From a virus, in the IMG/VR virus record IMGVR_UViG_3300012351_000007, positions 1-64,000 of that record: a stretch of 64,000 bases of DNA. One strand, written 5' to 3'. The notes beneath the pieces are model-generated. The model saw nothing but the letters and a program-made list of their open reading frames with translations. It had not been told where the DNA came from and did no database searches. Within the stretch, counting starts at the first letter, position 1, and each line of letters starts with the position of its first letter. This document shows positions 1 through 64,000 of this stretch, one piece after another. The position numbers were made by a program, and so were the translations under genes.

Positions 1-70
1 GGATCGCGGTGCGGAGAGCTTCCGCGACCTGCGCATACGGCGGCAGCGGGTCGTCCGGATTGACGGTCAC
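1..70 (-). CDS. GntR-family repressor (Kor/TraR-like), 5' part only, runs off window
   Basis: GTG at 70 reads VTVNPDDPLPPYAQVAEALRTAI, a typical GntR N-terminus; -10-like TACGCT 7 nt upstream (leaderless); divergent from the tra operon; not in ORF track. Confidence 0.7.
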   Translation of the reverse strand, partial: MTVNPDDPLPPYAQVAEALRTAI

Positions 71-77
71 GTCGATA

Positions 78-183
78 AGCGTAAGGGGCTCTAGGTGACC
101 TAGGTAAGCCGCCGCGCCTGCCCTCCTTGACCATCCCTAGACATCTGTGCATACTAGATGTCTAGGGATTTAGATCTAGATGT
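78..183. promoter_or_regulatory. Divergent promoter region with palindromic operators
   Basis: TTGACC(127-132)-N17-CATACT(150-155); perfect 14-bp inverted repeat ATCCCTAGACATCT(133-146)/AGATGTCTAGGGAT(156-169); CTAGGT-G-ACCTAG at 91-103. Confidence 0.7.
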
Positions 184-202
184 GACGGAGGACGAGTTGC
201 GG

Positions 203-598
203 ATGTCAGCCCCAACCCCGCCACCGGTCGGCGAGTTCGAGGCCATCCCCGACCCGTTCGACTGTGTTGCGGCGCTGAACCGGCTGGCGGATGTCATGGG
301 CTGGCGGTTCCCGCGCAGGCACGCCGCCTTGCGCAAGGCGAAGTTGCGCCAGATCCGCGACACGCCGAAACCAGACGGCAGCCGCTACACATTCGCCGAG
401 ATCGGCGAACTGATCGACCTGCACGCCACGCGCGTGTGGCAACTGTTGGCCAAGAACAAGTCGAGGCCCGACGCCGTAGCGCCGGACCTCGCCGAAGAGT
501 GTGCCCCAGCCGTCGTGCTGCCAACGACGCCCGCACGGAGCCGGAAGACCGCGGCGGCTGGGGACTTCCAGACGATACCAGCGGAGGCCACGTCATGA
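203..598 (+). CDS. Helix-turn-helix DNA-binding protein
   Basis: YTFAEIGELIDLHATRVWQLL HTH; GGAGGA RBS precedes ATG 203, while ATG 158 lies inside the promoter. Confidence 0.6.
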   Translation: MSAPTPPPVGEFEAIPDPFDCVAALNRLADVMGWRFPRRHAALRKAKLRQIRDTPKPDGSRYTFAEIGELIDLHATRVWQLLAKNKSRPDAVAPDLAEECAPAVVLPTTPARSRKTAAAGDFQTIPAEATS

Positions 599-792
599 CG
601 GCCCACGGCGGCGGCATGTACTGCCCGATCCCCGGCCCTGACCTGGACGGGCTGACCGCCCTACTGCGGGCGAAGGCCGACGAGTACCAGCGTCTCGCGG
701 CCGCCTTCGCGGCCCAGAACCCCTCACCGACGGAGCGGCCCGAAGCCCTCCTCCACCCGTCACCCGCCCTGAACGGAGCCCGCCATGCCTGA
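595..792 (+). CDS. Hypothetical protein
   Basis: ATGA overlap with upstream gene. Confidence 0.45.
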   Translation: MTAHGGGMYCPIPGPDLDGLTALLRAKADEYQRLAAAFAAQNPSPTERPEALLHPSPALNGARHA

Positions 793-1138
793 CCTGAACA
801 CCCTCGACGAGATCCACGCTTGGCGTCCCGCCTGGACCGACGAACTGCACCCCGCCTTCTGCGGCACCGGCGTCGGCTGCGACGGGCACCACCTCTCCGA
901 GGTCGCCGAGGTCCACACCGGAGGTACCGGGCCGTGGCTGAAGGTGCTCGCCGACATGGACCGCACCGGCCGGTGCACGGTGATCCTCGGCTGCGACGAC
1001 GACCGGGGCGTCAACTTCGAGCAGAAGCTGACCATCGGCGCCGCGGTGGCTCTGGCGCATGCCCTGCTCGATGCGGTGCACGTGGCGCGGACCCAAACCC
1101 GGATGGTGCGACGTGACGTGCTGGCGGTGGCCGCGTGA
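785..1138 (+). CDS. Hypothetical protein
   Basis: GGAG RBS, operon position. Confidence 0.55.
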   Translation: MPDLNTLDEIHAWRPAWTDELHPAFCGTGVGCDGHHLSEVAEVHTGGTGPWLKVLADMDRTGRCTVILGCDDDRGVNFEQKLTIGAAVALAHALLDAVHVARTQTRMVRRDVLAVAA

Positions 1139-1202
1139 AGCCGCTCCACGCCGCGAGCAGGCGACAGTGCCGCAGCGACGACACCAAGGAGAACGAGCCC
1201 CG

Positions 1203-1550
1203 ATGAGCACCTTCATGCACCTTGCGCACGCTCTGATGGGCGCGACTGCACACCACCCCAGTTGGGTACTGGCCGCTCCCAGCCACGTGCTGGCCGCCGA
1301 TCCGACGCCTGCCGGGCCAGCGCCGACGGCGCATGTCAACCCCAACGGGTTCATGAACTTCCTGATCTCGTGGGTGCTGCCGATCCTGATCGCCCTCGCC
1401 GGCATCTACGCGATCGGCCGCTCGAAGAAGGGCGACATGAACGCCACCCTGACCCAGTTCTCGATCGTGGTGATCGGCGTCGTTTTGATCGCCAGCGCTG
1501 GGGTGTTGTTCTTCGCCGGCCAGTACCTCGTCCACCTCGTCATCAGCTGA
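1203..1550 (+). CDS. VirB2/TcpD-like small two-TM conjugation protein
   Basis: AAGGAG RBS; leader plus two hydrophobic helices separated by GRSKKGD; lies just before VirB3/VirB4-like genes. Confidence 0.55.
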   Translation: MSTFMHLAHALMGATAHHPSWVLAAPSHVLAADPTPAGPAPTAHVNPNGFMNFLISWVLPILIALAGIYAIGRSKKGDMNATLTQFSIVVIGVVLIASAGVLFFAGQYLVHLVIS

Positions 1551-1563
1551 GGCGGTACAGGCG

Positions 1564-1923
1564 ATGAAGTTCCGCGTCGACGACGACATCTACCGGGCCC
1601 GGCTGGTCTACGTGGGGCCGCCTGGCTACACCCTGCCCGTGCAGTTGACCTACGGCCAGTGGGGGTTGTTCGTCGCCCTGGCGACTGTGTGTCTCGGCGG
1701 CGGGCTGGCGGTCACCGGCGGCGACTGGAAGGTCGGCGGGCTCGCGCTCGCCACGGCGATCTTCTGTACGCACTGGGTGTCGCAGCATGTCGACCCGGAC
1801 CGGCCCGCCCGGAAGGTCATCGCCACCGTCCTCACCGACTGGCGCAGGTACACCCCGACCCCACCCGGCGCGCTGCCGCGCCTGTCCGCCACCAACGTCC
1901 GTATCCGGCAGGAGCGACTGTGA
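1564..1923 (+). CDS. VirB3/TcpE-like membrane protein
   Basis: Two TM segments; GTGA overlap with the ATPase gene. Confidence 0.55.
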   Translation: MKFRVDDDIYRARLVYVGPPGYTLPVQLTYGQWGLFVALATVCLGGGLAVTGGDWKVGGLALATAIFCTHWVSQHVDPDRPARKVIATVLTDWRRYTPTPPGALPRLSATNVRIRQERL

Positions 1924-4445
1924 TCCTCAACCTCGCCCCGTGGCGGCGTGTCGCGAAGGACCCGGCGCCGGCCGCCGAGCTGGCCTTGACCGAGGTCGTC
2001 GGGCACCTGACGTTCACCGGCGCCACAGTGACCGCCTGGTACCGGCTGCCCGAGCAGGTGTGGGCGTTCCGCGGCGACCCGGACCGGGAGGGCCTGCTGG
2101 CGGCGGTCGCCGCCCAGTTCGCCGGCCTAGTGGGGCACCGGCTGCACCTGCGCCGCACCACCCGCCCGTTCCCGGTCTGCGCCTGGGACGACATGCAGCG
2201 GGCCGCCAACCCGGCCCCGCTGCCGCCCGGGATGCCATGGGAGCGGCACCTGTCCACCGCCGTTGAGCACCTGCTGGCCGGCGGCCACACCCAGGGGCAT
2301 GCCCTGTTGGGGGTGACGTTCGCCCGGCGGCGCATCACCGACACCCTCGGTGGGCTACGGCGCCGCCGCCCGGCGGCCGGCGACACCGAGGTGGCGCGGC
2401 TCACCGAACGGGTGGGCGTCTTCGATGACATGCTCGCCGGCTACGGCCTGGCCGCGGTACCAGCCTCCGCGGAAGAGCTAGCGTGGCTGCTGTACCGGTC
2501 GGTCGGCCTCGGCCTGGACCCGCCGCCGCACGTACCGGGCAGCCTCGACCCGGGTGACATCCTCGCCCTGACCGAGCGGGTCGACCGGTACCGCGACCGC
2601 TACGGCGCCACCACCCGCCTCGTTGACCGGGTCACCGGGCAGGAGTCCCACGTCGCGGTCCTGACCGTGGGCCGCATGGAGGACCAGGAGATTCCGCAAC
2701 TGCACGACCCGTGGTTGCACCTGGCCGACCAGTTGCCGTGGCCGGTGGAAACCTCATCGCGGGTGGACGTGCTGGACCCGTCCGCGACCTCGGGCCGCAT
2801 CAACCAGCAGCTGCTGCTGATCCGCTCGCAGCAGCGGGACTGGCGCCAGCACGACCTAGACGTGCCGGAGTCGCTGCACCGCCTCGCCGACCGGGCCCGC
2901 GACGTGAGCGACCAGATTGACACCGGTCGGCCCGTTGACGCGACCCGGGTGCATGGCTGGCACCGGCTGGCCGTCACCGCCCCGACCGAGAAGGAATGCC
3001 TGACCCGGGTTGACGAGACGATCCGCCTGTACGCCCAGCGGGCCCGGATCGACCTGCGCCACCCCAAGCACCAGGACCGCCTCGGCCGCGAGTTCATCCC
3101 CGGTGAGCCGATCGCCAACACCGGCTACCTGCGGCGCATGCCGGTAGGCATGTTCGCCGCCGCGCTGCCGCAGGCCGCCGCGATCGTCGGCGACGGCCAC
3201 GGCGACTACATCGGCCACACCGCCGGCGCCGGCCGCCGGCCGGTCCTGTACGACCCGCACTTCCCGATGCAGGTACGGGAACGGTCCGGGCTGGCCGTGT
3301 TCGTCGCCGAACCCGGCGGTGGCAAGTCCACCCTCATGGGGGCGCTGGGCTACCTGGCGGCCCGCCGGGGGGTGCAGGTCACCCTGCTCGACCCGTCCGG
3401 GCCGCTGGGTCGGCTGGCCGAGATGCCGGAGCTGGCTGGGCACGCCCGCGTGGTCAACCTGGCCGGTGCGCAGACCGGCACCCTCGCCCCGTACGCCCTG
3501 GTGCCCACCCCACGCCGCCGCGACTTCACCGACGGCCCCGACGGGGACGTCGAGTTCGACACGGCGGTGTCCACCGCGCAGGCCGAACGTAGGTCGCTGG
3601 TGCGCGATTTGTGCATGATGCTGCTGCCGCCGCAGACGGTACGGCTGTCCGAGCCGGTGACCGCGCTGCGTAACGCGCTGCGCCAGGTACCGGCCGACGA
3701 GTCCACCGCCCTCGAGGACGTCCTGGACCAGCTCAACATCGACGGCGACGCCGGTGACGTGGACGCGAAGAGCGTGGCCAACCTGCTTGGCGACGCCGCC
3801 GAGCTGCCCCTGGCCCGGCTGTTCTTCGGCCACCCACCGGCGGGCATGCTCACCACCAACGCCGCGTTGACCGTCATCACCATGGCCGGTCTGCGACTGC
3901 CCGACCTGGGCATCGAACGCGAGTACTGGTCCACCGAGGAATCCATCGCGCTGCCGATGCTGCACCTGGCGCACCGGCTCGCGGTGCGCCGCTGCTACGG
4001 CGGCGACATGCACGCCCGCAAACTGGTCGGCCTCGACGAGGCGCATTTCATGAACGACTGGCCGTCGGGGCGGGCGTTCCTGGTGCGGCTGGCCCGGGAC
4101 TCCCGCAAGTGGAACATCGCCGGCCTGGTCGCCTCACAGAACCCGAAGGACATCCTCGGCCTGGATGTGCAGAACCTCGTGTCGACGGTGTTCGTCGGAC
4201 GCATCGCCGAAGACGCCGACATCGCCGCCGAGGCGCTGCGGCTGCTGCGGGTGCCGGTCGGCGCCGGCTACGAGCAGACCCTGGCCACGTTGTCGCAGGT
4301 CGCCGCCGACTCCACCGACCGGCTCGGTTACCGCGAGTTCCTGATGCGTGACGTCGAGGGTCGCGTACAGAAGATCCGCGTCGATGTGTCGTGGGCGCCG
4401 GACCTGCTCGACCGGCTCAACACCACCCCTGGAGGTGCCCGGTGA
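1920..4445 (+). CDS. VirB4/TcpF-like conjugative ATPase (AAA_10 type)
   Basis: Walker A AEPGGGKST, LLDPSG, Walker B LVGLDEAH, RDSRKWN..ASQNP; ~840 aa. Confidence 0.85.
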   Translation: MILNLAPWRRVAKDPAPAAELALTEVVGHLTFTGATVTAWYRLPEQVWAFRGDPDREGLLAAVAAQFAGLVGHRLHLRRTTRPFPVCAWDDMQRAANPAPLPPGMPWERHLSTAVEHLLAGGHTQGHALLGVTFARRRITDTLGGLRRRRPAAGDTEVARLTERVGVFDDMLAGYGLAAVPASAEELAWLLYRSVGLGLDPPPHVPGSLDPGDILALTERVDRYRDRYGATTRLVDRVTGQESHVAVLTVGRMEDQEIPQLHDPWLHLADQLPWPVETSSRVDVLDPSATSGRINQQLLLIRSQQRDWRQHDLDVPESLHRLADRARDVSDQIDTGRPVDATRVHGWHRLAVTAPTEKECLTRVDETIRLYAQRARIDLRHPKHQDRLGREFIPGEPIANTGYLRRMPVGMFAAALPQAAAIVGDGHGDYIGHTAGAGRRPVLYDPHFPMQVRERSGLAVFVAEPGGGKSTLMGALGYLAARRGVQVTLLDPSGPLGRLAEMPELAGHARVVNLAGAQTGTLAPYALVPTPRRRDFTDGPDGDVEFDTAVSTAQAERRSLVRDLCMMLLPPQTVRLSEPVTALRNALRQVPADESTALEDVLDQLNIDGDAGDVDAKSVANLLGDAAELPLARLFFGHPPAGMLTTNAALTVITMAGLRLPDLGIEREYWSTEESIALPMLHLAHRLAVRRCYGGDMHARKLVGLDEAHFMNDWPSGRAFLVRLARDSRKWNIAGLVASQNPKDILGLDVQNLVSTVFVGRIAEDADIAAEALRLLRVPVGAGYEQTLATLSQVAADSTDRLGYREFLMRDVEGRVQKIRVDVSWAPDLLDRLNTTPGGAR

Positions 4446-6088
4446 TGATGCGTCGCCTGGTCTTCGCTGCCGCCGCGGTGTGTGTGGCCGCGGTCACCGT
4501 CGTGCTGCCTGGTGCGCAGCCGGCAGCCGCCGCCCCGAGCCAAGATTTGTGCTCGGTGAAGCAGTGGCAGGACCCGTCCCAATTCGACCTCTGTGCGTCC
4601 CGGCTCGGTACCGCCGTCACGCAGCAAACCGAGTGCCTGCAGCCGCCGGTGCCGGACTCCCCAGATGCCGGGATCGCCGGCTGGTTCACCCGCCGCCCCG
4701 ACTCCGACCTGCACTCGGGTGTGTCCGGCCAGTACAGCCACTACGGAGTGGCCGGCTACCAGGTGCAGACCTACGACGTGGGCGGCGCCACCGGGTGCGT
4801 GAGCATGCTGGCGCACCCGGACGCGGTCGGGGAGAACGCGGTCGCGTCGATGGAGTTCACCGCCGCCGCGTCGATCATCGGCGCGGCGAACGGGCTGCGG
4901 GAACGCGCCTACGACCCAGGCAGCATGTGGAACTGGTCGGACGAGTTTGTCACCACCGCCACCCAGGACGGATACAAGTACGTCTTCTCGACCTTCGGTG
5001 TGCTGACTCTGGTCCTCGCCGGCCTGTACCTGATCAGTCGGGCCCGGCGTGGGCGCCTGTCCGACGCGACCCAGGTCGCCGGTTGGGCGATGGTCGTCAT
5101 GGTGGCGGTGACCGCCGTCGCCCAATACCCCCTCGCCGCCGCCCACCTCGCCGACCAGGTGTCGCTGACTGGCCTGTCCGCCATGCACTCGGTGCTCGCG
5201 CCGCAGCCGGTGTCCATCCCCACCGACCAGTGCCCGCTGCCCGGCCCGGACTCGTGCGTCGACCACCGCAGCGTCGCGGTACGCGCCTCGGACACCGTCA
5301 CCCAGGCGGTCCTGTACCGGTCGTGGTTGCGCGCGGAACTGGGGTCGGCAGACTCGCCGACCGCGCAGAAGTACGGGCTGGCCCTGTACGACGCGGCCAC
5401 CCTGTCGTGGGGGCAGGCCGCCGACCTGGCCGCCCACCCCGACCAGCGGACCGAGGTCATCAACCACAAGAAGGTCCGGTGGATGACGATCGCCGCGCAA
5501 ATCAAAACCGAGGACCCAGGCGCTTACGAGCACCTGCAGGGCCTGCGCGGGATCGACCGGATCGGCGACGGATTCGTCGCAGCCCTGTCAGCGGCGATCT
5601 TCGCCGGGTTCGACATGGCCGCCTCGCTGCTGATCCTGCTCGGGTTCATGGTGTTCCGCATCGCCGTCATCGTCCTGCCCGGGCTCGCAACGGTTGGGCT
5701 GCTGCGCCCCGCCTCCGGTGGTGTGCGGCGACTACTCAACATCGTCGTCGGGTCGATCATCAACATCGTCCTGTTCGGCGCCGGTGCTGGTGTGTACCTG
5801 ACCGCCACCAACCTGCTGTTCGCCAGCGACCTGCCCGGCGCGGTGCAGATTTTCGGGGTGCTGCTGGCCGGGGTCGCCGCGTTCATGCTGCTGCGTCCGG
5901 TGCGGCGGCTGCTACACACCGTCGGCCGCCATCACCGCGACGACGACGAGGACCAGCCGCAGGTCAAGGCCTCGGCCGCCATCACCGCGACGACGCTGCC
6001 CGCCGGCCACCAGCCGCTGGCCATCACCGCCGCGCCAGCGCATCCGGCGCGGCCCGAAACCATCGCCGGCGCCGGGAGGCGACTGTGA
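4445..6088 (+). CDS. VirB6/TcpH-like polytopic membrane protein
   Basis: Signal peptide, multiple TM helices, coupled to VirB4-like gene. Confidence 0.7.
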   Translation: MMRRLVFAAAAVCVAAVTVVLPGAQPAAAAPSQDLCSVKQWQDPSQFDLCASRLGTAVTQQTECLQPPVPDSPDAGIAGWFTRRPDSDLHSGVSGQYSHYGVAGYQVQTYDVGGATGCVSMLAHPDAVGENAVASMEFTAAASIIGAANGLRERAYDPGSMWNWSDEFVTTATQDGYKYVFSTFGVLTLVLAGLYLISRARRGRLSDATQVAGWAMVVMVAVTAVAQYPLAAAHLADQVSLTGLSAMHSVLAPQPVSIPTDQCPLPGPDSCVDHRSVAVRASDTVTQAVLYRSWLRAELGSADSPTAQKYGLALYDAATLSWGQAADLAAHPDQRTEVINHKKVRWMTIAAQIKTEDPGAYEHLQGLRGIDRIGDGFVAALSAAIFAGFDMAASLLILLGFMVFRIAVIVLPGLATVGLLRPASGGVRRLLNIVVGSIINIVLFGAGAGVYLTATNLLFASDLPGAVQIFGVLLAGVAAFMLLRPVRRLLHTVGRHHRDDDEDQPQVKASAAITATTLPAGHQPLAITAAPAHPARPETIAGAGRRL

Positions 6089-6702
6089 ACACGATCAGCA
6101 CGGTCCTACGCCGGCTCTCCATCCGCCACGTCGCCGTCGCCGCCGCGGTCACGGCCGTCGTGGTGCTGGCCGCCGTTGGTGGGCTGAACCGCCACCACAA
6201 CGCGGCCGGCACCGTACCCCCGGTCACCATGCCCAGCAGTGACGGCTGGACGGCGAGTACCCCATCGCCCACCGACCCGGCGGCGGCGTCGCAAAGCGCC
6301 CCCGCAGACACAGGCGACGACGGGGCACCGGACCCGATAACCAGCCCGAGCCCGACGACCGGGGATGGGCTCCAGGTGGCGCAGGAGGCCACCGTCGAGT
6401 TCCTGGCCCGCTTCCTCAACACCGCGGGGCAGAGCGCCACCCAGTGGCACAAGTCGTGGCAGGACCTGGTCACCCCGCAGTTGGCGCAGCTGCTCGCTGA
6501 CGTCGACATGACCCGGGTACCGGTCGGACGGGTCGGGCAGGTCAAGAGCGTGGCCGCGTTCGGCACCGGGCAGGCCGTGGTCACCACCCCCATCGTCGCC
6601 AACACCGACGTCAACAAGACCGTGGTCACCGTCAAGGTGACCACGGTGTACGCCGGTGACGGCCGGTGGCTGGTGTCGCAGATTGACCAGGTGCAGCCGT
6701 GA
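6085..6702 (+). CDS. VirB8/TcpC-like bitopic protein
   Basis: N-terminal TM, Pro/Thr linker, NTF2-like C-terminus ending GRWLVSQI; GTGA overlaps at both ends. Confidence 0.55.
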   Translation: MNTISTVLRRLSIRHVAVAAAVTAVVVLAAVGGLNRHHNAAGTVPPVTMPSSDGWTASTPSPTDPAAASQSAPADTGDDGAPDPITSPSPTTGDGLQVAQEATVEFLARFLNTAGQSATQWHKSWQDLVTPQLAQLLADVDMTRVPVGRVGQVKSVAAFGTGQAVVTTPIVANTDVNKTVVTVKVTTVYAGDGRWLVSQIDQVQP

Positions 6703-7799
6703 AAAAGGCGCTGCTCGTCACCCTCGCCGCCGGTGTCCCACTGGTCGTGGTGTGTTGCGGCGGCGCTGCGGCCGTCTCACTGGCGGCCGCGTTCACCGGC
6801 GGCGACCAGCAGGCCACCACCACCGCAGCGCTCACCTGCGGCGGCACCACCGCGCCGCCGGCACCGGTGCCGGTGAAGGCGCCCGGCTGGTCTGCCAAGC
6901 AGACCGGCAACGCGGCCACGATCGTGCGGGTCGGACAGCAGATGGCCGTGCCGCCCCGCGGCTGGGTGATCGCCGTCGCGACCGCCATCCAGGAAGACGA
7001 CCTGAACAACTCGACGGTCGCCAACGACCACGACTCGCTGGGCCTGTTCCAGCAGCGCCCCTCGCAGGGCTGGGGCACCCCGGCGCAGGTGACCGACCCG
7101 GCCTATTCGTCGCGCAAGTTCTACGAGCACCTGCTGGCGGTGCCCGGCTGGGCGCAGATGTCGCTGACCCGGGCCGCGCAGGCGGTGCAACGTTCCGCGT
7201 TCCCCAACGCCTACGCCAAGCACGAGCCGGCCGCTGCCGCACTGGTGAACAAGGTGGCCGGTGGGGCGGCGAACCAGGCCGGTACGCAGGCCGGCCGGTG
7301 CACCCAACCCGGGGAGGTTTCGGCGGGTGGGTGGACTGTGCCGGTGGGTGGGCAGATCGTCTCCGGGTTCCGCACACCCGACCGGCCCACCCACAACGGC
7401 GTCGACCTGGCCGCATCGAAGCACACCGCGATCCATGCGGCGGCCGCCGGGACGGTGATCGTGGCCAAATGCGACCCGGCCACGGAGGCTACCGTCGGCA
7501 CCTGCAACCGGGACGGGTCCAGTTCGGCGAAGGGCTGCGGCTGGTACGTCGACCTTGCCCACGCCGGCGGGATCATCACCCGCTACTGCCACATGATGGT
7601 GGCTCCGCTGGTCAAGGTCGGCGACCAGGTCAGCGCCGGGCAGCCGATCGGCTGGTCCGGGTCGTCGGGCAACTCGTCAGGGCCGCACGTGCACTTCGAG
7701 GTCCACACCAACGGCGACGACCATGCGGCCACCGGTGCCATCGACCCGGTGCCGTTCATGCGCGACCACGGCGCACCTTTGGGAGGAAAGACGACGTGA
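6699..7799 (+). CDS. Conjugative cell-wall hydrolase: lysozyme-like domain + M23 peptidase
   Basis: TAIQE..DSLGLFQQRPSQGWG..AAQAVQRS; M23 motifs HNGVD, YCHM, GPHVHFEV. Confidence 0.85.
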   Translation: MKKALLVTLAAGVPLVVVCCGGAAAVSLAAAFTGGDQQATTTAALTCGGTTAPPAPVPVKAPGWSAKQTGNAATIVRVGQQMAVPPRGWVIAVATAIQEDDLNNSTVANDHDSLGLFQQRPSQGWGTPAQVTDPAYSSRKFYEHLLAVPGWAQMSLTRAAQAVQRSAFPNAYAKHEPAAAALVNKVAGGAANQAGTQAGRCTQPGEVSAGGWTVPVGGQIVSGFRTPDRPTHNGVDLAASKHTAIHAAAAGTVIVAKCDPATEATVGTCNRDGSSSAKGCGWYVDLAHAGGIITRYCHMMVAPLVKVGDQVSAGQPIGWSGSSGNSSGPHVHFEVHTNGDDHAATGAIDPVPFMRDHGAPLGGKTT

Positions 7800-8038
7800 A
7801 CGACGGCATGATCACTGTCAGGTCCCGTGACGACGACCGGCGCCGCCGCCGCCGGATCGGGCACGCTGTCGGTCGGTGGGCAGCATGGATGTTGTTCTTC
7901 GCAGTGGAGTGGCTGGCCACCTTCCTGCTTGACGCCGAAGCACTGCGCTTGCTCGCCCGCATTGGCCTCTTGATTGCCATGGTCAGCCTGACGGTCGAGA
8001 AGCTTCCCGCGTGGTTGCAGGAGGCGATCCGGTCGTGA
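7796..8038 (+). CDS. Small membrane protein
   Basis: Two TM segments, GTGA overlaps. Confidence 0.55.
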   Translation: MNDGMITVRSRDDDRRRRRRIGHAVGRWAAWMLFFAVEWLATFLLDAEALRLLARIGLLIAMVSLTVEKLPAWLQEAIRS

Positions 8039-9075
8039 GCGCGACTCAGGACACCACCACACCGGGTGCCCCACTCGCTGCAGAGACGCAGCCAGCCACC
8101 TGGACCCGTCGTGTCCCTATGACGCTTGCGCTCGTACTTGTCGCGGGGGTCTGGGTGGCTGGCTGCGTGTGGTCGTTCACGGAGCAGACCTCCTTTGCCC
8201 GGTTCAAGCACTTCCACCTGCCCCAGCTCCTGCCGCTGGTGATCGACGGGCTTGCCGTGTCGATGGCCGCAGTCGCGTACGCGGCCTCGCTGGACGCCCG
8301 TCCCGCGGTGTTCGCCCGCATCGGCACCGCCGCGGCAGTTGCCCTGTCGGCGGCGTCGAACGCCGCATGGGCGTGGGAGCGGTCGTCGGGTGACGACGGC
8401 ACCATCGCGCTGGCGATCGTGGTGCCCGTCCTGGCGAACCTCGCGTTCGAGGTCCTCCTGTCGGAGATCCGCCGGCAGGTGATGCGGCGCCGAGGCATCC
8501 CCGCGCCGGTGAAACTGCCGCTGCCCCGGCTGGCGCAGGCCGTCCTCGCACCATGGGCAACCTTCGTCGAGTGGCGCCGCCTCGTCCTGGAAGTCACGTC
8601 GCTCCGGGACGCGTTCGGCGCCGCCGAGGTGGCGTCGAAGGTCGACCCGGATGCGCCACGGAGCCCGGACCGGGGTCGGTCGGGAGCACGTCGGACCCGG
8701 GGGTCCGTGGCGTCGAAGCGGACCCCCGGGCAGGCCGTCCGTCAGACCCCCCGCCCGAAGGGGGTCCAGACCCCCTTGCGCCAGACCCCCCTCACCGACC
8801 GGACCCCCCCTCCGCCGGACCCCGGTCCGGACCCCCGGACCGGACCGGGGTCCGGGGACACGGCTGACCTCCGTCGCATCACCGCCGAGTTCGGCGACCG
8901 GACCCCCTCGATCAACGAAGTGCAGCGGCTGATCGGCGGCGGGCGAGCTCGGGCGGTCCGCCTCCGCGGCCTCGCCGACAAGGCATGGGCGGACCGCCCG
9001 GCACCGGTCATCAAGCCGGCCGTCGGCCAGCACCACGCCAACGGCACCCCCGTGCCGGACCTCACCACCCCGTGA
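8035..9075 (+). CDS. DUF2637/Spd-like membrane protein with C-terminal HTH
   Basis: 4 TM with LLPLVIDG and LSAASN motifs; C-terminal PSINEVQRLIGGGRARAVRLR. Confidence 0.7.
   Translation: MSATQDTTTPGAPLAAETQPATWTRRVPMTLALVLVAGVWVAGCVWSFTEQTSFARFKHFHLPQLLPLVIDGLAVSMAAVAYAASLDARPAVFARIGTAAAVALSAASNAAWAWERSSGDDGTIALAIVVPVLANLAFEVLLSEIRRQVMRRRGIPAPVKLPLPRLAQAVLAPWATFVEWRRLVLEVTSLRDAFGAAEVASKVDPDAPRSPDRGRSGARRTRGSVASKRTPGQAVRQTPRPKGVQTPLRQTPLTDRTPPPPDPGPDPRTGPGSGDTADLRRITAEFGDRTPSINEVQRLIGGGRARAVRLRGLADKAWADRPAPVIKPAVGQHHANGTPVPDLTTP
8640..8910. repeat. Cluster of C(G/A)GACCC(C/G) motifs in both orientations
   Basis: About 9 forward copies (8692, 8719, 8743, 8767, 8782, 8800, 8816, 8828, 8899) and 3-4 reverse copies (8672, 8700, 8761, 8847). 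Confidence 0.6.
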
Positions 9076-9086
9076 AAGGAAAGATC

Positions 9087-9590
9087 ATGCAGTACCCCAG
9101 GTTTGTCCTGAACCTCCGAAACAGGATCAACTCCATGTCCGGGCTCGGGCTGGCGTGGCTCTCACTCATCGCCGCAATCATCGGCGGCTCGGCCGCCTCG
9201 ATCTGCTGGATCGGGGGACTCATCCAGGGCGGCGCCAGCATGCTGCCGTGGCACCTCGGCTGGGCCGCGCCGCTGGTCGTGTCCGTCGTCTTCCTGGTCG
9301 ACGTGTTCTCCGACCTGACCCCCAACCGGAAGGCGGTCTTCGCGGCGTCGGTGTTGCCGTCGCTGTTCCTGCTGGTGCACGGCACCCTCGGCGGTGCCGT
9401 GCACGGGTGGATCGACCACATCAACACGTGGTCGCACCAGAATTTCGGCACCGTCCTCGGCGAGGGGTCCGCGACGGCTGTGGCCACCTTGTGCCTGCTC
9501 GGCGCGTTCATGCTGGCGCAGCGGGCCGCCCCGAAGCTGGAGCAGGGCAGCCGGGGCATGGCCGATGCGGGCGCCGGTAGGCGGATGTGA
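9087..9590 (+). CDS. Polytopic membrane protein (Spd-like by position)
   Basis: AAGGA RBS, ~4 TM helices. Confidence 0.6.
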   Translation: MQYPRFVLNLRNRINSMSGLGLAWLSLIAAIIGGSAASICWIGGLIQGGASMLPWHLGWAAPLVVSVVFLVDVFSDLTPNRKAVFAASVLPSLFLLVHGTLGGAVHGWIDHINTWSHQNFGTVLGEGSATAVATLCLLGAFMLAQRAAPKLEQGSRGMADAGAGRRM

Positions 9591-9799
9591 CCGCAGCGAC
9601 CAGCACTGATGAGCGGCGCGGCCGGCGCCGCGCCGCTCACCACCAGGCGCGTGTTGATCGGGCAGCCACCCCGAAGCAGGGGCTGTGGATCGCGTGCGGC
9701 TGGCTGGTGAAGGAGGCGTGGAAGGCCGGCTGCCTGGGGGAGGCCACGCGGGGGGTGTTGGCGATGGCCAACAGGATCCGCCGGGGGGATGCGCCGTGA
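9587..9799 (+). CDS. Hypothetical protein
   Basis: GTGA overlap. Confidence 0.5.
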   Translation: MTAATSTDERRGRRRAAHHQARVDRAATPKQGLWIACGWLVKEAWKAGCLGEATRGVLAMANRIRRGDAP

Positions 9800-9940
9800 C
9801 CGTCACCGTGGGTGTCCCCTCCCCCGGGTGGCGGGGTCCCCAGAATCGGCGGTTTCGGCTTCGGGTCGGCGCGTGACACGCGCGTGTGAGGCTAGCCGCT
9901 ACCCACAGTCACGTCAAAACGAAACACGGGGAGGGTCGCT

Positions 9941-10168
9941 ATGCCAAGCAAGCCCATCGATGAACGCCGCGTCGAACGGGCAGCCCGCGGCCGAGCCAAC
10001 CGCCACAACTACTTCATGAACGAGATCACCAACGAGACGGATCCTCGGCGGCGGTTGGAACACGCGATCAGGTTCGTGCGGGCGCTCGCCGACGACATGA
10101 CCGCCGAGCAGTTGGACCGTATCGGCGATGAGATGACCGACCTTGCGCAGAAATGGGCCAACACATGA
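9941..10168 (+). CDS. Hypothetical protein
   Basis: GGGAGG RBS, ATGA overlap with next gene. Confidence 0.6.
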   Translation: MPSKPIDERRVERAARGRANRHNYFMNEITNETDPRRRLEHAIRFVRALADDMTAEQLDRIGDEMTDLAQKWANT

Positions 10169-10554
10169 CCGCCACCGGCAGCATCGTCGCCGAGATTTCC
10201 GAGGCGCCGGGCGACGACAGCCAGACTGAGCGGCCCGGCGTCCGGCGGCGGGCGCGCCGCGCCCTGTCGCAGTGGTGGGTGTGGACGCAGCGGCCACAGT
10301 CGTACCGGGGGGCGTGGGACGAGTCGGCAGTCGACGTCACCCGCCTGCCGGCCGGAAGCCCGTGGTGGCTGCTGAAGGCGTGGCAGGTGTCGAACTGGTT
10401 GGACCGGCCGCTGCTGTTCGCGCTGATGGTCGTGTTCCCTGCCGGCCTGCAGGGGCCGCTGCGATGGGTCGCGGTGCGGCCGACCCGCCGGTGGGGCACC
10501 TACCTGCTGGTTGCCGCCGTCGTGGTGGCGTTGCGCGCCACCGGGGGGCGGTGA
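10165..10554 (+). CDS. Membrane protein upstream of translocase
   Basis: ATGA overlap; hydrophobic C-terminal half. Confidence 0.55.
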   Translation: MTATGSIVAEISEAPGDDSQTERPGVRRRARRALSQWWVWTQRPQSYRGAWDESAVDVTRLPAGSPWWLLKAWQVSNWLDRPLLFALMVVFPAGLQGPLRWVAVRPTRRWGTYLLVAAVVVALRATGGR

Positions 10555-10560
10555 GCACCA

Positions 10561-12687
10561 GTGGGGAAGATCCTGCGCACGGTGGTGGTGGCCGCCAACG
10601 AGTACCGCAAGCCCGAGCCGGAGCCGCAGCCAGTCGCTGCTGCCCAGCAGCCAGTCAAACGGCGGATCCCGCCGTGGCTGGTCGCCGCGCACAAGCGGTA
10701 CCGCCGCGAGGTGCTGCCGTGGAAGATCCTCGGCGGCTGCGCCTTCGCGGGCGCGGGTGCGGCCCACTCGCGCATGTCGCCGGTCGGGGTGCTGGCAGCG
10801 GCGGGTGTGGCCTCGGCTGCGGTCTACGTCTACGTCCGGCATCGGCTGACGAAGCAGGCCATCGAGGCGGCCCGGGTCGAGGTGGGCCAGCATGATGGCC
10901 GCCGGGTGCGGCGGATCGAGAAACGCGCCACCCGGGCGGGGGGAGTGGTTGCCGCAGCGGGGGTGTGGGTGACCTTGGTGGCCGCAGTCGCCGGGCACTT
11001 GTGGGCGTCCCGGCTGGTGTGGCTGGCGGGTGTGGTCGCGTGGGCGTTGGCCGCCTACCAGATGGTGTGGCAGCAGGCGGCCGCCGACGACCCGAACGAT
11101 CCGGCCGAGTCCGCCCCCGCGGCGGTGGCACGGGCTGCACCGGTGCAGGCACCGCAGAAACCACCGGCCGCGATCGGCGGCCAGGTTGAGACGCTCACAC
11201 CGGCGCACACGGTGAAACTGCCCACCTTGCCGCCGGCGGCACCTGCGACAGTTGACGCGGCGCAAGCCAGTGGGCAGGTACGGGACACCCTCCAGTCCGT
11301 CCTGGACGCGTTCGAACTCGACGCCGAGGTGGTGTCGTGGGTGCGCGCCCCGCAGGTCACCCGCTTCAACATCGCCCCCGGCCCGAAGGTCCGCGTCGAG
11401 TCGATCACCCGCCTGACGCGGAACTTCGCCCTCAAGGTCGGCCAGGACGTGCGGATCCTCGCGCCGGTGCCCGGCCACCCGTTCATCGGGGTGGAGGTGC
11501 CCAACACCACCCGCGACGTTGTGTCCCTCGCGACCCTGCTGCAAGATGCCCGGCTGGTCACCGACCCACATCCGCTGCTGGTCCCGCTTGGTGTCGACGT
11601 GGAGGCGCAGACCGTGGTCGGCCTGCTGGCCCGCATGCCGCACCTGCTGGTGGCCGGCGCTACCGGTGCGGGTAAGAGCGCCTTCCTCAACTCGCTGCTG
11701 GTGTCGTTGCTGACCCGGGCCGCCCCCACGCAGTTGCGGCTGCTGCTGATCGACCCGAAGCGGGTGGAGTTCACCTCTTATGACGGCATCCCGCACTTGG
11801 TCACCCCTGTCGTCACCAACCCGAAGAAGGCCGCCGACGCCCTCGACTGGGTGGTGCGGGAGATGGACATGCGCTACGACGACCTGGCCGCCGCCGGGGT
11901 GCGACACATCGACGAGTTCAACGCCAAGGTCCGGTCGGGTGCGCACCGGGCGCCGACGGACAGCCGGCGCGTCATCGAGCCCTACCCCTACCTGGTGGTG
12001 GTGGTGGACGAGCTGGCAGACCTGATGATGGTCGCCCCCCGCGATGTGGAGGACTCGGTGGTGCGCATCGCGCAGTTGGCCCGCGCCTGCGGCATCCACC
12101 TGGTCCTGGCCACCCAGCAGCCGATCGTCGACGTCGTCACCGGCCTGATCAAGGCAAATGTGCCGTCGCGTCTGGCGTTCGCCACCGCCTCCCTGTCCGA
12201 CTCGCGGGTCATCCTCGACCAGCCGGGTGCGGAGAAGTTGACCGGCCGCGGCGACGGCCTGTTCCTGCCGATGGGCGCCTCCAAACCGGTCCGGTTCCAA
12301 GGGGCGTGGGTCGACGAGGCGGAGATCGCCGCCGTGGTTGACCACTGGAAGCACCAGATGGCCCCGGAGTACCTGCCCGCAGTGGTCACCGCGACCTCCG
12401 GCACCGCCCCCGGCGGGCGCGGCCACCCGGCGGACGAGGACATCGGCGACGACCTGGACCTACTCCTGCAGGCGGTGGAGTTGGTGGTAACCAGCCAGTT
12501 CGGGTCGACCTCGATGCTGCAGCGCAAGCTGCGGGTCGGCTTCGCCAAGGCCGGGCGGCTGATGGACCTCATGGAGACCCGCGGGGTGGTCGGGCCGAGC
12601 GAGGGTTCCAAGGCCCGCGACGTGCTGGTCAAGCCGGACGAGCTGGAGGACGTGCTGGCCCGTGTTCGCGACAACCGGGACGCGTAG
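10561..12687 (+). CDS. DNA translocase FtsK/SpoIIIE (TraB-like role) with FtsK gamma domain
   Basis: N-terminal TMs; alpha domain IGVEVPN; [14 protein letters not shown]; LIDPK; [11 protein letters not shown]; [12 protein letters not shown]; gamma [22 protein letters not shown]. Confidence 0.92.
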
Positions 12688-12723
12688 ACCGCGCGGCCTG
12701 ACGAGATGAAGGGAGGTCCCGAA

Positions 12724-12939
12724 ATGAGCGAGGAACCGCAGTACGAACTGGTGGACCGCGGCGACTGTTGGGCAGCTGTCCGTGACGGCGAGACAGTGTT
12801 CGCCACCTGGGACCGCGGGGCGGACCCGGAGAAGCCCGGCGAATGGGGCCTGCTGGCGCAGATGACCAGGCTCGTGCAGGAGCGGTGGGGCCGTGTGCCG
12901 CAGTGGGTGCCGACCGGGAACGGGTGGGTGGCCCGGTGA
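12724..12939 (+). CDS. Hypothetical protein
   Basis: GGAGGT RBS. Confidence 0.55.
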   Translation: MSEEPQYELVDRGDCWAAVRDGETVFATWDRGADPEKPGEWGLLAQMTRLVQERWGRVPQWVPTGNGWVAR

Positions 12940-13142
12940 GCGCCTATGGCGACCCGGCGGCACTGGCTGTCGCCCAGTTCTGCGCCACTCCGGGCAGTGA
13001 CGCGGACTTCCTCGGGCACTTCAGCGTGTGGCGTGGCGACCCGAATCCGGACCGGCCACAGGTACGCGCCGAGTTTGAGCGGCACATGCAGACCTGCACG
13101 GCCTGCCGGGACTACGAGACGACGGGACGGTTGCCCCGATGA
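12936..13142 (+). CDS. Small protein with HxxxCxxC (zf-HC2-like) motif
   Basis: FERHMQTCTACR; GTGA/ATGA overlaps. Confidence 0.5.
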   Translation: MSAYGDPAALAVAQFCATPGSDADFLGHFSVWRGDPNPDRPQVRAEFERHMQTCTACRDYETTGRLPR

Positions 13143-13330
13143 GTGAGCGGTTCACACTGACGATCCACCCCGACGACGCCAAGGAGTGGCGACGGATGAC
13201 GGGCCGGGACGAGACGACCGCACCGCCGCTCAAGAGCAGGGCCAGTCTGGAGTTCATGCTCGACTCGGCGCAGCGCAACGGGGTGCGGATCCTCGACTGG
13301 CGCGAGATCGAGGAAGGCGCGGACCGGTGA
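13139..13330 (+). CDS. Hypothetical protein
   Basis: ATGA overlap. Confidence 0.5.
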   Translation: MSERFTLTIHPDDAKEWRRMTGRDETTAPPLKSRASLEFMLDSAQRNGVRILDWREIEEGADR

Positions 13331-13394
13331 GCGCCGAGCATGACCAGGATGCCCGCGAGGACTATCCGCAGTTCGAGTACGGGCGCTGAGAAGC

Positions 13395-14180
13395 GTGCTC
13401 GGACGAACCCACGCGAGCAGCGGCGCAGCCGCATGGCTGGCCGGGATGGGCGTGCTGCACTGGGCTGGTCATCCGCAGCCGGTTTCGACGGTCGTCGTCG
13501 GCACGGTCCTGTCGGCTGGCGGGGCGCTGCTGCCGGACCTGGACATGTCCGGGAAGGTGACGGCGTGCCGGGGTGGGGCGACCATCGCCCACACGTTCGG
13601 GGTGGTGTCCCTGTTCGCCGCCGAATGCTGCGAGAAGGTGTCGCTGGGCGTGTACGACGCGACCCGGACCCGCTACGACGAGCGCCGCAGCAACGGCCAC
13701 CGGACGCTCACCCATACCCTGCCCTTCACCGCCGCCGCCGGGTTCGGGGTGTTCGAGTTGTGCCGGCAGTTCGGCCGTTGGGCGGTCGTCGCCTGCCTGT
13801 TCGTGGCGTTCGCAACGGCGGTGCGCGGCCTGTTCGACGACTGGGTGGCGAAGGCCGGCTGGCTGCTGACCACGTTCGCCTCCGCGCTCGCGGCCGGACT
13901 GGCGTACTGGTGGCTGCCGACCGGGCGCGCCTCGCCGCTGCTGGCGGTTGCCCTCGGATTCGGCGCGCTGGTGCACCTGGCCGGGGACTCCTGCACCGAG
14001 GAAGGCTGCCCCCTGTTGGCGCCGCTGGTGCGGGTCCGGGGTCGCCGCTGGTACCGCTTCGGCCTGCCGAAGGTGCTGCGGATGCGCACCGGCGGCCGGG
14101 TGGAGGCGTTCTGGGGCTGGCTGTTCACCGCGGCAGGGTTCGCGGGTGCCAGCTGGCTGGTCTTCCTCGGGGTGGGTTAG
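13395..14180 (+). CDS. Metal-dependent membrane hydrolase (YdjM/DUF457 family)
   Basis: MLGRTH, LLPDLD, HRTLTH, HLAGD..T..G motifs; multiple TMs. Confidence 0.85.
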   Translation: MLGRTHASSGAAAWLAGMGVLHWAGHPQPVSTVVVGTVLSAGGALLPDLDMSGKVTACRGGATIAHTFGVVSLFAAECCEKVSLGVYDATRTRYDERRSNGHRTLTHTLPFTAAAGFGVFELCRQFGRWAVVACLFVAFATAVRGLFDDWVAKAGWLLTTFASALAAGLAYWWLPTGRASPLLAVALGFGALVHLAGDSCTEEGCPLLAPLVRVRGRRWYRFGLPKVLRMRTGGRVEAFWGWLFTAAGFAGASWLVFLGVG

Positions 14181-14332
14181 AGACGTGCGGCGGTCGGGGC
14201 TGGTCTACGCCCCCCGGGATCTCCCCGGCCGTCGCACCCGTTCGGGTTAGGCCGTCCGGGTAATTGACCAGGGACGATGCAAGCGCGAAGGTGAGACAAC
14301 TACGGCTCTCGGGGAGGCAGCGGCCGGTGCGG

Positions 14333-14530
14333 CTAGCGCGGACACTTCTTGGCGACGAACACGCCCAGTCCCTGATGGCCCCGAAGAACACCCTGCGCGA
14401 GGAGCCGGTTCACCGCGTCCCGCACGGTGTTTCTGCTGACCCCGTACCGTTCGGCGAGTTCGGCGGTGGACGGCAACTGGTCGCCCGGCTTCAGTTTGCC
14501 GGCGTCGATGCAGTCGCAGACCTCTTGCAT
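14333..14530 (-). CDS. GntR-family winged-HTH regulator (stand-alone DNA-binding domain)
   Basis: GKLKPGDQLPSTAELAERYGVSRNTVRDAV..L...G....QGLGVFV; frame is open upstream (IPYYLRIM), so true start is uncertain. Confidence 0.85.
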   Translation of the reverse strand: MQEVCDCIDAGKLKPGDQLPSTAELAERYGVSRNTVRDAVNRLLAQGVLRGHQGLGVFVAKKCPR

Positions 14531-14709
14531 GATCCGCAGATAGTAAGGAATGCCAACGTTACTGGCCTTGCTGGTAATGTGCCGGTCGGACCTGGGTCCC
14601 CTCCCGAGGTGGCTCTTGTGGTGTGCGGCCCGGGTCCCCCCGGTGCGGTCCGCGGGTCCCCCAAGGACCGCACCGGGGCTGGCAACGGCGCCGACCGCAG
14701 GGGGCGGAC

Positions 14710-14910
14710 GTGGATCTCAGCGAGGCAACGCTGGTGTTGTCCGACCACCAGGCCCGGCGCACCCTGTGGCAGCGGATGTCCGGCCAGCCGGGCTTGTGTG
14801 GCTGGTGCCTGGCGCCGTGGCCGTGCCCGCCTGTCGAGGCCGCCCTCGCCGTCGTTGACCTACCCGACGAGCCGCCCAACGGGGAGTGGCACCTCGGGAA
14901 GCACCGATGA
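14710..14910 (+). CDS. Small Zn-finger-like protein (H..CxxC..WPC)
   Basis: DH...CGWCLAPWPC; coupled to next gene. Confidence 0.55.
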   Translation: MDLSEATLVLSDHQARRTLWQRMSGQPGLCGWCLAPWPCPPVEAALAVVDLPDEPPNGEWHLGKHR

Positions 14911-15119
14911 GTGCCCCCGAACCGCCGGCCCGCCCGTGGCGCAGCGAGGCCGAGCGAGCGCACTGGCGCAACCTGTTCCGGCAGCACAACGGCCGCCCGC
15001 GCAGCTACTGCCTGCTGTGCGGCCGGTGGGGGATCTGCGACGTGTGGCTGCAGGCCCGGGTGCATCTCGTCGCCGCCGGGGAGCTGAACGCCGACGGGAC
15101 ACTGCGGGACCCGACGTGA
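14907..15119 (+). CDS. Small Zn-finger-like protein
   Basis: QH...CLLCGRWGIC; ATGA overlap. Confidence 0.55.
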   Translation: MSAPEPPARPWRSEAERAHWRNLFRQHNGRPRSYCLLCGRWGICDVWLQARVHLVAAGELNADGTLRDPT

Positions 15120-15328
15120 CCCCGGAACAGCGGCGGCAGTGGTGCGCCGGGTCGATTGCCCAACAGCGGGCGATCAGGGATCTGCACTGCGACGACGGGG
15201 ACGGCCGCTGCGGCTTCTGCGTGCGGGTGGGACTGCTGTACCACCAGTCGCCTGCGCGGTTCCCGTGCGGCCCGTGGCAGGCGGCGCGGGAGATGATCCG
15301 CTTCTTGGGCGGCGACCCGGACCGCTGA
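15116..15328 (+). CDS. Small Zn-finger-like protein
   Basis: LH...CGFC...RFPC; GTGA overlap. Confidence 0.55.
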   Translation: MTPEQRRQWCAGSIAQQRAIRDLHCDDGDGRCGFCVRVGLLYHQSPARFPCGPWQAAREMIRFLGGDPDR

Positions 15329-15339
15329 GACAGCGAAAG

Positions 15340-15418
15340 GCCGCCGTCCCACCCGCGCAAGGCGGGCAGGACGGCGGCTATGGCAACGGGGGACCACCCC
15401 GGTTGGTCGGGGGTTTTG
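15340..15418. terminator. Paired hairpins at the convergence of + strand and phage late transcription
   Basis: GCCGCCGTCC(15340-49)/GGACGGCGGC(15369-78); CCCCGG-TTGG-TCGGGG followed by GTTTT. Confidence 0.6.
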
Positions 15419-15517
15419 TCGGCGGGTCCGGCTAGTCTGGGCGGTTACCGAACCCTGCCGCAATGGCGGGCAGGGCGTAGGCGAGTAGGGCGAGGACGGC
15501 GACCCAGGTCGGCACGG

Positions 15518-15781
15518 CTACCTTCCGCTAGCGGTGTTGAGCAGGGTCCACGTGGTGGCCCTGTTCGCCGCTGCCGTGGTGACGGCCCTGGCCGTGCCGT
15601 TGAGCGGCCAGACGGGGTTCGCGGCGGTTGACGGGATCGGCTGGGTGAGCCTCGGGCAGGAGATGTTGTGGTTGCCGAACGGCACCCCGCACTGCGGGCA
15701 CCAGCCCCACCAGGCGGTGCCGTTCCACGCGGCCACCGGGTTGCCCTCGGGCGGCTCAGCCGCGCCGGTCAGCGTCCGCAT
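15518..15781 (-). CDS. Hypothetical protein
   Basis: CPQCG..H...C motif; last gene of the late operon. Confidence 0.35.
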   Translation of the reverse strand: MRTLTGAAEPPEGNPVAAWNGTAWWGWCPQCGVPFGNHNISCPRLTQPIPSTAANPVWPLNGTARAVTTAAANRATTWTLLNTASGR

Positions 15782-15983
15782 CGGATGCCCCCTCCGTCGG
15801 GTCTGCGGTCAGAAAGACGGGGGTGAAGTCGAAGGCGCAGGCAGCCCTGCGGAGCACTGCTTCGTCGTCCCAGTCGCCGCGCCAGGGCAGGCGCAGCAGG
15901 TATCCGACGGCTGCCGCAGTTTCCCAGCAGGCGGCCCGCGCATGTTTGCGGGCGTGGCCGAGGTGATACCGGACCATCTTCAC
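15756..15983 (-). CDS. Hypothetical protein
   Basis: GTGA overlap with holin stop. Confidence 0.4.
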   Translation of the reverse strand: MKMVRYHLGHARKHARAACWETAAAVGYLLRLPWRGDWDDEAVLRRAACAFDFTPVFLTADPTEGASDADADRRG

Positions 15984-16336
15984 TCGGCCGCTACCCCACC
16001 CGGCTTGATGGTGGACACGGCGGGCGCGTACCGGATGAACACGGCGGCGAGGATGGCCAGCACGATCTCGGTGCCGGTGGTGGCACCCCAGCCGCTGACG
16101 ATGAGGGTGGCGACGGCGTTGAGGGCACTGAGGATCCCGGCGATCACCGACTTGGACCACGGCCACTCCGGTACGACCGGGACGATGTAGACGAGCACGG
16201 CGGTTGTCGCGGCGATAGCGATCTGCACCACGCCGAGGCGCGTGATGTGGCCGTTGACGGTGGCCGCCTGGATGGCGGTCAGGACAGCGGCGACGATCGC
16301 GACGATGGTCTTCCCGTACTTCTCCCAACGACTCAT
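15980..16336 (-). CDS. Putative holin
   Basis: 118 aa, four hydrophobic segments in two internal repeats (KTIVAIVAAVL / KSVIAGILSAL); downstream of endolysin. Confidence 0.65.
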   Translation of the reverse strand: MSRWEKYGKTIVAIVAAVLTAIQAATVNGHITRLGVVQIAIAATTAVLVYIVPVVPEWPWSKSVIAGILSALNAVATLIVSGWGATTGTEIVLAILAAVFIRYAPAVSTIKPGGVAAE

Positions 16337-17724
16337 CGGTCATCTCCCAGGAGACCCCCGGCTTTAGCCGTGGGGAGGAATGGGTGTTCGGCTTCAGCAG
16401 CGACGTACGGTCCTGCTAAACTTGTGTCGTGAGGACGGCGTACAAGTGTCGGGCGTACCCGACCCCCGAGCAGGCGGCGGTGTTGAGCCGCACGTTCGGG
16501 TGTGTGCGCCTCGTCTGGAATCGCACCCTGGCGTGGCGGCACGCCCGCTGGTACAGCGAGAAGCTGTCGACCAACGTCCCAGCGGCCAACGCCTACCTGA
16601 CCGAGTTGAAAGCCGACCCGGACCTTGCGTTCCTGCGCGAGGTGTCGTCTGTGCCGTTGCAGCAGGTGACCCGCATCCAGCAGAAGGCGTACACCAACTT
16701 CTTCACCGGCCGCGCCCGCTACCCCCGGTTCAAGTCCCGCACGGGACGGCAGTCCGCCGAGTACACCCGGTCCGGGTTCCGGTGGCGCGACGGCCGGCTG
16801 TGGCTGGCGAAGCTCGACGCCCCGCTGGCGATCGTCTGGTCGTGGCCCGAGGTGGACCCGACCAGCATCGACCCGTCCACGGTCACCGTGTCCCGCGACC
16901 TGGACGGCCGCTGGTACGTGAGCCTGGCCGCCGACGTGGACGACCCCGACCCACTGCCGGCCACCAGCCGCACTGTCGGTGTGGACCTCGGCATCACCGA
17001 CTTCGCCGTCACCTCCGACGGTGAGCGCATCGCCAACCCCCGGCACCTCGAACGCCGGGCACGGAACCTCGCCCGCTATCAACGCCGCGTGGCCCGCTGT
17101 AAGAAGGGCTCCGCGAACCGGGGCAAGGCCAAGGCGAAGGTCGCCCGCGCTCACCGGAAGGTCCGCCACGCTCGGCAGGACTTCCTGCACCGAGCCAGCA
17201 CCAACCTGGTCCGCCGGGCCGACACGATCGTGGTCGAAGACCTCAACATCGCAGGCATGGTCCGGCGGCCGAAACTGGTTCCCAACGGTGACGGCACCTA
17301 CGCGCGAAACGGGGCCGCCGCGAAAGCCGGGCTGAACAAGTCCATCCACGATGTCGGCTGGGGCGAGTTCTGCCGGCAGTTGGCGTACAAGGCTGAACGC
17401 GCCGGCCGCACCGTGGTCGTGATCGACCGGTGGTTCCCGTCGAGCAAGACCTGCTCGACGTGCGGGTACCTGCTCGCCAAGCTCTCCCTTTCGACCAGGG
17501 CATGGACATGTCCAGGTTGCCGCACCCGGCACGACCGGGACCTCAACGCGGCGAAGAACATCGTGGCGGCAGGTCTTGCCGTGGTCAGGGAGAAAGACCC
17601 TGGCTATGCCTGTGGAGGTGACGTAAGACCTGTGCGGGCAACCGCCAGGCGGACGCCGGTGAAGCAGGAAACCCAACCTGTGAAGGTTGGAATCCCCCGC
17701 CTTTAGGCGTGGGGAGGAAGTCAA
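16337..17724 (+). mobile_element. IS200/IS605-family tnpB-only element (IS1341-like)
   Basis: Follows TCAT; LE guide GAGA + hairpin CCCCCGGCTTTAGCCGTGGGG; RE GAAT + hairpin + GAGGAAG-TCAA; no tnpA. Confidence 0.85.
16429..17706 (+). CDS. tnpB: RNA-guided endonuclease TnpB
   Basis: AYKCRAYPTPEQ, FGCVRLVWN, RuvC VGVDLG / VVEDL / DRDLNAA, Zn finger CSTCG..CPGC; catalytic D-E-D intact. Confidence 0.95.
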   Translation: MRTAYKCRAYPTPEQAAVLSRTFGCVRLVWNRTLAWRHARWYSEKLSTNVPAANAYLTELKADPDLAFLREVSSVPLQQVTRIQQKAYTNFFTGRARYPRFKSRTGRQSAEYTRSGFRWRDGRLWLAKLDAPLAIVWSWPEVDPTSIDPSTVTVSRDLDGRWYVSLAADVDDPDPLPATSRTVGVDLGITDFAVTSDGERIANPRHLERRARNLARYQRRVARCKKGSANRGKAKAKVARAHRKVRHARQDFLHRASTNLVRRADTIVVEDLNIAGMVRRPKLVPNGDGTYARNGAAAKAGLNKSIHDVGWGEFCRQLAYKAERAGRTVVVIDRWFPSSKTCSTCGYLLAKLSLSTRAWTCPGCRTRHDRDLNAAKNIVAAGLAVVREKDPGYACGGDVRPVRATARRTPVKQETQPVKVGIPRL

Positions 17725-17740
17725 GTCCGTCTCCGTCTCC
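17560..17740 (+). ncRNA. Predicted TnpB omegaRNA (scaffold + guide GTCCGTCTCCGTCTCC)
   Basis: Overlaps tnpB 3' end and RE as established for TnpB; scaffold blocks shared with the 45-kb mini-element; 5' end approximate. Confidence 0.6.
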
Positions 17741-18059
17741 CGAACCCGATCACAGCGCCGCCTGCCAGGAGAAGCAACGCGCCGAGGGCGGACAGCCAAC
17801 GGACCGGGTGTCCGGGTCCGGTGACGGGCAGCGTGGCAGGAGATCTGGCAAGCGGGGTGAAGGTGAGGCTGGGCGTGGGCGTTCCGCTCGGTGCCGCCGA
17901 GGGCAGCGCGGACAGGCTCGGCGACGGTGCGGACGAGGCGGATGGGTGCGCCGACGGTGATCGGCTGGGGCCGTACCCGCCGCCAGCGAAGGCGGGCGAG
18001 GCCCAAGCGGCGGCCAGAACGGCACCGAGGATAAGGGGAGCGAACCGCGCCGTGCTCAT
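17721..18059 (-). CDS. LPxTG cell-wall-anchored protein (sortase substrate)
   Basis: Signal peptide ending AFA, Ser/Pro-rich stalk, LPVTG, TM helix, RRRR tail. Confidence 0.75.
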   Translation of the reverse strand: MSTARFAPLILGAVLAAAWASPAFAGGGYGPSRSPSAHPSASSAPSPSLSALPSAAPSGTPTPSLTFTPLARSPATLPVTGPGHPVRWLSALGALLLLAGGAVIGFGRRRRT

Positions 18060-18361
18060 CAGACCCGCTCCGGCCAGTGCCACGTGCCGCCGACCCGCGC
18101 CTCGTCGTAGTACTTGCAGCCACCGGCCGCGAGCGAGTGCAGGAAGATGCCCGTCGGATTGAGCACGGCCAGGCCGACCCGTTCGCCGCCGAGACTGTTC
18201 GGCACGCCGAGCTCGACCTCGGTGACGACCGCCGCACGGCACTCCGACTTGAACTCGCCACCCGGGGTTCCGAACGAGACGTAGTGGACGATGCGGCCGA
18301 CGCTGGGCTGCTGGTCTGGCAAAGCGGTCCTCCAGTCGAACGGCCGTACGATGCGGGTCAT
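18059..18361 (-). CDS. Phage protein (PSVGRIVHY...WHWPER type); paralog of 44897-45554
   Basis: Near-identical to the interrupted copy; start uncertain. Confidence 0.7.
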   Translation of the reverse strand: MTRIVRPFDWRTALPDQQPSVGRIVHYVSFGTPGGEFKSECRAAVVTEVELGVPNSLGGERVGLAVLNPTGIFLHSLAAGGCKYYDEARVGGTWHWPERV

Positions 18362-18478
18362 GGGCGGGCAGTTGAGCGGACGGCATCAGCCGCGCCGAGG
18401 TGATCCGCCGGATCGTAGCCGCCAGCCTGGAATCGGTGTAGTTACCGTGCGCGTCCACAGGTACGTCAAGGACGGCGG

Positions 18479-18928
18479 CTAGCCGGTGTCGGGTTCGTCG
18501 GGCAGGTCCACCCCTGCCTTGCGTAGGTCCGCCCGCAGAGTCCCGTGGTGCTCGGCCATCGTCTGCTTGCTGCGGCCAACCTCCCGGTGCAGGGTCTGCA
18601 CCTGATCCTCCAGGGTCCAGACCCGTGAGCGCAGCCCGCCGGACACCGACTGCTCCTGGGTCAACTGTGCGGCCATGGCCGCCATCGCCCGCTGGGTTCG
18701 CTCCACCTGCCGCTCCAGGTCGGCGACGATCTTCTCGTAGGACTGGCGTGCCCGCTCGTACGCCTCGGCCTCGATGACGTGCCGGGCGGCTGTCGAGTCC
18801 CGTTCGGCCTGCTGCGCCTTCGCGGTCCGGGCGTCCCGTTGGGCGTGCCTTGACCCGCCGTAGGCCACGGCCGCGACGACCACCGACGCGAACGCGGTGA
18901 TCAGCGCCGGAAGCCACGGGCCGGTCAA
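18479..18928 (-). CDS. Lysis-cassette membrane protein (1 TM + coiled coil)
   Basis: TTG start overlapping upstream stop; N-terminal TM then heptad-rich region. Confidence 0.6.
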   Translation of the reverse strand: MTGPWLPALITAFASVVVAAVAYGGSRHAQRDARTAKAQQAERDSTAARHVIEAEAYERARQSYEKIVADLERQVERTQRAMAAMAAQLTQEQSVSGGLRSRVWTLEDQVQTLHREVGRSKQTMAEHHGTLRADLRKAGVDLPDEPDTG

Positions 18929-19347
18929 CGCCGGTTCTCCTGCCACCCGGAGATCAGCAACACGACCCCGGCGAACGCGCCGAAGATCGCGGCGCTTTGC
19001 CAGCCGCGGTTGAACGCGGGCAGGTGTTCCCGCCAGCCGACCAGGTAGCAGCACGCCCACGCCGTCTTGATGACTGCGGCACCGACGAACGCGGCCGTCT
19101 GCACCCGGTCAGCGAGCGCCCCGACGAGGCACAGTAGGCCGGTCAGCACCCACCAGATGGCCCACCAGCGGATCGGCGCCAAATCCATCATCGGCCCGTA
19201 GATGGTGCGCGGCTTCAACCCGAGCGGCAGCGGCTGGGTCAGCCCGTAGCCGAGGACGAGATCAAGCAGGGCGAGGAAGACGAGGAACGCGCCGCGGCGG
19301 CCGACGAACCGCCCGACCCGCCGGGTCAGGAGGGTCGCGCGGCGCAT
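18925..19347 (-). CDS. 4-TM lysis-cassette membrane protein (holin-like)
   Basis: Four TM helices directly after endolysin. Confidence 0.65.
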   Translation of the reverse strand: MRRATLLTRRVGRFVGRRGAFLVFLALLDLVLGYGLTQPLPLGLKPRTIYGPMMDLAPIRWWAIWWVLTGLLCLVGALADRVQTAAFVGAAVIKTAWACCYLVGWREHLPAFNRGWQSAAIFGAFAGVVLLISGWQENRR

Positions 19348-19350
19348 ACC

Positions 19351-20244
19351 TTAAGCCCCGTGCAGCACGTCGCGGACCGCCGCCTCGATCGCGGGTGCGT
19401 CGGCGTCGGACAGGGCGGGATGGGACGCGACGACCGCCGCGGCCAGTTGCGTCATCTGCGTGTCGGACAGTGCCACGGCGGCAACGGTGGGGACGCCGCC
19501 GGCGCTGGACACCACGATCGGGCCGAGCGCGTCGAGGGTGCCAGGGTTGATCTCAACGGAGGTGGCGTTGCCGCCGGTCTGGGCGATGAACCACTTGGCG
19601 TTGGCGGTGTGGGCCGGGTCGGGGCTCGGCCAGCGGAAGATCCCGTTGCCGATCCAGTCGACGTTCGATCCTCGCTCATGCGCCATGATGATCATGCGGT
19701 CGCCTCCTTTGGCTGGTGCCGGTACGGGGCTGGTGATCTGCCGCGCCCGCGTGACGACGGTTGACCGGGCGGCGATGATCGGCGTCCCCGGGCAGTCGAA
19801 GTGACCACCCCAGGCTTGCCCGCCCATCGCGTGGTACCCGAGGCCGCCTTCCGCGTCGGATGTGGCGTACGGGTTGTTGGACACCGCCAGCGGCACGCCT
19901 TCGTCGCGGTGCGCCCGGGCGAGTACCTGCGCGCAGGACTCCACCTGGTCGGCGGTCAGGTGGTCCCCGGCGTGGCCTTCGATCTCGATCGACCACCAGT
20001 GGGAGTTGCCGGCCGCCTCACACCACGCCCGGTCGGCGGTGTCGACCATCTGCCGCAGTCGGCCGCTCCTCGGCGCCAGGAAATGCGACGAGACTTGGCT
20101 GGCCGGGTTGCGCTGCCACGCCTCCGTGCCCGCCTCGGTGCCCTCCTGGATGTGCAGGACGACACCGTGGGCATCACCCATGCCGTGGGCTACCCGGTTG
20201 GCGGTGGGGCCGATCCAGTCGGCAATGTCGCGGTAGATGGCCAC
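19351..20244 (-). CDS. Endolysin, N-acetylmuramoyl-L-alanine amidase (Amidase_2)
   Basis: VVLHIQEG, SSHF, AWCEAAGN, SIEIEG, GYH..GGH.DCPG. Confidence 0.85.
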   Translation of the reverse strand: MAIYRDIADWIGPTANRVAHGMGDAHGVVLHIQEGTEAGTEAWQRNPASQVSSHFLAPRSGRLRQMVDTADRAWCEAAGNSHWWSIEIEGHAGDHLTADQVESCAQVLARAHRDEGVPLAVSNNPYATSDAEGGLGYHAMGGQAWGGHFDCPGTPIIAARSTVVTRARQITSPVPAPAKGGDRMIIMAHERGSNVDWIGNGIFRWPSPDPAHTANAKWFIAQTGGNATSVEINPGTLDALGPIVVSSAGGVPTVAAVALSDTQMTQLAAAVVASHPALSDADAPAIEAAVRDVLHGA

Positions 20245-20253
20245 GCTGCCCCC

Positions 20254-20607
20254 TCACGTCGCCTCGCGCCGTTCCAGTTCGGCGACGCGGGCGCGTAGCT
20301 GTTGGTTCTCAAACACCGTCCGCTTGATGCCTTCCTGCGCCTGGGCCCAAAGCGCCCGTTGCGCATCCAGGTACTCGGACAGCGCCTCGACCTGTTCTTC
20401 GGCCTGGCAACTCGGCGCCGAGTGACCAATCTTTCCCAGCGCCCGGTGCAATGCCCCGGCGGTGACAAGGTAGGTGCCGACCCACCCGGGCTCGTCGGGG
20501 ATGTCGCCGTACGGGGTGGCGTGGGCGTCGATGTCGAGGATGTGCTGCCGCAGCGCGTCCCGCTCGGCGGTGAGCCGCTGGATCGTCTCGTCTGGCGACT
20601 CGTCCAT
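20254..20607 (-). CDS. Hypothetical coiled-coil protein
   Basis: RBS, operon position. Confidence 0.55.
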   Translation of the reverse strand: MDESPDETIQRLTAERDALRQHILDIDAHATPYGDIPDEPGWVGTYLVTAGALHRALGKIGHSAPSCQAEEQVEALSEYLDAQRALWAQAQEGIKRTVFENQQLRARVAELERREAT

Positions 20608-20616
20608 GCTCGCCCC

Positions 20617-21783
20617 TCACGCCGTTTCCAGCACCCGTAGCCGCCGGTCGAGGTCGCGCAGGTAGGCGTTCTGGTCCCGCTTGCCGGCCGGCAACTGCAC
20701 CTTCCCGGTACTCGCAGCCAACGCGAGGGAGACCTTCTCCTGCGGGGCGGGGGTGACCGTCCAGCCGGTGATGCGCCGGATCACATCCAGCCCGGGTTGC
20801 CCGTTGCCGCCCGCCGGATGGTAGGGGGAGGTGGCGCGCAGCCGGACGGGGCAGCCCAACGGGAAGTCCCCGAAGTGCGGGTCCGCATCGCCACGCAGCA
20901 CGATCGACGGCACCACGTAGTCCGTCAGCTTCGCCGCGGCCACGGTCTGGGTGCGGGACGTGAGCCGGCCCAGGTCCGTCTCGTCCTTCGCGGACCACTC
21001 GTCCTCGAAGAGGAGGTATCCAGCCGCCAACTGGCCGGCGGTGTCCACCGACTCGTACAGCAGCGGCGCACCGCCCGAATCCGCCCCGACCCCGGTGAGC
21101 GCGTTTGGGGAGTCGCCGCCGTCCTCCCCGTACTCGTAGGAGATGACGTTGCCCGGGTATTCGCAGACGATCGGGTCGAGGGCGGTGTTCAGGCCCGGGG
21201 TGGCCAGGACCAGGCTCGGGGTGAAGACGGATCCTGCGCGTGCCCAGGTGACGGTGTACTCGAACCCGGGGCTGATCTCGGTCAACCGATTGATGGCGTC
21301 CAACGCCTTCGTTCGGTCCTTGCCCAAATACGTGACGGTCGTGGTGTACCCGGCCGTGTTCGAGGTGACCGCGAGGCGGATGTTCCCGCCGGACACCGCC
21401 TGCAACTGGGTGATGATGGCCCGCACGACGGCGAACACGTCCTGCCCGGTCTGCGTGAGGTCCGACTTGATCCTGCGCCGCGCTAGGTACCCTTCCAGGG
21501 TTTCCGCGCCGACCTCAGCGGTGTCCCCTGTGCCGGTCGGGCGGCGCTTCATCACGAGCCCGCCCCACACGTACTGGTCGTCGCGCTGCACCACCAGCAA
21601 CGTCCGCTTGACCTGCGTCACGCCGGCCCAGTTGATGGCCGGGTCGATCGCCGACAGGGCCAGGGTGCCGGTCAACGTGCCGGTGCCGTTGACCTGCTGA
21701 CTGAACGACGAGACGGCCAGCGGCAACTCGTCCGAGATGACGCCGGTCAGGGCATCTGCGAACCAGTAGCGGTAGACAGCCAT
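20617..21783 (-). CDS. Minor tail protein (baseplate hub-like)
   Basis: LTG.I..ELPL..FSQQVNGTG, VWGG, LGCPVRL..RITGWTVTP pattern; tail-module position. Confidence 0.75.
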   Translation of the reverse strand: MAVYRYWFADALTGVISDELPLAVSSFSQQVNGTGTLTGTLALSAIDPAINWAGVTQVKRTLLVVQRDDQYVWGGLVMKRRPTGTGDTAEVGAETLEGYLARRRIKSDLTQTGQDVFAVVRAIITQLQAVSGGNIRLAVTSNTAGYTTTVTYLGKDRTKALDAINRLTEISPGFEYTVTWARAGSVFTPSLVLATPGLNTALDPIVCEYPGNVISYEYGEDGGDSPNALTGVGADSGGAPLLYESVDTAGQLAAGYLLFEDEWSAKDETDLGRLTSRTQTVAAAKLTDYVVPSIVLRGDADPHFGDFPLGCPVRLRATSPYHPAGGNGQPGLDVIRRITGWTVTPAPQEKVSLALAASTGKVQLPAGKRDQNAYLRDLDRRLRVLETA

Positions 21784-22113
21784 CTATAGGTACGTGACAT
21801 GCGAGTCGGACCACTCGCCCGGCTGGTAGGTCACCAGCTGCGGCTGATTCGACGGCGACGCCGGCCTGCCGTACACGTAGGGCCGCTGAACCGCAACCAC
21901 CCCACCGACGGGAACGGTCACCCTCTCACCGAACGGCGGGTTGAGCTGCTGCCACGAGACGGTCTGCCCGGTCGGATCCCACGTCGGCCGGGTGTTCCAG
22001 CCCGTCGTGTCCATCGACGAGAACACGCCGTCGACATCGGCTTGGGTGGTGGTGGCGTCAACGGCCAACTTCGCCCACCGCGTCGGCTGGTACTGAAACT
22101 CCGCAACAGCCAC
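21784..22113 (-). CDS. Hypothetical tail-region protein
   Basis: GAGGGGG RBS, position. Confidence 0.5.
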   Translation of the reverse strand: MAVAEFQYQPTRWAKLAVDATTTQADVDGVFSSMDTTGWNTRPTWDPTGQTVSWQQLNPPFGERVTVPVGGVVAVQRPYVYGRPASPSNQPQLVTYQPGEWSDSHVTYL

Positions 22114-22134
22114 TGCGAGCCCCCCTCTTCGGTG

Positions 22135-23244
22135 TCAGGCAACTTGGCGGATGGTCAGCGTGGAGCCGCGCAGCGCCCACGAGGTGCCGCCCGCAACCCC
22201 CTGCGCCGCCTGCAGCTTGAACGTCCCGGCGGTGCCGGCGGTTGAGACGACACCGGCGAAACGGGCCTGGGAGAAGTTGGACGGCCCGCTGCCGTAGGCG
22301 CCGAGGCCGACCGTCGCCGCCCCGCCCTGCTGCCAGTTGTTGTAGACCGCCCCGGAGGCGTAGGCGAGCCCGTACTCGCCTACGTCGTTGCGGGAGCCGG
22401 TCGGGGCAACTACCTGGGTGGCGAGACCTGCTGCGCTTGTGGCCAACACGCCCAGGTTGATCTCAAAGAGGTACTGGGAGTTGGCGTCCACGCCCGCGGA
22501 TAGGCCGGTCACGTCCCCTGGAGTGGTGGTGGTGAATCCCACGTCGGCGGCGACGGTCAGGGTGTGCGGGTTGCGCATCCACTTGTTGAGGCTGCCGGTG
22601 CGGAACGTGTACGCCAGGGCGGTGTCGAGTTCCCAGCCGGGTTGGCCGTCCATCATCGACGACGGCCGAGCGGTGCTGACGAAGGGGAGCACCCCGCCGA
22701 GGGAGGCGCAGAAGGTCCGCTTGTCGGTGATGGTTCCCCCACCACCACCGCCGATGTTCGTCACCGTAGCCGGTACCGAAATTTGGGCAATGGTGAAGTA
22801 CGACGCGTCGGTTGGCAGGGCCGGGGTTCCGGAACCGGCGGTGCCGGTGATGACGACCACGTTCCCGTCGCGCTGCCCCGACGTGTCCACGTTGGCGTCG
22901 CGGATCCGCACCACGATCAGGTCGGTGCGGGACAGGGTGGCGTGGGCCGCGGAGATGGTCAGGTTGGTCAGGGTGTCCAGCGCCCACGTGTAGGCGCCCT
23001 GCGTGGAGGAGATCGAACCCTGAGCAACGAAGACGCCCGTGTTGACCTTCACGGTCATGTTGGGGCTACTTTGCGCCTGCACCAACAGGTCAGTGCCGCT
23101 TCCCGACAGCCGCACCCCGGAGTAGACGCCGAGGGACGCGCCGGCCCCCGCGAAGTGCGGCAGGACCGTCGCCAACCGCAACTCCTGCCCGGAGTACGAC
23201 GGCAAGCCGGCCGCGTTATCTATCGCCCAAGGGTCAACGGCCAC
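22135..23244 (-). CDS. Minor tail protein (upper baseplate/receptor-binding-like)
   Basis: PNMTVKVNTG, RTDLIVVRIRD, P.LP....IAQISVPA..ITDKR; beta-rich C-terminus. Confidence 0.7.
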   Translation of the reverse strand: MAVDPWAIDNAAGLPSYSGQELRLATVLPHFAGAGASLGVYSGVRLSGSGTDLLVQAQSSPNMTVKVNTGVFVAQGSISSTQGAYTWALDTLTNLTISAAHATLSRTDLIVVRIRDANVDTSGQRDGNVVVITGTAGSGTPALPTDASYFTIAQISVPATVTNIGGGGGGTITDKRTFCASLGGVLPFVSTARPSSMMDGQPGWELDTALAYTFRTGSLNKWMRNPHTLTVAADVGFTTTTPGDVTGLSAGVDANSQYLFEINLGVLATSAAGLATQVVAPTGSRNDVGEYGLAYASGAVYNNWQQGGAATVGLGAYGSGPSNFSQARFAGVVSTAGTAGTFKLQAAQGVAGGTSWALRGSTLTIRQVA

Positions 23245-23301
23245 GGGCCCTCCTCGGTGCTCGAAACGTCAAGGAGGGCTCAGACGGTCAGGGCTAGGGA
23301 G

Positions 23302-24192
23302 CTACAGCCACGCTGACCGGTAGCGGATCACCGCCGCTCCGGCACCACCGCCGGCCGTGTAGGCGATGTCGTTGCCGCCTGGGGCCAACTCCCACCACGC
23401 CGCCGTTGAGGTCAGGGTGTTGGCTCGCGAAGCGGTGCCGTTGAGTAGCACCGTCCGGCGGTCGAAGTCGATGGCCAGGTAGTCACCCGACGCGATGGTG
23501 ATCGTGAACGAGAGCGTTTTCATGGCCGTCACGTTGGCGATCTGCGGATCGACCAGAGGGCCGTTCAGGTACGCGATCGGCCGGGTGGCGACGGTGCCGG
23601 CGTTAGTCAGCGTCGCCGAGCTCGTCGACAGCCCAGATGTGGACAGGGTGAACGGCGCCGTCAACGGCACCTGCACCCCACCCGTGGCCCCGGTCGGCGG
23701 AAACAGGGTGACCACCGTCTCGGTGTCGGCGTAGCGGCGCGGATCCGGGCACTTGAGCTGGATCTGCCAGTCGAACGCCACCTCGGAAAGTCCGGACACC
23801 TTCGTCGCCGCGTTCAGGCGCACGCCCGCGCGGCGTGTTGGTCGGCCCGGCTCCGTTACCTGCAGGGTGTACAGATGGGCGGGGTCGTAGCAGATCGACG
23901 ACACGATGTCCCGGGCGAGTAGTGCTGTGGTCTGGTCGAGGGCAATCGCGGACCCGGCGATGGTTATCATGCGGGTGCCCAGCCAGGTCGGCCCGTCGAA
24001 CTGGCCGTGGTCCTGCGGTCGGTCCTGCCCGGTGAGTCGCACATCCGGGGAGCCGTTCCAGCCGTCGAGGGTGGACGCCCACCATTCGGTTCCCTGGCCG
24101 TCAACTGCGGGTACCGTCCAGTTGTCCAGGGTGATGTAGTACGGGGTGAGAGTGGCGTAGGAGACGGGCCGGTAAACGATCGGCAGGGTCAT
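23302..24192 (-). CDS. Distal tail protein (Dit)
   Basis: Follows TMP; RPQDHG, QLKCPDPRRY, NAGTVATRP, WWELAPG.N, YRSAWL. Confidence 0.8.
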   Translation of the reverse strand: MTLPIVYRPVSYATLTPYYITLDNWTVPAVDGQGTEWWASTLDGWNGSPDVRLTGQDRPQDHGQFDGPTWLGTRMITIAGSAIALDQTTALLARDIVSSICYDPAHLYTLQVTEPGRPTRRAGVRLNAATKVSGLSEVAFDWQIQLKCPDPRRYADTETVVTLFPPTGATGGVQVPLTAPFTLSTSGLSTSSATLTNAGTVATRPIAYLNGPLVDPQIANVTAMKTLSFTITIASGDYLAIDFDRRTVLLNGTASRANTLTSTAAWWELAPGGNDIAYTAGGGAGAAVIRYRSAWL

Positions 24193-24208
24193 CGCTCACC
24201 CTCCGCCG

Positions 24209-27200
24209 CTAGTGGAACTGCCACGCCATCTCGTGACTGACCGCCGCCGCTATCTCCGCTGGGCTGTGATCGGGCTGCGGGTAGACGGGGATGGTGATGT
24301 TCGGCCCGTCCGACCCGATCCGGCGGACCTGCTCGTCGGTGAGCACGAACTCGTTGCGGCCGGTGTCGTTGCGGGCGATCGTCAACCCGGGCGGCAGGAT
24401 GCCGCCCCCGTCGAAGTGGCCGACGTGGGCGAACGAGGAGACGGAGGTGACACCCCGACCGACAACGAACCCGTCACCGCCCCTGGACTCGAACGGCAGG
24501 CCCGCGAACACGCCCGCGGTGTGGCCCACCGAGCTGCCGCCCGGACCACGCTCGCCCGGGTTGGTCCAGCCAGCGGTGAAGATGCCGCCGAAGCCGCGCA
24601 GCGGGAAGTAGGGTGCCTCGTTCATGGTGGAGAACTGGTGTACGTACGGGGATTGACCATGCGCCAACCGCCATACAGCTGAGGTCGCACCGCTGCAGTC
24701 GTAGCCTCTTGGCCCCGCACTGGCCCAGATGTACGGCTTACCCGCCTGCGCCCGGATCCATGCCTGGATCCCGGCGATGTTGCCCGAGATGGGTCCGGTG
24801 AACGCTGGCCCGTAGAACACGGCCGCCCGCAGTTCGTCGGGGGTCGGCTTCCATAGGTTGGCAATGTTCACCGGGAACGGCCAAACGACAGGGCCGCCGC
24901 GCGCGAACGCGAGACCGCCGGACCCGTCGCCCGGGTAGCGGGTCTGCGGCGGCTTCAACATCCCGGCAAGCACCGCGTTGCGCAAGGCGGTGACCGCCGA
25001 ATGCCCACCGGCCGCCTTCACCTCATCGGCGGTCCAGATGTGTTCGTCCAACGACAGCCGGTACCGCACGCCGGGGATCGGCCCGAGCGCCGGGATCGAA
25101 TCGGAGGTGGTGGTGCCGGACCCGTAGACGGGTCCGCCTGTGGCGTGCCCGCCGACATCGGCCCGCCCGCCTGCGGTCGGGTTCTGCTCCCGCCAGATCC
25201 TCGTGGCGGTGGGCACGTCGACACCTTGCCGTAGCGAGATCTGGGCGATCTCCAGGTTCTTCAACTGGTCCAGGGCACCCTGCACACCGGACACCTGAAC
25301 CTGGGTTGACACGTCGGTGGGTACCCGGCCGTAGGTGTCGATTAGGTGGTTGACCTGACCGGAGTCCAGGCCCAACTGCTTGGCCTGCTCCTTGATCGTC
25401 CTGATCTGGTTGTCGTGTTTGGCGGTGGCCTCTTCCACGGCGGTGCCGTTGCGGACCTGCGCGAAGTACTCGTCGTCGGCGGCCTTGAGTAGGTTCTTCA
25501 CCGCGTCGTAGTTGTCCCGCGCCGACTGAGTGTTCAGGCCGATGTCGTGGGAGCCCTGCTGGACGGACTGGCTTAGCCGGTCCTGGGCGGCCTTGAAATC
25601 CTCAGCGGCTTGGTCGGCGGAACGCATCGCACCGAACAGGGCGTCGTCGGCCTGCTTGAGCGCGTCGGCCTTTTGCGCGGCTGTCGATGTCCGGTCGGCG
25701 AGCACGTTGAGGGCGTTACCGAGGGCCGCCTGCGCGGCGGTCTGCTTGTACGCCGAGTCGGCCGCCTTGTCCTGCTGCCCGGCGAGGATGGCCTCCACCT
25801 GGGCGTTGTCGTTGATCTGGCCGTAGGTGCTTTTCAACGCGTCGCGTAGTTGCCGTTCCCGGTTGAGCTGCTTGAGGCCAGCGTCGGACAGCGAGAAGTT
25901 GGAGAACTGCTCCTCGTCCTTCTTGATTTTCGCGTCGAGGGCGGCGGTCACCTCGTCCTGGGCGCCCTTCTCGCCCTTGAGTGCCCGCACCAGCGCGTCG
26001 CTGGTGATGCCGTAGTCGCCGGCCAGCCGGACTGCCCGGGAGAAGTCCTCATTCCCCTCGACGATTGACTTCACGGTGTCCTTGTTGGCGCCGCCGGCCG
26101 CATTGAGGGCGGTGTGCAGCGCGACCATGGCCCGGGTGAGTTCCTCGGTGCGTGCCCGCTGCGCGGCGAGGGCGGAACTGACGGCGGTGAACGCGATGAA
26201 CGCGCCCGCCACGGCCAACCCGATGACGCCTCCGGTGCCGAGCCCCGACGCGAGTTGACTCAGCGCCCCACCGGCGCCCTGCGCCCCGCCCTTGATGCCT
26301 GCCAGGGCGGTGCCGAACGTGCCGAACGAACCGGAGGTGCCGGCCATCGCCGTACCGGCACCGGCGACCGACGCGTTGTAGATCCGCTGGGCGGCGGCCC
26401 AGATGGGCAGGAGGGTGACCTGGGCCGCTTGGATGGCCTGCCACGCCTTCATGGCCACCACAACACCGGAGATTGTCCCGACGAGGACGGTCAGCACCGG
26501 GATCGGCAGGACGTTGATGACATCGGCGAGCAGCCGGATCGTGGTGATGACGACCCCGCCGACCGGCTGCGCGGCCTCGGCGATTCGCCCGACGGCCACC
26601 ACCAGTTGGCCGAGGACGGCTATCACGATGGGGGTTTCGGTGCGGATGTAGCCGAGCAGGTTCTGGAAGCCGGTGTTGTGTTCCAGGCTGGTGCCCCAGT
26701 AGGCGAACCGTTCCGATAGGTACAGCAGGCCCTGGCCGAAGTTCTGCCCGATGGGTAGGACCGCCCGGACCAGCCCGGAAACCCCGACAGCGGCGTTGGC
26801 GGCGGCAGGCGCGAATATGATCAGCGCCGTGTTGGCCTCCCCCGCCATGAAGTGGAAGAACGACTGCCAGTAGGGGGCGGCGAGTGCCCTTCCCGCCTCG
26901 GCGGCAAGGTTGCCCATGGTGCGGGAAAGGGTGCCGACATCGCCGATGATCTGGGGCATGACCGGCAGCAGCGCCGAAATGCCGGTCTGCAACCCGGGCA
27001 GGAACCCGGCCTGCGCGGCGGCGGTCAGGTCCAGCCACACCGGCTTCAGCGAGTACAGGAAGGTGGCGAACGCCTGACCCTCCGGGGACAGAGCGGCCAT
27101 CTTCTGCCGCAGCGTGTCCATCGCCGACGACCCGGCGGTGCCGGCGGCGACGGTGGCCTGCTGCAGCGACCGTTGCGCCGACACCACACCCTGCGACGCC

Positions 27201-28561
27201 TGCGCGATGGCGAAAGCGTTCTGCCGAGCCGTGTTGCCTTCGGCGATGCGGGCATCCGACAGCGCCTGGGTGGCCTTACGCACCTGATCCTGCGACTGGG
27301 TGACCCGATCCTGGGCGGCCACCACCTGCTGGGAGCCGTTGACGCCCTGGCGCTGCGCGGTGGCCAGATCCTGCTGGGCCCGCTGCTGCCGGATACCCAG
27401 GTCGGTGATCTGCTGCTTGGCCTGGTCGTACTGGAGTTGCGCTTCCTGCCGGGCCAGCTGCGACGACGCCGGGTTCGCCCGGACCGCCTGCAGGTTCAGT
27501 TCGGCCTTCGTCAGGTCGATCTGCGCCTGCCGCTGCGACAGGGTCCCGTCGGCGACCTGGGTGGCGAGGTCTTCCATCGCCCGGCGGGCCGACTCCCGGG
27601 CCCGGGTCAGGTCCTGCTCGGCGAGCAACGCGGCATGTTCGGCCTGGGTCAGGGACTGCTGCGCGGTGGTGACCGCCTCCGCAGCGCGACGCTGCGAGTC
27701 GGCGGCGTTGGCGCGGGTGTTGGCCAGGGACCGTTCAGCGGATGCGACCGCATCCTGCGCGGAGGCGACCTGCACCTGCCGGGACGCCAGTTGCACGGCG
27801 TCCTTGGCGGCGGCCTGGTCGGCGGTACCCATCGCCTTGACCGCATCGCCGATGCCGTGGGTGGCGAGCAGCACCACACCGAGGCCGGCGACGGCGCCCA
27901 ACGCCCCGGCACCGATCCCGGCCACGGCGGCGGCGCAGGCGGCGGCGACGGGGATGATGCCCGGCCCGAGGGCCAGCCCGGCGGCGAGGAGCGCACCCAT
28001 GCCGCCCGACGAGCGGTCCGCCGCGCCCTTCACCGACTCGACTTCGGCGGCAGCCGAAGCGGCGTTGGTGTCGATGTGGACGTTCGGGTTCAGTCGCCCG
28101 ATCTCGTGGACCTTCTCGATGAACAGGTCCAGTTCGGCGGTGGCTCGGGCGGTGTCGGCGGTTATCTGCGCCGAGGATGTGCCGGTGGACAGGCGGTCCA
28201 GTTCGGTCCGCAGTCCGGCGAGTTTGCGGTCCGCCTCGGACGTGTCGGCGCCGATCTTCGCGTTGGGTAGCGACTTGAGGGCGGCCTCGACGCGGCGGCG
28301 GAACGTGTCGGCGAAGGATCCGCCGGCCTGCTCCCCCGCCCTAGCGGCTTTGCCGGTGGCGTCGCGGGCGCCCTTGGCCACCCCGTCGCCGACTCCGGAT
28401 GCGATCCGGTCGGCCATCGCCTTGGCGATGATGGCACCGAGGTCGCTGCCGACCTTCGCGGCCTGCCCGGAGGTCTGCGCCTGGAATTTCGCGAAGAAGC
28501 CCTCACTTGAGGGCAATACATCGACGTATACCGATCCGGTGGAGGCGCCTTCGCTGGGCAT
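24209..28561 (-). CDS. Tape measure protein with C-terminal NlpC/P60-like domain
   Basis: 1450 aa, Ala-rich and helical; GSVYVDVLP N-terminus; GKPYIWAS.GP.GYDCSG..GHT. Confidence 0.92.
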   Translation of the reverse strand: MPSEGASTGSVYVDVLPSSEGFFAKFQAQTSGQAAKVGSDLGAIIAKAMADRIASGVGDGVAKGARDATGKAARAGEQAGGSFADTFRRRVEAALKSLPNAKIGADTSEADRKLAGLRTELDRLSTGTSSAQITADTARATAELDLFIEKVHEIGRLNPNVHIDTNAASAAAEVESVKGAADRSSGGMGALLAAGLALGPGIIPVAAACAAAVAGIGAGALGAVAGLGVVLLATHGIGDAVKAMGTADQAAAKDAVQLASRQVQVASAQDAVASAERSLANTRANAADSQRRAAEAVTTAQQSLTQAEHAALLAEQDLTRARESARRAMEDLATQVADGTLSQRQAQIDLTKAELNLQAVRANPASSQLARQEAQLQYDQAKQQITDLGIRQQRAQQDLATAQRQGVNGSQQVVAAQDRVTQSQDQVRKATQALSDARIAEGNTARQNAFAIAQASQGVVSAQRSLQQATVAAGTAGSSAMDTLRQKMAALSPEGQAFATFLYSLKPVWLDLTAAAQAGFLPGLQTGISALLPVMPQIIGDVGTLSRTMGNLAAEAGRALAAPYWQSFFHFMAGEANTALIIFAPAAANAAVGVSGLVRAVLPIGQNFGQGLLYLSERFAYWGTSLEHNTGFQNLLGYIRTETPIVIAVLGQLVVAVGRIAEAAQPVGGVVITTIRLLADVINVLPIPVLTVLVGTISGVVVAMKAWQAIQAAQVTLLPIWAAAQRIYNASVAGAGTAMAGTSGSFGTFGTALAGIKGGAQGAGGALSQLASGLGTGGVIGLAVAGAFIAFTAVSSALAAQRARTEELTRAMVALHTALNAAGGANKDTVKSIVEGNEDFSRAVRLAGDYGITSDALVRALKGEKGAQDEVTAALDAKIKKDEEQFSNFSLSDAGLKQLNRERQLRDALKSTYGQINDNAQVEAILAGQQDKAADSAYKQTAAQAALGNALNVLADRTSTAAQKADALKQADDALFGAMRSADQAAEDFKAAQDRLSQSVQQGSHDIGLNTQSARDNYDAVKNLLKAADDEYFAQVRNGTAVEEATAKHDNQIRTIKEQAKQLGLDSGQVNHLIDTYGRVPTDVSTQVQVSGVQGALDQLKNLEIAQISLRQGVDVPTATRIWREQNPTAGGRADVGGHATGGPVYGSGTTTSDSIPALGPIPGVRYRLSLDEHIWTADEVKAAGGHSAVTALRNAVLAGMLKPPQTRYPGDGSGGLAFARGGPVVWPFPVNIANLWKPTPDELRAAVFYGPAFTGPISGNIAGIQAWIRAQAGKPYIWASAGPRGYDCSGATSAVWRLAHGQSPYVHQFSTMNEAPYFPLRGFGGIFTAGWTNPGERGPGGSSVGHTAGVFAGLPFESRGGDGFVVGRGVTSVSSFAHVGHFDGGGILPPGLTIARNDTGRNEFVLTDEQVRRIGSDGPNITIPVYPQPDHSPAEIAAAVSHEMAWQFH

Positions 28562-28564
28562 GAC

Positions 28565-29050
28565 TCACCCCGCCTCGGTGCCGTCCCCCAACGAGTAGCC
28601 GTGCAGTTCGGCGTGCTCGCGGCGGATTCGCGCCAGATAGGCGTGACCCTCCGGGGACAGCGCCCGCCGTCGCCGAGCCGGCAGGCCCGGCCGCGGCCAC
28701 GGCGCCGGTGGGTCCTTCAGTCGCATCCCCGACGCGACCACACCCAGCAGGTCGATGACCCGGGCAAGCAGCAGATCCGAATGCGACCAGCGGCCGTGCC
28801 CCTCCTGTGGCAGCCGGGCAATCTTCGCCAACTGCTCGTCGGGGATCTCGTCACGCTGCGCCGTCTTCGTCGCCGACTCACCCGGCAGGGCGTAGTCGAT
28901 GAGCACCTTCAACCGCCGATACGTCAGCCGCGCCGCGCCGCCGCCGGGGCGCCACAGGTCCCGCAGGTCGATGCCGCAGTAGCGTTGCAAGTCCGCTTCG
29001 ACTTCGGCCACGTGGCTGGCGAGGACCGCCGTGACCGCGGCTATTCCCCC
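28565..29050 (-). CDS. Tail assembly chaperone, -1 frameshift extension (gpGT-like)
   Basis: VEADLQRYCGIDLRDLW; entered by -1 slip at GGGGGAA (29050-29044). Confidence 0.75.
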   Translation of the reverse strand, partial: GGIAAVTAVLASHVAEVEADLQRYCGIDLRDLWRPGGGAARLTYRRLKVLIDYALPGESATKTAQRDEIPDEQLAKIARLPQEGHGRWSHSDLLLARVIDLLGVVASGMRLKDPPAPWPRPGLPARRRRALSPEGHAYLARIRREHAELHGYSLGDGTEAG

Positions 29051-29415
29051 AGCGACTGCCCGACGGTGTTGGCCCAGGCGGTGAAGAACGCCCGCTGCTC
29101 CTTCAGGGTCGGGTTCAACTGCATCCACCGCATCGCATCAGCCGGCGACAGAGTCTGCTGCGCCCACGTCAGGTCGTCCTCGCGGTTGATGGCATGCCGG
29201 GCAATCGAGGTCCACTCCTCAACGGGCGGTACCCGCATGTCGTGAAAGCCGAGCCGGGTCGTGAGAGTGACCAGGATGGCCCCGTTCTCGTCGACCAGCC
29301 GTTCGGCGCGGGTCTCTGCCTCGGCCGCGTCCAGCGGGGTGACCGCCGCCGCGTTGCGCTTGGATGCCAGGTCGGCTGGTGGCTGCTCGGCGCGCGCCCT
29401 GCGTGGTGCTGCCAT
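29041..29415 (-). CDS. Tail assembly chaperone (gpG-like)
   Basis: Between major tail and TMP; ends CTG GGG GAA TAG. Confidence 0.8.
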   Translation of the reverse strand: MAAPRRARAEQPPADLASKRNAAAVTPLDAAEAETRAERLVDENGAILVTLTTRLGFHDMRVPPVEEWTSIARHAINREDDLTWAQQTLSPADAMRWMQLNPTLKEQRAFFTAWANTVGQSLGE

Positions 29416-29993
29416 CAGCCCAGCGCCGGAACGATGTCGTATGCCTGCACCGCGACACCGCTGGAGTTCGGGTAGGCGGTGAACGTGACCCCGTACATGG
29501 CGGCGTCGGTGGTGGCGTACTTGATGTCCTTGCGGTCGGTGACCTCAAGTTGCGGGCAGTAGATTCGGTGGTGTGTGGTGCCGTCGATGATGTCGAACAC
29601 CCCGGCCACCAACTGGCGGGTGTAGATGCCGAAGGTGTAGGAGAACGCGCCGGTACCCACGCCAGCGGTGAGGGTGTTGAACGCGATGCCGTAATACAGC
29701 TCCATAACGCGGAGATTCTTTTCGAGGAAGGTAATGTCGAACGTCACCGACGCATCGGTGATGATCTTCCGCTGGATCTGCAGCGACCCGTACGCCTTCA
29801 CGTCCTTGCTCGACGTGTTCAGCTTCTCGGTGAGTCCGTCCTCCGAGACAAGGCCAGCGTTCTTCCATGCGGCCGCGAGCGCTGTCGTCGCGTCGGTAGG
29901 CGCGGTGGAGCCGGTGATGCCGAACCACGACAGTCCAGTGCCGTCGGCACCAGCGCCACTAGTGCCGACAAGAATGTTCCTGTTGTCTCCCAC
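29415..29993 (-). CDS. Major tail tube protein
   Basis: APTDA..L...WKNAGLVSEDGL, FLE.N, YGVTFTAYP. Confidence 0.88.
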   Translation of the reverse strand: MGDNRNILVGTSGAGADGTGLSWFGITGSTAPTDATTALAAAWKNAGLVSEDGLTEKLNTSSKDVKAYGSLQIQRKIITDASVTFDITFLEKNLRVMELYYGIAFNTLTAGVGTGAFSYTFGIYTRQLVAGVFDIIDGTTHHRIYCPQLEVTDRKDIKYATTDAAMYGVTFTAYPNSSGVAVQAYDIVPALG

Positions 29994-30018
29994 GGCCCTT
30001 TAGTCCTTTCTCGGGCAT

Positions 30019-30049
30019 GAAAAAGGCCCCGGCCGTGGCGGCTCAGGGC
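30019..30049 (-). terminator. Intrinsic terminator upstream of the major tail gene
   Basis: GCCCTGAGCC-GCCAC-GGCCGGGGC followed by CTTTTT on the - strand. Confidence 0.5.
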
Positions 30050-30074
30050 AGATGGCTCGGGTGGGTGGTGTCGG

Positions 30075-30149
30075 TTAGCCGATGCCGAGGGCGGCGTTAA
30101 CGGCGGCGCAGACGTGCACAGCGACGTTGAGTACCAGGTTCAGCAGCAT
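30075..30149 (-). CDS. 24-aa hydrophobic peptide
   Basis: GGAAGGAA RBS; MLLNLVLNVAVHVCAAVNAALGIG. Confidence 0.4.
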   Translation of the reverse strand: MLLNLVLNVAVHVCAAVNAALGIG

Positions 30150-30175
30150 GGGGTTCCTTCCGGTTCGGTTGGTTG

Positions 30176-30433
30176 TTACTCGGCAGCGGGCACTTCCACG
30201 GCGCCCGCGTCGTCGGGCAGCGGCACATCCACGTAGCGCACCGCGGCGGCCGGCTCGTCGAGTTCCCGGGTGGCCTCCCAGTCGGCGCGTTCCTCGTCCG
30301 TGGGCTGCCGGGCTTCCCCGGTGCCGAGCATCACCCGGCCCAGCTCGTCGGGCACCTCCTCCAGATTCCCGATGCGGGTCAGGTCGGGGCCGAGTTTCGC
30401 GGCGTCCGGGACGTAGACGATGTGGACGAGCAT
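30176..30433 (-). CDS. Hypothetical protein
   Basis: AAGGAG RBS. Confidence 0.6.
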   Translation of the reverse strand: MLVHIVYVPDAAKLGPDLTRIGNLEEVPDELGRVMLGTGEARQPTDEERADWEATRELDEPAAAVRYVDVPLPDDAGAVEVPAAE

Positions 30434-30461
30434 TCGCCCGGACTCCTTCGCTTCGGTGGGG

Positions 30462-30779
30462 TTAGATCTTCATGCTGTCGATGGCACGGCCAAGGATGCG
30501 GCGCCTGACGATGTACCGTGTGCCTCTTTCAAGGGCCAGGGGATATGGAAATCCGGTCTGCGGATTCCTGGCCGTGTTCGCCAGCCTCGCCCGCGCCTTC
30601 CCATCGACCACGCCGCCCGTGACAACCCAGGAGGCTTTCATCCGGCCGGTGTCCACCGGGGTGATCGCCTCGGCCCGTTCCTTGCCCTTCTCGGCGACCT
30701 TCCGCAGCGCCTCGACCAACCACGGCGCGCGGAGCATCTCGGCTATCCCGGCGGGGGACTCTTGGTAGGAGACGGCCAT
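30462..30779 (-). CDS. HK97 gp10-like tail completion protein
   Basis: PVDTGRMKASW, YPLALERGT, ILGRAID. Confidence 0.8.
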   Translation of the reverse strand: MAVSYQESPAGIAEMLRAPWLVEALRKVAEKGKERAEAITPVDTGRMKASWVVTGGVVDGKARARLANTARNPQTGFPYPLALERGTRYIVRRRILGRAIDSMKI

Positions 30780-30928
30780 ACCGCTGATCCCTCCTCCCAC
30801 AGCAATCCGGCGCAGTCGGCGACGAAGCAGTCGTGCTTGTTGGTGCTGCGGTGTGGCCGTTCACCTTCGGTGAGTGCGTGCCATGCGACCCAGACATCGG
30901 CCGCGGCAAGACGCTGTTCGGCCTCCAC
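30743..30928 (-). CDS. Hypothetical protein
   Basis: RBS; overlaps next gene by ~37 bp. Confidence 0.35.
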   Translation of the reverse strand: MEAEQRLAAADVWVAWHALTEGERPHRSTNKHDCFVADCAGLLWEEGSAVWPSPTKSPPPG

Positions 30929-30937
30929 CGCGCCCCC

Positions 30938-31345
30938 TCAAAGGTTGAGGTTGTGGGCGTGCAAGCTGATCCGGTAGGCGGCGGTGGCCCGGCGCAGCTG
31001 CGAGTTGTCCCACGGGGCGATGCTCGGCGCCGAGATGGTCTGCACCCTCGACACGGTGACCGACCCCAACGTCACATCGGCGAACGTGGTCGCCGGCAGG
31101 GTCACCCGCAGCGCCTTGCGTACCTGCTCCGCGAGGGTCTTCGCCGCGGCCCGGGACACGTGGAACACGTCCACATCGACGTTGGCCTGATCCAAGGTGA
31201 TCGTGTCGTCGGCGCCGCCGAAACGTTCCACGGCGATCGTCGGCAGTACAAACTCCAGGTTGTACGGCAGTTCCGGGATCACGCTGTCGACGTGGAGGGT
31301 GGTTTTCAGCCAGCCGCACAGCAGGGTTTCGACATCCCGGTACAC
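30938..31345 (-). CDS. Tail terminator protein
   Basis: DVETLL..WL, LPTI.VERFGG, VDVDV, A..LAEQVR. Confidence 0.75.
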   Translation of the reverse strand: MYRDVETLLCGWLKTTLHVDSVIPELPYNLEFVLPTIAVERFGGADDTITLDQANVDVDVFHVSRAAAKTLAEQVRKALRVTLPATTFADVTLGSVTVSRVQTISAPSIAPWDNSQLRRATAAYRISLHAHNLNL

Positions 31346-31354
31346 CCGACCCCC

Positions 31355-31798
31355 TCAGACGCCGGTCGGCGAAATGTCCTTACACACCAGGTCCCGCTGC
31401 CAGATGAGGGTTCCGGCGAGCACATCCACCACCCGCAGCACCCGGGTTGTCAGCGACGGGTCGGCCGCGCACACGGTGAGCACCAGTTCGTCGTTGATCC
31501 GGACGCCGGTCTGTTCGGCCGGGATCGCGATGTAGTAGCGGTGCAGCGGCGTCTGGCTGGGGGAGACGGTCAGCTCCTCCTCATGCCGTCGGTCCCGTGG
31601 GGTTTGCTGCGCCCGGCACGGCCCGGTGTAGACGGTTACCGCAGGCGGGTAGACGGTGCGGCCCAACGTGTTGTCCCACACGCCCGGGCCGGCGGGCCGG
31701 GTGATGGTGCACTGGTCGAGCATCTGCTGCTCGGCCGTGAGGCGATGATGTGACGCCCACCCGCTGCCGATCACCTGCGTGTTGGGTAGCGGAGACAT
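31355..31798 (-). CDS. Head-tail stopper (DUF6093-like)
   Basis: MLDQCTITRP, VYTGPCRAQ; TGATG overlap. Confidence 0.7.
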   Translation of the reverse strand: MSPLPNTQVIGSGWASHHRLTAEQQMLDQCTITRPAGPGVWDNTLGRTVYPPAVTVYTGPCRAQQTPRDRRHEEELTVSPSQTPLHRYYIAIPAEQTGVRINDELVLTVCAADPSLTTRVLRVVDVLAGTLIWQRDLVCKDISPTGV

Positions 31799-32445
31799 CA
31801 GGGCGCGACACCCAGTTCGCCGAACTCGGCCTCGATCCAGGAGTTCGGGTTGTAGTCCACGATGTCGAAGGCGAACAGGCTCCCGGCGGCGTCCCGGTCG
31901 GCGGCCTGGTCCCGCAGTGCCTGGGCCCGTGCCCGGAGTTCGGCGGCGACCTTCGCCCCGTCGGTTGCCAGATCCTGGGTCTTGATGACCTTGCTGACGA
32001 GCACCTCGGACGAGGCGATGGTGTCCAGGGCCTGCGCGGCGGCCAGCCGCACATTGCCCTGCTCGATGGTGAGGAACGCGCCGATCTGCCCGTCGGTTAA
32101 CAGCGGTGCCGTGTCGGACAGGTCGGTGGACAGCAGCCGCACCTGCCCGACGGGTGTGGTCGGGTCGGTGGTGATCGGCGGGCCGGGCAGCGGGTTCGCG
32201 GCGACGTACACCTGCTGCGGCTCGGCACCCGCCCCGGTGCCTGAGACGGTCCACAGGTACACCCACCAGCCGGCCTGGTTGAGGATGACACTGACCCCGG
32301 TCCAGGTGTGGCCGCCGTCGGCGGTGGTCGTGGCCGGGTGGGTGGTAGTGCCGTCGGGGGCCAGCACAGCGAGGGTTGCTGCGGTGGTGCCGTCGTAGGG
32401 GGTGACCGTCAACTGCGGGATGTCCACATCACCTATGCCGAGCAC
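31798..32445 (-). CDS. Head-tail adaptor with an extra N-terminal beta domain
   Basis: C-half GQVRLLSTD..LLTDGQI.AFL..VRLAAAQALDTIAS; N-half APDGT...AGWWVYLWTVSGTG. Confidence 0.75.
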   Translation of the reverse strand: MLGIGDVDIPQLTVTPYDGTTAATLAVLAPDGTTTHPATTTADGGHTWTGVSVILNQAGWWVYLWTVSGTGAGAEPQQVYVAANPLPGPPITTDPTTPVGQVRLLSTDLSDTAPLLTDGQIGAFLTIEQGNVRLAAAQALDTIASSEVLVSKVIKTQDLATDGAKVAAELRARAQALRDQAADRDAAGSLFAFDIVDYNPNSWIEAEFGELGVAP

Positions 32446-32457
32446 GGCCGCCCCCTG

Positions 32458-33636
32458 TCACGGTGAGAGGCGGCTGGCCGCGGCGAGTTCGGGCGGCGAA
32501 CGCAGGGCGGTCAGGGTCGGCCGGGTGTCCGTGGCGGTGAGGGTGGAGTTCGGGCGGTCGGTGGCGGTCAGGACCAATGCGGGCGGCCCGACCGCCCCGG
32601 CGCGAACTGTCGCTTCGTAAGCGGCGCCGAGGGCTTGCGCGGCCTGAACAGCCGCCAGGACCGTGAGAGACGGCGCGCTGGCGGTACCCAGCCCGGTTGC
32701 CGTGGGTGCGGCGGTGGTGGCCGCCACGGCGGGCTGCCCGGCTGTTCCCGCGCCGGTCGCCGAGCCGGCCTGCGTGGTCACCGTGGCCGATGCTGTGCCG
32801 GCAGCGGCGGGCCCGGTGGCGGCGGCCGTGTAGGCGACAACGGACACCCCGGGGGCGTTGGCGCTACCGGTGCCCGAGGCGGGCTGCGCCGAGGCGACTG
32901 TTTCGCTGCTCGACGAGCCGGTGACGTTGTAGGCGGCCCCGGTCCCGGTGCCCGCCTGCGGGTAGACGACGATCGTAGCCGCAGGGCCTGGTGCGGTGCC
33001 TGTCGAGTCGGCCGGGGCGGCGGACGGTGCCACTGCGGCGGATGTCCCGAGTGCACTGCCGGTGCCGGGCGCGACACCCGCAACTGGGGCGAGGGTGGCT
33101 GCGGGGGGGAACGCCGACCCGGTGCCGGTCGCCGACGCGGCGGGGGTCACCTGCGGGCTAGCGTTCGGGGCGGCGCCAACACCCGTAGCTGCGGTCGGGT
33201 TGGAGACGACCTGCGCTGACGCCGCGGCGCTCCCCGTACCGGACACCGCCGGGGCTGCCGGGGCCACCGTCGGGGCCACGTTGAACGCGGCACCCGTACC
33301 ACTGGACGCGCCCGCGTTGGGGGTGACAACTGCTGTTGCCGACGCGGACCCGACACCCGAGGCGTTCCCGACATTGGGGGAGACTGCGGCGGACGGGTTG
33401 TTCGCCGCACCCGTCCCGGTCGCCGCGACGGCGTAGGCGGTCACCAACGCGCCCGGGTTGGGCGCCGAGCCGGTCCCGGAGGCTACGGCAGCGTTCGGGG
33501 TGACCTGCGCGGCGACGGCGTTGGCTGTGCCCGTTCCGGTGGCGGTGGTCGCGTTCGCTGTTGTTGATGCGGCACCCGCCGAGGCGGGGAGGATGACGAT
33601 CGCCGAGACGGGCTGGGCGCGGCCGATGCGGGCCAC
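32458..33636 (-). CDS. Ala/Thr/Gly-rich repeat protein (putative fibre)
   Basis: ~16 repeats of 19-20 aa with core A(S/T)GTG(S/A)A. Confidence 0.7.
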   Translation of the reverse strand: MARIGRAQPVSAIVILPASAGAASTTANATTATGTGTANAVAAQVTPNAAVASGTGSAPNPGALVTAYAVAATGTGAANNPSAAVSPNVGNASGVGSASATAVVTPNAGASSGTGAAFNVAPTVAPAAPAVSGTGSAAASAQVVSNPTAATGVGAAPNASPQVTPAASATGTGSAFPPAATLAPVAGVAPGTGSALGTSAAVAPSAAPADSTGTAPGPAATIVVYPQAGTGTGAAYNVTGSSSSETVASAQPASGTGSANAPGVSVVAYTAAATGPAAAGTASATVTTQAGSATGAGTAGQPAVAATTAAPTATGLGTASAPSLTVLAAVQAAQALGAAYEATVRAGAVGPPALVLTATDRPNSTLTATDTRPTLTALRSPPELAAASRLSP

Positions 33637-33645
33637 CGGCGCCCC

Positions 33646-34413
33646 CTACCAGTTCGCGGCGCGGGTCACCGCCGCCGTCGGAACCACAACCGGCAGGACT
33701 GGCCCCGCCGCTGCGGCAACCTTGACTTCCACCGCGACCGCCGCGACATTGAACAGCGCCCCACCGCCGGACCGCAGATCAGCCCAGTCGACGGTGGTCG
33801 ATGTCGATCCGGTGCGGACTTCGCTTTCCAGGCCGCCCCAGTCGGTGTTCGTCAGGTCGTCGACCTCGGTCCACGTGCCAGCAGTACCGGGAGTGGCGCC
33901 GGCCGCGGACTTGTCCATACCGGCGACGGCGAACACTTCGTTCGTGGACGCCGGGGCGGCGGACAAGGTGATGCTGAACGGCGACGGTGGACCGGAGAAG
34001 CCGCCGTTCTGTGAGCCGGTGGCCGTCGCCCCGGTCGGCGCCCCAGTGTTGTATCCGGTGTAGGCGACGACGGACACGGCGTACTCGCCGATGGCGCGGC
34101 CACCGGTGCCGATCGTCAGCGTCATCGACGCCCCGGTGCCGACGGCGGCCGTGAAAATCTTCGTAGCGGTGGGGTACGAGGTCGGCGAGACCGACACGCC
34201 CGGGCCGCCGGTGTAGGTCCAGCCGCCGCCGCTGACCGTTATCGCGCTGAGTGGGTCGGTGGTGGTGCCGTTGTTCTCGATGATCGACACACCGACGACG
34301 AGCAGCGAGTTGTCCGGCGGCGTGAACGCGTTGGTGACGAAGTTGCCGGTGCCGAAGTTGCCGGTGGGGGTTGGGCTGATCTGTCCGAGCAGGCTGGTGC
34401 GGGACAGCGCCAC
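33646..34413 (-). CDS. Putative virion beta-sandwich protein
   Basis: FTPPDNSLLVVGV, GGGWTYT; Gly/Thr-rich. Confidence 0.6.
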   Translation of the reverse strand: MALSRTSLLGQISPTPTGNFGTGNFVTNAFTPPDNSLLVVGVSIIENNGTTTDPLSAITVSGGGWTYTGGPGVSVSPTSYPTATKIFTAAVGTGASMTLTIGTGGRAIGEYAVSVVAYTGYNTGAPTGATATGSQNGGFSGPPSPFSITLSAAPASTNEVFAVAGMDKSAAGATPGTAGTWTEVDDLTNTDWGGLESEVRTGSTSTTVDWADLRSGGGALFNVAAVAVEVKVAAAAGPVLPVVVPTAAVTRAANW

Positions 34414-34434
34414 GGCCTACCCCCCGGGGTCCGG

Positions 34435-34611
34435 TCAGGCGGGGGCGGGGACGATGGTGATGAGGATGTCGGTGACAGCGCCCTCCGTGGACACCTCCAC
34501 CTGCACGTCCTCCACCGTGTACGTGTTGCCCGCCCCGTCCCTGACGACCAGCGGGGTTTCCCGGCGGGCGGTGTTCGTGGCGTCAGTTAGATCGCCGAAC
34601 GTGTAGGACAT
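34435..34611 (-). CDS. Hypothetical 58-aa protein
   Basis: MSYTFGDLTD...ITIVPAPA; fills the operon gap. Confidence 0.5.
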   Translation of the reverse strand: MSYTFGDLTDATNTARRETPLVVRDGAGNTYTVEDVQVEVSTEGAVTDILITIVPAPA

Positions 34612-34615
34612 CAGG

Positions 34616-35068
34616 TCAGCACCTTTCGCACTTCATCACGGCGCGGGCGTTCGCCGCCGCGCCCCCGGTCAGCCGCAACGCGAAGCCGGTCGACACCGCA
34701 CAGTCGTAGCTGTCACCCAACGGCACGTCGTAGACGAGGGTGCCGCCGGAGGTGAACTCCCATTCCTCAAGCACGGTCAGCACCGTTGGCTCGGCGGTCC
34801 AGTTGCGGGCGGCGGTGAACCCGACGGTGACGCTCCGGCCGTACACCTGCTGCATGGTGACGCTGGTCGAGTTCGTGCCGGGCGCGTTGGTGGCGAACGT
34901 GGCCGCGCACAGTTCCACCAGCAGAGTCGTTGCCGTGTCGATGCCGACCCGCACCGCAATCAGGTCGCCGCCGAACGTGGACGGGGCCAGTACCCCGAGA
35001 ACGGACTTGGCGGTCGTGGTGATTCCAACCGCAGCACCCGTGGTCGCGGTGTACCCGGCCTTCGCCAC
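34616..35068 (-). CDS. Putative virion protein
   Basis: GGAGGT RBS; beta-rich. Confidence 0.6.
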   Translation of the reverse strand: MAKAGYTATTGAAVGITTTAKSVLGVLAPSTFGGDLIAVRVGIDTATTLLVELCAATFATNAPGTNSTSVTMQQVYGRSVTVGFTAARNWTAEPTVLTVLEEWEFTSGGTLVYDVPLGDSYDCAVSTGFALRLTGGAAANARAVMKCERC

Positions 35069-35134
35069 GGCACCTCCCAACCTTGCGCGGTGGTTCGGGT
35101 GGGGGGGCGAACGGTCACAGCGAGAGGCCTTGCG

Positions 35135-35602
35135 TTACAGCGAAATCGACAGCACGCCCGACGCGGAATAGGCGACCGTAAATGTGCCTGCCGTTACGGA
35201 GTTGGTGCCTCCAAGTGATAGGAAGCAGATTCCTTGATCGGAAACAGGGGTTGTGAGAGTGGTGTCATGGATCAGGCACCCGTACACCGAGGCGAGCGTG
35301 GTCGTAGAGTTCGCGCTGACCGTGTTCGCCGCAGTCAGCTTCACCGTCGCCGAGGTGCCGGCGTCGATGACCACCGACCCGAGCGCCCGGCCAGCTGCGG
35401 GCCAGCCGGAGGCGTCGGCCACGCCACCCGATGCCCACACGCCAGCGCCGTAGGCCGAGTTCGCCGAGGTCGCGTCGCCGGTCGGCGTGATCGAGTTGTC
35501 AAAGAGCGAGTTCTTGAGCGTGTCCGAGTCGAGGTCGAACGCGGCGACGTTGCCGAACATGTCAGCGATCAGGGCGCGGAAGATCTTGGATGACCAGGCC
35601 AC
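35135..35602 (-). CDS. Putative virion protein
   Basis: FDLDSDTLK..., GTFTVAY...GVLSI pattern. Confidence 0.65.
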   Translation of the reverse strand: MAWSSKIFRALIADMFGNVAAFDLDSDTLKNSLFDNSITPTGDATSANSAYGAGVWASGGVADASGWPAAGRALGSVVIDAGTSATVKLTAANTVSANSTTTLASVYGCLIHDTTLTTPVSDQGICFLSLGGTNSVTAGTFTVAYSASGVLSISL

Positions 35603-35605
35603 CGG

Positions 35606-35893
35606 TTACGCCCCCGTCCCACTCTGCTCGTCGTACCGGGCCTTGACCGCCTCGTGCGCCTGCGTCGCCGCTTCGGCCTCGGCCTCGTGCGCGGGCAGGG
35701 AGTCCTCGGCGCCGCGCAGGTGCTCCCGCAGGCGCTCGATCTTCCCCTTCAGGGCGTCCACCGCATCGGCAGCCCGGGACGCTTCGGTGGCATGCCGGCG
35801 TACCGTCTCCGCGTCCACCACGTCCGGCAGCGGCCCGGGTTCGGCTGTAGCCACGGCATCGTGCGCCGAACCGGCGCCGTCAGGTGTGGTCAA
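35606..35893 (-). CDS. Hypothetical coiled-coil protein
   Basis: TTGA overlap. Confidence 0.5.
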   Translation of the reverse strand: MTTPDGAGSAHDAVATAEPGPLPDVVDAETVRRHATEASRAADAVDALKGKIERLREHLRGAEDSLPAHEAEAEAATQAHEAVKARYDEQSGTGA

Positions 35894-36210
35894 AGGAAGT
35901 CCCCCAAGCGTGCTTGTGCGGTCGGCGGGTAGACGGTGCAGTCCTCACCTTCGTCGCGCGTCGTATAGACGGCCATCACGGGCACCCCGCGGTTGTCGGT
36001 CTGCACCAGTTCCCCCGCCACGTAGTCCTCCCGTTCCACCGCGGTCACCTTGCAGCGGGTGCCGGCGGGGACCAGCGGGACCGACAGGCCGTGCATCCCG
36101 GGGCAGTTGTGCATCGGGATCCCCGACGACTGCCCGCGAGTGACGTGGGTGTGGTCGCATGCCCCGCACTCCCAGCGGCGTTCCGGGGCGAGCAGCACTG
36201 GGCGGCTCAA
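35890..36210 (-). CDS. Hypothetical protein with CxxC..HxC motif
   Basis: WECGAC...MHNCPG; TTGA overlap. Confidence 0.55.
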   Translation of the reverse strand: MSRPVLLAPERRWECGACDHTHVTRGQSSGIPMHNCPGMHGLSVPLVPAGTRCKVTAVEREDYVAGELVQTDNRGVPVMAVYTTRDEGEDCTVYPPTAQARLGDFL

Positions 36211-36758
36211 CCGAGCGCCACCCAGATCGATGCGGCAGCGGCGGTCATCGCCCCGACGGTGCCGGGGGCGGTGGTGGTCAGGCCGGTGTCGGCGGTGGCG
36301 AAGCGCAGGTTCGGCGCGGACAGGCCAGCGTTGACCAGCCCCGCCGCCAGGGATGTGCCGCACGCCAGGGTGGGCAGGGCGACCCCGTTGGCCCACAGCC
36401 CGACGAAGCAGTACCCGGCCGGCAGCGCCTGCGGGGTGACCGCGGCGGCTTTCAGCCCGGCGGTCGCCCACGCCGCCGACTGGTCGGCGGAGGTGGCCAG
36501 CAACACCCGGGACGCGTCGAACAGCGCCAGCCGGGACTGGCCGGACGTGAGCGTCGTCCCGCCGGTGGTGACATACACCGACACGGTGGAGACGGTCGCG
36601 GCGGCAGCGAGTTTCAGCCGGGCCACGTACATCAGCCCGTTGGTGAGGATCGGCGTCGCCACCGACGCGGACAGCGGATCCGTGGTCCACGCCGCATAGC
36701 CGTGGTCGGCGGCCGACGCCGGCAGCGGTATAGCGACGGTGGACCCGGAGCGGCCCAT
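36207..36758 (-). CDS. Putative virion beta-sandwich protein
   Basis: DHGYAAWTTDP...LALFD..LLATSADQ..W...IWVAL. Confidence 0.6.
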   Translation of the reverse strand: MGRSGSTVAIPLPASAADHGYAAWTTDPLSASVATPILTNGLMYVARLKLAAAATVSTVSVYVTTGGTTLTSGQSRLALFDASRVLLATSADQSAAWATAGLKAAAVTPQALPAGYCFVGLWANGVALPTLACGTSLAAGLVNAGLSAPNLRFATADTGLTTTAPGTVGAMTAAAASIWVALG

Positions 36759-37234
36759 CAGGGTCCGGTCCGCACGATGCCGGCGACGGTCCCGGACACC
36801 ACCTGGGCGTAGATGCCGTTGCTGGTCTTGATGCCGCCGTCGCCGTAGAACTCCCGCGCCGACTCGTTGGCCGCCAGGGTGATCTCCTCCACGACCGTGC
36901 CGGACGCTGCGGATGCGTTGTCCCACAGCCGCACCACCGCAGCCGCCCCGGCGGTTTCCCGCACCGCGAAGCCGCGGTAGTCCTTCGCCGTCGCGGCGAT
37001 CACCGCAGAGACGGTGAAATCGACGCTGACGGTGGAGGCGGCGGGTTCGGCCACTGACGCGGTGGAGGCGAGGGTGGCGGTACCGTCACCGTTGTCGGTG
37101 GCCTTCAGCAGGTTCCCGGACCCGTCGACCAGTACGACTGCGGCCACCTGCGGGGTTACGGTGCCGCCGGGTGGGGTGACCGCGGCGAGGCCGGCCAGGA
37201 GTTGGGTCGACACGATGCGGGTGTTGACGCCCAC
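36758..37234 (-). CDS. Putative virion protein
   Basis: VRLWDNASAASGT...GI....GIY. Confidence 0.6.
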   Translation of the reverse strand: MGVNTRIVSTQLLAGLAAVTPPGGTVTPQVAAVVLVDGSGNLLKATDNGDGTATLASTASVAEPAASTVSVDFTVSAVIAATAKDYRGFAVRETAGAAAVVRLWDNASAASGTVVEEITLAANESAREFYGDGGIKTSNGIYAQVVSGTVAGIVRTGP

Positions 37235-37237
37235 GTC

Positions 37238-37441
37238 TCAGCCGCCTTTCCTGGCCTGCCTGCGTCCCTGCTGTGGTCGTGCCGCCGGGGGCTGCTCGGG
37301 TTCGCGCAGGTGCACCTGGCCCGACCCCCGGTCCGCCTCCGGGGCGGGTTCCGGGAGCCGGGCCACGACCTGTGCCAGCAGGTCGTTGGTGCGTTGCGCC
37401 TGGGTGAGGATGGCGTCGAGGAACTCGTCCCCGGAGGTCAT
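37238..37441 (-). CDS. Hypothetical protein after capsid gene
   Basis: Fills gap; start uncertain. Confidence 0.4.
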   Translation of the reverse strand: MTSGDEFLDAILTQAQRTNDLLAQVVARLPEPAPEADRGSGQVHLREPEQPPAARPQQGRRQARKGG

Positions 37442-37472
37442 CCGCTGGGGCCTATCGGACGGATCGGGCAAA

Positions 37473-38660
37473 CTAACCACCTGTGGACGCGACGCCCGAC
37501 TTCGGGTCAAATAGGGCACCCCCGAGGACGTGCCTGACCCGGTACCGGATCCCGTCGTTGGAGAAGTCGCCCTCCTCCGGGCCGACGATCCCCCCACCGA
37601 CCCGCATCGCATCCGGGGCCTTCATCCACAGGTCCGGGGTCTCATGCCCGGTCAGGAAGCCGACCTCCATCGCCGGGCGCCCCTCGTTCGGGTTCGCGAA
37701 CAGGTACCACGCGGTATTGCCCTTCGTGGTGTCGATCAGCGGCAGCCACGGGTTGACGACCGGCTTCACCTTGTTCTGCATCCAGTTCGCCACCCGCAGG
37801 GCGTCGTTGCTGGACAGGTTCCCGCCACCCGTAGGCCCGATGATCTCCGTCGCGTTGATGATGTTGTTGGCGACGACCTCCAGCGCCGGCGGAACCACCA
37901 GGGTCACAGCGTTGATGTAGATCGGGCCGCCGTCGGAGTCGACCTGGCTCGCGAGGACAGTGAAGGCCGTCTGCAGACCGGCCACCGACAGCGTCGGGTT
38001 GCCGGTGACGATGTTCTTGTTGCCACTGGAGAAGAACGTCGCGTTGGGTCCGGTACTCGATGCGAACAGGGCGGTGGCGAACTGCTCCTCGGTGCGCCGC
38101 GCCGCCAACGCGAGGGCCTGCGGCAGTTCGGTGAACGCGCCCAGGTCGTCGTTGACGATCGACTCCCACGAGATGTCGATCTCGGCGCCGTACTTGTCCA
38201 CCGAGTACTCGTACTTGCCGTCGGCCACCGGGCGGGCGGTGTACGGGGCGAGTTCCTTCACCTTGGCCAGCAGCGCCTTGCCGCCGTCCAGGGTGAACCG
38301 GCGCACCAGGCGGAAGTCCCGGACCCGCCCCCGCTTCGCCCAGGCGTCCCACTGGATCGGCATCGTCGCGTACGCGGCGAGCAGCTGCCGGTCAATGACG
38401 TCGGCGAACAGGTAGGAGAAGTCGGAGCGGGTCAACGCCTCCTGGAAGTCCAGGGCGGCCCGGCGGGAGCCGGACATGACCGACTCGTACATCCGCATGA
38501 CCTCCGACAGGCCCCGCTGGTAGGCGGGGTCCTGCCGGCGCTGAACGCGCCGGCCTTCCCCGGCGAAGATGCGTTCGGTGGCAGCGTCGTCGGTGCCGCC
38601 CTCGAACGTGGCCAGCCGGTTCAGGCCGGTACCGATGCCGGGCAGGGTTGCAGTCGTCAT
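37473..38660 (-). CDS. Major capsid protein (Mu gpT-like, HK97 fold)
   Basis: TRSDF..L, VRDF, KYG..I.ISWESIVNDDLGAF, LVVPPALE, TAWYLFA, YRVRH. Confidence 0.9.
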   Translation of the reverse strand: MTTATLPGIGTGLNRLATFEGGTDDAATERIFAGEGRRVQRRQDPAYQRGLSEVMRMYESVMSGSRRAALDFQEALTRSDFSYLFADVIDRQLLAAYATMPIQWDAWAKRGRVRDFRLVRRFTLDGGKALLAKVKELAPYTARPVADGKYEYSVDKYGAEIDISWESIVNDDLGAFTELPQALALAARRTEEQFATALFASSTGPNATFFSSGNKNIVTGNPTLSVAGLQTAFTVLASQVDSDGGPIYINAVTLVVPPALEVVANNIINATEIIGPTGGGNLSSNDALRVANWMQNKVKPVVNPWLPLIDTTKGNTAWYLFANPNEGRPAMEVGFLTGHETPDLWMKAPDAMRVGGGIVGPEEGDFSNDGIRYRVRHVLGGALFDPKSGVASTGG

Positions 38661-38661
38661 G

Positions 38662-39018
38662 TCAGAACCCCACCTGGACTCGGATCGTGGCCGTTGCGGC
38701 GGAAGTGACAGCGGCGCGGGCGTAGCCGAACCGGACCCCGCCGGTGGCCTTCTTCGACAGTTTCGGGGTGTCGCCGGTCTGGTAGTAGATGATGTCGCCG
38801 TCGGCGACAGCCGAGTTACCGGCCGAGTCGATACCCTTCACCGACAGGTTGAAGTCGCCGTCCAACGCGACGGTGGTGTTGCCGGCGGCGTCCTCGGTGG
38901 TCAACGCCACCCCGGGGCACTGCCCGTTGATGACCGGATCCCCCGAGTTGGGGGTGGCCGGGTCGGAGCAGGCGAAGGAACGCGTCTTGGTCCACTTGAC
39001 GACCATGTTGGCTGACAT
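38662..39018 (-). CDS. Capsid cement/decoration protein (DUF2190-like)
   Basis: SGDPV..G...GVALT, GDIIY, FGYA; between protease and capsid. Confidence 0.75.
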   Translation of the reverse strand: MSANMVVKWTKTRSFACSDPATPNSGDPVINGQCPGVALTTEDAAGNTTVALDGDFNLSVKGIDSAGNSAVADGDIIYYQTGDTPKLSKKATGGVRFGYARAAVTSAATATIRVQVGF

Positions 39019-40916
39019 CAGCGACGACCTCCCGCCGCGACGAGCGCCGCATCGCTGCTCATCCCAAGACGTTTGAACGACTCGGCGAGGCTGGTCTCGA
39101 ACTGCTTCGTCGCGTCCGGGCCAGCGGTGCCGGCGCCCAGGCCGGCGCCCACTCCGGTTACCCGGCCGTCCCCGGCGGCCTCCCGCAGCGACGCCACGTA
39201 GGTTTCCTCCGCCTTCGCCGCCTCGGCGACCGCGGTGCGGAACGTCGCCTCGTCGAGGCGCAGCACCTTCACCGCCGCCCCGTCGCGCAACTCGTCGGCC
39301 TCCGCGAGCGGCACATCCCGCACCGCCGCGGCCAACACCCGGTCCCGGGCGGCCAACGGAAGGTTGGACTCGGAAAGGATGCTCGACGCGATCGGCCGGG
39401 CCGCCTCCACGGCGGTCAGCCGGGCCAGCGACTGGCGCATCTCCTGCGCCTCCCGCACAGCGGTGTCGCGTTCCTGCTCGGCCTTCACGCGAGCCTGCTC
39501 GGCTTCGGTGACAGCGGCCGGCACCACGGCGGTGGCCTCGGTTGCCCCCGCCGCACCCGGCGCCGGGCCGGTGTTGGTTCCAGACACGCTGGACTCCTTC
39601 TCGGGTGGGTTGGGTTCGGCCGGCGGGGCGCCGCCCGTGACATCAGTGAGGGGAGGGGGTTCGGTCATCGGCTCGTCGGCCTCGACAAGTCCGGCACCGG
39701 TACAGGCCGGCACAGCGGCCTCGCCCATGCCAGCCATCCGCAGCAGCGACGGCGGCGGGTCTTCTTTCAACTGGGACCGGTACAGGCCGACCAGTTTGCG
39801 GGCGGCGGCCTTCTTCGCATCCGCAGACGCGTTCACCCCGCCCCGGCCACCGGCCAGCGCCGACGCAGCTGCGTGCACCCCGTTGCGGTTGACGGTGCCG
39901 TCGGGCTGCTTGACGGGTAGCTTGTAGCGGTCTTTCGAATCCGGGGAGCCCTGCCCGGTGTCGAGCAGGCATGCCCGCCGGTACTGCTCCGGGGTGTAAT
40001 CCGAGGCCGAGAATTGCGACCACGGGGTGTCGCTGACCTCACTCAGCGACAGAGCGGCCTCGGACACGGCCGTGCCGTCCTCGGGCGGGCCATCGTAGAG
40101 ATCCCTGGTGAAGAGCTGACCTGCATCTTTCTCGACCCGGGCCGTCCACGCCTGCAAGGCGTCGCCGACCGCGTTGGACAGGGTGATCCGCTCATCGCGG
40201 GTCAACTGGCCGTTGCCGTACATCTGGTCCGCGATGTCGGTCAGCGCGCTGTGCAGTTGGGCTTCGATCCAGGCGCCGATGTTGCGCGCCTCCCGGATCT
40301 GCACCCCACCCTCGCGGGCCGCCTCCACCAGGGAGACGAGCTTCCCGCCGGCGCCGGCCTTCGTCACGAAATCCACGGAGTAACCGCGGTCGATGGACTC
40401 GATGACGATCCCCGACCGGTCGCCGACCTTCCCGACCGTGCCGGACCCGTCGCCGCGCACCGACAGGCCGACCGCATCGGCCAGCGCCTCCACCAACGGC
40501 ACGGCGTGGGGGAAGACTTCGATGTCGGCGTACAGGCCATCACCCTCGTAGACGGGGGTGGACACGACGCGGCCGGCGAGGTCGCGGACGGACCGCTCTG
40601 GCCGGTCCGCAGACTCGGCGATCGACGGGTGATCCAGAAAGACCTGCGTGGTCCCCGCGGGCCAGGCCGTAGGGCCATCCCGCTCGAGCACCTTCGCTGG
40701 CCAGTAACCCGACGTCCCCCACCGGTCCCCTTCGATCAGCCGCGCCCGGTACCGTCGCCCACCGGCCGGCGTGAGGCTGCCCATGGTGGCCTCGGCGATG
40801 GCAACCCGCTCGACGGTGGCCGCCGACTCGCGCAGTTGCACCGGAACCGGGAACGCCTTGCCGGGGGGCACCACGGCACCCCAGCCGGGGCGGCGCAGCT
40901 TACGGCGGTTCGACAC
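39018..40916 (-). CDS. Capsid maturation protease-scaffold fusion
   Basis: FLDHP, RSVRDLAG, GLSV, SVDFVTKAGAGG; coiled-coil C-terminus. Confidence 0.8.
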   Translation of the reverse strand: MSNRRKLRRPGWGAVVPPGKAFPVPVQLRESAATVERVAIAEATMGSLTPAGGRRYRARLIEGDRWGTSGYWPAKVLERDGPTAWPAGTTQVFLDHPSIAESADRPERSVRDLAGRVVSTPVYEGDGLYADIEVFPHAVPLVEALADAVGLSVRGDGSGTVGKVGDRSGIVIESIDRGYSVDFVTKAGAGGKLVSLVEAAREGGVQIREARNIGAWIEAQLHSALTDIADQMYGNGQLTRDERITLSNAVGDALQAWTARVEKDAGQLFTRDLYDGPPEDGTAVSEAALSLSEVSDTPWSQFSASDYTPEQYRRACLLDTGQGSPDSKDRYKLPVKQPDGTVNRNGVHAAASALAGGRGGVNASADAKKAAARKLVGLYRSQLKEDPPPSLLRMAGMGEAAVPACTGAGLVEADEPMTEPPPLTDVTGGAPPAEPNPPEKESSVSGTNTGPAPGAAGATEATAVVPAAVTEAEQARVKAEQERDTAVREAQEMRQSLARLTAVEAARPIASSILSESNLPLAARDRVLAAAVRDVPLAEADELRDGAAVKVLRLDEATFRTAVAEAAKAEETYVASLREAAGDGRVTGVGAGLGAGTAGPDATKQFETSLAESFKRLGMSSDAALVAAGGRR

Positions 40917-40937
40917 GACAGCGGCTCCCTCGGACGT

Positions 40938-40971
40938 GAAAGAGCCCCGACACGGGCTTGTGTCGGGGCTC
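40938..40971 (-). terminator. Hairpin/terminator after the endonuclease gene
   Basis: Perfect 12-bp stem GAGCCCCGACAC/GTGTCGGGGCTC, followed by TTTC on the - strand. Confidence 0.55.
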
Positions 40972-40984
40972 AGGTGGGTGACCG

Positions 40985-41785
40985 CTAGGCGGCTAGATCG
41001 GGGGTCAGAAGAGCAGGGCCTGATGAGTCAGCGCAGGGCGAGCGCCCTTGCTGCTGTTGCAGTGCCTGCACGCTGGGACGATCGGCCTTCCGGCGCAGAT
41101 AGTCGACAGCGGCGAGTAGCCGCTCAGGACTGTCCGCGAACATCCCGATCCCAACATTGCATTGAGGACATAGGAGTCCTCGGACCTGTCCACCAGCATG
41201 GCAGTGGTCGACTACAAGGTAGGCTTCGGTGCTTCCGCAGGCTTCGCAGCCGTTTGCCTCGTCGAGCATCTTCCTGAACTCCGGCACAGAAAGGCCGTAC
41301 GTCCAGGCGCGGCGGGCGATGCCCTTGCACCTCATCGAGCAGTACATGGACCCCAGCGTGAACTCTTCACCTAAAGGGGCATCGCACATTACGCACGAGA
41401 GGATGCGGCCAGGGACGCCCATCCGAGATCTGCGACGACAGAGGCCGTCGCAGAAGATCTGCTTCCGACGCACGGCCACGCCGCAATGATGGCAGGAGCC
41501 GCTGGGTTTCCGAACCATCGTTACCGTTGGGCTTCCGTGCCTGTAGTTGCGCATGTAATGGCGTTCGCACCACGGACCCTTGGTCGAACGCTTGAACCTG
41601 TCACATCCGGCTATCTCGCACTGCCCAGCGGCTAGGAGCCGATCTCTGCGCCGCTCAGTTATTTCGGCCCGCTTGCACTGCACGGAACAGTGGACCGGCG
41701 GCCTGCCCTGCGTCTTCCGCGCGAACTCACTACCGCAGCGGCGGCAAGTCCCTCGCCTCGGTGCGGTAGGCGTAAGCTTCCGCAT
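40985..41785 (-). CDS. Endonuclease VII-domain (homing-type) nuclease with N-terminal Zn fingers
   Basis: YGLS..EF, CEACG, VDHCH..GQVRGLLCPQCNVGIG; several CxxC..(F/Y/H)CS..C units; visibly lower GC. Confidence 0.85.
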   Translation of the reverse strand: MRKLTPTAPRRGTCRRCGSEFARKTQGRPPVHCSVQCKRAEITERRRDRLLAAGQCEIAGCDRFKRSTKGPWCERHYMRNYRHGSPTVTMVRKPSGSCHHCGVAVRRKQIFCDGLCRRRSRMGVPGRILSCVMCDAPLGEEFTLGSMYCSMRCKGIARRAWTYGLSVPEFRKMLDEANGCEACGSTEAYLVVDHCHAGGQVRGLLCPQCNVGIGMFADSPERLLAAVDYLRRKADRPSVQALQQQQGRSPCADSSGPALLTPDLAA

Positions 41786-41916
41786 GTTCGACTCCAACTA
41801 GTCGGACCACAGCCCGGGAGCGTCACCAGCGCTCGCCGGGCCCTTACGTGCCCATTATGCCGTACACATGTGCCATCCGACGGCCAACACCCTTGCGGCC
41901 CAACGACTTCTCTCGG

Positions 41917-43005
41917 TCAGGCGGCGAGACGGGAGCGCTGGTTGGCGAGGCGTTGCAGGTCCCGCAGCGGCGTCGGCACGTAGGACGGTCGCCATGCGCT
42001 GGACTCGCGGCGGGTGGCCAGGTCGTCCCACGTGATCCGGCCAGCGCGGAGAAGATCCAATCTGGCCGCGCCGAGGATGCCTACCTGGACCTCTTCGGAC
42101 TGGGCGTCGAACCAGGCACGTGCGTCGGGGAACTGGTCGGGTGGTTCGTCGTCGCCGAGGCCCAGTTCGCGCCACGACTTGAGGGTGGGCACCCGCTGAC
42201 AGCGGCCCTGCTGGTGGTCGATCGGACCGGCCTCGGACAGGGCGTGCTGCGATCCATCCATCGACAGGCATGAGGCACAGACCCGGCTGTCGATCTTTGC
42301 CGACCAGCGCCACCCGGCGAGCACGTCGGCGTTGGCCATGTCCACGTACTGCCCCGCGACACGGTGCGAGTCGAGGATCTCGGTACGCGAGATGATCAAC
42401 GCCCGGGTGAGACCGCCACCCTCGAAGGCGCCCTGTACCCGGTCCACCATCGCCTTCGCCACGGTCTCCGGGTCGTCGCCCAACGCCACCCCGCGGACCA
42501 GTTCCCGGCGCATCGCCTCACCGGCCTGCGCCGACAGGGGGCGGGCGGCCGATTCGATCTGCTGCCCGCAGCGAGCGACCATCACATCCACGGCGCGCGG
42601 CGGGATCTTGCCGGCGACCCGGGCCGCTGCATCGGCGCGCTGCGCGGCGGGTAGTTGGGAGGCGATCAGCCGGGCCTCGCCCTGTACCGTCGCCTCAACA
42701 GCCCTCGCTGCGGCGTCCTTCACCGATGTAGCGGTGCGCAACCCCAACCGGTCCAGCGCATCCGATGCGGCGGCGAGAACCGTCTGCACGCCGGGGATGC
42801 GGGCCAGTTCCCACCGGCCCGGCCAGCGTCCCGCACGTACCGCCGTCACGGCGACCGAAGTTGCGGCAGCGAGCATCGGCGGGGTTAGCAGCGCCCAGGC
42901 GGCCACCCATGCGGCGGTCAGGTCCCGGGTGGTGCCGTCGGCTTCGGTGCCCACGTCGTTGCGTAGTTGCGCCGAGTCCTGAAGCGTGGCGGCGGTGACC
43001 GGCAC
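41917..43005 (-). CDS. Phage minor head protein (MuF/SPP1 gp7-like)
   Basis: RALIISRTEI, GWRW..D.RVCASC..MDG, HQQGRC. Confidence 0.85.
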   Translation of the reverse strand: MPVTAATLQDSAQLRNDVGTEADGTTRDLTAAWVAAWALLTPPMLAAATSVAVTAVRAGRWPGRWELARIPGVQTVLAAASDALDRLGLRTATSVKDAAARAVEATVQGEARLIASQLPAAQRADAAARVAGKIPPRAVDVMVARCGQQIESAARPLSAQAGEAMRRELVRGVALGDDPETVAKAMVDRVQGAFEGGGLTRALIISRTEILDSHRVAGQYVDMANADVLAGWRWSAKIDSRVCASCLSMDGSQHALSEAGPIDHQQGRCQRVPTLKSWRELGLGDDEPPDQFPDARAWFDAQSEEVQVGILGAARLDLLRAGRITWDDLATRRESSAWRPSYVPTPLRDLQRLANQRSRLAA

Positions 43006-44685
43006 CTACGTGCTCGCTGGCTGGGTCACGGCGCCGTCCGGGTTCCCGTCGGCGGTGGTTCCGTCCCCCGGTGGGGTGTCGGCCCCCGACATTGGCCCTG
43101 TTCCGGCCGTAGCGGGGTCCTGCCCGGTGCGGGCCAGCCCTGCGGCCGTCTGCCCGAGACTGGTAGGCGCGGACGGCCAGATGAAGTTCCCGTCCTCGTC
43201 GACCTGCGCGGCCACCAGCTCATCGGTTCTGGCCACCCCCATCGCCGTCAAAAGCAGCCGCAGGATCTCCTCGGGCCGGACGGTGCCGGTCGAGTCGGCC
43301 TGCACGATCGCCTGCACCAGCGACAGCGGATCCACCGTCGCCAACTCCGGCCAGGTGATGTCGATCGTGTCGGGGGTGTCCCCGTCCAGGATCACCGTTT
43401 CCCGGTCGTTCTCATCCCGCGTGATCCTGCCCTTGAGGGCGCCCTTCGGCGCGCGCACCGACTCGGCGATCACATGGTCGAGGATCGAGCGCAGGAACTC
43501 CGACCACAGGGTTTGGCGTTGCGCCATCTCCAGTTCGGTCGGCTGGTCCAGGGTTTCCGCGGTTGCCCGCGCGCCGGTCTGGCCGGGGTCGGCCAGCAGC
43601 ATCGTCACCGGCACACCCAACGCCGCAGCGACCATCATTGCCAGGGGCCGGCCGGATTCGGCGTCGATGGTGGCACCGGACTTGGGGATGGCCTCCAGTG
43701 ACGCATCGGCCGGCATGATCGCCGTCGCCCCCGACGACAGCGGCAGCCCGGTCGCCGGGTCGATCGACGGCGCAGCGGCTATCTTCGCCCTGGCCTGACC
43801 TGCGGCCTGACCCTTCGCGGTCAACCTCCACGCAAACCGCGACAGCGACTTGACCAGCCTCGCCCAGTCCTCCAGGAACTCCTTGTACGCCTTCGCCCAG
43901 TCGATCGCGGCATACACGTCCGGTACCCCACGGCGCCAGCCCAGCGGCACGTTGACGGCGAGGTGCACGATCGGGGAGTCCCACGCGATGGGGATCCCGC
44001 CGAACGCCGCCGGCCGCTGCGTGGGCCGGTAGCCGACCGCGGGGTAGAACCGTTCCCGCAGCGTCGGGTTCACGGTCCCCGTCTGGTTGTCGAGGGCCAT
44101 CTCGTTCCAGCGGCGGTGGTAGTACCACGGTTCGGTGGCGTCGTCCGGGTTGCAGATCACGTCGGCGATCTCGTCGGCAACCACCGTCCGTGCCTGCACG
44201 GTGCCCGTCAGGGGCTTCGTGAACAGGACCACGAAGATTTCCCCGTCGTGGCCAAGTGCCCGCTCCAACTGCTCCCGCGCGGCCGGACCCGTCACGGCAC
44301 GCCGGTTGCCCCGGTCGTCGAGGAAGGCTTGGATGACCGCGTTGACGTCCTGCTCACCGCTGTTGCGCCCATCGGCGCGGGCGGCGAGCTCGACCCCCTG
44401 GCCATGGACATATGCGACCTTAAGGGACAACCCCCGGCGCACCAATGGGCTCTTCAGGGCGTATATCCGGCATATCGCCCGAAGTTGGCGCAGACCCTCG
44501 GGGCGGAACTCGACCTCGGCCAGCGCTGTGAGTCGCACCCAGCCTGGGTCAAAGAGCTGGCGCTCAAGGTCAACTAGACTTTCCTGGAGCAATTCCACTG
44601 TGGACCGTTCGCGGTCCAGATCCTCCCGCAGTTCCGCCTCGCGCATCTTGCGCTTCGACGGGGCAGCGAGGGCAGGGGTGGACAC
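43006..44685 (-). CDS. Portal protein
   Basis: 559 aa between TerL and MuF; SPLVRRG, DGEIF, RGVPD, ALGVP..L..D....ATA. Confidence 0.85.
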   Translation of the reverse strand: MSTPALAAPSKRKMREAELREDLDRERSTVELLQESLVDLERQLFDPGWVRLTALAEVEFRPEGLRQLRAICRIYALKSPLVRRGLSLKVAYVHGQGVELAARADGRNSGEQDVNAVIQAFLDDRGNRRAVTGPAAREQLERALGHDGEIFVVLFTKPLTGTVQARTVVADEIADVICNPDDATEPWYYHRRWNEMALDNQTGTVNPTLRERFYPAVGYRPTQRPAAFGGIPIAWDSPIVHLAVNVPLGWRRGVPDVYAAIDWAKAYKEFLEDWARLVKSLSRFAWRLTAKGQAAGQARAKIAAAPSIDPATGLPLSSGATAIMPADASLEAIPKSGATIDAESGRPLAMMVAAALGVPVTMLLADPGQTGARATAETLDQPTELEMAQRQTLWSEFLRSILDHVIAESVRAPKGALKGRITRDENDRETVILDGDTPDTIDITWPELATVDPLSLVQAIVQADSTGTVRPEEILRLLLTAMGVARTDELVAAQVDEDGNFIWPSAPTSLGQTAAGLARTGQDPATAGTGPMSGADTPPGDGTTADGNPDGAVTQPAST

Positions 44686-44700
44686 TCGGCACCCCCAGCG

Positions 44701-44880
44701 TCAGTCGAACAGGTCCGGATCGCAGCGGGTACAGCCACCGAAGGCGCCGAGGGGCTGCGGGCCGCTGTCCATCAGGGCGTACACGTCAACGACGAGGCGG
44801 GCCGACGTGAGGCAGCGGTCGCACCACTCCCGACGCGGCTCACCCGTAGCCGTGTGGATGTAGACCACCTGCTCGGCCAC
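44701..44880 (-). CDS. Small CxxC/CxxC zinc-ribbon protein
   Basis: WCDRC...GCTRCD. Confidence 0.5.
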   Translation of the reverse strand: MAEQVVYIHTATGEPRREWCDRCLTSARLVVDVYALMDSGPQPLGAFGGCTRCDPDLFD

Positions 44881-44896
44881 GCCCACCCCTTGCCGC

Positions 44897-45554
44897 TCAG
44901 ACCCGCTCCGGCCAGTGCCACGTGCCGCCGTGGAGTTTGGCCTCGCGCCATCCGCAGGAGCATTGACTTCCTCCACCGCCGTGAACGGCGGGGATTCCCT
45001 CCGTGCTGCGCGTGGAACGCACAACGCCCGGGTGGGTTCCTGGTTCATCGCAGTCCGCCCGGGCAAGCCCAGGTCTTACGTCTACTCCGCAGGCGTTTTC
45101 CGTCTCCGCAAGCCCTGCGGCGACGTTTGGTGCGTCGGGCTCCAGCTTGGTTATCGCTGGAGCCCGGCCGGACGGTACCACAGTCAAGGGCACTGCTCGG
45201 GCCTTGGCGGCCCTCCCAGCGCGGGCCTTCACCCCCGCCCTCAAGGGCGGAGCACTGGCCCGCATCCCGGTAGCGCATGGGGTTGCCGTGGATCTCCGGG
45301 TTCAGGCAGTCGGGTGATTCGGGCTCCTCTGCACCCTCGTCGTACCGGCAGCCACCGGCCGCGAGCGAATGCAGGAAGATGCCCGTCGGGTTCAGTACCG
45401 CCAGGACAACGCGCTCGCCGCCGAGACTGCGCGGCACGCCAAGCTCGACCTCGGTCACGATGGCTGCGCGGCACTCTGACCTGAACTCGCCACCCGGGGT
45501 TCCGAACGAGACATAGTGCACGACGCGGCCGACCGACGGCTGCTGGTCAACCAC
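44897..45554 (-). pseudogene. Paralog of 18059-18361 interrupted by mini-IS
   Basis: Removing 44963-45269 joins ..PMRY to CSCGW..WHWPERV in frame (116 aa). Confidence 0.8.
44963..45269 (-). mobile_element. 307-bp non-coding IS200/IS605 derivative retaining the omegaRNA
   Basis: Follows CTAC; LE guide AGTG + hairpin; tnpB tail remnant (VAAGLAETENACG); RE GAAT + hairpin + GAGGAAG-TCAA. Confidence 0.85.
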
Positions 45555-45565
45555 AGGCGCTCCGT

Positions 45566-47058
45566 TCAGTACAGGCTGATCAGCGCCTCGTCCTCGGTGT
45601 CTTCCTCTTCGAGGACCCGGTCGTCGAGCAGCAGCGGGTTGAGTAGCAGCCGGTTCAACGCCTGCGACATGGCGTCCACCCGGTCATCGTTCGCCGAGAA
45701 GGGGAAACCTGCGCATTCCTCCACAACCTCGCCGACCCACGGGGCCAGTTCGGGGGCCGGCAAGAACACGTTGCCGGCCTGGACGAACGGCGACACGGCT
45801 GCGGCACGGGCCTTCTTCGACCCGTCCGGCTCGACCGGGATCAGCCCGGCGACGGTGCGCCGCAGGGCGTTGACGACGGCTGGGCCGTTGGCCTTGTCCT
45901 CAACGAGTTTCGCGGCAGCCTGCGGCCAGCGGGCCGAAAGCGTACGGACCTTCAGGCAGGTGGTGACGAAGTCCATCCGGTCGTGCACCTGGTCAAGCAG
46001 GTACGCCTGCACGCCACGGCGGCCCCACACCTGCCCGCACACGAAGTCTGTCCCGGCAGAGTCCTTGAAGGTCATATCCCACGAGGCGATCAGCTCATCG
46101 AAACCGACCGCGATCCGGGTACCCTCGTCGCGTTCCGTCCACTGCGGTGTGTCGTAGTAGCGCCACCACTCGCGTTGGAAGATGTTGCCGGCGACCGGGT
46201 TGGGCTTGCCCTGAAACAGGGCCGTCCACGACTCGGCGCCGACTTCCTTCTTCTTCTTCTCCCAGTCGACGACGGTACGGCCGCGGGTGGACTGCATGTA
46301 CTCGCCGGGCTGCCGGCCCAGCGGGTCCGTCTCGCCCTTCTCGGGGCGGTGGTCGGCCTGGGCCGGGATGTTGATGACCCGCCAATGGTCGGGGCCGTCT
46401 TCCTTCAGCCGCCAGCCGGTCAGGTCGTCATGCGTCCAGCGCGTCTGGATGATCACCACGGCGACACCGGGGCCGAGTCGGGGGATCGCCACATCGGTGT
46501 AGAAGTCCTCGACGGTTTCCCGCCACGCCGGGGATTCGGCCGCCTCACGGTCCTTGTACGGGTCGTCGATGATCAGCAGGTCGACGGGGCGGGACGTGAG
46601 CGAGCCACGGATCCCGACGCAGTACACGCCACCCTGACGGCTGGCGATCTCCCACTCGTTCGCCGCCGCCGAGTCGGGGTTGACCGACAGGCCGAGACGG
46701 TCGCCGTGCAGCATGATGTCGTCGCGGATGAACCGGCCCCACCGGCGGGCGACGGTGTGGGCGTAGGACACGATCGCGATGCGGGTGTCCGGGTTGCGGT
46801 GCAGCACCCACTCCGGGAAACGCCGGGAGGTGCGCTGGCTTTTCCCTCCTGAGGCGCCAGGGAGATCATTAACCGTTCGCAGCGGCCCTCGGCCACGTCA
46901 ATCAGCGCCGCATCGATCAGGCCAAGGGCTGGCGTCTGGACGGTACGCGGGTCGAGCGCCCTGGCAAGGTCACCCGGTGTCGGCCACTGCGACACCCGGG
47001 GGCCAGTCGGCTCGAATAGGCGTGCCGCAGCCTCCCACGCGGACAACGTCCCGGTCAT
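45566..47058 (-). CDS. Terminase large subunit, split by a -1 frameshift at 46846-46840
   Basis: Frame 0 RLMISLAPQEGK; -1 frame SQRTSRRFPEW..LLIIDDPYK..IQTRW..SWD..VEDKANG..DDRVDAMSQA. Confidence 0.88.
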
Positions 47059-47660
47059 GCCGCCACCGCCCTCAGGTGCCGAGGGACCACCGTCGCAACC
47101 TTCGCCTGCTGCTCCGCAGACAGGCCGAGGTCGTCGAGGATGGCCCGGATCACCGAGGCGAGTAGTTGGCCCTGTTGCTCGGCCAGCCGCACCCGGCGTT
47201 CCTCCACGCCAGCCTGGATGGCCGCCTTGCACACGTCGAGCAGGTGCCGGCGTTCTTTGTAGTACAGGTCCAGCCACACGTTCGGCGCCGCAGCATGGGT
47301 CACGTCAACCCCGACGAACTCCCCGGCGCCCTTGTCGACCTCTTCCGTCTTCCCCCAGACCAGCGCATCACGTTCGATGGCCTGGACCTGCTGGCGTAGC
47401 CACGCCACATGCCCGGCGGTCCACTTCACCTCGTCGAGAAGAGCCTCCGTAGGGGACACATCGACGGGAAGGCCGTAGGTCTGTACCGCCTGCTCCGCCG
47501 CCTCGTCCTGAAGCCGCCGTTCGGCGGCAGCCAGGGCGCGAGGCGAGTTGCCGCCGTGAGACTCGCACACCTGCTGGCCGTGGCGGGGCCACTTGCCGCA
47601 CGGCTGGCCGTTGCGCTTCCTGGCCTTGCACTTCGACCTAGGTCCGATGGGTTCGCTCAT
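47055..47660 (-). CDS. Terminase small subunit (HGG-motif N-terminus)
   Basis: CKARKRNGQPC..VCESHGGNSP; ATGA-coupled to TerL. Confidence 0.7.
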   Translation of the reverse strand: MSEPIGPRSKCKARKRNGQPCGKWPRHGQQVCESHGGNSPRALAAAERRLQDEAAEQAVQTYGLPVDVSPTEALLDEVKWTAGHVAWLRQQVQAIERDALVWGKTEEVDKGAGEFVGVDVTHAAAPNVWLDLYYKERRHLLDVCKAAIQAGVEERRVRLAEQQGQLLASVIRAILDDLGLSAEQQAKVATVVPRHLRAVAA

Positions 47661-47890
47661 GCCGCTGGGTCCGATGGGTTGACGGAACGGGGAGCGCCGT
47701 CCCGGGCCTCGACGTGCGTCACGTAGGCGTCCCGCCACCTGCGGGCGGCGTCCTGCCACTCGGGGGTCTGCGACTCCCAGCCGCCGTCAACGGAGGTGAT
47801 CAGCCCACAGGCGGTGTCCAGCAGCCACTCGGCGGCAGCGTAGGAAACGGTCACATCCGGGCCGGGTGGCCGTCCCCTGCGACGCGACAT
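47657..47890 (-). CDS. Hypothetical protein
   Basis: ATGA overlap with TerS. Confidence 0.5.
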   Translation of the reverse strand: MSRRRGRPPGPDVTVSYAAAEWLLDTACGLITSVDGGWESQTPEWQDAARRWRDAYVTHVEARDGAPRSVNPSDPAA

Positions 47891-47897
47891 GGCCCGT

Positions 47898-48023
47898 TCA
47901 GGCCCGGACGGTGATGGCGTAGCCGATGACGGTCGGGTCGTCGTCGGAGCGGGTGATCCGGCCGACATCGACGAACGCCTCGAAGTGCTCGTGGGGGCAG
48001 GCGCGGTCAAGGTCGGCGGTCAC
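47898..48023 (-). CDS. Short hypothetical protein, possibly truncated
   Basis: GTGA overlap; only 41 aa (CPHEHF..). Confidence 0.3.
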   Translation of the reverse strand: MTADLDRACPHEHFEAFVDVGRITRSDDDPTVIGYAITVRA

Positions 48024-48433
48024 AGCGCGGTCCCTTCCGGTCGTGGCCACGGCGGTACCGGCTTCGGCCCGCTCCCGCTCCACGGTGCCAGCCACTGCTC
48101 GGCGATCAGCCGCGCCACCAGGTCGGTCCCGTCGGGCAGGGTGATCCGGGCGTCGCGGCGCGGGTCGTACTTGTCGGCGTGCAGCACCGTCACCGTCACC
48201 GCAGTCCCGGCAGGGAGTAGGGCTGCGAGGTTGTCGCGGGCCTCCGGACCACCCGGCTGGGCGAGCTCGCGGGCGTTGCAGCCGGCCAGCCGGATCGGTA
48301 CGTCATGCGCCCACAGCGCCACGCCGAGCAGCGGCTTCGTTGCCAGGTCGAGGGAGACGGCCAGGGAGTCGCCGTCGTGGACGTGGGAGACGACGGCGGA
48401 GGTTGGGGCAGACAGGAGGGCGTCGAGCACCAC
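48020..48433 (-). CDS. Thermonuclease (SNase)-family protein
   Basis: VHDGDS, IRLAGCNARE, G.EARD.L, DKY..R. Confidence 0.8.
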   Translation of the reverse strand: MVLDALLSAPTSAVVSHVHDGDSLAVSLDLATKPLLGVALWAHDVPIRLAGCNARELAQPGGPEARDNLAALLPAGTAVTVTVLHADKYDPRRDARITLPDGTDLVARLIAEQWLAPWSGSGPKPVPPWPRPEGTAL

Positions 48434-48462
48434 GCACCCCCGGCTTTCACCCGTCTCGGGTA

Positions 48463-48504
48463 TGGCATTCAGCCGGTATCCGGCCGGATAATAGCCGGTA
48501 TCCG
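48463..48504 (+). promoter_or_regulatory. Promoter/operator of the RHH gene
   Basis: TGGCAT-N18-GATAAT; direct repeat AGCCGGTATCCG (48471, 48493); palindrome TATCCGGCCGGATA (48477-48490). Confidence 0.5.
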
Positions 48505-48527
48505 CACCCTTGGAAGGGACGCCCCTC

Positions 48528-48734
48528 ATGCCCGTCAAGCTCACCGTCAGCCTGTCCGAGCAGGTCGTCGACGCCCTGAAGGAACTCGCCGACGAGCAGG
48601 GGACCTCGGTCACCGAACAGTTGCGGCGGGCCGTGGCGCTGCAGAAGTGGGTCAGCGACACCCGCAGCCAGGGTGGGCGGGTGCTGGTCGAGGATCCGAC
48701 CGGGGGCACCCGGGAGTTGGTGTTCCTCGGCTAG
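48528..48734 (+). CDS. Ribbon-helix-helix (CopG-like) protein
   Basis: KLTVSLS...DALKELA...GTSVTEQLRRAV. Confidence 0.75.
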   Translation: MPVKLTVSLSEQVVDALKELADEQGTSVTEQLRRAVALQKWVSDTRSQGGRVLVEDPTGGTRELVFLG

Positions 48735-49459
48735 ACCTTCGGGACCGTCACGTCGGCCTGCTGGGCGCGTAGCGTCTCCCAGTCTGACAGGCGCAGCCGG
48801 AATGATCCACTCACGCCCCACCGGTCCGACCACGAGTTATCCGCAGTCAGGTAGCCCTCCTGGCCGCCGACCCCCGGCTCGTAGCCGCGCACCAGGTACT
48901 CATGCCCACCTCGGATGTCCCCGTCGGGGTGGACGTAGCCGTCCCGGTCGGGATGGTCCATCGATGATGTCCACACGCTGCCGACCAGAACCGGCGACGC
49001 TTGTAGGGCGTGCAGCAGCCCCCAGGTCGTGAACGCCCACCCGTAGGAGGAGATGAGCCCGGTCCGCTTCGCCGCCTTCGCGACCGCGACGCCCGTGCTG
49101 CCGGAATCGACGGACGCCGGATCGCCGGGAAGGTAGTAGCCGGGGATCCGGTCGTACCTCGTGGCCAACTCGTACAGCTTGACCGCCATCGCCTCGTCGT
49201 AGCGGGGCGCGTCGGTGGTGCTCTGGCAGTGCGGGGCGCAGCCAAGCCAGCCCGCCATGGCATTCCCGGTGCAGCTGCCGACCGACCCCTGGTCCAGAAT
49301 CGGCGAGTAGCGGGGCCAGAGGATCGGGCCGGGGACGTAGGCAGGTACGGCCGCCTCGACCGCGAACGCGCGGGAACGGGGGTCGTGTTCGACGTGCCGC
49401 CCCAAGCGACCGGCGCCGGGAAGTTCGTCGGCGTAGATCACCGTTGTGATCGCCACCAC
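48731..49459 (-). CDS. Papain-like (C1A) cysteine protease
   Basis: DQGSVGSCTGNA, GGHEYLVRGY, DNSWSDRWG.SG.F. Confidence 0.85.
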   Translation of the reverse strand: MVAITTVIYADELPGAGRLGRHVEHDPRSRAFAVEAAVPAYVPGPILWPRYSPILDQGSVGSCTGNAMAGWLGCAPHCQSTTDAPRYDEAMAVKLYELATRYDRIPGYYLPGDPASVDSGSTGVAVAKAAKRTGLISSYGWAFTTWGLLHALQASPVLVGSVWTSSMDHPDRDGYVHPDGDIRGGHEYLVRGYEPGVGGQEGYLTADNSWSDRWGVSGSFRLRLSDWETLRAQQADVTVPKV

Positions 49460-49494
49460 GGAGCCCCCCGATCAGCGGTTCAAGCGAAGGCGGG

Positions 49495-49740
49495 TCAGTG
49501 CTTCCGGTAGCGGTAGAAGAGCTCGTTGGGCAGCGCCTCAAGGCTAAACGCCTCGGCGTCCGGGTCGAGCGTTGCCGGGTGCACCAACTCCCGGGTCTGG
49601 CCGACCGTGAACGTCACCGCGTTGACCGAGTGGTACTTGGCCAGTTCCTCCACGAAGCCCTTCAGCATCGCGTCGGCGTCGTCCGGCCGTCCGTTGTCGT
49701 GGATGCCGCCGCCCTCGATGTGCATCGACCACTGGCCCAT
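49495..49740 (-). CDS. Hypothetical protein
   Basis: RBS, operon position. Confidence 0.55.
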   Translation of the reverse strand: MGQWSMHIEGGGIHDNGRPDDADAMLKGFVEELAKYHSVNAVTFTVGQTRELVHPATLDPDAEAFSLEALPNELFYRYRKH

Positions 49741-49851
49741 GCCCGGTCACGTCCTCTCGCGTGCGGTTGGGGATCACCCGCCGGCCGGTCGATGCCCCTC
49801 AACACGGCCGACCGGCGGGCGACCTCATCCCCCCTGCGGATGCCCTTCGGC

Positions 49852-50181
49852 TCAGACCACCAGCATCGCGGTGACGCTGGTCGTCGCCGAGTAGTTGACG
49901 GTGACCTTGTTCGTCGAGTCGACGAAGTTGCCGAGTTTGCCGAACGCGCGGGACGTGTTCGCCCCGACGGTCACGCCGGTCTGGGCGGCGGCCAAGGTCC
50001 CAGCGGGTGTATGCCCCGGATCGACGATCGTCACCGTGGTCGGCGTCGCGGCCGCAGTCACGATCAGGACCGCGCCGTTGGCGACATCGTTGGCGTTGAT
50101 GGTGTCCCCCGAAGCGACGGCGACGCCCGTGCAGACGGGGCCGGTCGGGTCGCCGGTGACGGCCGTGTACAGGGTGGTCAT
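49852..50181 (-). CDS. Putative virion beta-rich protein
   Basis: GAGGAGG RBS; Thr/Val/Gly-rich. Confidence 0.6.
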   Translation of the reverse strand: MTTLYTAVTGDPTGPVCTGVAVASGDTINANDVANGAVLIVTAAATPTTVTIVDPGHTPAGTLAAAQTGVTVGANTSRAFGKLGNFVDSTNKVTVNYSATTSVTAMLVV

Positions 50182-50268
50182 GGCGAAGGGCCTCCTCGGC
50201 GGTCGGGGGTCGGTGACCGCCAAGGAGGCGGCAGGGGGTCAGGTCAGCGATTGCGGCAGCCACCCGAC

Positions 50269-50493
50269 CTAGAGAGGGTCAGAGGAGTCGGCCTTGCGGC
50301 CACCCAGGGCCGCGACAGCCCCGACGGCATGCTCCAGCACGATCGCGTACAAGGAGACAAAAACCAAAAACGGCACCGAGGAACGCCACGCGGTCATTCC
50401 CGGTATGCACAGTCCGGCCCAGACGACGGCGCCGATGGCATGCACCCAGAACCAGACCCGGGGGCTGGTCAGCGGGTGGCGGACCCGGGGCAT
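50269..50493 (-). CDS. Small 2-TM membrane protein
   Basis: GGGAGG RBS; hydrophobic. Confidence 0.55.
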   Translation of the reverse strand: MPRVRHPLTSPRVWFWVHAIGAVVWAGLCIPGMTAWRSSVPFLVFVSLYAIVLEHAVGAVAALGGRKADSSDPL

Positions 50494-50721
50494 CCGCCCT
50501 CCCGGGGGGTTGTGGGTGCGCGGCCGGACGGCGAGGTTCCAGCCGCGCACGTTGGGAGGGTCCGGGCCAGCCAGGGGGGCTCGCGGCGAGCATGGGTACA
50601 AGACGCGAGAACTACGCCAGCCAGCTAGCCCGGACCATCCGGGAGGTGTGAACCGGCGCATTCGATGCCAGCGGGCGCAGAACGGTCCACGCTAGGCAGC
50701 CTTGCTCATCTGGGGTCAGGG

Positions 50722-50970
50722 TCAAGCGACACGCCGGTCCCTCTTGCCCAGTTTTTTCCCGGTTCGGTAGGGCCTCGCCTGAATCCCGGCCAGGAGGTCC
50801 AGGGCGAGCAGGTTGTCGTACAGCGGCCGCCCCGTCGCCCGGTCGTACTCGGCGGCCGGGCAGTAGCGGCGGACCGTGGCTTCGGACACCGCCAGGTCGT
50901 GGTAGCGCAGCAGCGCTTCGGCGTCCATCAGCGCGTAGTTGCGGGCGGGGTCGATCGGCAGCACGATCAT
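50722..50970 (-). CDS. Small HTH DNA-binding protein
   Basis: VSEATVRRY....D..TGRPLYD. Confidence 0.55.
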   Translation of the reverse strand: MIVLPIDPARNYALMDAEALLRYHDLAVSEATVRRYCPAAEYDRATGRPLYDNLLALDLLAGIQARPYRTGKKLGKRDRRVA

Positions 50971-51009
50971 CTTCCGATCGTGGCACCGACTGGAGCCGGG
51001 CGCAGGCGG

Positions 51010-51180
51010 TCAGGCTGACTTCCAGCCCTTCGGCATGTTCCGCTGCGCGTAGGCGAGCATCCGTCGGATCATCTCCGAGCGGTTCACGTCCTCAGTCGTG
51101 GCGCGCTGGTCGATCCAGTCGATGCCGTCCTGGGCGAGTTTGATGGCAACGAGGGGGCGCCGAGGCCCCGGGCGGGGCAT
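51010..51180 (-). CDS. Ribbon-helix-helix protein
   Basis: MPRPGPRRPLVAIKLAQDGIDWIDQRA...VNRSEMIRRML; not in ORF track. Confidence 0.7.
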   Translation of the reverse strand: MPRPGPRRPLVAIKLAQDGIDWIDQRATTEDVNRSEMIRRMLAYAQRNMPKGWKSA

Positions 51181-51437
51181 CAGGTGCCCCGCCCGACCTT
51201 GTCACGAATCCGGCCAGCCACCGACGCGGCGTACTCCCGCACCTGCTCGTCCGCATCAGCGGCGTCATCCACGATCCACTGAGCAAGTTCAGTCATTGGG
51301 CTTGCGCGCCCGACATCGACACCAGCACAGAACGCCTCGCGGATCGCGTACATGACGGCCTTGGAACTCCGGTCGCCCTCACGTACCCATCGGCTGTAGA
51401 TCCGATGCGCCTCAGGACTGAACGGTGCCGCGCTCAT
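51180..51437 (-). CDS. Hypothetical protein
   Basis: Stop/start coupled at both ends. Confidence 0.5.
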   Translation of the reverse strand: MSAAPFSPEAHRIYSRWVREGDRSSKAVMYAIREAFCAGVDVGRASPMTELAQWIVDDAADADEQVREYAASVAGRIRDKVGRGT

Positions 51438-51604
51438 CGTGCGGCCCCCTGGCAGTCAGCGCAGTTGGAGGGCCGGGCCGAAGGCCGGATCTTGCCGTGG
51501 ATGAGCGCACCACAGAGCGCGGTGTTGGAGAACGTCGGCACGATGTGAATGGTGCCGGTGTGGACGATCTGAATGTTGTCGGTGGTGGCCCAGGTCTTCG
51601 TCAT
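51434..51604 (-). CDS. 56-aa H..C..CxxC zinc-binding protein (leaderless)
   Basis: TIH..ALCG..NCADC; ATG 7 nt after a -10 box. Confidence 0.55.
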   Translation of the reverse strand: MTKTWATTDNIQIVHTGTIHIVPTFSNTALCGALIHGKIRPSARPSNCADCQGAAR

Positions 51605-51648
51605 GTGTATAACACTACACCCGCTAGGCGGATAGTGTCAAACACTAT
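51605..51648 (-). promoter_or_regulatory. Housekeeping-sigma promoter with two operator palindromes
   Basis: TTGACA(51641-36)-N18-TAGTGT(51617-12); GTGT-N3-ACAC at 51605 and 51635. Confidence 0.65.
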
Positions 51649-51953
51649 GAGACGGCGGGGTCCGGCATCGCCAGCCCCAGCGCGGGCACGCCCAGGATCT
51701 CATCGGCCCGGTACGTCTGCCCGTACAGGACCGTCCCCGGGGCGACGTGCACGTCCAGCAGCCACAAGCCACCGGGAGCCGGCAGGAACGGACCACCCTC
51801 GGGGGCCCGACCCACCACCTCGGCAAGGCAGATCACCGACGGGGAGTCGTCCTCCACCGCCGCAGCGCGACCTACCGCCACCATGACGGCCAGGCCAGGC
51901 TTCAACATGCCCGGGGGAACCCCGAGCCCTTCCCAACGGTCGGTATCTGCCAC
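51645..51953 (-). CDS. Hypothetical protein
   Basis: ORF only. Confidence 0.4.
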   Translation of the reverse strand: MADTDRWEGLGVPPGMLKPGLAVMVAVGRAAAVEDDSPSVICLAEVVGRAPEGGPFLPAPGGLWLLDVHVAPGTVLYGQTYRADEILGVPALGLAMPDPAVS

Positions 51954-52042
51954 GGGATCAGGCTAGCGGGCGGCGGCGGAGAACCAGGGAAGGCGCCGCG
52001 GCGGCCAGCGGACTACGCCGACCGCCGCAGGCTCTACAGTGA

Positions 52043-52171
52043 TCAGATGCGCGTCGCCACGATGTAGACGGACACAGCCACAACGACGATGACGCAGAGT
52101 CGGACGGTCCGGGAGTTGCCAGCCAGCGCGTACCGGATCGTCCGACCCACCTCCCCGAAGAGGGTCTTCAC
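52043..52171 (-). CDS. 42-aa single-TM peptide
   Basis: GGAGGT RBS; MKTLFGEVGRTIRYALAGNSRTVRLCVIVVVAVSVYIVATRI. Confidence 0.5.
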   Translation of the reverse strand: MKTLFGEVGRTIRYALAGNSRTVRLCVIVVVAVSVYIVATRI

Positions 52172-52434
52172 GTTTCACCTCCCCTCACGCTAGATGCGTG
52201 AGGGGCACCCTAACCCCGCCCCGTTCCGTCCCCATATGTCCCGATCTTCCGGAGCTCGTCGGAGGCCAGCCGACCAACGGGTCGCCGCTGAGCCGCCAGA
52301 ACGGCTCGGGGGTATACCGGGGCACCGTCCGGCGAGGCGGCCGCGGCAGAGGCTCTGGCGTGGATCAAGGCGTCTGACGAGCGGGAATGCGGCCACTCCG
52401 GGAGCCAGGTTCTACCGTCTGACACAATGACCAG

Positions 52435-52704
52435 GTGACGCGCATGTTCTACTTCGGCCTCGGCTGCTTCGTTGCCGGATGGGTTTTGGCTGGCTGGCTG
52501 GAACACAACCACATCGCCATCGGATGGGACGCGCTCATCCTCGTCGCGTCGCTGCTCGTCATGGCTGCGGTTCACGACCGGTTGGTCCGACGTCCGACTC
52601 GTCGCGATCGTGAGCAAACAGGCCAGCGAGAGCATTCGCCGCCAGAGACGCCGCCTGGAAACTGTCACCCATCCAACGCAAACAGATCTCGTCGGTTGAC
52701 CTGA
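52435..52704 (+). CDS. Small 2-TM membrane protein
   Basis: Two hydrophobic segments; possibly leaderless. Confidence 0.35.
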   Translation: MTRMFYFGLGCFVAGWVLAGWLEHNHIAIGWDALILVASLLVMAAVHDRLVRRPTRRDREQTGQREHSPPETPPGNCHPSNANRSRRLT

Positions 52705-52929
52705 TTAGGATGTCCCGGACGAACCGAGCCTCGGGCGTCGTGACGCCTCCGCAATAGTCAAGCGCGGTATATCCGGGCCGCTCGTGCCCCAGGAGTGCGG
52801 ACACCGCGACCATTTGAATCAGTGTGGCCGCCAGGCGGTTGCCGTCGAGGTCGCAGACAGGTGGACGACCCCCGTTGGGTATTGATCCACCATCGCTGGA
52901 TGCTGTCCGCACCTCGCCAAAGGCTGTTG

Positions 52930-53337
52930 TCACAGTCCGATTCCTCTCATGGGGTTGTCGCGCCACATGTCGTACTCCACCGGGGGCGTCGGCTCAGCCC
53001 ACCCGGTTAGCGGCGACCAGTACCGCGCCACGATCCCGAGAATCACCGCCGGTGAGCGCTCGCGGTACTCCTGGAAGACGCCAGTCCGCCACCGCCACTC
53101 TCGGTTGTTACATGAGCGACACAGCCACCCTCGGATACTGCCCGTCTGGTGGTCGTGGTCAAGGACCTCCAAGGTGTCCGCGCACACTGCACATCGGCCG
53201 GCTTGCCATTCGGCGAGGACGGAGTCTCCCGTGAAGTCGGTGGCGGCTGCGGCTGCGGCACGGACGCCATCGCTGATTGGCCACTCCCAGCATGCCGGAT
53301 GCTCCGGGGCGGGCCGCCAGTAAAATACGTCAGTCAC
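52930..53337 (-). CDS. Endonuclease VII-domain protein
   Basis: WQAGRCAVC..LDHDHQTGSIRGWLCRSCN. Confidence 0.8.
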   Translation of the reverse strand: MTDVFYWRPAPEHPACWEWPISDGVRAAAAAATDFTGDSVLAEWQAGRCAVCADTLEVLDHDHQTGSIRGWLCRSCNNREWRWRTGVFQEYRERSPAVILGIVARYWSPLTGWAEPTPPVEYDMWRDNPMRGIGL

Positions 53338-54334
53338 GATCCACCCCGGCGGTGGCGGCAGCCACGAGGTAGGACGGGTCGCGGTCGAGGGATGCGCGGG
53401 CACGGTCGTAGCGCTGGGTGGTGCGCGGGTCGGCATGGCCTAGGGCGTACTGCCGCTCCTCCAGCGGCGCGCCGCGTTCCCGGGCGATGGTTGCCCAGGC
53501 ATGCCGGAACGAGTGCGGGGTGATCCTCGCCCAGGAGTTGATGCCAGCCGCTTTCGCCGAGCGGCGCACGAAGGCGGCCACCTGGAAGCGGTTGATCCGT
53601 CGCCCGTCCTCGTCAAGGAACAGCGGACCGGTCGTCCGGTCGCCGACGTATGCGGCCAGCGCGGCGGCCAAATCCGGGGGAACCGCCCGGGTACGGACCT
53701 TCCCGCCTTTCATCTGAAGAGCGGCCGTGCGGTGCCCCGAGTCGTGGCCAAGGTGCTCAACATCGAGGGCGCAGATCTCCGACACCCGGGCGCCGATCTC
53801 GACGAGGAACCCGGCAAGAGCCGCCCCGCAGGCCGGGCCGAGGAAACGGTCCTTCCTCGCCGCTTCCCGCAGCGCGGTTGCTTCGTCGGCGTTCAGCCCG
53901 ATGGTGGTCGTGTGGTCCTTATCCACTCGCGGGCGCCGGACTCGCCCGCACGGGTTCGCGGTGACCTTCCCCGCGTCGAGCAGGTAGCCGTACCACGACG
54001 AGACGACCGACAGGCGCCGCGCAAGACTCGCCGGGGAGAGCGGGCGGCCGGTTCGGGGGTTGGGGAGGTTGGCGAGCATCGCGGCGAACGCATCGACGTG
54101 GGGGCGCCGGGCGGTGAGCGGGTCCAGTGGCGGTTGGCGTTCGGCGCACCAGGCGAGCCACGCGGTGATGTCGCGGCGGTAGGCGCCACGGGTGTCGGCT
54201 GATTCCCGGAATGACAGGAGCCACGCGGCGGTGAGCGACTGGAGGTCATCGCCCTCGACCGCGGCGACCGGGTCAACGATCTCCCCGTGGATGACTGGAG
54301 CTAGCGCGGTTCTCCCGAGATCGAGATCGGTCAT
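53330..54334 (-). CDS. Tyrosine recombinase (XerD-like/resolvase type)
   Basis: TRGAYRRDI, GARVSE, KGGK, HSFRH, LGHAD..TTQRY; no arm-binding domain apparent. Confidence 0.92.
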   Translation of the reverse strand: MTDLDLGRTALAPVIHGEIVDPVAAVEGDDLQSLTAAWLLSFRESADTRGAYRRDITAWLAWCAERQPPLDPLTARRPHVDAFAAMLANLPNPRTGRPLSPASLARRLSVVSSWYGYLLDAGKVTANPCGRVRRPRVDKDHTTTIGLNADEATALREAARKDRFLGPACGAALAGFLVEIGARVSEICALDVEHLGHDSGHRTAALQMKGGKVRTRAVPPDLAAALAAYVGDRTTGPLFLDEDGRRINRFQVAAFVRRSAKAAGINSWARITPHSFRHAWATIARERGAPLEERQYALGHADPRTTQRYDRARASLDRDPSYLVAAATAGVDRD

Positions 54335-54380
54335 AGGCCCGAGGGTAGGCGTCGAGTGGCGTCCGTCGATTGTGCCGCGC

Positions 54381-54408
54381 CGCACACATAAGGGGAATTA
54401 TGTGAGGC
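54381..54408. other. dif-like recombination core site
   Basis: CGCACACATAA-GGGGAA-TTATGTGAGGC (11-6-11), ~50 bp upstream of the recombinase start. Confidence 0.7.
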
Positions 54409-54535
54409 TCGGGGTGGCGGATCGATCACCGTAACCAGCTAGATCGACAGCCGTTCACCGGATCACCCTTGCGTAGGACATCGCCTACCTGTCACCATCG
54501 ATTTCAACGGCCAGCGAAATCCGGGGAGGAGGACC

Positions 54536-54763
54536 ATGGCGATCCGCCTCGTGCGTGGCGTCCTCACCGACGGCGCCGTGGACATCAAGATCTGGAACGC
54601 ACTCGTCGCCGCCGGGGTGTCCGTCGCCGAATGCTCGTGCGGGGAGAGCGCCGACGGGGACCCGATCACCGAAGGGCGGGGGCTGACGTTCGCCGCCGTG
54701 AAGTGCCGGGGCTGTGGGGTAGAGGCGTGCCGGCCCGTCAGCCCGAGGACGGTTGCGGCCTGA
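54536..54763 (+). CDS. Small CxC..CxxC protein
   Basis: GGAGGAGG RBS. Confidence 0.5.
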   Translation: MAIRLVRGVLTDGAVDIKIWNALVAAGVSVAECSCGESADGDPITEGRGLTFAAVKCRGCGVEACRPVSPRTVAA

Positions 54764-54816
54764 CGACTCCGACCGCGCGGAGGTTGTACAGCCTCAACCT
54801 CTTGTCGTGGGCTCAT

Positions 54817-54865
54817 CGGTCAGCTCCCAGGAGACCCCCGGCTTTAGCCGTGGGGAGGAAGTCAA
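54817..54865 (+). mobile_element. 49-bp LE/RE fusion remnant of the tnpB IS
   Basis: Follows TCAT; matches 16337-16380 with one mismatch, then ends GTCAA like the RE. Confidence 0.8.
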
Positions 54866-55001
54866 AAGTGCACCCACACCCCCTTCCCCCCGCGACTGTG
54901 ATCGGCGTCACAGAGAAAGATTGTCGGTGCGGGCTGATCAGGCGCCTAAGGAGTGGGGTATCCGCACGGCCGTCGTGCCGGGTGCCGCTTCGCCGGGAAG
55001 C

Positions 55002-55202
55002 TCAACGTCCCATCTGTTCGCGAATCTCGTCCCGGATCACCGCGAGCACCCTGAGCGCAGCGTCATCGGCACCCTTGCCGCACCGGCAACCCTCGACGCA
55101 GCAGGTGGGGATCGGGTCGTCCCAGTCGGCGATGTCGTGGACCACGCCAACGTGCGGGCAGGGCGGGTCGTTCGGGCACAGCCACCAGCCGGACTCGCTC
55201 AC
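55002..55202 (-). CDS. Small Cys/His-rich protein
   Basis: CPH...HD......PTCCVEGCRCG; GTGA overlap. Confidence 0.5.
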   Translation of the reverse strand: MSESGWWLCPNDPPCPHVGVVHDIADWDDPIPTCCVEGCRCGKGADDAALRVLAVIRDEIREQMGR

Positions 55203-55387
55203 GCCGGGCGCCACTCTGCCCATTCGCGAAGCTGGCGCTGCGCCTCGGGGCTGGCCATCACGCCATCCACATAGTGCCGGCGCAGGTGGTCGATGCCCTC
55301 GTCTGGCATCCCGTCGCTTCGTAGGCCCGGCTCGTCGTTCTCGGCGAAGTAGCGCGCCGCGAGTGCCCGCATCTCGTCGTCGCTCAC
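55199..55387 (-). CDS. Hypothetical protein
   Basis: Coupled to next gene. Confidence 0.45.
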   Translation of the reverse strand: MSDDEMRALAARYFAENDEPGLRSDGMPDEGIDHLRRHYVDGVMASPEAQRQLREWAEWRPA

Positions 55388-55391
55388 CGGC

Positions 55392-64000: not shown

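Follow-up and report, generated by a model that had tools for sequence, protein, structure and literature searches.

A 307-bp insert splits a small gene of the phage packaging module

A small gene between terL and portal in an uncultivated virus is split by 307 bp of DNA, and the locus raises the question of whether this insert is the debris of an insertion sequence or an element that still carries a usable guide RNA. The window analysed here is the whole 64,000-nucleotide stretch, which forms part of an 85.7-kb IMG/VR record (IMGVR_UViG_3300012351_000007). A preliminary description, made from the letters alone, had read the insert as a protein-free IS200/IS605 mini-element with intact ends, and our analysis bears this out. 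On the minus strand, which the gene and the insert share, CTAC abuts the left end of the insert (44963-45269) and TCAA closes its right end (Table 1). The left boundary reads ..CGC TAC | CGGGATGCGGGCC AGTG followed by a hairpin; TGGTACCGT, an 11-bp hairpin, an omegaRNA-like scaffold and GGAAT come next, and the bulged-T hairpin of the right end (RE) leads into GGAAGTCAA | TGC TCC TGC GGA TGG... The flank directly after the RE terminus ..GTCAA is TGCTCCTGCGGATGG.

Joining 45554..45270 to 44962..44897 in silico, with the 307 bp removed, gives a 116-aa ORF, so that the suggested restoration of the reading frame by excision holds for the joined sequence. Its tail, ..RY|CSCGW..GGTWHWPERV, agrees with two homologues that run through the junction uninterrupted, one in a Nocardioidaceae MAG (L018, ..HRY-CSCGWIEAQLRGGTWHWPERV) and one in a viral contig (L009, ..FRY-CQCGWIEASPKGGTWHWPERV); GGTWHWPERV also ends shorter homologues of the gene. 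A search of IMG/VR and genomes with the N-terminal 95 aa of the interrupted gene retrieved homologues at 15 viral and 5 genome loci, and CGCTAC|TGC stands at the codon of homologous genes that corresponds to the insertion point. Agreement with L018 and L009 through the junction therefore fixes the boundaries to the base, and the absence of duplicated bases from the rejoined ORF means that there is no target-site duplication.

The 413-aa terminase ORF at 45566-46807 (minus strand), with further ORFs upstream to ~47759, covers only phrog_38 positions 331-705 (of 760), and the N-terminal ATPase part must be encoded farther upstream, in a different frame.

Table 1. Features of the interrupted gene and of the 307-bp element, in window coordinates.
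Feature	Position	Strand	Basis
Interrupted gene, 5′ part, 95 codons	45270..45554	-	PHROG match (phrog_2293, function unknown)
Interrupted gene, 3′ part, 21 codons and stop	44897..44962	-	in frame only without the 307 bp; conserved tail
Target/transposon-adjacent motif (TAM) CTAC, directly 5′ of the left end	45270..45273	-	sequence; also flanks other left-end copies
Left end (LE), ~85 nt	45185..45269	-	identity to LE of ~1.77-kb tnpA+tnpB elements
LE DNA guide AGTG, directly 5′ of the LE hairpin	45253-45256	-	sequence
LE subterminal hairpin	45233-45252	-	predicted on the minus strand by folding
Candidate extended -10 box TGGTACCGT (TGn-TAnnnT)	45172..45180	-	sequence; comparison of gene-less copies
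Perfect 11-bp GC-rich hairpin, 9-nt loop, at the predicted transcript 5′ end	45136..45166	-	folding
OmegaRNA scaffold, 171 nt, RE included	44963..45133	-	covariance-model match
RE with GAAT guide	44963..44999	-	sequence and folding
RE hairpin with bulged T	44972-44994	-	sequence and folding
RE cleavage tetranucleotide TCAA	44963-44966	-	sequence
Predicted omegaRNA guide segment, flank TGCTCCTGCGGATGGC..	44943..44962	-	directly 3′ of RE, as in known TnpB systems

The element has the ends of a tnpA-tnpB transposon and none of its genes

Both subterminal imperfect hairpins lie on the same minus strand, and terminal inverted repeats are absent. There is no protein gene inside the 307 bp, the sole coding trace being a TnpB C-terminal remnant in frame 1 (..AAGLAE..ACGVDVRP..). 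From its ends and this remnant, the element is thus composed of an LE, a short non-coding middle and the last ~165 nt of a tnpB insertion sequence. The first ~81 nt are 90-96% identical to the LE of ~1.77-kb relatives, in which the LE is followed directly by a divergent Y1 tnpA and then by tnpB, and the right-end layout GGAATCC..hairpin..GTCAA is common to all relatives. A degenerate LE pattern located 118 loci (116 genome and 2 viral) in Streptomyces, Micromonospora, Nocardia and MAGs, and CTAC stands at the LE boundary in 103 of the 112 scorable copies. The CTAC-bounded LE with guide AGTG and the RE ending in TCAA, both picked out in the preliminary description, are present as described, and the LE family is one that chance does not account for. 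The RE guide GAAT and the cleavage site TCAA are identical to those of IS608, and the LE guide and target of IS608 (AAAG/TTAC) obey the same rule as AGTG/CTAC here.

The LE tetranucleotide covaries with the target in three families (CTAC/AGTG, TGAC/CAAG and TCAYC/variable), as the IS608 DNA-guide rule predicts. In the related tnpA+tnpB elements L228 and L230 (G082:C202 and G295:C4), the LE follows TGAC and opens with CGGATC.., and its hairpin is preceded on the 5′ side by CAAG/CAGG. BLAST against plasmids found distant tnpB 3′ ends only. Soil contigs from the same samples hold further copies of the LE/RE family, one of them with a tnpA-type continuation.

The omegaRNA scaffold is complete

The preliminary description had likened the 3′ part of the insert to the omegaRNA of tnpB elements and had named a covariance-model search as the check. 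Our training alignment (A2) took in the 3′-terminal 170 nt of 20 tnpB-linked elements and left out the gene-less copies, hereafter minis; RNAalifold assigned it 32 pairs, with compensatory changes in 20 of them. The covariance model built from it (R1) matches the minus strand of the window at 44963-45133 with 143.7 bits (E 7.5e-39) over model positions 1-172, which is the whole model. By comparison, the window's own tnpB omegaRNA, a member of the training set, scores 98.4 bits, and six other gene-less copies score 143-159 bits; the omegaRNA of the insert and that of the window's tnpB element are the only two that R1 finds in the viral record. The motifs CCTGCGGAG, GTAAGACC, GAACCAGGAAC and GGAAT can all be read in the insert.

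The scaffold has changed in ways that keep its structure. Across the seven minis, a small sample whose alignment was fitted to the model, standard pairs occupy 98.7% of pair cells, six pairs are altered on both sides, and the covariation score was reached by none of 500 shuffles. Nine substitutions are unique to the present copy when it is set against the other minis, and four of these nine fall in pairs in which the partner has also changed so that pairing is preserved, while one terminal pair of a long-range helix is broken (U-G to C-C). Decay without compensation, the sign that the preliminary description had set against its own reading, is thus not seen, the changes particular to this copy being mostly compensated pairs. 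The unpaired motifs GTAAGACC and GAAGCAGGAA, invariant in the tnpB-linked copies, are kept save for one G-to-C change in the present copy. Judged by this comparison of sequences, the omegaRNA scaffold of the 307-bp element is complete and not decayed. Rfam holds no family that reaches threshold over the element, the sub-threshold matches including RAGATH-18 (23.2 bits) and sot0042 (10.3 bits, E 4.3).

A conserved structure at the 3′ end of a mobile element need not be a guide RNA. The 3′ structure of a mobile PATE might serve transposition itself, as single-stranded DNA for TnpA or in second-strand synthesis, and be used by no TnpB: the conserved helices could form in the excised single-stranded circle too, TnpA is needed by the element anyway, and no tnpB-linked omegaRNA more than ~74% identical to the minis was found among the tnpB-linked elements compared. 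However, TnpA of IS608 and ISDra2 requires only subterminal hairpins and the guide and cleavage tetranucleotides, whereas the conserved region here reaches ~125 nt beyond the RE hairpin and agrees position for position with the scaffold that overlaps tnpB 3′ ends. The retention of the invariant unpaired motifs, save for the single G-to-C change, also argues against a role confined to transposition, and we regard such a role as very unlikely.

Minis form a probably old and mobile lineage, mainly in Micromonospora

Scans for the LE and the RE recovered at least nine further gene-less copies of 305-342 bp, hosted by Micromonospora sp. DT47, NBC_00898, NPDC005299, M. zhanjiangensis and one MAG; DT47 alone has four, all with different flanks, and two further minis lie at contig edges. 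At the mini loci examined, the sequence ahead of the omegaRNA gave no match to TnpB. The nearest mini to the window copy is L135, with 84.5% identity across the whole element. In a maximum-likelihood tree of 57 omegaRNA sequences, the eleven minis included form one clade (90/90), within which the window copy has the longest terminal branch (0.11). Minis are 75-95% identical to one another and no more than ~74% identical to any tnpB-linked omegaRNA, the nearest of these belonging to CTAC-type elements (70-74% by structure-guided identities). The four mini-bearing genomes tested have 8-28 R1 matches each, with full-length tnpB among the loci examined, and 4-15 Y1 TnpA matches each.

These features bear, in sequence, the signature of a lineage that is non-autonomous and that outlived the loss of its genes, still moving and with its RNA structure kept. 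The lineage is actinobacterial, mainly from Micromonospora, and has lost tnpA and tnpB; as far as its sequences tell, it retains the two ends that TnpA recognises, a short region resembling a promoter, a 5′ hairpin and a complete omegaRNA scaffold.

The same comparison bears on whether the phage copy is a dead relic, that is, an inert remnant of a full-length insertion sequence whose omegaRNA-like sequence survives only by virtue of a recent deletion and which neither guides nor moves. Such a relic would fit a record in which there is no TnpA and no cognate TnpB, the failure to see an empty allele in the contigs of four soil runs, and a copy with the longest terminal branch of the minis (0.11) and one broken pair. 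Yet the minis are a separate clade spread across several Micromonospora species at 75-95% identity, and the lack of any full-length relative closer than ~74% means that the gene-less state is old. Several copies with different flanks in one genome indicate mobilisation after gene loss, and the substitutions are predominantly compensated. An inert relic is accordingly an improbable account of the insert.

A chimeric origin of the minis, with the LE from the CTAC family and the omegaRNA and RE from the TGAC or TCATC family, was prompted by the maximum-likelihood tree (89/92, with the fork drawn open) and by an RE hairpin that the minis share with TCATC-type elements. The structure-guided identities instead place the minis nearest CTAC-type elements, and a chimeric origin, though it may hold, was not adopted.

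A conserved -10-like box precedes a stable 5′ hairpin

The extended -10 candidate TGnTACCGT singled out in the preliminary description finds comparative support. TGn and TAnnnT are retained in six of the seven aligned minis, the exception being L157 (CAnnnT), while the nnn bases and the surroundings of the box vary; the -10 variants are TACCGT, TAACGT, TATGGT and TAAAAT, with CAAGGT in L157. This conservation of TGn-TAnnnT lends support to a -10 element. A sigma-70 consensus scan of 44600-45700 returned no promoter and no -35 consensus, and such a scan is uninformative for actinobacterial -10-only promoters. No RNA run is listed among the sequencing runs that contain the stretch. The middle segment has no significant similarity to the parental tnpA-tnpB intergenic promoter, with which it shares just a ATAACCAA-like octamer.

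The 11-bp hairpin that had been noted between this box and the scaffold is a perfect stem. Its 10-bp core (45137-45165) has a folding energy of -13 kcal/mol (z -6.4), and the hairpin is also kept in L135, the closest mini. Since the element and the phage operon run in the same direction, read-through could also supply the precursor.

Candidate partner proteins and predicted targets of the guide

No Y1 TnpA is encoded anywhere in the viral record, which has a single TnpB (16429-17706). This TnpB looks intact: its D/E/D motifs can be aligned to those of the designed TnpB-like nuclease 9yyg, and it gives a full-length match to ISDra2 TnpB (8bf8, E 2e-60). Most of the TnpBs with related omegaRNAs linked to them are 37-42% identical to it. 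Instead of CTAC, TCAYC flanks the tnpB insertion sequence of the window (16338-17724) and eight relatives, which upholds the earlier claim that the mini derives from a different member of the family. The omegaRNA of this insertion sequence differs from the mini scaffold in a missing stem-loop and a 24-nt extra insert, with 75% identity over 65 nt. TCATC is the flank in a related tnpB-only family from Micromonospora, whose TnpBs share 48% identity with that of the window and whose RE has the bulged-T hairpin of the minis.

As the sole TnpB on the record, and one that looks catalytically intact, the window's TnpB might itself be the partner, in which case the phage would be a two-guide system, with a protein gene and its own guide alongside another guide that stands alone. 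Core motifs recur in both scaffolds, and the bulged-T RE hairpin links the minis to the TCATC family with its 48% identical TnpBs. Against this, the family of this insertion sequence inserts at TCAYC, so that the donor joint of the mini, which lacks that TAM, would not be an expected substrate of its TnpB. Its own omegaRNA, with one stem-loop absent, the extra 24-nt insert and 75% identity over 65 nt, also departs from the mini scaffold, and no guide match flanked by TCAYC or CTAC occurs elsewhere in the record. A two-guide phage is hence a highly improbable arrangement. With no TnpA in the record and a TnpB of the TCAYC family, the TnpA and TnpB partners of the mini are probably encoded by the host.

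The predicted guide segment doubles as the continuation of the interrupted ORF and occurs without mismatch nowhere else in the 85.7-kb record. With two mismatches, the nearest second site (39733-39748) is flanked by neither CTAC nor TCAYC, and no TAM-flanked second target occurs in the 85.7-kb record. On sequence grounds, the mini guide is predicted to have a single target, the empty allele. The occupied allele is present in contigs of four soil DNA runs, and no contig skips exactly 44963-45269. A lone soil joint (44929 to 45445, side 26) was considered as an excision product and rejected, as it fits a short-form homologue of the gene instead.

A search of IMG/VR for the empty target gave one exact match to CTAC and the following 15 nt, L177 (IMGVR_UViG_3300045283_000155, 2395-2413, minus strand), in an unrelated viral gene that encodes the same peptide, YCSCGW. 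It was rejected as an empty allele, the gene being unrelated and YCSCGW its only similarity to the window; the match may be due to chance or, should the guide be active, mark a potential off-family target.

Proposed mechanism and relation to known systems

Taken together, the insert is best read as a guide-scaffold-bearing PATE, a non-autonomous IS200/IS605 element pasted by TnpA into a phage gene and loading a TnpB of the host, a reading to which we assign a probability of about 0.7. We infer transcription, TnpB loading, cleavage and excision of the mini as follows. A Y1 TnpA acting in trans would have pasted the element 3′ of CTAC in the small terL-portal gene of a (pro)phage. Transcription would start from its own -10 box, arise from operon read-through, or both, and the scaffold with ~16 nt of flank (TGCTCCTGCGGATGGC) would be loaded into a host-encoded TnpB of the CTAC-TAM family. 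The loaded TnpB would cut copies of the gene that lack the insert (CTAC and guide), recombinational repair after the cut would restore or spread the element, and scarless excision driven by TnpA would regenerate the gene.

Meers et al. 2023 (PMC10055086) report PATE-like gene-less IS200/IS605 elements from Geobacillus stearothermophilus and state that omegaRNAs are often encoded by PATEs and depend on a TnpB supplied in trans by a different IS element; a companion paper describes a PATE with IStron ends. For the present insert, an IStron was considered and set aside: a group I intron core was sought in Rfam, and no intron family appeared at gathering or E-value thresholds. Like the G. stearothermophilus PATEs, the insert has the LE and RE of an IS605-family element and no protein gene, its omegaRNA would serve a TnpB encoded elsewhere, and it would be mobilised in trans by TnpA. 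In contrast to them, it belongs to Actinomycetota, has the TAM CTAC and resides in a (pro)phage gene, and the minis have diverged into a separate clade that has a 5′ hairpin and conserves a -10-like box.

The comparison extends to autonomous elements. As in IS608/IS605 of Helicobacter pylori, which moves by Y1 TnpA peel-and-paste, the subterminal imperfect hairpins lie on one strand, insertion is 3′ of a tetranucleotide without duplication, and excision would be scarless; IS608, however, is autonomous (tnpA and tnpB) with target TTAC, whereas the present element is gene-less and its full-length relatives have tnpA divergent from tnpB. In the ISDra2 TnpB-omegaRNA of Deinococcus radiodurans (PDB 8bf8/8exa/8h1j), as is predicted for the family studied here, the tnpB 3′ end and the RE both lie within the stretch that gives the guide RNA, the guide comes from the flank after the RE, and the target is the TAM plus flank, i.e. 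the empty donor joint. ISDra2 RNA is made in cis with tnpB and its TAM is TTGAT, whereas the RNA of the present element stands alone and its TAM is CTAC. Haloarchaeal PATEs and IS1341-type sotRNAs (Rfam RF02656) are likewise gene-less IS200/IS605 derivatives and non-coding RNAs from tnpB 3′ ends, but the insert gives only the sub-threshold match to them and has no detectable sequence relationship.

The idea of a guide-bearing PATE is already published (Meers et al. 2023), and the present element adds to that model without changing it. New here are an actinobacterial lineage of guide-only elements that conserves a -10-like box of its own, evidence for evolution that preserves structure after the coding constraint was lost, and an instance within a phage packaging-module gene. 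It is a clean natural case, exact to the base, of a TnpB guide RNA uncoupled from the nuclease gene, and the comparative evidence suggests that RNA structure stayed under selection once the coding constraint had gone. With several copies per genome and co-resident tnpA/tnpB elements, the Micromonospora lineage is a tractable system for the study of omegaRNA trans-loading, of the matching of LE to TnpB TAM, and of whether guide-only elements are better retained through nucleases that they do not themselves encode. The copy in the phage packaging module points to Micromonospora-like hosts for the uncultivated virus.

A bolder extension, for which there is only an outside chance, is that the gene-less elements are long-lived 'guide-only' transposons that parasitise resident TnpB and TnpA, and that the phage copy is an RNA-guided homing or exclusion device between phages. 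If so, during co-infection or in a lysogen, host TnpB with the phage guide would cut related phages that have the uninterrupted gene (CTAC and TGCTCCTGCGGATGGC), which would be converted to the insert-bearing allele or excluded. Such a device would resemble a homing-endonuclease drive with a nuclease that the phage does not encode.

Other insertion-sequence features of the window

A 48-bp micro-element at 54818-54865 (plus strand) joins the first ~43 nt of an LE of the window's tnpB insertion-sequence family straight to the RE terminus GTCAA. Its LE consists of GGTCAGCTCCCAGGAGA and the hairpin CCCCCGGC..GCCGTGGGG AGGAA; TCATC stands at its 5′ flank, as it does for the full insertion sequence at 16338, and R1 matches it weakly (17.4 bits). 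Its layout suggests either a product of recombination between LE and RE or a PATE of the TCAYC family reduced to the hairpin.

The full tnpB-only insertion sequence (16338-17724, plus strand, 1387 bp) has the target TCATC and an RE reading ..GGAAGTCAA|GTCCG. It is inserted directly upstream of the ATG of a minus-strand membrane-protein-like ORF (MSRWEKYGKTIVAIV..), the start codon of which lies within the complement of the TAM (GATGA), and the LE provides a GGAG-like motif upstream. The Rfam family Sernc389 (Saccharopolyspora sRNA 389) scores 97.6 bits at 16618-17210 on the minus strand, antisense inside the tnpB ORF, and this 'sRNA family' appears to be tnpB-antisense sequence.
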